This document shows, piece by piece, positions 1 through 64,000 of a stretch of DNA of 64,000 nucleotides. Position 1 is the stretch's first letter. Each line of letters begins with the position of its first letter. Source of the DNA: Podarcis vaucheri (lineage: Eukaryota). The notes beneath the pieces are model-generated. The model saw only the letters and a list, made by a program, of their open reading frames with translations, made no database searches and was not told the DNA's origin. Both the position numbers and the translations under genes were made by a program. Location of the stretch: NCBI GenBank assembly GCA_965113315.1, contig OZ220364.1; one strand, written 5' to 3'.

Positions 1-12269: not shown

Positions 12270-12345
12270 ATCTAGCTTGATGAAGAGTTCTAGAGAACTC
12301 ACATAAGTTCAGTATTTTGCTTGGTCCTGTTAAAGGTATTGCCCA
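12270..12345 (+). mobile_element. Old Penelope-like terminal repeat remnant with degraded hammerhead motif
   Basis: tgatgaagagttctagagaactc (hairpin gagttct/agaactc) followed by ttggtcctgttaaaggtatt, a typical squamate Penelope end. Confidence 0.5.
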
Positions 12346-13424
12346 ATTGTTTAATTTTTGGAAGGTGCTGGGTTCCCCCCCCCCCTTTCTGGATCAAATG
12401 GCTTCCTTTCTTGACTCTCAAGTGTATGTATTTAATCCATGTTGGGAGGGCTGGACCACTGCTTCTATAAAATGGTGGAGAAATAGGCTAATATTTATAT
12501 ATGAGACACTATCAATTATATTGTTGCCAGCATTTTTCTTTTCTCGCATGGCGCTCCAGTTTTTATAGATGGTTCAAGAAAACCAACCATATGAGATCAG
12601 GCCTGATTTGCATGGATTGCCCCATTGCCTGCAGGCTCCCCAAGGAAACATCCATCTTCTTGGCAGAGTTATGTGCAATCTCCCCAGTACTCACTGGACT
12701 ACATCAGGATACAGCCGTTGGAAAACTCCATCATTTACTCAGCCTGAAGTGAGCTCGTTACAGACACTGTGGTTGTTTCGGTTCAGTCCACACACCCTGG
12801 GCTTGCCACAATTTGATTTCAGCATGTCTTATTTTATTCCCTTCATAGTGGATTGAATAGGGTCTTGCAGTTCAGGGTCATATGAGGTAACAGAATCTAC
12901 TGCTCCCTTGCTCATAGTACACATAATTTTGCAATATGTATATGTATACACACACTGCTTATCAGAGTGTACGACTGCACAGCCTGAAGCAAAAGCACAT
13001 TGCAGATTAGCTATTACAGATCAAATTCATACAAAGACAATTTCTTTCTATAATGCCTGCCGAGCCAATGGTGCCATGGCTCCATTGTGTGTATACCTGG
13101 CAGAAATGCTTGAGGAACTGGTTCTTTGGGAATTGTGATACACACTGAACAGATCCACCCCTCCTGGATTAATGTGCAGATTGGAACACAATGATCCACT
13201 GGCTTTTGCGCTTTCCAAATATCCCAGCGTTGTTTTTGCCTCAAAACAGAAACTGCAACATTTTGGCACTTTCTTCTTTTCTAAAAGTCTACAATTAACG
13301 CAGATAGGAGATGGAATGAGCCAAGGCCCCCTTCCATTGTCTTATATGGTCTTCTGCAACCCTTTTCACCCAATGGGAGCAGCAGAGGTCATTGGCCATT
13401 TCTTCTAGTTCTTTTGAGGGATGT

Positions 13425-13611
13425 AATTTCCCTGGGAGCATTATACTGAGTCAGGCCATAGCTGCATTTAGTTCTGCACTGTCTGCACTGGCAGAGGCTT
13501 TCCAGGCTTTCAGGCAGGGGGCTCCCCCAGCCCAACCTGGAGATGCCAAGGACATCTAGGACTTTCTGCATGCAAAGCAGGTGTTCTATCACCGAACTGC
13601 AGCCCTTCCCC
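13425..13611 (-). mobile_element. tRNA-Ala-derived SINE
   Basis: The minus strand reads ggggaagggctgcagttcggtgatagaacacctgctttgcatgcagaaagtcc...ggcatctccaggttgggctggg. Confidence 0.75.
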
Positions 13612-14849
13612 CGGCATGTACATTTTAAATCATTTTCAAAAACTTAAAGCACTTTAGTACCCTGTCATTTATGTTGCAACCGGAACAGTACTTAAGCACC
13701 ACCATTAGAAAACAGTACTCATCAATAACTTCATAATTCTAGTCCTGAGCACATTTCCTTGAATGCCCCACTCTTTCAGTGGCTTTGCTTGCTGTCTAGA
13801 AATGACAGGCTCCTAAACAATTTAAACACTTCACAAACAATCATTGTAAATTCACATTATGATGCTAAGTCCTAACCAATTTCACTAGGTGCTTAAAAGT
13901 CACTATCACTACCTGGCTGGTTCTAGAACAAAAACATGTTTATTCTAGCAAGTTAATCCCCTTTGAAGATATATATAGATATATGAAATAGATCTGCAGC
14001 CACAGATGACTTGGATTTTAATGCAACACATTTTCCCCCTCCTACTGTGTAATCAGACTGAGCATCTGAAATCTATATTTTTTCATACCTGATCTTTCCA
14101 GAAGAATGATCTGTGGGTGGACAGCTCTATAGGTGCTTGTTTCCAACAGAAAGACTAATTGTTTTGATGGCTCTTTAATTAATCTCCTTGGGCCTCGGCA
14201 ATGAACTTTTGTTAAGTTCACAAGGCAGTAATGTAGGTGTAAAGCCCACCATCAAAATGCAGATCGATGCGCTTGATTGCATATGGGTGGGAGATATGGA
14301 TTGATACAAAGGAGATATTTGCACAATGGGCTCTTAATAGTTTATTACTTTCCTTTCCCTTGTCACCTCCCATCAGCCACGCTAATAGGTCGTAATCCTG
14401 CACCAAGTAACACAGCTATTGCTCCCCTAGGAATGGGCTGTGGCGTGGGGAATGGCACTCAATGACCTCTTCGGCTAAATGAGATTGTGCAGTACCTGCT
14501 CTGGGTGAGATAAACAGTCTGTTTACATAAGTTTATTTTAAATAACCAACCTCCAAAGGCTGGAGGCAGCTGGAGACACAATATCAGAGCATTTACGTAT
14601 TGTTGCTTTAAAACCCAAAGGAAGGACAAGCAATCCGCGAAGTTTTTCCACCACCGATCATTTGATCGGTAATTTATATTACAGAATGTATTAACTGCAC
14701 TTACAGTAGGGGTTCCCAAGGTGTGGTCCATGCTGCATTCAGGTGGCCTGTGGTGTGTCTGCATTCATATTGATTTTTAATTGTATTTTTATTGCTTCTT
14801 TTTTTAAAAAAAAACTACAGCCTCACAAGTAAAATTCCATAGAATATGT

Positions 14850-15270
14850 CCATAGGTAAGGTGATCCCCAAGTAAACTCATCCCAAGCTGTTAAAGGCTT
14901 AATAGTAACACCTTGAACTTGACCTGGTAAATGCATTGGGAGTTGATGGGAAGTCTTTTGTATTTTAGTAAAAATGTAGGATGAAAGAGACTGTATAAGA
15001 TTGAATTAATTTTTATTTGTATATTTACACAAGATCATTTACCCAAGATCGTTTTTTGTTTACATAAGATTGTTTTTTTGTTATCAACGAATCTCAATCA
15101 AGTATTTAAAAGGGAAAAAACAACAACCCAAACCGAACTTGACCTGATAACAAATGGGCAACCAGTGCGGGGGTCTGAGCACCCACAATGCTGACAGGAT
15201 CTCACTCCCGCTGCAGTATTCTGCACAAACTGAAATGCCATTTCTGGGTCAAGACCAAGGGAATCCCCAT
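14850..15270 (-). mobile_element. Degraded L2 ORF2 fragment interrupted by an AT-rich, A-tailed insertion (14931-15134)
   Basis: L2-like stretches ccttgaacttgacctg and ggcaaccagtgc...gctgcagtattctgcac. A near-perfect duplication gaacttgacctgrtaa at 14915-14930 and 15135-15150 flanks the insert. Confidence 0.5.
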
Positions 15271-15460
15271 CTAAAGGTCCCTTCCAGTACTGATTATACT
15301 ATACTATACTTTTATACTATGAATAAAAAAATTCAGTTCCCTCCCTACATTCTCATTTTGATCCCAGCAAATAAAAATTATTTATGTTTCACACATGGAT
15401 GAGAAAACTTTTGGAGACAGACTGGGGTATGCTTCATATGGGTCTTTAACATTTGTAATA

Positions 15461-15702
15461 CAGTAGTACCTCGGGTTACATACACTTCAGGTTACATACG
15501 CTTCAGGTTACAGACTCCGCTAACCCAGGAATAGTGCTTCAGGTTAAGAACTTTGCTTCAGGATGAGAACAGAAATCGGGCTCCGGTGGTGCGGCGGCAG
15601 CAGGAGGCCCCATTAGCTAAAGTGGTGCTTCAGGTTAAGAACAGTTTCAGGTTAAAAACGGACCTCCGGAACGAATTAAGTACATAATCTGAGGTACCAC
15701 TG
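15461..15702. mobile_element. Tigger/pogo-like MITE (CAGTGGTACCTCGGGTTA family)
   Basis: TA|cagtagtacctcgggtta...taatctgaggtaccactg|TA. Paralogous to 36976-37248. Confidence 0.9.
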
Positions 15703-16554
15703 TATTAAGAACTGTGCTATGTGCCCCATAGCTGGCCTGCCATTAAATTCCTCAAAGGCAGAATATTGGTTATCCACTGCCACTCATATTCTTAAGTGTA
15801 CGGTCAAAATGTTATGGGTAGACAGCTGAGCACTCCACTACTAAGTTTTGGGATCTGTTGATTGCCACATACAGGAATAGGAAAAGGCACCTTAAAGGCT
15901 GCTATCAAACTGCATTTCTCTCCCAAATTGGGTCAGGAGAAGATGCCATTTTTAACCCATTCTTCATCTTTCATTTGGTAGGACATATTTCATCCTAAAG
16001 CAACAACCCCTACCCAAACGGAACTTAAGATATGCACGCAAAGCCCTTTGCAAAGGTCAGGTAGAAGAGATGCTGTGACCCATTGATTATATTTCTCCAT
16101 AGCACTATAGAGAGTGGTAGAATGGTAAACTCAGGGCAGAATCAAACCCAGATCTGTTGCAGTTCACCTTTTGCTTTTAATTCGGCAGTTCAATTTCAGC
16201 TGTGGCTTTATTGCTCGCTGACAAATGGACTGAGACCACCAATCTGTTTCTCCCAGAATGCGGAAGTTCAATTTGATTTAATCTTGTGTGACATGAAGAT
16301 GAAAGATGGCAAACTGTTGACAGTCCTGAATGCATTTATTTGGAAGAGTAGGGCCCAATGATTTCAACAGGACATACTTCTACATAAAGCAGGCCTAAGA
16401 TCATTGAGCCTTGCATAGCTTAGCAAATGAAGTTCAGGAAGCTAGCAGTGGTAAATGTGGACTGAAGGATAAAGAAGTCACAATTCTGAGATTTTTGATC
16501 CTTGGGTTTTTTAAATGTCCTGATCTGTTCAGTAGCATGATCTACCCAAAACTG

Positions 16555-16555
16555 T

Positions 16556-16615
<60 letters not shown>
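16555..16615. repeat. (TTTC)n microsatellite
   Basis: Directly visible. Confidence 0.95.
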
Positions 16616-17010
16616 TTTCTTTCTTTCTTTTGCATTTTTTCTTCCTTTCAGCAAATTAATGTCATACCTCGCTAGCAGTCTCCCTTGAGAATAACCAGAG
16701 CTTTGAACTGCTGCCTCTGCAGTACCATGTTGATGTTCAGAGGCATTCTTTTGAGCCTGCAGCCTCTTATCTCTGGCTTTGACACTGTAGGCAGCTTGTC
16801 AGCATCCATGCCTGCCACTCTTTTGAGCTTATGTGCATCTGGTGGGAGTGAGAACAGCAGTTTCTCGGAGATTAGAAGTCTCCCTGCTCACCTTAAGACA
16901 TGCCAATCATGCCATGCTCTTCTCGGTGATATACTCATCACTGCATTTGAAAAGGAGGACCAGTTGCCATTCTTTTCTCAGCAGAGCTGTGTAAATATGT
17001 CTATATATAG

Positions 17011-17015
<5 letters not shown>

Positions 17016-17058
<43 letters not shown>
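17016..17058. repeat. (TA)n microsatellite
   Basis: Directly visible. Confidence 0.95.
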
Positions 17059-17060
<2 letters not shown>

Positions 17061-17680
17061 AGAAAGCCAAGCCAGTGGGTGATACATGGGAAGAAGAGAA
17101 TGAGGTTTCCAAATACCATTAAAATGGAAACTATTCTCTCCTTTTTCTGCCCGCCCTTTGGCATTTGGCAACTGTTGTCAATAAGCCTTTGTAAGCAAGG
17201 CCAGGTAGGATTTTCTGTATCAAAATATTTATATGGATTGAGCTCTGATTAATCTTCATCTAAAAAGTTAAAAGGGGGGTGGACTTCCTTGACATCTTGA
17301 TCTGGGCTTCTTTCAAATGGGTGGCTCTTAATGCTAGTAACTCATGGCTCTTTTGCTGGAAGCCACAAGTGGAATTACAATGGGCTTTTCATACTGTTTC
17401 CTTGATATGTTCTATCTATCCTATGTTCTAACCTTGCTGTGTTTTAACATCCCCTCCATGAGCTGCTTTCTCAAGGTACAGAATCCATGTCACATCCCAT
17501 TCTGTGCAGGCCAGGAGGAAAGCCCACCCCATGACCAGCTGTAGTGACCAGAATGCTCCCAGGTGTTCCTCCATGGAAGCACACCTGCTTCCGTCCTTTT
17601 CCTTTGAAACCTCCAGGGCAGACAGTTGTGCAATGGCTGAAGGTGTTTCTAACATGGAACTGTTGCAATAAGGGAAACTG

Positions 17681-17810
17681 AACCTAAGAGCAGAAGAAGA
17701 GCCCAACTCGATCAGGCCAAAGACCCATCTAGGCCAGCATCTTGCTCTCACAGTGGCCAACCAGATGCTTAAGTGAAGCCCACAAGCAGTACCTGAATGC
17801 AGCAGCTCTC
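17681..17810 (-). mobile_element. CR1-type LINE 3' UTR fragment
   Basis: gatcaggccaaagacccatctaggccagcatc...cacagtggccaaccagatgc is the reverse complement of the CR1 end at 50165-50347. Confidence 0.65.
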
Positions 17811-18234
17811 TGTCTCATGAGATCTTTCAGGGCTTTTTATATGGGACCTGCAGTGCTGATTTGTGCAACTATCAGGCACACAGGGATGATGTCATTTGAT
17901 AGGGGAGCCATTTGGCCAGCGTGGCAGCAGTGTATCTCCAGTCGTGGTGCCTATGAAAGTAACTATAGAGTTGCCAGAAGTATAGGATTGCTCTGCTTCA
18001 TATTCATCTATTCCACTTGACAACTATGAATCTGAATGCGCCTTGTATAAGCCTTTAGCCTGATATTCCCCTCATGGATGATTTACACTTAACGTCACAT
18101 GAAATTGCATCATGGGGCTCATTGAAAGCCAGGAAAATCCATTTTGAAATATTTTGGGCCAAGCTGTCTGTCTCATGAGATCTTTCAGGGCTTTTTATAT
18201 GGGACCTGCGGCGCTGACTTGTGCAACTATCAGG
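17804..18234. repeat. 73-bp dispersed direct repeat (17804-17876 and 18162-18234)
   Basis: The two copies differ at 4 of 73 positions and are 358 bp apart start to start. Confidence 0.95.
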
Positions 18235-18659
18235 ATACTCATTTGGTTCTCATTCATAGCCATCATTTATTTCCGTCCTGTCGTCTGTCATCTTGCGGTT
18301 TTGTGCAAAGGGGGAAAGATGGGAAAGACACTGATCTGGTGTTTCACGAAAGAAGAAACAACTAGAAAGAGAGGGAACTCCACCAGGAAACTCAAGACTG
18401 GCAGGTGGTTCCCAAATTCATTGATGCCGTTGCTTAGGTACATCTCTTAACAGGTGAAAATCCCAATTTGGTAGAACAACGAGGCTAGAGACAGAGGGAA
18501 TCTATAAAAGGACCTGCCAAAATAAACCTCTCTCTATTTCTACTCTGAACTTAGAGAGCATGAAGGAAACGGTCTTTAGAATGAGCTGGGCATGGATTCT
18601 AACTCTCTTGAGCACCATTCTGCTGCAGTCCCTTATAAAATGAAAATACCTACCTATTA

Positions 18660-18865
18660 TTTTTATATTGCTGGCAGTTATAGCCCACCATTTTTCTCCA
18701 GGGTGGCATGTATGATTCTACCCCTCCTCCTTCAATTCCCCCAACAACCATGTGAGGCTGAGAGGCAGTGACTGGCCCAAGTGAGCTTCATAGCAAGTTA
18801 GGATTTGAACTCTGGTCTCCCAGTTCCTAGTCTGAAGCTCTCACCACTGCACCACGCTGGCTCTC
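18660..18865 (-). mobile_element. CORE-type (MIR/Squam3-like) SINE
   Basis: caacaaccatgtgaggctgagaggcagtgactggcccaagtgagcttcat...ggatttgaactctggtctccc...caccactgcaccacgctggctctc. Confidence 0.7.
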
Positions 18866-19136
18866 AAGTAGCAATGTTGCTGTGAAGATACATGGAATAA
18901 GAATGGCAAAGAACTAAATTTCAGAGGATTGTATAAATGATAAGTAATGTTAAATATTTATTTGATTATTGGCTACTGTTCATCAGTAATGTTCCTTTTT
19001 ACAGATTATACACAGAATCTGCTGTGAATCTAATGTGGATGAGTAAACACATGAGTAAAAGTATGTGACTTCCCAGGGTTTCATCAATGTTCTTACTTGT
19101 ATCTACTGCCCTAATGGCCTAACATTGTATAACATG

Positions 19137-19266
19137 ATTCAGGTAGGTAGCCGTGTTGGCCTGATGCAGTCGAAATAAATAAGAAATTGTCCAGTAGCAC
19201 CTTAGAGACCAACTAAGTTTGTTCTGGGTATAAGCTTCCGTGCGCATGCACACTTCTTCAGATACC
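19137..19266 (-). mobile_element. Penelope-like element terminal fragment
   Basis: ttcaggtaggtagccgtgttgg...ccagtagcaccttagagaccaactaagtttgtt...aagcttccgtgcgcatgcacacttcttcagatac, the characteristic lacertid Penelope end. Confidence 0.8.
19227..19266 (-). ncRNA. Minimal type-I hammerhead ribozyme motif (one core substitution)
   Basis: The minus strand reads GGUAU-CUGAAGA-A-GUGUGC-AU-GCGCAC-GGAA-GCUU-AUACC: helix I GGUAU/AUACC, CUGANGA box, helix II hairpin, GAAA box mutated to GGAA, and palindromic AGCU as helix III. Confidence 0.65.
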
Positions 19267-20140
19267 ATGCTTATATGTCTTGCCATTTCAGGGCCCCATC
19301 AGCTGCAGTCATACAATATTTCATTTTAGAATATTTCCATTTTATCCTCTCATTTCCAGCATCCATCTTACCATCCCCATTCATAAACTTCCCATCATGA
19401 CAGTTTGGGCTGCAACCCTATGCAACCTCTCTCTGAAGTAATCTCCATCACCATCCACTGGACTGACTTCCAATCTGGGCCTGGGAGTTGCGAACAGCTT
19501 CTTATCTATACTCAAAGAAGAGCAGAGAATAATTGTGCTGGGTTTAGAAGCAGCTGTTTAGATGGCTGGCGTTAAAGCAGCTAGAAAATGTGGTAGCAAT
19601 TTATGCCCAGCAATAACAGCAAGCTGCTATTTTAGCTTCATAAAAATGTAGTTAGAAAATATTGTAACGTGCAGGCTGCAATGACTTTTACAATCCCTCG
19701 TAAAAATAATACTGCAACATTTTGTCATGATCAGCAACCAGTGCTTTTTCCCAAAGGCATTGGGACAGAGGAAGGAATCTCTGGCTCTGCTGTTCCAGCA
19801 GAGGCTGACATCCTGACACACAAAGCTTCCTCAAATTACAGACTGCGTTCACCCTAATTGTAGACTGGGTCACCTTTAATGTCCTGCCAGGAGGACATCC
19901 CAAGGTGGAACTCCCAGCAAGCCTGGAAGGATGTTTGAAGTTATACACCACATCAAACATACAGATGAGATGAGTGAATTGCCCAGCTCCTCACTGGCCT
20001 GGTTTAGAAGAACTACAGATGTGCTGGATAATGCTATGCAAAGGATGCTATCTTGCCAACCGACTGCCAAGGGAAAACTTCCTTTAGCCTCACAGGACGG
20101 TACTGTGAGGTACCTACAAGATCTTACAAAGATAAAGGGG

Positions 20141-20849
20141 TAATGTCAGTTTAGTGGTTAATGTGTGTAACAACCAGCTATTGTGCACATTCACCATGTC
20201 TCATGGAGAATGGGTACATAATTTGTCCAAGAAGAGGGAATTGTGTGCATTCATTGCATACATGATCTCCTACTGACCTTAGGCAATGTGCATATATTGA
20301 CTGAATTTTGTACACTCTTTGGCCATTGTGCATAATCCCTGACAGGGCTTGGAGAGTATGCATTTTCCACTGCATTTTGTACATACCCCACAGACAATGT
20401 GCACATTGTCTAGTCCAAATGTTAGCCTCCAAGAAACATGCCCTTGTTTTCTATTGCTAATCCAGATATGTGCAATCTGTGCCCCTCAGGCTGCTCCTGA
20501 CCTATTGTCGAATCCTGCATGGCACTCAGCATACCCTCCCACTGAGCAGCTGAGCAGTGAAAATAAGGCATGAGGCTCCATAGAAAAAATAACTTCCTTT
20601 GCAGTTCAGATGCCTTTCCTTCGCACTCAGCTGTTCCCCAGTTAGTGGAGTGCCACAGGAGAGATTGCGCACAATGGCCGCAAAATGTACAAACTTCAGT
20701 CAATATATGCATGTTCCGCAAGCCCTGGTGGACATTTTTTACATGAACTCAGATATGTGCCCAGTTCCATGGGCAGGTTATATGCACATTTTCCATGAGG
20801 TCTGCATGATAGCCAGTTGTTCTGCACATTAACCGCTCAACTTACATTA
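20141..20849. mobile_element. ~710-bp foldback / palindromic DNA-transposon-like element
   Basis: 20141-20182 matches the reverse complement of 20808-20849, and 20287-20348 matches the reverse complement of 20652-20713. Confidence 0.75.
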
Positions 20850-21385
20850 TCTAACATAGATGATAGATATAGAACCATATTCAACTAACCCAGCAGAAGC
20901 CAGCGTAAGGATTCTGGTGAATACAACTGGGTTTTCTCCCCTCTCTCTCCTCTGCATCCCACCCTGCCTTCCCCAAATCCACTCTGGGGGGTCAGGAGAG
21001 CCCACAAAGTTTGTGCAAGGGGAGGAGATGAACGTTGATTCTGTTTTGCAAGCAGAAATGTTTGTGCTGATGAAACAACCATCTTAGTGCTATGTTGCAT
21101 CCTTCCCATAGATATACATACTGAAATGCCCAAAGACTACAAAATGCCTTGACTCCTCCATTCAAAACACTCAAAATGAATCTCCTACTCTTCCTAGCCA
21201 TTAGCTCCCACTGAGGAAACATCCACCAACCATTCACTAGCCTGACAAAAGGAATAGAAGTATGCTTCACTGAGACCAAAGATATCCATCTCTAATTGAT
21301 GTATTTGGAATTGAGAATTCCTTGAGAGCAGGCAGAACAGATGACTTTTTGGGTATATCTTTCATTGGTACCTCAAAACCTCTAT

Positions 21386-21431
21386 CCTTCCTTCCTTCCT
21401 TCCTTCCTTCCTTCCTTCCTTCCTTCCTTCC
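21386..21431. repeat. (CCTT)n microsatellite
   Basis: Directly visible. Confidence 0.95.
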
Positions 21432-22462
21432 TGAAGTGTGCATTTGCTGTACTGTGCTAGCTTTCCTTCGACAGTGCTTAATAACTCCCACATTCACAGA
21501 GGCTGTATAAGCAATCTGGAGTAAGATTTATCACCACTTTAACCCTTCAGGATCATTACCCTGAGACTTTGAGACTAACCAGAAATGCTATGACAACTTC
21601 CACTCAGGCAGTAATTAAACACTTTTTAAAGATGTGTCACAGCCACCAGAGGAGCAGCAAATTGGCATCATGCCACCCATCGGCATTATTATATTGTCAA
21701 CAGCCAGGCTTTCTCTCTTGAGGAATCTTGCCTCTGTGCTCTCCCAACTACTTTCCCTTTATTAGTAAAGTGTCATCTCAGGCTCCGGGGAGAAGGTTCA
21801 ATGCTGAGCATTGTAGCATGGGGCTGAAAAGTTTGAGGAAAGCCTGGCTGGATCAAAAAGCGTGTGCAGAAGTTGTATCCTAAGTCAAGTTTTCTGCAGA
21901 CCTACATCACAGCTGAAGGAAACTGACTCTCTGAGAGAAGAAAACTGGAACCATTCCTAGGGACTCCTGCAGAAACAGCCCCCCAAGTCAGAAGCTGTGA
22001 GATATTCATAGGGTTTGGCTACATCACACCTGGGGTATTTAGTTGAACAGTATTTCATTTATGGCTTTCATCTTATTTTTATTCTACCTTTATCACCTGT
22101 AGAAATGTAGGCTCAAGAGTGATAAATAAAATAAGCAGGGAACTCAGGATGTAAAAGTCTAGGCTCTCTTGGTCATAGAATCCACCTCGCTCACCCCTTC
22201 AAACCATCACTGAGGCCATTGCCATAAGAGTCCATTAAAAGTCCCCATTTCTTTGGGGACAGCTTCCCAGGTTCTATAAACTTATTATTATTATTATTTG
22301 AATTTATATAACGCCCTATACCCATAGGTCTCAGAAGGAGCAAGGTCAAACACTCAGCCATATGTTTTTATTTTATTATGTATTATTAAATTGTATTCAT
22401 TCCCCTATATAAGTTTGATTTCAACTATGCTTTTTTGTGGGGGAGAGGCTGGGAGGCTTGGT

Positions 22463-22548
22463 GCCTGGATAGCTCAGTTGGTTAGAGTGTGGTGCTGATA
22501 ATGCCAAGGTTGCAGGTGTGATCCCCATATGGGATAGCTGCATATTCC
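22463..22548 (+). mobile_element. tRNA-Ile-derived SINE head (3'-truncated)
   Basis: tagctcagttggttagagtgtggtgctgataatgccaaggttgcaggtgtgatcccc resembles tRNA-Ile, has a damaged B box, and continues into the SINE body gggatagctgcatattcc. Confidence 0.75.
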
Positions 22549-22686
22549 CTCTAGACGGTCCAGAAGGATGTTATGGTCGATTGTATCAAAGGCCGCTGAG
22601 AGATCCAGCAGAACTAGGAAACAACTCTCACCTTTGTCCCTAGCTCCCCGGAGATCATCAACCAGTGCGACCAAGGCAGTTTCAGT
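22547..22686 (-). mobile_element. L2 LINE reverse-transcriptase internal fragment
   Basis: Translates [11 protein letters not shown]...[23 protein letters not shown], containing the L2-clade RT motif [10 protein letters not shown](V/I)DH. Confidence 0.9.
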
Positions 22687-24759
22687 ATGGTCTGTGAACA
22701 GGGATGGTGTGAGCTGGAGTCCAATAACACCTGAATGGTATACAGGTTTTGCCCTGGGTTCTGCCTGCTATACTGTATCTACACACACAACACACCAAAG
22801 AACCTCCCAAAATGAGAGGCTCTAACCTGAGGTCTTCCCTTGTAGCCATGGGGCCTCATAGGCCTATCCAAGTACCAGAATTTTTTCATTTCAAGAGTTG
22901 GGAAGATTTTTTGTAAAATGCTTTATAATTTGTGGGTGGCTGACCGAGCATGCAGATGGTTACATATAGTCATTTTATTATCTTTACTTTAAAGAACGTC
23001 ATCATTTTCTACAATGAAAAGAGAGTTCATTTCCAAATAAATGTGTTTTGCATCAAGGCAGCAGATGCAAACTCCGGTTTTATTCCTGCATTCACGATGG
23101 CCCTGTATTGAAGCTGGTTTTAAATGCAAAACTCAGAGTATTGTTTTTTAAAAAACAAGAGTTTGCAAACCGGGTTTGTTTGTTGCCCTCACATATCAGG
23201 AATATGGAAGTAGTTGTAAAGCATGAAATGGCAGAGGGGCCGGGAGAAGGAAAATATTAATTTTAATTAATGTGGATTTTAATGTGTGCTTCTCAACTTC
23301 TCATACACATGGCCATCTAAATAGGTGTGTGGGTGTGTTATAAGATGGTTATGTCCAGGATTTAAAATTATCTTGCTGCACCACTGCACTCATGATAAAA
23401 ATTATGCATGATAATAGGCGTGCTTGTGTTCTCTTTGTGTTGAAAGATCATAGTGGTGGCAACAGCACAGAGCAGACAAGGGGAAGGCTAGATTTCAGGG
23501 GCTTCCGGTGCAAGCTTCAGCCACTAGCACTGAATACTTGGAAGCAGGTAACACAAATAGTCATGAAGTTAGGGTGTTGCTAGGAAAGGCATGAGTAACA
23601 AAGACCTGGTTCTCACTTTGGTTGGAAACCTGTCTAGAATGTGCCACTTCAAAATGTAAGCAGTACTCACCAGTATCATATGGTGGAGTTGGATGATGGA
23701 ACCCTCTTGTCCTCTAGTCGGCTGCATCACGGCTGATTACCAAGAGGGAGAGGGGATGGGCAAGATGCCAGCAAGGTCAGCATAGTCAGCAAGGTGCAAA
23801 CACGCCAGCAGGAGTGCCAGACTGGCTCTGCCAGTGCATTTACACCACACTAAACACACCAATCTTGCTGTTGCCTCACCTGGAGGTCAGATGAGCACTG
23901 CTGCCCCACTCCACTTTCAGCTACTGGTGCTCACATGACTGACTGCTCTTCCCAACAAAAATACAATCTGATAAATCCCCACACACAGAATAACAGATTT
24001 CATGGAGAGCAGTTCTGCCTAGCCTTCTCCCCGACATCTAATTTTTCAGTGCAGACAGTTATAAAGAATGTTTCAGTCATGTAAACCCCTATCTTCTGGC
24101 TGAAGTCACAACCCAAGCCCAGATTCCCCCACCACAGTCAAAAATAAGACACCATGGAATTCAGTCCGTTAGAGTTTTATTCATTGCATCACTGCTCAAA
24201 CCGGGATTCTTTTTATTAAAACAAAATGGAATGCCAACAGCAAAAGAGGTGGCTCAGCAATAAAGGCCAACTGTAAATTGTTCCAATCTGCTTGCCTTAA
24301 ACAAGCAAGCACAACTTGGCAAGGACGGGTAATTGAAAACAATTGTGAGAGGGTTTGCTTTGGAGACCTGTGCCATCCTTGATTAAATAACCCATTTCTT
24401 GGTACATGCTGCATAGAAGCGGTGGAAACAATAGTTGGCTCCAAGTCATGTGTGAACAGTTGGCTTGCTGCGTTGCATGTAATTCTGTGGTTTTGTCTCT
24501 GTGTTTTTGAGTTTTCTGTTAATCCCTGAGAAGGAAAGAAACAAGCCAAGCAAAGTGGTGGTGGATCAACTTCCTCTGGTGACAAGCGTGCACATTTTTT
24601 TATCATTTCACAGAGCTCTTGTCTGCTTCACAATGAGATTGGCGTAAACCATAGTCTTTCAAGCCTTCAGGGGACATGTTTCAAATCAGCTAGCCTATCA
24701 GGGAACCCCCAAAATTTGCCCTGGAAGCCTCACACATTGCAGAGGTTTCTAAGGCTTGT

Positions 24760-25322
24760 TGTAGGGTGCGTACTCATGCTTTGGAGGGGGCATTCATGCC
24801 AGGGTCACCTAACATACCCCTCCAGGATTCCCTGGAGGAAAATGTTCACCCTAGCAAATCCCAGCACCCCCAGCAATTCAAAGACACCCACTCTTCTAGC
24901 ACAGCCTTCAACATTCCAGCTGTGGTCCCAAGGGACTCCGCGCCACTTGCCCAGGCTCCCAGCTAGATTATGAAGCACTCCTCCTTCCTCTAGCAAAGGG
25001 GCTCCTGGGCTGCTGATGGACTGCCTAACTAGAAACACATGGGGTCCCTTTGCATAAGACTAATCAGGAGAAGGGGTGAGCTTTGTAAGTGCGTGCCTGG
25101 ACTGGAGCCAGAAAGGGTGCAGCCTCCAGCTCATATAAAAGTTCTCAGTTTAACTCAGGGAATTGCTGGTGCAATAGCTTCCTTGGGTTTCTCTGCCAGG
25201 CTCTCCTTTGTGATCAATCAGTTTCTCAGTTTGCGCCCCCTCTATGGACTGTGAAATGGACCACTGTTGCCCTCACAGTTGACTGATGTGTGTAGTATAA
25301 GAAACACCCAATGTTCCCTACA
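24760..25322 (+). mobile_element. Possible old solo LTR
   Basis: TGTAGGG...CCCTACA 7-bp inverted termini and TATAAAAG near 25134. No TSD and no clean AATAAA. Confidence 0.4.
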
Positions 25323-26290
25323 TCTACTCATTCTGGAGTGTGCATTATTTCCATGTATGGGCTGAATAAAGAGGTAAATAGTGATGATTCTCACCCTCCA
25401 GTATCAAAGCACAATCTGAATAACACATGCACAAGTTGGATCAGCGATTTTTAGATTACCCCATTTTCAGATTACCCATGAATCAGTAAAAAACAGTACA
25501 GAGTGGCTCAGGGGTCAACTTACAGATCTAAGTGGAGAACACATGGAGTGACTCAGAAACAGAACAGAATTTTTAAAAATTCACAGATATAACTACAAAG
25601 TCAATCTTGGAGCCCATATACACCCCTCAGATTTACTGTTTTGTTTTTTTCTAATCATGGATAGTGTTGTGTTTGGTCTTCCACTGCCCTTGCTGAATTG
25701 GAGAGATCGTATCCCTGAGCTTTTAAAGGGAATTTTCAGGATTTATTTCCTTTGAAGAGCAGAAGATTAGGACTGCAGATGTAACAGTACCTAAACTGAA
25801 AATTAATACCTGCCTGGAGGAGAATATTCAGTGAACTGAAGTCATTTGTTCCAAAGACATTTGCGAACAAGTGGTCATCAAAGACAAATGTAGTGTTTGT
25901 TATTATTGGGGCCTGCACAAAGTATAGGGTGCCCTTCTCTGTGCATTGTACGTAACTCCATTGACCTCTCTGTGGAGGAGGAGAATCTTCTGAGACTCTA
26001 AGCCTGGCGGCGGCAGCTCAAAACTTTTAAGAGAGGATTCTGATGAACAGCGACCACTGCTAGGTATCTACCCAGTGCTTAAAAGAGAACACATGGCATG
26101 ATGCCATTGTATTCAGAGTATTGCTGTCACTTCTTCAGTTGACTTCCACTTGTGAAAGGTGGAAAAACTTTGTGCATAATGATGTAATACCACACATCTT
26201 TCAATGTTGACCACTAATGCTGGATAGGGCTAGTGGGATTTGGGGTTGAACAATATTTGGAGGGCCACAGGTTCCCCATCCCAGTTTTAA

Positions 26291-26435
26291 NNNNNNNNNN
26301 NNNNNNNNNNNNNNNNNNNNNNNNNNNNNNNNNNNNNNNNNNNNNNNNNNNNNNNNNNNNNNNNNNNNNNNNNNNNNNNNNNNNNNNNNNNNNNNNNNNN
26401 NNNNNNNNNNNNNNNNNNNNNNNNNNNNNNNNNNN
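26291..26435. other. Assembly gap (145 N)
   Basis: Run of N that abuts the 3' tail of an L2 copy, so it probably hides a microsatellite tail. Confidence 0.99.
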
Positions 26436-26628
26436 CTGGGTTTCCCCAGCCACTCTGGGCGGCTTCCAACAAAATATTAAAAATACAATAAAACATCAGA
26501 CATTAAAAACTTCCCTAAGCAGGGCTGGCTTCAGATGTCTTCTAAAAGTCAGATAGTTGTTTATTTCCTTGACATCTGATGTGAGTGCTTTCTACAGGGC
26601 AGGCGCCACTACCAAGAAGGCCCTCTGC
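26436..26628 (-). mobile_element. L2 LINE 3' end fragment
   Basis: ctgggtttccccagccactctgggcggcttccaac...agaaggccctctgc, closely matching the L2 copy at 56558-56895. Confidence 0.9.
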
Positions 26629-27784
26629 TCTCTCGGTTCTGAGAACAATAATGCTATAAGGCAGCCTTATCCAAACAGGTGGCTTCCCGATGTCGTGGTC
26701 TACAATTCCCATCTGTGCTGGCTAGCTTGGCCAATGGTCAAGGTTGATGGGCATTGCAGTTCAAAACTTCTGGAAGGCAACAAGGTTGGGGCAGGCTGCT
26801 TGAAGTGTAGAATATTAAAATTATGTTAAAGATGGAAAAGAATTGGGCATGTGTATGTGTGCGTGTGCACATGCAAGCAGATACACCAGACTATTTTTTT
26901 ACCATTGAAGTGTTCTCCTGTAGTTGCTGGTGTGCTCCAGTGATGGGAATGGCAAGTGATTTCAGTGATGTTCAGAAATCCTTTTTCTGAGTGGTTGGCT
27001 GTGATCTTTCTGCAGATGACCGAAACACTTTCATAGCTATGAATCTGGAAACGAACCATGCAAAAAGAGATTACTGCTTCAGGATTCATCACATGGGATG
27101 GATGAAAAATGAGACGACTGTGCATGCTGGAATGAAGTCAGCAAGTGGGTGAAAATGAGGAAATGTAGACTCGGGAATCCACAGATTTGCTGGAGGGAGA
27201 AGATGCCATATCCAGATGCCAGCCCAGGATGCTGGGTAATGTTACCAAACAATCAAAAGTGAGAAGGCTTTCGAGTTTAATAGTCCTTAGTCACAGTCAT
27301 TTCCCTGACTTTGACCATATCGTTTTCTCTACGCCAATCTCACTGGTTACTTCTGCAAAAGATATCTAAAGTCACTGGCTCTCTCTCACACATTTTAATA
27401 ATGACATCAATGGACTAAGAGCAAATATATCAGTGCTCCTCATCAAAAGCTATCGTAAGGCCCCAATCTTGTTTAACAGGAATGTGTTGGTGCTCAGCAC
27501 TTTAGATAAACATAAGTGTGCCTCAGCAGGCTTTAATTTGTCATTAATGAAGCCACACTCGCAGTGTCATTGGAATTTACTGACTTAATTAAACCCGTTC
27601 TTGTCATTTCTCACCGGAATGGAACAGAAGCTTCAGTCTCACTACTGATGTTTCCACATTCCTATAACCTGAAGCATGGAAATGGCTTTTGCAGGGTTCT
27701 GGAACTCTGCTAGTCAATATCTATCCTTCAAATCTCCCCAAGACCAAAGGTGCATGGTCATGACCCATGTGGACCCTCTTATAG

Positions 27785-27907
27785 CAGGGAAGGGGAACGT
27801 GTGGGCCTCCAGATGTTCCATCATCTCTGACCATTGATCATGTTGTCTGTTGCTGGTGGGATTTGGGGTCCAACAATATCTGGACAACCACAGGTCCCAC
27901 ATCCCTG
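27785..27907. mobile_element. hAT-derived palindromic MITE
   Basis: caggga...tccctg termini with 8-bp TSD tcttatag/ccttatag. Related degraded copies lie near 11430-11545, 26210-26283, 26660-26800, 36790-36900, 38130-38200, 46850-47040, 58310-58430 and 58905-59040. Confidence 0.8.
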
Positions 27908-28302
27908 CCTTATAGTCTGTGTGGAAGACCAAAGAGTGCTGCAGGGGCGATGCAAAGGTCACCATTCCTAAATGAGGGTAAAATGCAGTATTAAACAAAA
28001 AGTTTAAATTGAAATGCTAAAAAGGCACACGTGGTGCTATCATACATGGATTTATTTACATAGCTGGATTTATGTTCAAAAGCATCAAAGCAGGCCCTGA
28101 TTCATTCCTGCTCAATGTTTCTGTGTTTAAACCATGGAGGCAGGCTTCTTATCGTGTTCTGTTTTAATTTCTACTTTGGTTCTTTGTAATAATAAGACCA
28201 GGACTATAGTATTGTTGCATTTGACCCCAATTTTCATGGTTTAGATTTTGTGTATTTTAAATTAAACTTTTATAGTAGTAGTAGTAGTAGTAGTAGTAGT
28301 AA

Positions 28303-29364
28303 TGGAGGGGGCCACTAAGGGGCGCATCGGAAGATGGCTGACAATAACATCTCTCCGACCCACATGATGTAATTTGGAGGCTATGATGGGGGTAATTAGC
28401 CTCCTTAACCCCTCCAGGATTGTGGAGGGGACGGCCCTTGCCTGCTGTGCCCTATACCACCCCCGAATTTGTGGGGATGGGGGCACTAGGCACAAAGCCC
28501 TCCTGTGGGATTCCGGCACTCCTCGATGCCGTCTCTGATCCGCGCCACTAGTTGCAAGAATCTTCAAAAGAAACAATTTGGACGAGATAAATTGCACATA
28601 CCTCAAGGAAAGAGGGGGAGTAAAGACTGCTGACAGAAGAGATCTCTGATAAAACAAGACAAGAATAAAATATGAGACGATGCGTCAAGATACGGTATGG
28701 CAAATGACTGAGGGGGGAGGGAGGGGAAAACCCTCCTTTATTTTTCTATGTGATTAACAAGAATCCCCTCCCCTAATGAGTCAGAAATGTCATTTTAAGG
28801 ACTTAAGCTGTGGATTTAAGGCTGTGTGGAGATAAATTTTCGAACCAAAGCAATGTTTCAAGACGAAGCTGGAAAGTTAAGAGTTTTGGAATGACACAGT
28901 TAAAAATGCCGTCGCCATTTTGGGAGGCACTGTCGGAGCTTTTGAGTCTGGGAGGAGAAAGAGAGAAACAGAGTTGTTTACATATCGTGGATTAACTCCT
29001 CAGTGGGATTTAAGAGTGACAACTGCCTAATTTATGATGGAAAGAGCGATGTTATCTACGAAGGAGATGATATATGGAAACCATCTAGACTTAGATTGGA
29101 AGAATGGGAAATTCACACAGGATTATTATATTTGCTTATCGGTTTAAGGAGACTAACAGAAGAGATCGTAAAGGAAAAAGTGAAATTATATGAATAAGAT
29201 ATGATGTGGAAGCACCAAGATAAGATTGGATAGAACTATGAACTCTGTTTGGACTGATTGGGACTGATTTGGACATTAATGCAGTAATAAGAAGATGATT
29301 TGAATCCCCCTTTGGATCTTGAAGTATGGGTTCCCCCAACAAAATTTTAAAAATTGGTTTTTAA

Positions 29365-29365
<1 letters not shown>
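28303..29365 (+). mobile_element. L1-like non-autonomous retroelement (5' UTR-like region, no intact ORF)
   Basis: G-rich start with ggaagatggc (YY1-like, as at L1 5' ends), GC-rich hairpin region, A-rich body, and an A-rich/(AAT)n end. Flanked by (TAG)n at 28272-28300 and (AAT)n at 29366-29406. Confidence 0.5.
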
Positions 29366-29407
<42 letters not shown>

Positions 29408-29865
29408 GCCCACACTTCACCAAAAGGTCCTGGAACAGCTTATGAAAATAGCAAAACTAGCACAAATGAGGAGGTGGGAGAAACACGGCCTAATTAAAAT
29501 ACAAGATTTAAAATTATAAATTGGCTCAAAGGGGAATTCATTACAGGGTTGCACAGGCTTTTTATGCCTTTTTGAAAATAGAACCTAAAAATCACTAAAT
29601 ATATTTTAGAAACCTGCCTGTAAATGTTTACAACAGTCAAGTAAGGATAATCTTGTTATAAATGATGTGGCTCCTCACTAGGGATGGGTGCGTATTTCTA
29701 TTCATTCCACAATTTGGAGTGGACCTCCCTGGTCCACATTCAGTGAATCGTGCCTGGATCAGAAGCCAGACACGCATATTAGATTGCATGTCTACAAACT
29801 CCTTCCAAACTTGGCTTGCTCCAAATGACTTCTCATTTTACAAGATGGCTCAAGTCATCGCTGGC

Positions 29866-29866
<1 letters not shown>

Positions 29867-29917
<51 letters not shown>

Positions 29918-29918
29918 T
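29867..29918. repeat. (TTTC)n microsatellite
   Basis: Directly visible. Confidence 0.95.
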
Positions 29919-30204
29919 TAAAAATCATATCTAGCAGCTTGGAGCAGCCATAAAGTGCATTGACCGCTGTGCTTGTTGAAAACTTTTTTTCTGCCAACAT
30001 CTGGAGAGTCCCAACACCTGCTCTAACTGCTACACAACACCATCACCTTTGCCTTCATGGCATACCCAACCAGGGTCAATTGTGGCTGTTCGACACCGTG
30101 ATTCAGACTTGTTACAAATCACAACATAAGAATCGCTGTAAGAGTACTTATTTTGGTCACAGCAGGGGTTTTGGCTTTCCAGGATATTACTACTATTTTG
30201 GTTT

Positions 30205-30420
30205 TTGACAGCATTTTGGAGTGTTGAAAACATTTCACATACATTTCTTTATAACAACCTGAAAATAGGTCAGAATTATTTTCCCCATCTTGCAAATGGC
30301 AGGGGTAGGAGCTGAAGCTCAACTCACTAATTCGCCTTACTGAGTTTGCGGCAGATACAAGTTTTAAATTGAGGGCTTCCTGGTTCACGGCTCAGCCTCT
30401 TAGCCATTGAGCTATATGAG
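30205..30420 (-). mobile_element. MIR-like CORE SINE (old)
   Basis: ataacaacctgaaaataggtcagaattattttccccatcttgcaaatgg...ctcttagccattgagcta. Confidence 0.5.
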
Positions 30421-33400
30421 CTCTCATCTGTATCAGAACTAAAAAATACATTTACGTGTCAGTTCTCCCAGTATTTCATTCTCTCTCTTTCTTTAGCACA
30501 TGGCTCTGACTCTGTAGTGTAGGAGAAAAGCAAGCTAAGAATTGGCCTCAAATATATTTAAGCTTCATTTCAGTTCTTCGGAGTTCAAGGTGCTAAGTTT
30601 AATCTTTCAGAGCTGATTACTATTACAGATGCATGTTCTTGGGAGACAAACCCTTATCCAAAAAGGCATGAAAGTGCAATGTGACCGCTAGACTAAATGC
30701 ATCTGTCGCAGAAGTTTGGTATCGAGAACAAACTTCTAAAAGTAACTCCTGACACCATGAGAATTGTCCCTCTGAAGCAGTTGTCTGTTGCATGACAGCT
30801 TTGACCTTAAGTTTTCATGGCAGCTTGTTTGGGGAAAGAGTGCCATTCCTGAGCCTGCTGTCTTACCTTCCAGTGTAATATGAGAAAGCTCAAAGGCCAC
30901 AATTTCTCTGGGCAACCCTTTGGGAACTACAGGTCAAAGGGAAAAAAAGGGGGCGGAGCAGTAAATATGACTGTTATCATTGTACAGTAGACTACATTCT
31001 AGCCACGCAAAGTCAGAGGTTTCTACACAATCCACACAGAGAGAGAAACCCTCCCTCCATGCAAGATTATCACACTTCAAGCCAGGCAAAAGGGCTTGAG
31101 GGTGCAGAACAGAGCCACTGAGGGATGTGGCCTGGGAAGAGGGGTGTGGCTTAGGAAGGGGGTGTGGCCTGGGGAGAATCCCAAAGGCAGGAGAAAGAAG
31201 TTTGGAGATCCACATTTCCCCCCTCGGCCTGAGGTTCCCTACTCCTGCAATATGTGAGTGCAACTGAGAGGGTGCAGCTTTGCAGAAATAGGTTTTCCAA
31301 GCCAAGCTTGTTCAATGTAATTAATGTGCAGTTTATGCCATGGTTGTTTCACAGTCCCAAGACTTTTTTAAGTTTAACAAGAAACTGAAGCGCTTCGCAT
31401 TTTACTCCACCCATTGGATATGTGCCAATGAGTGGCTGAAGGCAGACCATAATGGTTTCTTCAGCTGCATCATATGGCTTCACCAATTCATTTGGGAATC
31501 TCAGCCTTGTGGTGCCCTGGGGTAGTTTGTTCCCTTTCTCTGCACCCCAATTCCACTCTCCTAGGTAATGTGGACATATTCTATTCATATGCAAGTTCTT
31601 TTGAATCCCATTAATTTCAATGGAGGAGTTTGGCTGCACTTCTACAGACACTATCCTGAACAAAAGTCCCATTGAACACAGTGGTATGGGACCTACATCT
31701 AGCAGAGATGCTTATGATTACATGAATATGAATCCCAAAGAGACTTAAAATGGGACATAATTTAAGCTGGACTTTGGCCTGTTTTTAGAGCACCCTGTTG
31801 TCTCCTGACAGGAGTTGTGGTGCAGAACATCATGAGGGCACCAGGGAGATGAAGACTGCTTTTCAGTGCCCCCATAGCGCAAATTCATCTCTCATTCCCA
31901 TTGGCTGACTTCCAGAAAAAAGACACAGAGCCTATCTTTTTTGGCTGGTTGGTGAACTTGTGTAGGAGTTAAGATTCCTGTGGTGTTTAACTATTTGAGG
32001 TTTTAGTCTTCTCTTTCATTCCTCATTGGAATTAATCACTCACTCTTTCAATTATTTGCATACACCCAAAAGTCAAGGATGTCTGGGCAGGCACTGGGCA
32101 CATTTTTTAGAAATAGTAATTTGTGCTCTTCTGTCATCTTTGATGACCACCAGAAATGGCATTGCTACATAAATTTGTATCCACATTATTAATGCAATAA
32201 TGGATTGTTGGAATCAGTGGTGGCTGCTATGGAAGATTTGGAAATAATGCTTATATAACAAGGGGAAGTGTTGCTCCTTCCAGCACCAGATACACCTGAT
32301 TTAGCTTTTAAAAGGAGAAGAAAAATACCTAAGACATTAAACCTCTTATCCTCCGCCTGATAGAGCAATATTGGAAAAACCTGTTATTTGGCAGCAAATG
32401 GGTTTATTAACTTCTAAAGGGGACCATGTGTTTGAATGTGATAGGGAAAGAAGCATTCGTCAGAGTGCTCATTGGATCAAAAGATGAATTAATCCTTTGA
32501 AGAAACCTAGCATTTCAAATCTGCAACTTTAAACAATCTACCAGGCTACAGACACAGAGCCACGGAAATGCTGCCTAATCCCTTTCATCACACTGAAAGT
32601 TGATCTGCTGCTTTTGGTTCCAACGCCCAGAAAGTTGATCTGCCACTCCTGTCTTGGGGAAAGAAGTGCAATCCAGAACTCTGGAAGGTAAACATAAATG
32701 ACAACATCTGGTTGTGTTTGGTAGAATGAAGTAGCAATGTCTAGTGATGGAATGAATCATAATGCAAGTGTCACTGCTCAGTAGATAGAGAGATTGTCCC
32801 AACACCTCTGGATTTTGGACAACCCAAAACTGGTTCCCACTATCTCTGGATGAGAGACTGTCTGCAGCATATGTTGCACTTTCAACCTCTCAAGTTCCCT
32901 CCTCCCTCCTTGACTCAATTTGTCTCGATTCAGACCCTACTACTCCTGCAAAGTGTGCCACACTCATCATCTCACATATACAACCAGCATATATTTGACT
33001 GTATCCCGTGTATATCTCATTTTATTATATGTAAGTTGAATGAAAGATTGTGCACACCAACAGCACGTATTTTGTAAATATTTATTTAAAGGATTAATAT
33101 CCTACTTTCCGACTGAAGTGCTTGATGTGGTTCACAATATTAATAAAGTTCGGTGAGTGGGATTCAAACTAAGTTGGTTCCACTTAGTTCTCAATGAGAT
33201 CAATGGGACTTGACACAGGACCAAACTACATATTACATTAGTCATATTTATTCATTCATTCATGTGAGGGGTATTAAATCCCATACTTTGGTCAAAAAGG
33301 ATCCCAAAGCAGCTTACACAGATTAATGGAAAGATAGTACCAGTCTGTGCCCTTAGGCTTACCATTTAAAAGATGCAGTGCAAAAGGAGCTAGCATGTGG

Positions 33401-33544
33401 ATCCACAATGTGCCCCTCTTATGTTTATATTGCTCTAGTTGCAACATTTGTGGCTTAATTGGAGGTCCAATGTGGTTTAGGCATTAGAGTGTTGAACCAG
33501 CAGCCCAGAAACCCAGTTCAAACCCAGTTGTTTGTAGGGGTGCT

Positions 33545-34031
33545 TTTGAAAACAATCCGAAAGCTTGAATAACTGCAGGAGGCAATACATTGTTTAATTA
33601 GCCAAAGGCCTGGAAGAAGAGGGATGTTTTTGCCTGACTCCTGAATATATGTAATGAAGGAGCCAGGTGAGCTCTCTTGAGCATTCCACAAATGGGGAGC
33701 CAACCACAGAAAAGGCCCATTCTCATGTTACCACCCTCTGGACCTCTCATGGAAAGGGAACATAAAGAAGGGCCTCAGATGGCAATTGCAGGGTCTGGGT
33801 CAGTTCATATGGGGAGAGGCAGTTCTTGAGGTATTGTAGTCCTGAGCCATTTAAGAGTTTATAGCTCAAAGCCAGCACTTAGAATTGGGCCCAGAAACTG
33901 TTTGGCAGCCACCGCAGTCGAGCCAGGATTGGTGTCATATGCTTAAACCAATTTGCCCCAGTGAACAACCTGGCCGCTGAATTCTGCACCAGATGAAGTT
34001 TCTGAACCATCTTCAGAGACAGCCCCACATA
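33545..34031 (-). mobile_element. L2 LINE ORF2 3' fragment (degraded)
   Basis: Translates YVGLSLKMVQKLHLVQNSAARLFTG...HMTPILARLRWLP and APHLWN, both L2 C-terminal motifs. Confidence 0.85.
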
Positions 34032-36073
34032 TGCTTGTAGCATAACCAAAGACTGCTGGGCCTGTAGCATTCAAGTAAGTAGCCATATTAATTTTGCATG
34101 AAATTGATAATCCCTTTCCTTCTTTCTAGTAATGAATGGCACAACAGTAGCATCATAAACCACTTCTGCCACATGGTAGGCATTGCAGGCTCAATTGCTG
34201 CATTCCTTTTTTTATGTCCCCAGAGAATGACAGTGAGCAAACCTTGGGGACTTAGTGGCCCAGATGCCACCACATTGTTTTCTGGAGGGCAGATTAGATG
34301 CTATCAGAAGGTAGCCGCTAAGAATTATTAGTGATCTCAGCTGGATCAATGCCACTGCTGTTTATAGCCTGCAGGCAGTCAATCCTCTTAAGTCTTTGAT
34401 CCCCATGGCTTCATTTCATTGCACTTGTCCTGAGAAGAGGCTGCAGGAAATGTAACCTTCCTGCCTCCCAGACAGACAGCTGTCATTCTGCCTGGTCAAA
34501 GCTGCAGATGAGGATTTCTGCTGAGGTTACTGGCATGAATGATGAGCTCGCCAGAATCAACCGCATATCTTTAATCCTTAAAAAGAGAAGATTCTTCTGC
34601 TTCCTCATTCCCGAGATAGCTATTTTGAGCCCAAGATGCCACAGTGTCACATTTAGCTATCCCATCCCTATGCATCTGGAGAGCTCTGGAATTGCTTTCT
34701 TTTCTGAGGTGGTAGCTTCAAAACTCAACATAAGTTATTTGTCTCATGGGAAGATGACTTTAGAATTTATTTATTATTTGGATTTATATACCGCCCTATA
34801 CCCAGAGCTCCTAGGCCAGAGCCATAGCTACGGGAGGCAGAGGGCTAGTTGGTCTTTTGCCCCAGGTGAAGCCTACAGAGGGTTCCCATTTAGACTCCCA
34901 TCCTCTGTGTGTGTGTCCATGCAAATTTGCGTGGGTGGGTGCCAAACTGGGTCTTTGATCCAGGTGAACTGCAGCCTCCTTTCGCCCCTGCCCTAGGCTC
35001 CTGCATGTGGTTCCTCCACCATCGTACCCACCCCAGCAGAAGGCCTCTACCCAAGTCAGCTAAGCCGGGGCCCTTTGAGGAAATGCTCAGGAAAGCTGAT
35101 GAGTCAGATCTATTCGTTTTGTTTTAATTCGTAAAAATGTTTATATACCACTAACTTGCATAGAAAGCATCTAAGGAGTGCAAAGCAACTATAAAGTCAC
35201 AATAAATAAAAGGGGGAAAAACATGAAAGCAGAAAATGTGGGGCAATGCATTTCAGATGGAATTGGGTATGCTCACTGTTTTACATAGGATGCATGTGAG
35301 GGTCTTTGCCAAGTCTAGCAGTGAGGAGGATGAAGCCGCTCTGCATTTATATCTCTATAAATGCATCATCTTTGGGATACTTGGAGTGGGGGGAGAGAGA
35401 GAGAGACACCTGGCAGGAGACTGACAGCAAAACTGCTTTATTGCCAGTATGAAAGCATGACAAAGAGGACCATCCTGGCCTTGTCAACCCATTTTGCAAT
35501 CCTTCTACCCCCGGAGAGGCCTTTGATGCTCAGCAATTTGTGGCAACCTTTCAAGACAGAACAGGGTGTCTCTCTAATTAAATGTGAAATCTCCCCCCAT
35601 TTTGGCTGCAGCTTTAATTCATCATGTTCCGCAGCTGGTGTAATGATACTGTGCAGTGCATCTGTGATGGAATTTTCACCATTAGAAACTTCCTTTTGTG
35701 TTCCAAACAAATTCGAATACCTTATCTGCAATAGCTGCCTTATCAGCACTCCAAAGAGGACATAGCAAAAGAATGGCATTGGTTTGGGTTGATTGGCGAG
35801 AAAGGAGAGACTATTCACTGGGAAATGCAGATGTAGGAGGTTTCTGAACTGTCCAGTATGAGGGATGGGCGATTCCTAATAACCTTAGCCAGCAAAAAAT
35901 AAATAAAAGAACCTGTAACACTGGTTTGATCGTCTCCCCCTTTGGGAGACAATTTTGTGAAAACTTCACAGTGGAGACCCACATGGAAGTTGTATTGAGT
36001 TGGCATGGGTTTGATAGTCCTGTTGCCACTATGCGCTTAGCTCATCTGATTAATGATTTTTGCAGTGTTACAT

Positions 36074-36356
36074 TTTGTTGTTGTTGTTGTTTAGTCATTT
36101 AGTCGTGTCCGACTCTTCGTGACCCCATGGACCAGAGCACGCCAGGCACTCCTGTCTTCCACTGCCTCCCGTAGTTTGGTCAAACTCATGCTGGTAGCTT
36201 CGAGAACAGTATCCAACCATCTCGTCCTCTGTCGTCCCCTTCTCTTTGTGCCCTCCATCTTTCCCAACATCAGGGTCTTTTCCAGGGAGTCTTCTCTTTT
36301 CATGAGGTGGCCAAAGTATTGGAGTCTCAGCTTCAGGATCTGTCCTTCCAGTGAGC
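36074..36356 (-). mobile_element. Bov-B (RTE) LINE, 5'-truncated, young
   Basis: Open frame SLEGQILKLRLQYFGHLMKREDSLEKTLMLGKMEG...RGRQRTRWLD...VHGVTKSRTRLND with a (CAA)n tail. 12-bp TSD gcagtgttacat at 36062-36073 and 36357-36368. Confidence 0.95.
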
Positions 36357-36975
36357 GCAGTGTTACATACACAATCGCAATGATACACATGAGTCAGTCA
36401 TCTGAGTCTCCACTGTGTGATGATGACTGCAAGTTACTCCGCAGAGGCAATAGACTCCTATGAGGTGGTGTTCCTGGATGGTACCACTTTAGACTGCAGG
36501 GAGAAGAATCACATGATTGAATGTTTCCCCTCAATTATTATTTTTTTATTACCCTGCCCAGAGAACATTAAGAGAAAATGAGAAAGATTTTAGTTTAGTC
36601 ATTCCCTCTCATGTTAGTTTTCCATCTGAAGGGATTTATTGTGAGGGAACATTCAAACATGCAAAATAGCATCCCTCTCTGCCATCACTTTCAAGAGATG
36701 GGATAGTTGAGAAGCAGTTTACAACCTCATCTACTCTTTGTTTGGAGAAACAAGATTTCATGCCACAGAGGGATGCTCTACTCCAGAAGTAGGCAATGTG
36801 GTACCCTCCAGATGTTGCTGGACTACAACTTTCAGCAACCCTGACCATTGGCCTTCCTGGTTGGAGCTGATGGGAATTGGAGTCCTAGATTAGAAGGGCA
36901 TAGAATGGTATCTCCAACTCAAAGAACACAGACTTTAAAAAATATATATTAAGTTTTACAAAAAAAATTAACATA

Positions 36976-37248
36976 CAGTGGTACCTCGGGTTACATACGC
37001 TTCAGGTTACATATGCTTCAGGTTACATACGCTTCAGGTTACATACGATTCAGGTTACAGAAATAGTACCCAGGTTATAGTACCTCGGGTTAAGAACTTT
37101 GCTTCATGATGAGAACAGAAATTGTGTTCCAGCGGCGCGGCAGCAGCGGGAGGCCCCATTAGCTAAAGTGGTGCTTCAGGTTAAGAACAGTTTCAGGTTA
37201 AGAACGGACCTCTGGAATGAATTAAGTACTTAACCCGAGGTACCACTG
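36976..37248. mobile_element. Tigger/pogo-like MITE
   Basis: Perfect TIRs cagtggtacctcgggtta/taacccgaggtaccactg with TA TSD. Four internal 16-bp units at 36989-37052. Confidence 0.93.
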
Positions 37249-40027
37249 TAAAGACTGCCAACAATATATTCACAAAGTAAGTTCCCAGTCTGTCCGTCCA
37301 TCCCCCCCGACTTTCCCCAACTTCCCCTTCTGGTTTTTTACATATTCATTTCTCCTGCTTGTAATCTATATGCAGCTGAAAATTCCACATTGTTATTATA
37401 TTCTTAACACTTTATCCTCCTCTTCATATTCTATATGTTTTGTTATTTGTAAGTGTTTAGTCAAACCCTCATAGAACACACACTTAATTAGTTGGAAGGA
37501 AAGGTGTGAGTCTTGCCATCTCAAACAAAACTGGCCAGCTGCAAAGTTTCTTAAGCTGTCAGGCCCAGTCTTCAAAAACAATTGCCCATGTGCTAAAACT
37601 GTTTATAACCTGTACTATTTTGCACAGGGGGTGGAGACATTGCATCTGTGCATACAGAAAATGACATGACAAAAAACATTTCTGCCTCATGTCATATATT
37701 TCATTTGTTAGGAAATGTATATGTTGGTTTTCAGTTTCATCAAGAACAACCAAAGTGGTTTGCATAAGAAAACCACAGCGTAATTTATATTAAAATGTAA
37801 TCATTTTAATCACATCAAATAAAAAACAGGCACAATAATCACAAGATCAACACCAGGATCTGGCATAAACGGTCAGAAGGTTGCTTGAGTATATAGAAAA
37901 CATTCAGTCATCTCACCACCTGCATTCTAGAGCATTGTAGTCAAGGAACATGTTTACCATGCAATTTTCTGTTTATGTAGATGGCTTATGATATACACTT
38001 AGTCTAGAACTCCCACCTTCATTTCCCCTTCTCCATATATATACCTTACAGCAATCTCCCCGAACAGGTCCTCTCCAGGAGTTTTGAACTACAGCTCTTA
38101 TCAGTTCCAGGCAGCAGCAACTTCATACAGCCATACTGACTGGGGTTGATGGGAGTTGTAGTCCAAAATATCTAGGGGGTGCCTGGTCAGCGAAGGCTGC
38201 TTCAAAGGCATTCTAAGAAAAGTTTTGCTCCTAGGTCTGAAATATTGTACAATCTGCTGCCTGTGCCAAGAAGAAAATGACATTTCATTAAGCTCTGAAA
38301 TCTGAGCAGAGAGAAAAGGAAGTTTAATAGTACAATTATGTTTTGGTTGCTGCCTTTAATCCTAACGAACTCCCCCAGCATGGGGAAGAAGGGCTTTTAT
38401 GAACCACGCCAGTTGCTTCTGTGACAGAAGCTAGACTGACCAAGGGAAATGAATTCACTTTTTTTCCCCATATAAAGATATCGCAAGAGAGGGAGAGGGA
38501 GAGAGCGCAAGCACGCCTGGACGCGAAATACACCCTAGCAGATGTGTAATATCATTAAAGCTGGCTCTAATATAATCTAAGCCACAGTTTGGTGTATTAA
38601 TGCTTTGTTTATCTTGAAGCACAGATGGATATTTTTATTAGCATTACTCTGTTGATGCAGCTTCAGGAAAGGTTAGTCCAGAGGGCAGATGTCTATGTTA
38701 TGAGAGAACATTCGCTCTGAAGCTGACTAGCAGGAAAGGTGAAGCCTTTCCATGAAATGTCAATTAGAGAATTAAACCTTGTAGATGTTGGCGGCCAGGA
38801 ATGTCAGTGCAGACTTTAGAAGCAATTAAATCTAGTTATTTATTTATTTATTTTTTAAAAAATCCTTCTTTCACTCCTACTGCAGGAAATAGGTACATTT
38901 TTATCAAATACTTTCTTTTTCTTTTTTGCTGGTTCTTTTCAAAGAGGGTAGTCCAAAACTCCTTTCTCTTAGATTAATTGGCACAGCGCTTAATATCCTG
39001 CTGAGGGGACAATGGAAAATATTCTCGTGATTAGGATGCTTGGAAATGAGGGAAGGGAGAGGAGGGGTTGAATTTGGGGCTAACTCTGGAGCCCATTGAC
39101 AATGGAAAGGACACTTTTGTGCAACCTTTTTCATTCCCTTTTAAGGAGCACTGATGTTACTTAGGGATAAGCACTAAGTCCACATTTAATACCGGAGCAA
39201 GAATGAATTCTGGGAGTGACATTCTGCAGGGCTTAAGGGTTTCATGAAATAATTAGCATAGGAAAGAGTGAGTCAGTCTGTACCTACGGCCAAATCATAA
39301 CCCTGAGGATGTTGCAAGTTCTGGCTTTGATATCCTGGCTGTGCAAAGGAGTCTTTTCTTCAGGTTAGTAGTACAGACCTTTTAGAGACTCTGAAAACAT
39401 CCTAGCTGGATCCAGTCCAGATCTTTTGAATACTCTGAGCAAGATCAAATCCAAAGTATCAATAAGAACTGCAGCAAGCAGGCAATTTCACAGCATGAAT
39501 TATGTTTGAGCTCTGCTTCTTTATTATGCTGAATCATTTACCAGAAGCAGCCATGACACTGTCAAATATTTCATTCCACAAACATAGAACAGTTTCCACA
39601 AAAGGTTTAAATGTAGCGAATACACCACATACTTAAACTGGCCATCTTCAACTTCAGTTTGCCTTTTTTCAGTTACGGGAAACAGAGAAAGGTAATTTTT
39701 GAAAATCCCTGTGTTAGTGTGACACTATGGGCCTAAATAAAAGTTACAGGGTCTTGTAGCTCCTGACAGCATGAGTTTCCTCCAAACTTCTCCATGGTAA
39801 TCTCTTGTAAAATGAATACGTGATGTAACGTCATTTTGATAAGTATTTTCATGTCCGCACTCCAATTCACTGGGTGCCACTTCGAGAGAAAATATCTGGG
39901 AAGGGGGAAACACTGAATGAGATGAATCTTTGTTACATGTGCTGGGTTTTATTGGGGATGCCCGTGGCTGAGATATGGGCTGGAGGCAGCTACATGATAA
40001 CCACCATAGCATCCTGTTCGGTCCTCT

Positions 40028-40367
40028 AGGTAAAGGTAAAGGGACCCCTGACCGTTAGGTCCAGTCGTGACTGACTCTGGGGTTGCGGCACTCATCTCGC
40101 TCTTTAGGCCGAGGAACCAGCGTTTGTCCACAGACAACTTCCGGGTCAAGTGGCCAGCATGACTAAGCCGCTTCAGGCGAACCAGAGCAGCGCACAGAAA
40201 CACCGTTTACCTTCCTGCCGGAGCAGTACCTATTTATCTACTTGTACTTTGACGTGCTTTCAAACTGCTAGGTTGGCAGGAGCAGGGACCGAGCAGATTC
40301 AAACCACTGACCTTCTGATCGGCAATTCCTAGGCTCTGTAGTTTAGCCCACAGTGCCACCTGCGTCA
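40028..40367 (-). mobile_element. Sauria SINE with internal deletion
   Basis: TSD tgttcggtcctct at 40015-40027 and 40368-40380. About 23 bp after the B box are missing relative to the copy at 4082. Confidence 0.95.
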
Positions 40368-43040
40368 TGTTCGGTCCTCTGAAGGGCCATTAATGTGTGT
40401 GTTGTGTAAAGCCCCAAGGAGTAAGCATTTTAAGGTAGGGGAGCAGAACCTTATTTCTTTAGAGAGTCACATTACAGTGCAAGGAGAAGTGATATCTGTC
40501 AGGGACTGCATGCTGGAGCTGGAGGTGCTAACTGATGATTGGTGGAGGCAAATATAAAAATGTCACAGATTTTGTAATCTTGAATGATGGCCGCTCACCC
40601 CGTCCATAAAATGTAGGTGGCAATTGTGACCTGGCATGTCAGCTCCTTCTCTCTCTCTCTCTCACATGGAGCACCCCATTTCCCCCTACGGCCGTTGGCT
40701 CGCACCCCCTGGCTGCTACGGAGCATCACGGATCACCTGCCAGACCCTGTTTTGTATCACTCCCATCTGCAATGGGAACAGACCTAGGAGTGGCAGTCTT
40801 CACTCCAGTCCACTCCAGGACCATAAAGAACTGGCTGGCGCTGCTCACTCCTTCTGATATTCAGATCGCCGTGAAGAACCACCCCATCATTAGTTTCACT
40901 TGGAGTTTTGACCAACCCTTGGAGTTTTGACCAACCCTTGACCAACCCCAAGCATTAAAAAATGGCGGTTCATATTTCCAAAAAGAAATATTGATCAACT
41001 GATGAGGCTCTAAAATTGTGGTCCTCAATATTGCTTTAATTATTATTTCACTGATTTTCATTCAGATATGCTAGAAAAATAACAACTTTATCTGCTTGTT
41101 CCCAACTGAAGGTCATCACCTCTATAGGCAGAGCAACCTTCAGCACTAGATTTTTATCCGATGAGTCCCTCTCATTCCAACCTAACCATGTCTTTCTTTT
41201 TTATTATTAATAAGTGGAGATTAGAGTTAGCTTTACTCATATGCTTGGGATCAATTTGGATCATCTACCTCGAAGCTATTACAAATGAGTGTGTCATCCT
41301 GTAGTGATGCTTTTCGTAATTAATGGCATAAATGGGAGGCAGCAGATTCCTTAATCTGAATAATGTGTTTGCAAACATCTGCTATGCTGGGAGGAGAAGT
41401 GGGGAGGGGAGGAACCCTCCGTCATGGAACAATTCTGGAAGTTTTTGGAAAGTCACTGAGGAACAGAAGGATGGGAGAGTTTATTTTGTAGAAGACTCCT
41501 GGAAGGATTCTTCAAGATAAAGCATTCCTCATACCTTCCCTACATTACTCACATCAGGTGACTGCTAATTATATTTATGCCTTGATACAATTTGCTAGTT
41601 TGGTATGGATAGGTGAAGTCTGTGCTTCGTCATCTTGGCATCTTCTTTAAAAAAAAAAAGACGGATGAAAAATCATCAGGAGCATGGAGCCAGGAGCAAG
41701 AAAGATAAATAACGCCAGGAAGCTGATCGCTGCCCGTCTGTCATAAAATTTCATTAGTTCTGACAGCCTGTACAACATAAGCAATGAATGAATACTAACT
41801 ATACTTCCTCCCTGTCTGCTTCCATATTTCACTCGTATCGCTTGGCCCACAGAAAGCACCAGGCTAGGCCAGCCTGGGAGGAAAGAGCTGCCAGAGCATT
41901 CACACACTAAATTATAGTCTACCCCATTAGAATTATCTATGAAGAAGAAGGGAAAGGGCGGTGGTGGCTATATTTAATATACAGACTTTCTCAACACTGT
42001 GCTTTGCATGCTGTGCAGCAAAAGACAAGAGGGGAGACTGAAATATTATAAGAAGATTGTCTTCCTACAGATCTGTGGGTACTTTTGCAATCACAGATAC
42101 AAGGGAAACACCAGTTTTACTTTAACCATGGTAAGGCCTTTATTTTGACATCTCTCACTGTCAGAAAGTGAATCAATATCCACTCTATCACACCGCCAAA
42201 ATTGTGCTTCCCTGCATTTAAGGTGAAATGTTATTTTCTAGCTCTCGGACAAACCTTTGCAAACTTGCATCTAGAATTATGGGGGAAGGTTTTGAACATA
42301 GATTGGATATTGGAATGGATTATGCTACTGGTTTATTTTAATCATACTTTGAGTAGTGTTTGGCTTTTTATTGTACTAATATATGATTGATGATGGCCTC
42401 TGGCTAAGCAACAACATCTGGAATCCATGGGGTAAGATGCAGGCAATGGAATGGTTAAACACCCCTGTACACTGCTCTGCTCTGCTCTGAATTGCCCCTT
42501 CCTGAAGCTACGGTACTTTCCCCTATAAGAAGCAGCCATTGGTGTTTAATATGCATCTGCTTGAAATGTCTGTGCAGCTTCGAAGGGGCACCTATTGACA
42601 CATTTCCATTGGTTTGAACTCCTGCTTACAAAACTGTGCCCCACTTCCACACAGTAAGCCCTAGTGCAGCTCCAATTATCCTTTAGTACCGTCAGCAGTC
42701 CACTTAGAGTTGTTGCATCAATAAACGTATAAATAGAATACACAACATATAACAAATCAAAAGCATGCCGTATTGTTTGGTGATTTGTTTTCCAGTGTTC
42801 AATAGGTGTCCATTTATTAATACTTCCTTTCTTTTACACACACACACACACGTTATTTTTGATATGAAAGCATACTCATGCAACTTAGTTTCCCATTAAG
42901 ACAATATAGGTATCACTGACAACTTTGAGGATCTTGCATAGCATATCTGTGCAACAACTATTACATATGATAAGCTGGAATCATTTTAAGCAGGGGTGGA
43001 GGAGATACAGATCACTTTAAAAAAATCAAATAATCTAAAG

Positions 43041-43155
43041 CAACCTTCCCCAGCTTTGGGTCCTTCAGCTATTGGTGGACCATGACCCTAAGGTCAGAGA
43101 TGCTGGGAGGTGTCCCAGCAACATCTGGGGACCCAAGATTGGGGTTGGGGGACTG
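43041..43155. mobile_element. hAT-derived MITE
   Basis: Perfect 8-bp TSD atctaaag at 43033-43040 and 43156-43163, CA...TG termini, palindromic body. Confidence 0.8.
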
Positions 43156-45845
43156 ATCTAAAGGAAGATAAATATTAAGTTAGCACAGTAACCATTTTCA
43201 AATAACCCATAATGGCCCTACGCCTTTCTCAGGGCTTCCTGCAGGTCCCACGCTGTTGGCCTTTGTTGTCAGGCTGGTTCCTGCTTGATTAAGAAAGTGA
43301 TACTGAAGCAGCAGTCCTGTTGGCCTGTGTTCCCTTTCCTTAACAGCAGGATGGGTAAGGCTACTTCATGCAGAGGCCCTAAGTTGCAACAGGCTGGGTC
43401 CTTGAGAAGAGCTCATCATCATTATTTATTATTATTATTTATTAAAATTGTATATCGCCCTATATCCATAGATCTCAGAGTGGTTCACAACACCAGGGTT
43501 CTTGGAGCTATGCCATGGTATGTCCTGCCACCTTATCTAAATATAACTGTGTCTACCCAGTCCTTTTTTACGGCAATGCGACCTAAGATAGTTGCAGCTA
43601 TCATATTCCATTGTTTTCAATAGCACTTAGTCATAGGTAACTTTAGCTGGATCTTGGGTATATGTTCTCATATGCAGATTGTATCTTAAAAGTTTAAAAA
43701 AGATGTTTCAGAGTGAAACTAGGGGGGATAATTAATGTAGGAAAACAGACGTTTCAGTTTTGCATAGATTTAATGGAAATCCATTATGAACTTGCAAATG
43801 TCAAGGGTTACTAATACGGTGACATGGTCTCAAGGACAGACTGGATGAGGGCTTTCAGTGTTTCAATAAAAGGCCCCATTCACTATGGACATGTGTTTAA
43901 TTAATAAAATTCATTTTCACCTAGCTTTTCAATCTGCTTCTGGCTCCAGCGTGCACTAGTTCAAATAGTTCCTTCTGTTTTATTATTTTTATTAAGTACA
44001 TGGAGTTTATTAATACAGTTATTAGATATGTTTCTACAGCCTTTCACTGGGATTTTCATTTGCTCAAAACAGAGATGGCTCTTGTGTGTCCCACACAGCA
44101 AATTCACTTCAGAGAAGGAATCTGACGCAACAAACCCTTCTTTGCAACACACACCGATCCAAAACAAACCTTCGAGACACACTCCCCCCTCCAGGGTTTC
44201 TGGCCAACCAGCCAGGAATCTCACAAATAAATAGAGTTGTGGCTCCATGGGTGAGCTGAGAATAAATCTGTTTCACCCGAAATGAGATGGAAAGTAGAGG
44301 TCAAGCTTGCTTAGTGAATTGGTGGCCGAATGCCAAAACTAGTCACCCCAAGGGCAGCATAAAATGATTCATTTGTTAGCCTGACCCAACAAATCTTGTA
44401 AAATAAGGTGGTACACCTCTCTCTTTGGAATCTCGGTAGAAAAAGTTGATGGCAGCACTTTTTCTGAATGCATGTATATGCCCATTAAAAGATTAGCATT
44501 ATAGCATTATAATTATTTTATATTACTTTTAGCATACAAACCCATTTTCAATGTGGACTCCTTTATCACTGGAATAATACTATCACATCATTATCTGAGC
44601 CGGCTATGTTCCATGCACTGAGGTAGCCTAAACATTCAAGCAGAAAATTTAGCTTCAAAGGAACCCCAAATTTTCACAAGACAAAATAAAAATAAAAATC
44701 TAGCTCTCAATGGAAATGTGAGGGAGGAATACACTGTTCTGATGTGCTAAACTTCTCCTTAATCCTTTTATAATGTGCCTTCCAGTAGCAACAAATCTTC
44801 CTATTTATTACTTATACATTCTTTTCTACTCTCTACTCTGCATTTTGGGCAAATTTATTCCATACCCTCAGATATTGCATTCAGAGTTACATATGCCCAT
44901 TTAGTAAATGTATTTAAAGTTGTTTGGATTATAGTACTCATTTGTTGCATTTTAGAAGTTGGATTTATTTAATCATTTAGTTTGTATCCGCTGCATCCTG
45001 GTCATTTTTAACCTAAGAAGAGGGCAATCCTAACTATGTCAACTCAGAAGTCCTGTTGAATGCAGTGGGCCTTACTCCCAGGAAAGTTGGGTTGGGATTG
45101 CAGCCTAAAGCAGGGGTAGTATACCTCAGAGACTTTATCCCTTTTCTGTCTGGCTTCTATGTAGCTCCCTCCTCAACCCCACCTTTTCCAAATTTGTGCC
45201 TTACCTAGCCTAGGTCTGGTTGTCTCCATATGATCCTGGATGGGATAAGAGTCAACCAGAAACCCCAGGCACTTTTGCAGGCAATCATATAAGATGCAGC
45301 GAGTATGTGAATCAAGTGTGAAGCACACAGAGATTTGTGTGGAACAACTTGTAGCCTGGTTCTGTGTGAGTTTTCTTGAAAATAAACCCCACTGTGTTCA
45401 ATGGGGCTGATTTCTAAGTACAAGGTTGGGCTCCAAATTGCTTGCCACTCAAAAGAGGCCTTGGAGTTGCTGTCAACAGCTCCATGAAAGCATCAGCTCA
45501 ATGCACTGCAGTTTTTTTTTAAAAAAAAAAAAGAAGGCAAATGGTAAGTTAATAAATGGTGTATCCAGAGCTCACATACTTATTATTTGTAGATTTGGTA
45601 ATCCCATCTCAGAAAGGGCGAAGTAATACTGGAAAAATACAGTGTAAGCAAGAAAAATAATCTGAGGTACAGAGCACCTTCTGTCAAGGGGGGAAAGAAA
45701 CAGCAGGGAATGTGATCAATGTAAACAAAATTATGGATAGATGGGGGAGGGGGAAGCAAATTAGAAAGAGTTGTTTATCCTTTCAGCTCCTACGGTCAGA
45801 GGGACCTCCAAAATGTTACCACACTGCAAATTTAGAATACATAAT

Positions 45846-46670
45846 TGTCAGGGGCTCAGGAACAGAGGTACAGGGGAGAGAGGAAATGGAGAGCGAAGGG
45901 GAAGAATCTGAGGGCAGCGTAGGGGAGTATGACAGTGACCCGAGAGATTCCATGAGCTTCTCCAGCGAATCAGAAGATTCCCAGAAGGAGGCGCCGATGG
46001 TCAGGGCAAGGGGGGTCCCAGGGGGGACACACCAGGAACAGGGGGCCAGCGGGGACTCCCAAAGCGGCAGCGGGAGATTGGGACCAGCTTCCCCACCAGA
46101 GCGTAGTGGGGGGGAAGAGTCCCATGTGTCAGGACCAGCGTCTCCTCCAGCAGGGAGAGAAGATGAGTCAGGGCTGACCACGCCTCTATCGGAGAGTGGG
46201 GGAATGGAGGGGAGGTCAGGTTCAGCTAGCCTCCCCGTAGGGGGAAGCAGTGACAGGAGCAGTGTAACGGTCAGGAGGAAGGTTGCCGGCTGGGCGGGCG
46301 CGCCAAGTTCGAATGTACAGGCGCGTGGGACAGCAGAAAACCCGGATTGGGAACCAGGTCCCAAAGCCCGCCGGAGGCAGGGGGAAGACTCAGGGGACTC
46401 AGCGTCAGAAGAGTCTAGGAAGGGCGAGACCCCAGCTGACAGGCGGAGCCAGAGGAGGAAAGAGCAAAGGAAGAGGTGGAGCAAGGCTAGAGTCTTAAAC
46501 TGGTGTCTGGGGGGAGGAGATTCAGACGGAGCTTCGGCGGTCTAGAGTTTCAGACGTAGAGCTGCACGCTGCGGCTTGGAAAGCGAAACTGAACTTCAAT
46601 AAAGACTTTTGTATATAACAAAGAACTGGCGTTGGTCCTTTGTGAGCTGGGACCTCGGGCAGCTCTGACA
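45846..46670 (+). mobile_element. Solo LTR (Gypsy/BEL/ERV-type, 825 bp, young)
   Basis: TGTCAG...CTGACA inverted termini with a perfect 5-bp TSD ATAAT (45841-45845, 46671-46675). TATA-like cttaaa near 46494, AATAAA at 46598-46603, and many retained CpGs. Confidence 0.9.
45886..46545 (+). CDS. Putative LTR-encoded 219-aa disordered protein (acidic N-terminus, GPASPP repeats, basic C-terminus)
   Basis: ATG in good Kozak context (gaaATGg), frame open from the LTR start to TAG at 46543-46545, AATAAA about 50 nt downstream, and internal repeats that differ at synonymous sites. Confidence 0.5.
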   Translation: MESEGEESEGSVGEYDSDPRDSMSFSSESEDSQKEAPMVRARGVPGGTHQEQGASGDSQSGSGRLGPASPPERSGGEESHVSGPASPPAGREDESGLTTPLSESGGMEGRSGSASLPVGGSSDRSSVTVRRKVAGWAGAPSSNVQARGTAENPDWEPGPKARRRQGEDSGDSASEESRKGETPADRRSQRRKEQRKRWSKARVLNWCLGGGDSDGASAV

Positions 46671-47729
46671 ATAATCATCTCCTATACCGTTGCATTTTGA
46701 AACTTGTCTCCAGCAAAAGAAAAAGTGGTAACATTGAACTGGATCCCAAAATTTGATGAGTGCATAGAACACCGAAATATAAGCAGTGACTGGGTAGAAC
46801 ACTCAAAACATGGCGTGGCATGCTTAGAATGTCCCTCAAACTGCTTGGTCAGGGGTGGGGAACCTGTGGCCCACAGCCCTCCAGATGCCATTGGGCTCCA
46901 ACTGCCACCATCCATGACAGTTGGCCGCGCTGGCTGAGGACTGATGGGACCAGTGGCATAGTGTGGGGGCTGGGGGGCCCGTGGCCCTGGGCACATGTTT
47001 TTGAGGGGATACAGTCAAGCACCCCATACGACAGGTTCCCTCATTGTGGGAAACCGCAATAGACTGGGGTAGCAGCGGCAGTGGCTACTGCTCCTTAGGG
47101 CCGCCCTGGGCTGGCCATGAGGAAGGGGGAGGGCACCACCCCCAGTAGGCCGCAGTTCCACTCCCACATCAGGCCTGTCCTGGGGGTGGAAGCGGCAGCG
47201 AGGAGGGCAAACAGCGGCTGAACAGGAAAGAGAGGTTTTTCTTCCTTTCATATACAATAACCTGTGGGCTTCCAATGAAAACTGAATGATGGAAGTCTCA
47301 AGACAGACAAAAGAAAACACTTCTTCATGTTAGTTTCTGTTTGCCACTGAGCAGCTGCTTAGAGTCACAAGGCTCTGTTTACATTCCAGAGACAGTCCAG
47401 GCTATTGGAAGTCTCACGGGAGACTAGAGACGGATGTGACGTTACTGGTTTCCTGTTTCCTTTGTTCCTTTGTTTCACTTGCTCTCTGCTTTCATAGAGA
47501 GAGGATGTATATTTCTTTGCTGTCTGCCTAGCTTAGAAATAAAACTCTTTGCAATGTAGCCATAAATCTCATCACTTCCGCATGCTGCTGGAAACTCTGC
47601 TGAATGGGGGAATGTGCCTTGGAGCCTCAGCAAAGGCTCAGGTCGTTAATTATTCATCGGGAGAGCGATTCCGGAGGAAGATGAGCTTTATCAGCTTGGC
47701 CGAGCGGAGATCCCGACACTTCACACCAC

Positions 47730-47885
47730 AAATAAACTATGGGAATTTGGTACCCCAAGATGCAGCAATGATGGCTACCAACTTGAATGTCTTTAAAATG
47801 AGTAGAATAAGGCTATCCATGTCTACTAGCATGGTGGCTGTGTACTGCTTGTTGTATCAGAGGCAATGAGCCTCTGAAGACCAAT
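47730..47885 (+). mobile_element. CR1 LINE ORF2-end/3' UTR fragment (old)
   Basis: ccccaagatgcagcaatgatggctaccaacttgaatgtctttaaaa resembles the CR1 PQDVVMATNLDGFK motif. Confidence 0.55.
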
Positions 47886-50164
47886 TGGGCATTTACAGAC
47901 CCTGCTGCCATGATCCCAATCATCCTTCCAGACACTGAATTTACCAGGTTTCCAAATGCCTCCACAGGGCCTGTATTTCAGTTTTGATATTCTACCTACC
48001 AGATCTTATATTTTAATGCCGGTTACAAGCTCACCTTTGTGCTACCCAAGTGGTGACAAGGACGGGGGTTGGTATCCTCATGCTAACCATATCTGCACGT
48101 GTTTATTCATTTGCAGTCTGTCAGGCTTTCAGCTGGTTATTTATGAACCTTTTAGATTTGCATATTTTCCTTTTCAGTGCAGCTAACGGGTTGGCTGCCC
48201 ACCCCCTCTTGCATGCAAGGTCCTGTTATGAAGGTGTATGCAGAGTAGGATTCCAGCCCCCACAGGAACAGAGGGGCTATTAACTGCTGCTCACAAACAG
48301 CAAATGGGCTGTCATAAAGCAAGCACAGGAAGGAAATTGCTTACAGAATCTCGTGCCAAAATGTTTCAGATCGAGTCTTTGAAAAAACATGCACATCCAC
48401 AAACACTAGGATGCCATCTTTGCCTGTAATTACTCTTTTACCATTGTCCTTGGGAGAGAACATCTGTTGCCTCTTTGCCAACTGTCTTCTCATAGCTCTT
48501 TATTCCCTCCCAAGTATCTTAGTTTGTGTTGCAGCAGCTGCTTTTGCTGCTAATAGCTGGACCAGTCATCCTAGGCTGAAGTCCTTTGCTCCCCAGGCTT
48601 GCTCCATTATCCACTGCAGTTCTTTATGCTTCAGAGTTATCTGTTTCATCAATACCAAGGATAGGAAGGAAGGCAGGAAGGGACAGGATCTCTTCATAGG
48701 CTTCATTTCACTAGGAGACAACCTGATTTATCTTGCAAATTAAGCCCTAATCACAGACAAGGAATGATGTGATGCCTGGAAATGTTATGAAGAACAGTTT
48801 TTCAACAACATGAAGTCTCTATGTCAGAGTCATCCTTGCCTCATCCAGAGTCATCCTTGCCTCAGGACTCACCTCTAGACCAAACATATGCTATGGGTCC
48901 CACTTCTACTAGAAGTGCCCATTTTAAGCAAACTATGGCCCAGTCATAGAACCTAACCTACCATCTTAAGGTTGCACTGTGAAATCCACATACTGAACTC
49001 TCAGAGATTTATGTATGTATATTTTTTTAAAATGGCAGCGGAGATGCAATCTGTGTTCAAAGCAGTGATCTTCCTAATGGCACCCATACAGGATGTAGTC
49101 CCACAAGATAACAAACATGTGCTTCTTTCAGAACATATCTATCTACACAGGAGCATCTCACACTCCTGACTGGGTGCTTTATCACCAGAATGGAAGTATG
49201 AAGTAGCAAAAGGCATAAGGCACAACATCCAAAGGTGCAAGCATTATAATTTCCATGTAGAACAATGCTGGAATGTCACATGTGCTGGATAGCCCTAGCC
49301 CCAGGCACCTATATGTACAGTGTAAAGTCGGCAGGGAAGGGGCATTCATATATGCAGCTGTCTGCATGAAGCTTCTACATGACCTGGAACCCAGCAAGAT
49401 CATACTGCTATACGCACAAAGGTGCCCCCTCTCTCTGTAGAAATTTGCATTGCCCTTCCAAAGGTCAGGGAGTCATGCCCCTCAAGACACTCCCATTCAC
49501 ATCCTTGCTCCCAGGTTGCCCTACATGGAAAGTGCAATGCCTAAATGGTGCCAAAGAAGAACCTTACACAGAGCAAAGCACATTTTTTCCTATCGGGAGA
49601 AAGGAAAAGCTGTGTACCATATATATATATATCTCACTCATTTGTCCAGATTGGAGGCATATAGCAAGTATATATATTGCCTGAGAAGTCTAGGTATCAA
49701 AACAAGGGTAACTATATTTTCACTGTTGGGATACATGTATATGAGTTGCTGGTGGAAACTTATAATTGCCAATTCTAAATCAAAAGGAAAATCTAGTTGT
49801 TTCAGGTGTGGTGGACTGAGCATCAAATGGTATTTGGTGGCAGATGGTATCAGACACTGAAGTGCTTAAAGGACCAAGTATTGCAGGCACAGAGGAGCCA
49901 TACTAGTAAAGGCACACTGAGGTTGATTGAGCATCTTGTCTGAATCTTAAATATTATTGCCCATGAAAACATTCTCAGTACACTTGCAGCAACAATATCA
50001 GAAGGCAGAATGATTGCTAAAATTCTCAACAAAACCCCCAAAAATGAGACATATCATCTGATAATTGGCAGCGGCAGCAGAATGCAGATGACAGGGGAAA
50101 TGGCAATAAACCATTGCACAGCAGAGAGTAAAGCCAATTCTGACTGCCTCTCTATTCCATGCAT

Positions 50165-50347
50165 CCATAATTGGAGGCCGAAATGCTTCTGAATACCAGT
50201 GGCTGGAAGCCACATGAGGAGAAAGTGCTCTTGTGCCTGGGTCCTGTTGGAAGGTTTCCCATAGGCACCTGGTTAGCCACCATGGTAACAGGATGCTGGG
50301 CTAGATGGGTCATTGGCCTGATCCAGTAGGCTCTTAAGTTTCTTATG
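50165..50347 (+). mobile_element. CR1 LINE 3' UTR
   Basis: atgcttctgaataccagt...aacaggatgctgggctagatgggtcattggcctgatccagtagggctcttaagtttcttatg, ending in the CR1 8-mer tail. Confidence 0.75.
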
Positions 50348-50412
50348 AGAAAGAGAGAGAGATCTCAGGGGAGATCCTCGCCTCCACACCATTCAGTGTG
50401 ACACCCATTCTT

Positions 50413-50441
50413 GGAAGGAAGGAAGGAAGGAAGGAAGGAAG
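50413..50441. repeat. (GGAA)n microsatellite
   Basis: Directly visible. Confidence 0.9.
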
Positions 50442-50784
50442 ATTGCATTGCTCTGGGAGGACCCCTAATAACAACGAATGAACTAGAAGAGGAGGGAATT
50501 AGGGATGCCATATTTCAAAAGGTAAAAAAAAAAGGACACCCTGAAAATTGTTGAGCTTTTTTTTTTTTTTTACAAAAGTACCAAAAACCCGCAATTTTTT
50601 ATTGACTTGCCTTAAATCCAGGACTAAGCACTGCCTTTCAGGAATCCAAATGTATGGCAGCTCTAGAATAGGTTGGCTACCAGTATAAGTAACAAATGAA
50701 ACCTGATAGCAGATTTTGCACTGCAGTCCACTCCCAAAAAAGCAGCAAGGGAAAGTAAGTTATTTGAAAAACCTTATTGGGTCA

Positions 50785-50870
50785 GTTGCCTTTACTGGGA
50801 CAACCAAATATCGCAGAATGTGCAAGCTGTTGAGTCCTTTAGAACTTCTAATCAGGCTAGATGTTAAATA
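50785..50870 (-). mobile_element. Old Penelope-like remnant with degraded hammerhead motif
   Basis: cctttactgggacaaccaaa...tgtgcaagctgttgagtcctttagaacttctaatcaggctagatg is antisense to the 12270-12345 type. Confidence 0.45.
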
Positions 50871-53800
50871 AAGCAAGGGTGGAGGAAAGGGGGGAAATGG
50901 CTGGTGGTGAAGTCGTAAGTCTGCATCTGGTAAGTGTCTTAAGACAGAATGTGGGAGAAGGCAGCAGACATTCAAATGAAGCTGTTTTAGGTGCCACACA
51001 GGTATCAAGTTGCAGCAAGGCCTACTGGGAATGGTTGATCCCCCATCTCTGGAATTACATGAACCAGCTGTTACCCAGGTCTGTCTCTGTCCTTAGGCAA
51101 AACACTCAGGTTTCTGGATAGGTGGAAAACAGGAATAAAGAGAAACTAGGCAGTCTTTTTATATTAACAAAGATTATAAGTTGCTTGAGTAGAGTCTGCT
51201 GTCTGCCTTTCAGCGAATATGTAATGTTTTTCTTTGGTTGCCAGGAATCCAAAAGGAAGGATAGGACAAAGACTTTCCAATGGATCCAGATTAACCATCA
51301 AATCAGTATCAAACATCTGAAACTATAAGAAATTCATTGGCAGGGGGAACACATTTCCATGGTGTTTTCATAACTTTGAAGGACTGAACCACAAAGAACC
51401 AATGTGGAAACCTAGGTTTTATGTGGAAGAAATAAACTGGTAAGAAACGAAATGAAACTTTATGCATTCAGTGGGCTCATATGCTGAAACATTCCATGGA
51501 CTGTATCACTTCAGGGTGCAAGCAGAAGGCTACATGCCTGAATCCCACCCCCATGTTATCAATATTACCATATTAGTAAATCAGGGCCAAGATGTGGTAG
51601 CATTGAAAGCACTTCACAAGAATCTAGTAGCAGGAAATCCATAGCACACCAGCAAAATTCTACCACAACTAGGAATCTATTGCATGTCTTAGATACATTA
51701 TGTATTATGTGGAGCACCTACAAAATTGATCAATGTGTGCGACTGACAAATGCGGTGGCAGAAGGACATAAAGTAGGTGCTGCATGTAACGCTAGCATTG
51801 TGACTATAATTGCAGTAGGAACACAAGAAGCTGCCTTACACCAACTGAGACCATGGCTCCACCAAGCTCAAGATCAGTGACACTGACCAGCAGGAGTCTT
51901 TGCAAACCCTACCAAGAAACACCAGTGATTGAACCTGAGATTTTATTTTCGGTTGTACCCAAAACATTCACTCTACTACTGAGCTGTGACCCTTTCCCAA
52001 TGGATGCCACGGATGTCTTTCAGGAATACTCAGGGTTGCTACTCAGGAGGAGCCACCACACTGTACCAATATCCTTTTCACCAGTTCCTCTGATGCACTG
52101 GTCTTCAACTGGGGGGACAGCAGCCTCCAGTGGGTCACAACAGGACTACTTCCACCTTGCAAATACACTGTGAAATATAACGAAATTGGCTCCCCAATTC
52201 ATGTTTGGGGTAAAAGAGTGTCCTGGATCTGAAGAAGTTGAAGATACCTGCTGTAATGGTCAGGGAGAGGTTGAATGCACACACACACATCAGCAGAGAA
52301 GCTGCCATGGCCACAGTGACAGCAATAAGCCCCTGCCTCTTCTCTATTCTGATAAATACTCTACCTACTTGGCTTGAGAAGCAGCAACAGCAGCCTCCCA
52401 GAACATCAAGAAAGCTGACCCATTTCCACCATTCATGGTCTGGCTTCATTCTGGGGACTGTTATTTGCAGGCAGCAAAGCAATGGATATACCCTCAAGCC
52501 ATAAATGGTGGGCTCTCAATGTGAGTCCATATTCTGCAGATAAGAGTGCTGAGAAAGAAGTAGCATGCCTATGCAAATATCACTGCACAGCAGGAAAGAT
52601 GGCTGTGGCAAAGATCATAATAGTCAAGCCTTACTGCCTCTCTTGCTTTGTAACCATCTTTGGCTTCGGAGCAGCGTGCATCTGAATTCAGCACTGTACC
52701 TTTCCATCTGGGATTGAATGAGCTTTGTTTGCATTAGGCTGATGTTTGTTTTCTCCCACAGAGCTCTCTGGTGGAGTTTTTGCTGCTTCTCTCGCAAGCG
52801 GCAGGCTTCTGCTTTTCTGTCCTCAATCAAGCATTTCATTCATACACTGAATATTCTATAAAGGGTCACAGGGAGCCTCGTAGCACACATAGATGGCACA
52901 GAAGGCCTGGGGTGACCATTCAAAAGAGATACAGCACATAAGTGAATAATAACGGAACTGCCTGACTAGTGGCGACAGAGGCACACAGCAGTACTTGCAG
53001 TTCGAAAAGGGAAAGGGGAAAAAACCAGACAACCTTATGCCCATCTGCAGACATCATGGCACCTTGACTCCTTTATGGACCAGTTTCAAGACTGACCTCA
53101 GCATCACATCACCCCACAGACCTCTTCCAGGTGACAGCCAAGACCCAGAGTATAATTCTCATTTGTGCCAAAGCTACCTTAAACGATTCAAAAGTGCTAA
53201 GGGGAAACCAGTGTAATCCACAGCTTCCCAAAGGGAGAGATGCAGGAGTTCTGAAAGCATTTAGGAATTCAGTCATTCGACACGCAATTCATTTCACTTC
53301 TTTGACTGCATATGAAAGCAGCAATACAAAAAGTAGTTTTCAAAAAGAAAAGTCAGCAATGTATTAAGGCTCAAAACTTATATTAATATAAAATTGATAA
53401 ATTAAAGGAGTCAGATGGAATCCCCCCTGCCCCCACCCCCAAAAAAGTAGTTCGTTTTTTTCTCAGTAGCAGTCACAGCCGAAAATCAATGACCTGTTTT
53501 CTATAAAGTTATGTTGAGGTTCTAGACTATTTTAGAGGTCAGTTGATAAGCTGGTCAGTCCATCAGTAAATACAATCAAGAGGAAAATGTAAGTTATTTC
53601 CAACAACTAAACAAAATAACTAAAATAATAATACTCAAATTATTGTCATGTGACAAAGTGTTTTACAGGGCAATCCTGTGAGGTGGGTTAGGTAAGTGAG
53701 AGAGTGGCTTACTCAGAACTACCCATTGCACAACAACAACTGAATGAGAATTATAGCTGCATCCACACAAAACACATCCCACCCACATTCCACTGCTGTA

Positions 53801-56529
53801 ATACTGGTGTGTGACCACAGTTCCAGCATCACTATATGGCATCCATGGATAGTGGCAGAGATCTCAGCACCCACAATTGATGCCTGCCCCGCCCCTTCCT
53901 TAATGTTTTCCCTTATAGGCAGCATTTGAACAAAGCACTAAGCACTATTTCCACTACAGCACCACTCTGGGAAATCAAAATGGCACCTCCCAGTGCCTGT
54001 TCAGAGTGCTACCCACTAATGTCATTGCATTTGGGGCATGTTGACAAAAAACAATCCATCACACTGAAACTGGCTCTATATGACAACTTGACCTGTATCA
54101 ATCATGTGGCTTACGGCCCACTGAAGAGACTGGTGCAGCTTAGGAAATTGCTTCTTTCATTGGCCTTGAAATCCTGTTCTCAAGCATCAGAACTCTTTTC
54201 TCGAAGGGACTGTGTTCCACAAGTGTTCTCAGCCCTAGCACCACCTCTGCTTTTTATTTTCTCTAGCCCCCTCTGACTTTTTGGTGCTGGAAAGACCGTT
54301 GCCTGCCATTTCTGGTTGTCTTGTCCATCTTGTATAAAAATGTATTCACTATTTTAATCTTAAAGCATTTTAATCCTGTAAGCATGATCAAAGCTGTGCC
54401 TGAAGGCATTTCTCCCCACCCCCACAAATCCTGACATTTAAATCTCATGTGACCCACATGATCAGTATAAATACTTCAGCCTTATATGTCTTGCTTCTCT
54501 CTCCTACCTTGATGTGGTCCAAGGTCTCACACAATCCCCAAAGCAGCTCCTGAGCCTTGTCTGTGCAGTTGGATGGCTCAGTGATTCCCAAGGCAGTGTC
54601 AGTATGATGTGATGGACATGGCCTCCTCTTGCTCAGACCATATTACTGCTTGCTGACTTTTCATTTGTTGTCTCCACTAAAATGAATAATCTTCTCTCTT
54701 ACACTCTGAGCTCATAAGGCTCTCTATCTGCGAGGGCCCAATGATATGTAGCATCATTTATTATTATTTATAAAAAATTTATAACACCCTTCATCCAAAG
54801 ATCATAGCGTGGTTTACAGTTTAAAAAGACAAAATACATAACATAACATAACATAACATAACAACAACAAACAATATCTTCCCATTTAATGGCCATTAAA
54901 CATGGGTAATGTTGTATGTATGTATGTATGTATGTATGTCAGTATATTTCATTCTCCCATTGCTGGATGTGTGATTGTTACATCACATGTCTGTGTTTAC
55001 TTTCCAGGCTTGGAAAGTATGAGAACAGAAGTCATTCCTATCTCTTCTGCTGTATTGTACTTTTGTACTTGCTCTCTCTCTTGAAGAAGAAGATGTGAGA
55101 GGACGCCATGATTGCTTTGTCCTGTATATATTGCTTAATAAATTACTTAGAATGCCACACCTCATCTCCACATCGTTTCTGCTATATTCTGCTTTTTGAG
55201 TGTGCGCATATCTGAGCAAATGTGTCACTGATGCGCACTGGGACTGAAGATTTATGAACGTCCTGAGCTGTGTTTCACAAGGAAGACGCCCGGAGAGGTT
55301 TGTCTCAGTCCGGGCACTGTGGGTGCCCACCAGGCATGTTCCAACAGTATATACACATACACACTAATGCCAAACTAATGCTACTACTGCTAATAATCCC
55401 CTATATTATTCTTTGTGATGAATGGGAGGTGCAACAGCTATATCCTTTCATGTCACTTTTGACCATTTCAAGGGTGCAGGCAATGGGAGAATGGAACTTA
55501 CAATGGGAGAATGGAACTTAGTGTGGACAGATGCAGGCAGTTGATGGTCAGTCAGCCCCAGGCCAGTTTGGGCAGCAGTCCAGAATCATGGGTTAGGTTT
55601 CAGTTAATGAGGGATTCAAGTTTGGCAGGATCCTGAATGGGTGCCCATTCTCGAAGGCTCTGGTATACCAAATAATCCCCCTTTCTCAAACTGTGGTGTG
55701 AATTCATCAACATGTTGTCCCCAGCTTCAGCAAACATGCCTTGGATCTCCTGATCTCCCAAGCATAAATGGTTGCTTCAGTATGAACTGCAGATCCTGTG
55801 ACTAATGCAAGTCTTGGTGCTATGTTTTGTATCAACAACTCCAAGAAGGAGGTTTTGCAGCTGGGCTGATAGAGAAATGCTTTATGTATCTGGGTTGGCC
55901 TCCTTGTTTTTCAGGTGGGTTACAGTAGACTCTGTGTATTAGAAATGGCAGCAGTGCTTTCTCCTATAAAACTGTATGAAAGCCCTCCACTGTTCCTGCA
56001 GATTTAATTTTCCCACTCAGAGGCCACGGAGAAACAAGCACATGGAAACTTTTAATTAAACAGTGGGATGGGTTCCATTCTGATAGAGTGGAGTAGTGTG
56101 TTGGGTTGTTTGAGAAGCTGAGGATATACATGGCGGAAAGGAGCGGTTACCTGCAAACCTGGAATTTCTGATTTAACGATGAGCCACACTCTTTCCGCCA
56201 AGCAAAAAGACAAGACAAATGGTGTAAACCACTGGGAAACTACCTTTTGCAAACTTATGCAGTTCTCATTCATTTCAATAGGGTTAACACAAGAAAACGT
56301 CCTTTTGGAGCCCCAAAGTCTTAATAGCAATAAAAGCATCCATCTGGAGAAATAACGGTGTAAAAAACCATTAATCAGAGACAAGGTTAACTGAGGGCTT
56401 TGCAATGCAACAAGCTGAAATAGCAACAATGTTATTAATGGCAATGCATAAGTTTTATGTAGTGCTTTTGAGTTCAAAGCGCTTCATATAACACTGTCTT
56501 CTAGCAGTCCTTCAAAACAAAAATTATTG

Positions 56530-56554
56530 GGGAGGGATCATAGCCCATGCTTTG

Positions 56555-56599
<45 letters not shown>

Positions 56600-57000
56600 T
56601 TATTTATACCCTGCCCATCTGGCTGGGTTTCCCCAGCCACTCTGGGCGGCTTCCAACAAAACCCTAAAATACAATAACATATTAAACATTAAAAGCTTCC
56701 CTAAACAGGGCTGCCTTCAGATGTCTTCTAAAAGTTTGGTAGTTATTTTTCTCTTTGACATCTGGCGGGAGGGCGTTCCACAGGGTGGGTGCAACTACCA
56801 AGAAGGCCCTCTGCCTGGTTCCCTGTAAATTGGCTTCTCGCAGCAAGGGAACCGCCAGATGGCCCTCGCCGCTGGACCTCAGTGTCCGGGCAGAAGGTCC
56901 CAGGTTCAATCCCTTTCATCCTCCACTTAGAAGGATCAGAGGTAGCTGATGATGCAGAAGACTTCTGCCTAAACCCCTGGAGAACTGCTACTATCCAGAA
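56530..57000 (+). mobile_element. tRNA-Ala-derived SINE split by the L2 insertion
   Basis: Removing the L2 rejoins gctttgtat|gcagaaggtcccaggttcaatccc, the head of the same SINE family seen at 13425-13611. Confidence 0.7.
56558..56895 (-). mobile_element. L2 LINE 3' end, young, with (TTA)n tail
   Basis: Open frame RTLRSSGEGHLAVP...RAFLVVAPTLWNALP...FRRHLKAALFREAF, with (AAT)n at 56558-56599. Confidence 0.93.
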
Positions 57001-57014
57001 TAGGACCTTTGTCC

Positions 57015-57166
57015 TAAGTCGAGCGCTTTCCCAGTCTACATCTGTACTGGAATTGTTTTAAAGATGTTTTCATTGTTTTATCATTTGTTGTTTGCTGTCC
57101 TGGGCTCCTTTGGGAGGAAGGAAAGGATCTAAATTTAATAAACAACAACAACAACAAATAATAATA
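57015..57166 (+). mobile_element. L2 3' UTR fragment (different subfamily)
   Basis: ttgctgtcctgggctcctttgggaggaaggaaaggatctaaatttaataaacaacaac. Confidence 0.55.
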
Positions 57167-57539
57167 TTCACCTGTCCCTGCTGGCTACAGTAATTCATCA
57201 TGTTATTTACAACAGGTGAATGGATGTTTTAACTCATCTTGACAGCTGTTACTCCCAAGAGTGGGATCAACAACCTTTGATTGGGTTGTATAAGCTATAG
57301 AGAAGAATGAAAGATATTCATCTTTTTGATTTCTAGCCTTAGAAGTAGATTTCTGTTGTATTTTGATGCAACTTGGATTCTGGGGATATTGTAGGTATAG
57401 CTGTGGAACAAAATGTCCATACACAATTCTGAAGAGTTGGGAGAATAAATGCTTGACGATTTTTACGTTTGCATATAATACACTGTACATTAGGCCTAAC
57501 ATTTACACTACTGAGCTTTGATTGAGACGACAGTGTTAA

Positions 57540-57624
57540 GGCTGCAATCCTATGCAAACTTACCTTGGAGTAACCCTTGTTGAATGTGGTGGGATTTCTA
57601 AGTAAACTCGCATAGAGTTGCACC
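57540..57624. mobile_element. Short palindromic MITE (GGCTGCAATCC family)
   Basis: ggctgcaatcctatgc...gcatagagttgcacc inverted ends. Related copies lie near 19408-19480, 45021-45106 and 45350-45430. Confidence 0.55.
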
Positions 57625-60600
57625 ATGATAGAAATAAAAGAGAAAGGAAGATTTTGGTAGTCATGGCTGGGGGTGGGGGGCAATGTAGAAACCATACCAG
57701 GGTGAACACAAGCAGGCAATGCATTCAGATAGATGACAAGCATAGTAATATGCATTAATGTTCCCATAGGTATTAATAATGGCTTTTAGAAATATAGAAA
57801 AGGAGGGGAAATAGCAAGACAGAAAGTGGTTCCATCAATAAATAAAGAGTAGATTATATGAATGACGACTCTAAAATGACTGAACTCCTGAAGCTCATTT
57901 AAATAAATCTCTTAGTAACTGAGCAAAATAAGGGGGGAAGATGTAAGGACTCAGGAAACTGGGCTGCCTCAGTGTATGACATACTACTCACAGTACAGAC
58001 AGCACGGGGACTCAGAATGGCTCTCATCCTGGCAGAGAAATAAGTTGTCTCTTTAAGATTGCTTTACTTTTAAAATTTGGCTGGAATTGTCCATGTTCCT
58101 ATATGAATGTAGACCTTCACTAATTTTTGGATATTCACTGACCATCTGCAAAACAACTGGAGAGAACTGCCCCTATTCAGTTGCAAGCCCACAGCTTGCA
58201 GGGAGCCTGTGCCCAATTGACAAGGCCCATGTGTGAACTTGTTCTGTTTTTAAAAGCTCCTGTGTGGTGACTGCAGTAGTAGCATCAGGTGAAAACTTGG
58301 GGTTAGGCCCTCTTCCAGCTGTCCTGGACTACAGCTCCCCATCGTTTTTGCCCATGAGCCATGTGGCTGGGGAAGATGAGGAACTGTAATCCAAAATTTC
58401 TGGAGGGCACCAGATTAGGAAAGATTGTCTTAGAAAATGCTCAGGTTCTGAACTCTTTGTGTACCTGTGTGTAGTCTGGGGTGACCCTTTCTAAGGTGGC
58501 TTGCAACGTAACAAAACAACTAGGGGACTGGAGAAGTCATTTTTTTTAATCAATGGATGTGGAGAACTTAAGTCTAAACTTAGTTGGATATCCACCCCTG
58601 TACAACAAGGGCCCCACAGCTTGTCTTTGGCTAAGCCTGATATTTGGACACAGGTCTCTCAAACTCATGACCAGTGTACTGCTCACAAAACCCCCCTCTT
58701 TCTGGAAACACAGCAATGGAGCATGGGCCTGTGATTGCCACTTGGCAAATCAATTACAAACAAGTGTCTTAGAGAAGTAGCTCAAGAGTTTCTTTCATGT
58801 CTTACCGTCTAGTCAGTTCTAGGTTGATATCAAGCAAGGTACATTGGCAGGACAACTGCCTAGCCAGTGTACAGGTAAAGCATTTGAATGGCAGAGAATA
58901 GGGGGTAGGGAGGTTGTCACCCTCTAGGTATCACTGGACTCCCAACTCCCATCAGCCCCAGTCAGCATGGACAAGGGCGAGGGATAACTGGAGTTGTTGT
59001 AGTCCACAGACATCTAATGCCCCTCAGATTCTTCAACCCATGTTTTAAGAAGGAGTCAAGTGCCTATGATGGCCTAGTTAACAAACACGGCCTGATTTTG
59101 GAAGGTATGCATTTTCTAACCAATCAGAGATTCAGAAGTTTCAGTAAGGAGGACATGACCACAAAGCTATGCAATGTGGAGGTGTTACAAATGTCTGGCT
59201 GCCATCATCTCCATTGGAGAGCCAAGGGTATGACTGCCGCAAGTATTCCTCTTCCTGTCATTGCTGCTCTTGAAAAAGGCAAATGCTGGCTGTTCTGGGC
59301 CTTAAAATGCCAAGACTAAGAAAATCACAGCTTGTTCATTTGCTTGGTGACGCCTGGAACTATCATCCTCCCAGAGCATGGAAATTTAGAAAGTGTCAAG
59401 AAAATCCCTTGCCTACGTCAAAACAAGTCCTACCCATTTGGGCATCGCTAAGGGGTGGCGGCAATACATGGCTCTCTGTGCGACAGAAGAATCTTTGAAT
59501 TATGAACTGGCAGAACAGTCAGCAAAGGAACTTCTTTCCCCATCACTGAATTAAAGCATTCAGCTATTTTCAGCAGCTTACACTTCTCACGAATAGGTTG
59601 AGCCAAGGAAAGCCAATGCTAATCGGCCGAGAGAACTGCAAATGTTTTGAAATGCTATGTGGATTAGGAGGAAAAGTCCAGATTTGGGGGGGCAGACATG
59701 AATTATTGTGTGTAGATACAAATAAATATTTTTTCCCCAGCTCAGCTTCTGGCTCCCGTCCAGTACACTGCAAATTCATTTTCTTTAAAAAAAAGAAAAA
59801 GAAAAATGAATAGCCTAGTGTGTTAACAAGTGCCTGATGAATGAGGAGAAACTGCCCTAAGGGGGTAGCCTTGAAAAATTGAACCTTCAATGGGTGCTGG
59901 TCTGTTCAAAATAGGCTGCATATATACATTCTCTGATTCACACTAAGGCTTTCTTATGGCACTTCGTTAATGGAAGGGGTAGTTTTTTAGTAATCTGCCT
60001 TCATTCTACACCCTGAATTTCTACCCAAAGGATTCATATTTTGCAGGCTCTTTCCTAGCTTTCTTCCCCTTGGTTTTACCAGGAAATCATGATGAAACAT
60101 ACACACACGAACATAATATTTAAAGGCCAATAGGAATGAATTTCTTCTCAGATTTTATTTGCATTAACTGGTGACCGTGGGAGTAGGAATGAGAAATTTC
60201 ACTCATCTCCTCAAAACTTTTGAAATTCCCCATGTCATCAAATTCACTTCATTTCCCACTGTGGTCAAAATCTAGACACAACTAAAGGATTTGAGAAATT
60301 TGCTACTCATAGTGAAATATGGCTGTTGCAACACTTAGTGGAACTTTTTTCAGTTCCACTCAAGATCATGGTAATGTTTCGCCCGAAGAAAAGGCTCCAG
60401 ATTTGTCTTCGGACGAGACAACTTTGGGATGTGCAAGATGGCCATGAGAAATTTGGGTCATTTCAGTGGTAAACTTTTGGCTTTCCTTAATATTTCTCAG
60501 ATGGTTCACCTGAGAAGTAAGTACCAAACTTGCATTGAGTTATACTTTAGCTAAATTTCAGTGACAACTCTTATGTTAAGGATTTTGCCTTTTTCTTTAG

Positions 60601-60744
60601 AATATGACACTGCTGGCTTGCTTTGCATGTATAATTTTCTGCACATATACCTCATCTTTAATACAGTGAGCACCCTTCAACTCAGAGCTTACAGCAAACT
60701 GCAACCTGAACAAAATAGATTAATCTGTAATATTTATTACTTTT

Positions 60745-60922
60745 TTAATCTCACCCTTCTTCTAAAGAGCTCAAAGTAGCACTTCATCCCCACAAAAACC
60801 TTGAGAGGAAGGTTAAGCTGAGAGATTGTGCCTGATCCAAGGTCACCTGAGAGCTTCACGATTGAGGAAGGATGCAGACCTGGGGTTTTCCTCATCCTAA
60901 CTCCTAAATTGCACTGCCTCAC
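60745..60922 (-). mobile_element. CORE-type (Squam3/MIR-like) SINE
   Basis: catccccacaaaaaccttgagaggaaggttaagctgagagattgtgcctgatccaaggtcacctgagagcttcacg. Confidence 0.65.
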
Positions 60923-60924
60923 TA

Positions 60925-61146
60925 CTGTCATACCACCGCAAACGTCCACCCCCTCAATCGTCCATTTTGGTAGACATCCACGGCAAACCCAGAAGTACCG
61001 GAACGGGTTACTTCCAGGTTTGCAGCTTCGCACATGTGTGAAAACTGCTCCACGTGTACGCGCAGAGTGACGCTCTATCAAGTGTCTCTTTCGTCAAGCG
61101 TCCGGGGCTCCGGAATGGATCCTGAACGCTCAACGAGGTACCACTG
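60925..61146. mobile_element. Tigger/pogo-like MITE (left TIR degenerate)
   Basis: Right end cgaggtaccactg|TA and left end TA|ctgtcatacc, with a CpG-rich body. Confidence 0.65.
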
Positions 61147-61273
61147 TATTTATTTCATAGGGCTATTGGTGACACAACATCCTGTCTTGCTGTGGTGTGC
61201 AATGGATGGCCTAAAAATACTTCCAGAACCTAGAAAAGGAACACCTTACTCATGAATACCAGTCTTAGCAATA

Positions 61274-61514
61274 CAGTGGTACCTTGGTTTATGAACTTAA
61301 TCCATTCCGGAAGTCCGTTCTTAAACCGAAACCATTCTTAAACTGAGGCACACTTTCCCTAATGAGGCCTCCTGCCGCTGGTGCCCTTCCACTGTTCGGA
61401 TTCCATTCTTAGACCGAAGTAAAGTTCCCAAACCAGGACACTATTTCCAGTTCTCCAGAGTTTGTAAACCAAATCGTTCTTAAACCTGACTTTTCTTAAA
61501 CCGAGGTACCACTG
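61274..61514. mobile_element. Tigger/pogo-like MITE (third subfamily)
   Basis: TA|cagtggtaccttggttta...taaaccgaggtaccactg|TA. Confidence 0.9.
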
Positions 61515-64000
61515 TAGATCCAAAGGGCTTAAAATGGAGGAGAGGCTGCACTCCAGGATCTATTTTTAAGCTAAAATCCCCAATAAAGCTTACTCTAGAA
61601 TAGACTAAGAGGTTTCGGGAGAAGCATTTGGGAGCAAATGATTGAGAGTTCTTTGGCCATTTCCCATTAATAAAATTGCCATGTTTGGCAATAAATATTC
61701 TTTTTTATATGCGTTCCTGAACCACAATAGATGTCTCAACTTCCAGACACAACATTAATTAATTCCATTCCCTCCCATTATGGTTTCTGTGGAATAAGAA
61801 AGGTGTAAGGGAGAAGGTGCGAGTGATGTTCTCAGGTTCTCCCCTGGCTTGGTGTCATTCCTCATCTTGTTGCAGACCTTTTCCTAACAACCTACTGCAC
61901 AGGCTTGTTCAATTATTTTCTGGGGCTTTTAGTAGTTTTCCTATTACTATCACAACTTCATAACAAAGATGAAACATTAAGTCATTCTGAACCCAAAATT
62001 AGATGGGAGGAACCTACTCTGCTCACGGTCAACACAAAGCTGGAGAGGTTCTGGATTTTCTCAGACGTTACCTAAAGCAACTTTTTGCTGCACTCTGGCT
62101 GTCTTGTGTGGGAGGAGTAGCAAAGTATAAACTTTAATATATTAAACAAAAAAAGGACTTTAGAAGGTAAAGTAGGCCATGACAGACAGGCTGATAGAAA
62201 TAATGTCACTTACTTGTCAGCATATAGATAGTCCCGCCAGCATTCTAGGATTTATTTATTTTTAACGAAAACATGTGCAACTCAATTCCACCAATATGAA
62301 ATCATGCCCCTGCAGCAAAATAGGTAAAGCAAACATTAAAGCTCTCCCTAATCTGACCTTGGGTGTTCTCAGAACTATAAAAAGGATTATTTATGGAACC
62401 TCTGGATCAGTGATATAATAGCTTTACTATGCCTAATTACAATGCTCTGGAGTGAGATTACCCTTGTAAGTCAGTCACTCATACACTTAAATGCAGTTTC
62501 TCTGGCTGGAACATCAACATCAGGGACAGAGCGTTCACATTGTGAGAGAGCACAGTTGTAAATACAATTTTTCTAGTGACAAAAATTGTTTGAATTTGAT
62601 GTTTCTGTTAACATTTTACAATATTAAGTGTTCAAATTCAGTGCTGTGTTCACAGGTTAACTTATTTATTTATTTCTTAAGAAAATTATATTGATTGAGG
62701 CATTTTTAGTTGTATCTGTTTTAATTCATGTTGTGAGCCACTTTGGGTCCTGTACTTGGAGAAAGGAGGGATATAAATAATACAAAATAAATATAAAGCT
62801 TTGGGGAAATATTTTGTCAATGAAATGATCCACTGGAAAAAAACTTAAGATATTCTGCTGCACTGAAAGAGATGCATTATAAACAGCAGGAAATTCAGTA
62901 AGACTTGAGGCCTGTGTCACACAATGATAGAGCAACTGGGCTGGATGCAAGTATAGATGTAATAAGATAAATAGAGATTCTTAGGTCATATTTCTCCAGT
63001 GATAATTATCAAGCAATACCTTGGTTGCTTAAAATCTCCATTGCAGGTCAGCTATCACAGACTGAGCCTTCTCATCACACGAATGATGGTAATAGGAGGC
63101 ATACTGGGATACGATAAGCTTATCATGCGCTAGCAGCCACTCAAACAGCGAGTTCAATTCATCCTAAAATATGGATGGATAAAATATGTCGATGAAGTTG
63201 GATAAAAAGCAAGGAGGGACAGAGTCGATGCAGACAGAGGTCAGTGGATGAACTGTATTAGGACATGAATGGAGTGCATTTGGACAGGGCTGGATAGATA
63301 TAGAGTGCCCATGGGTAAATGGATGAAACATATGCAGAGAGGAATGGATGGATAAGATGCAGTTATGGATGTATTAATAGATTCAGATAGAGTGCACGCT
63401 GGTGAAAATGGATAGACGGGCTGTTTGAAAATCAAGATGGAGGGATTTATAGGTCTTTTTGAAACCGTAAGCAGACATATTTGGAGACGCTTGCATCAAA
63501 GCAGTTTTGGGGGTGGGGGAAGTTACCCTCATCCAAAGCAATAAATCTTAATATCAATAGTATTCGGTGGTGCCATGAGCCTTTATTTTACATTTAAACA
63601 TTCTACTCTGGCTCTCACACCCACCCACTCAAGCCACCCAGAACCTCTGCTGAGTGGTAGCAAGATTCCAGGGGGTTCCAGGCACTCACACAGAGTTGTG
63701 TTTCTGTTGGGGAATCAAGGCACAGCAGAGACGAGTGTCTTTAAGAAATATGGTTTGTTTTACTCATATTGACACCTAGAGCCTTCAGTGGAGGGGGTGC
63801 AGAACATGACACCCCAACTGTGTCTCTCATAGCTTCAGCAAGCTTGGGCCCAGAGCAACAGCCAGTCTTGGACCCCAGCCTTTTGGTGACCCCCTCCAGA
63901 CAGCGCCACAAGGAACTCTCCCTCCTTTTTGTTCCCAGGACACCTTGCCAAAAAGCCTCTGAGTAAAACAGTAGTTCTCATCATTTTTTTTTCTCTAGGC

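Follow-up and report, generated by a model that had tools for sequence, protein, structure and literature searches.

An open frame in a lizard solo LTR as the probable LTR-encoded end of a Ty3/Gypsy pol gene

What does a 232-codon open frame inside a solo LTR encode? The locus lies in a 64,000-nucleotide stretch of Podarcis vaucheri DNA (contig OZ220364.1); this whole stretch is termed the window, and all coordinates refer to it unless another contig or locus is named. A preliminary description took the frame for a separate accessory gene of a squamate LTR retroelement, which solo LTRs would disperse as a ready-made terminal exon. The part that stands is a real, conserved coding frame in an LTR retroelement, one whose named relatives are lizard proteins. 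For the rest we favor another reading. The frame is very probably the end of a Gypsy pol gene that continues past the polypurine tract and through U3. The integrase would then end in a long tail, acidic but basic at the tip, which likely works in nuclear import or in contact with chromatin. Behind this reading are the continuity of the frame with pol in sister families, the domain order, a fixed stop position and purifying selection, all directly observed.

The solo LTR and its open frame

The LTR occupies 45846..46670 on the + strand (825 bp), has the ends TGTCAG...CTGACA and belongs to subfamily A of a Ty3/Gypsy element, as judged from its repeat copies and the domains of the parent. Its target-site duplications, ATAAT at 45841..45845 and at 46671..46675 (both +), are as first described, and they are matched by an empty site in a related organism, where a contig (run X17) passes straight from 45840 to 46671, five letters fitting either side. 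Contigs of a further run (X15) enter the LTR from both flanks. The LTR is one copy of a repeat, with 2640 candidates at a first look, the best 40 of them at 96-100%, and exact 5-bp duplications flank 21 of the 29 nearest other LTR copies. At one locus, L083, a different sequence follows the first LTR codons, likely an insertion. The window's solo copy is likely a passive remnant, left by recombination between two LTRs.

The + frame is open from LTR base 2 (45847) through an ATG at 45886..45888 to a TAG at 46543-46545, upstream of an AATAAA polyadenylation signal at 46598..46603 (+), again in agreement with the preliminary description. It comprises 232 codons plus stop (45847..46545), fills the predicted U3 and the first 22 nt of the predicted R, and encodes 219 amino acids when counted from the ATG. 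Its product is acidic at the start and basic at the end, as was noted from the outset. The caveat made there, that length alone is weak evidence, also holds: mononucleotide shuffles yield a frame of at least 219 codons in 0.2% of cases, and Markov simulations in ∼2% (5000 each). Among the 29 nearest other LTR copies the frame is open to its normal stop in 19.

Direct searches with the product gave little. Pfam has no family for the 219-aa product or for the antisense product, and the ESM Atlas gave no usable match for the LTR product; with the whole tail it gave weak chromo-like leads, none reaching 0.9. AlphaFold on a five-sequence alignment reached a mean pLDDT of 36, uninformative for the tail. 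The antisense product comes from a 241-codon frame in the ORF list (45816..46541, −), whose third codon positions are common with the + frame. It is open in 11 of 15 aligned rows and has a single stop in each of the four family-B rows. We reject it as a coding frame because of the family-B stop and the common wobble positions; it is likely a shadow of the + frame.

Upstream of the LTR the frame extends through 62 more open codons into host DNA (45661-45846, +), with an in-frame host ATG at 45733. This extension is probably due to chance, and it is the one feature that would suit recruitment of the window's solo LTR by the host as a coding terminal exon, an explanation to which we give next to no credence. 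The insertion is absent from the related organism, an intact frame is usual in young copies (the 19 of 29 above), the single upstream pyrimidine-rich AG (45798) is out of phase with the frame, and no exon-like context was seen.

No RNA data set is listed as containing the locus. RNA reads from another organism, one run, map to the LTR with foreign flanks and almost never to the window's flanks; with such flanks the run is uninformative on the window's own copy. Beyond the LTR, run X24 covers a repeat of the window at 47327-47474 deeply, and ∼1000 of its reads switch strand between 47355 and 47474; this may be a hairpin-forming SINE transcript from another locus.

The parent element and the end of its pol gene

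The parent was found through a 3′ flank common to three of 30 LTR loci, and was then extended. Pfam domains describe a gag with Ty3 capsid and CCHC, then PR-RT-RH-IN-SH3, and no env. The best matches among solved structures are Ty3 Gag-Pol (E 1.5e-132) and PEG10 (E 3e-5), and the named relatives are all UniRef entries of the lizard Podarcis muralis. Homologue searches returned 3, 5 and 6 matches in separate runs, and 5 in a run against 1.84 billion representatives, with none beyond P. muralis entries and unnamed proteins. Two of the P. muralis proteins, named ‘Gypsy retrotransposon integrase-like protein 1’ (P0005 and P0013), contain the same fusion of pol and tail, and P. muralis gene models match 99% of the family-B tail at 77% identity. 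The parent is a Ty3/Gypsy element and has three features of the Tf1/sushi group, namely 11-nt self-priming, a slippery site between gag and pol, and a degenerate chromodomain.

The gag and pol frames overlap, and in six of seven elements the overlap contains GGGAAAC, at which a −1 shift would produce Gag-Pol. Following SH3 is a chromodomain-like segment that matches Pfam Chromo at E 0.013, below the cut-off, and the HP1-alpha chromodomain at E 0.006. The Y/W/F aromatic cage of the chromodomain aligns to N, R/K and T in these elements. Despite replacement of all three cage positions the segment is strongly conserved (omega about 0.1; e.g. L116 5480-5640), which suggests a non-canonical ligand.

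A tRNA primer site was rejected: TGG is absent, and the sequence matches part of the LTR instead. That part is an 11-nt self-primer at 46524..46534 (+), the predicted first 11 nt of the RNA at the U3/R border, which is complementary to a site just after the 5′ LTR in complete elements. Of 52 elements fetched, 40 have a parsable 5′ LTR end; the match is 11/11 in 28 of these, 11 have one to three mismatches, and one is a parse failure. Family B has two changed primer positions with matching changes in the primer site, and in family F the self-primer co-varies with its site (10/11 matched). Private primer changes are mirrored in the site in two single elements (apparently L192 and L193), as expected if the primer site is copied from the primer. 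A centroid fold pairs the self-primer with the site, at an energy not above that of shuffles (z −1.45).

Tf1 is described as priming from the first 11 bases of its own RNA (PMC7175516), and self-priming as a trait of the Tf1/sushi group (PMC6317226, bioRxiv 2022.12.06.519325). With a self-primer of this kind R is predicted to begin, and the RNA to start, at 46524. A TATA-like TTAAA at 46495..46499 (+), 25-29 nt before the predicted start and overlapping codons, is a putative promoter recognized from its sequence. Almost all of the frame lies upstream of this predicted start, and the promoter of a solo LTR would therefore leave it untranscribed; the window copy would keep its frame through youth, with its own promoter firing farther down.

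Among complete elements of sister families the frame is joined to pol. In five sister families (B, C, D, F and G) pol is one frame of 1520-1579 codons that crosses the polypurine tract and fills U3. The frame has 1566 codons in all seven family-D elements fetched, 1520 in all three of family F, 1553 in one of two of family G, and 1557 and 1579 in two of 13 of family C. Family B has gag and a single 1561-codon pol ending inside the 3′ LTR in nine of 12 fetched elements, which were picked partly for long frames; the LTR pairs of these nine are 99.3-100% identical. A genome search with the relative P0004 gave 16 frames of exactly 1561 codons among the 150 matches listed, three of them duplicates of one insertion. 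When family B, the youngest, was resampled by the DNA upstream of the tract, 21 of 30 elements read from the chromodomain to the normal stop, eight were broken and one was not parsed. The pol stop falls 125-126 nt before the LTR end in families F and G and in the window. On this evidence the window's frame (45847..46545, +), which is in frame with pol in the sister families, is very probably the LTR-encoded pol end, that is, the C-terminal tail of the integrase.

In subfamily A, to which the window's LTR belongs, read-through was found in one of 30 integrase-anchored loci (three not parsed), no frame exceeds 748 codons among the 150 best protein matches, and G runs of varying length put pol and the LTR frame in all three relative phases across the tract. 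The junction breaks lie in different G runs in different copies, and the simplest reading is independent G-run slippage in ageing copies. Family-B breaks are scattered on the tree, for which reason a frameshifted sub-lineage in that family was rejected. A single A insertion, present as two duplicate loci with a common flank, keeps pol and LTR frame in a single phase over 1590 codons, interrupted by one stop; a programmed read-through stop in the tract was rejected, being present in this insertion only. The LTR pairs of copies that read through are younger than those of broken copies (median 0.13% versus 1.12%; 19 and 12 elements). This is only suggestive, as long frames guided the choice of many elements and age and family are confounded.

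Some loci have peculiarities of their own. The LTRs of L180 differ by 4.9% though its pol is unbroken, and this element is likely a recombinant. An A-type element (L033:1000-4545) is interrupted near the integrase end by an opposite-strand element with Copia-like open frames. The loci L031 and L032 are a 99.8% identical duplication, in which a 628-codon tandem C2H2 zinc-finger frame (L031/L032:7600-9500, −) lies ∼6 kb from a truncated A element.

The frame could have originated as a pol tail and yet be, in subfamily A, a separate protein now, made from its own ATG (45886, or one at the border of tract and LTR) on a subgenomic or re-initiating message. We judge this very unlikely. The ATG at LTR codon 14 is indeed confined to subfamily A, where four of 11 elements checked have it and the other seven have ACA, ACG or GTG (in families B, C and D the first LTR ATG is at codon 25), and it is probably an internal Met. 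The A junction is broken in nearly all copies, yet 19 of the 29 nearest LTRs have an open frame; however, the breaks fall in different G runs, like the scattered family-B breaks, as independent slippage would produce, and the LTR frame is itself affected at the G run 46108..46114 (+), which varies in length between copies, is the commonest frame-break site in the LTR and carries an indel in 13 of 47 LTR copies. The A insertion in which an intact pol ends in the tract and an intact LTR frame follows would suit a separate protein too, but the two loci of this kind have the same flank and count as one event. The window's LTR and A3, compared with each other, show fewer changes at 0-fold sites (transversions, p=0.02), against which stands the lack of detectable selection among A copies, described below.

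Four RNA runs from a related organism cover all 30 bins of a complete family-D element, the LTRs several-fold deeper than the inside, and of the four joints listed in these short-read runs, at low internal depth, none is GT-AG. With the frame an in-frame pol end in complete sister elements, its ATG specific to a subfamily and no such joint in the four runs, the separate accessory gene of the preliminary description is not upheld.

If the frame is instead the end of pol, U3 would be read as code only at the 3′ end of the full-length RNA, and the protease would release an integrase with the cage-less chromodomain and about 360 further low-complexity residues. The apparent LTR protein would thus be the end of a roughly 410-residue integrase extension, of which the last 210-230 codons are LTR-encoded.

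Selection on the LTR-encoded frame

The maximum likelihood alignment has 15 rows, and rows with frames under 180 codons were dropped. For U3 it yields omega 0.34 (LRT 106 versus omega=1), and omega 0.37 (LRT 33, 123 codons) when CpG-touched codons are removed; the two shifted frames give 2.15 and 1.25. Adding family F leaves the values for the true frame at 0.34 and, CpG-free, 0.39, and with it all four segments of U3 reject omega=1, the lowest values (0.24 and 0.20) being at the two ends. NG86 comparisons between families, made with natural copies only and at similar dS, place the pol core at about 0.05-0.10, the chromodomain at about 0.1, the post-chromodomain tail at 0.19-0.59 and U3 at 0.20-0.33. 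The tail frame is under purifying selection between families, much weaker than that on the pol core (omega about 0.34 versus about 0.08).

Several features stand out along the product. An acidic serine cluster, SSESEDSQK (45961..45987, +), is nearly invariant in an alignment of eight rows; the frame contains ten S/T-x-x-D/E sites, and the cluster may hold CK2-like ones. EPGPKARR (46351..46374, +) is invariant in all eight aligned rows. The DWEP motif of the preliminary description is present in the window and was rejected as a motif, as its W is R or S in other families and the D-W before EPGPKARR is variable. A basic, NLS-like segment ending in W-C (46441..46509, +) is marked by its charge, its omega and its structure model: net charge is +7 in the matching last 30 residues of family B, omega is 0.20 over the last 32 codons, and a helix is predicted at low confidence (pLDDT about 50). 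Overall the tail is rich in S, G, E and R and acidic over most of its length.

Such figures might also arise if the frame were translated within Pol as a mere tolerated read-through spacer, with its conservation due to the promoter, the primer, RNA structure or CpG-biased mutation. Purine-rich, T-poor sequence does give a frame of this length in about 2% of simulations, and the most conserved end overlaps the predicted promoter and self-primer. Pairwise U3 tests are significant in eight of ten pairs on transversions and in five of ten on non-CpG sites, and the pair D-C has no signal on either. There is also a neutral control, the changes between the two LTRs of one element, most of which arose after insertion. 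In 29 elements its N:S is 72:47, or 59:36 when one likely recombinant is set aside, a ratio far under the 2.6 that site counts predict. This synonymous-rich control is probably a product of CpG decay, and it means that raw omega overstates constraint.

Against the spacer stand the omega of 0.37-0.39 that is left without CpG codons, the rejection of omega=1 by all four segments, and a stop at the same position in A, F and G. Invariant residues, moreover, are mostly written with different codons between families (61 of 103 columns, and 10 of 15 in the last segment), a pattern that favors protein-level constraint and that DNA-level constraint would not give. We hold the spacer to be a slim prospect, slimmer than the separate protein, and take the constraint to act on the end of Pol.

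Deletions tell the same way. Among 47 A-type LTRs, eight deletions of 6 nt or more lie away from G runs, and six of these have a length divisible by three (p=0.02); both multi-copy deletions (in five and four copies) keep the frame. The G run holds three more indels, of 3-5 nt, and a single one of these is in frame. The frame retention, in-frame multi-copy deletions and omega of about 0.35 between families agree with the coding frame of the preliminary description. Within subfamily A no selection was detected: singleton changes in 21 copies have an N:S of 64:44 against 72:47 in the control (p=0.89). Changes among A copies thus resemble post-insertion decay, and with the predicted RNA start at the 3′ end of the frame, the proposal that solo LTRs disperse a ready-made terminal exon does not hold up.

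The tail's possible roles and comparison with known systems

For the job of the tail we can offer candidates by analogy. Nuclear import is the first, a serious candidate if somewhat short of probable, and a nuclear role of the basic end is plausible. Tethering to a host factor or target site is possible though rather unlikely, help for RT, the particle or stability is unlikely, and a separate protein cleaved off from Pol is highly unlikely.

The distribution of the elements bears on targeting, in counts that include some duplicate loci. Family-B internal-region matches fall within 3 Mb of a large-contig end in 24 of 34 cases (7% expected). LTRs of subfamily A are spread evenly, with no end bias (3 of 36), and A elements with internal regions are end-biased too (11 of 19), so retention of full-length elements explains the pattern as well as targeting does. 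Half of the A-type internal-region loci (20 of 40) are on contig C41, which is 2.6% of the assembly and possibly the W chromosome. One young family-B element (L117; C33:485500-492500) lies among TTAGGG-like repeats at 0.49 Mb from the end of a contig. At C1:22.34-22.35 Mb, C41:18.09-18.11 Mb and C10:0.20-0.21 Mb there are rows of three or four LTR matches at intervals of ∼5.8 kb, which suggest tandem elements with common LTRs.

A bolder scenario, which we consider improbable, is that the chromodomain has lost methyl-lysine reading and that target choice has moved to the LTR-encoded integrase tail, which would steer integration to chromosome ends or heterochromatin. Vertebrate elements would then have arrived anew at the centromeric CR-motif design of plants, and the code for the tethering peptide would sit in thousands of solo LTRs.

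Nuclear entry and target choice depend on the integrase tail in Ty1, Ty5 and CRM elements. A young vertebrate family that has a cage-less chromodomain and a new tail is therefore a direct way to study the replacement of targeting modules. What looked like an LTR gene becomes a dual-use U3, in which roughly 630-700 bp are both promoter region and conserved integrase code, and the solo-LTR ORFs, thousands in the genome, will resemble orphan genes.

Coding in U3 is familiar from MMTV sag and HIV nef, which solo LTRs carry as well. Those are separate genes with their own start, whereas the lizard frame is the end of pol, and the LTR follows pol directly, with neither env nor an extra gene in between. 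The P. muralis UniRef gene models already hold the whole fusion including the U3 tail, in entries that carry no remark that the last 210 residues lie in an LTR. A literature search, largely of openly available papers, turned up no vertebrate element with pol filling U3, which is weak evidence of novelty.

The closest relatives in design are the Tf1/sushi chromoviruses (Tf1, sushi-ichi, the V-clade and the ancestors of PEG10). They have in common with the lizard elements the Gypsy domain order, a CCHC gag, a −1-type slippery heptamer in the gag/pol overlap, a chromodomain-like segment that follows the SH3 of the integrase, self-priming with 11 nt in place of a tRNA site, and TGT...ACA ends (PMC7175516, PMC6317226, bioRxiv 2022.12.06.519325, PMC3601003). 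The lizard elements differ in adding about 360 residues after the chromodomain, 210-230 of them U3-encoded, and in having the cage aromatics replaced. The U3 of fish sushi is described as T-rich (PMC3601003), whereas that of the lizard element has 12% T.

A functional model is offered by the Ty1 integrase tail, which two sources (PMC9673352, PMC7175516) present as large, disordered and rich in serine and acidic residues, with CK2 sites and a terminal basic NLS with a targeting peptide. Ty1 belongs to the Copia superfamily and its tail lies within pol, not in the LTR, so the two tails are likened by features and not by homology.

In plants, pol extends into the 3′ LTR in CRM group A chromoviruses (CR motif; Beetle) and in the Bingo elements of beet, as described in PMC3059260 and PMC3605345. 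Pol reaching the 3′ LTR is what CRM group A and the lizard sister families have in common. The plant elements are primed by tRNA-Met and the CR motif replaces their chromodomain; the lizard elements, with lizard relatives, are self-primed and keep a degenerate chromodomain upstream of a low-complexity, acidic and basic LTR-encoded tail. The two designs are likely convergent. Pol running into the LTR is already known from plants; the lizard elements combine it with Tf1/sushi features and a selected coding tail in U3.
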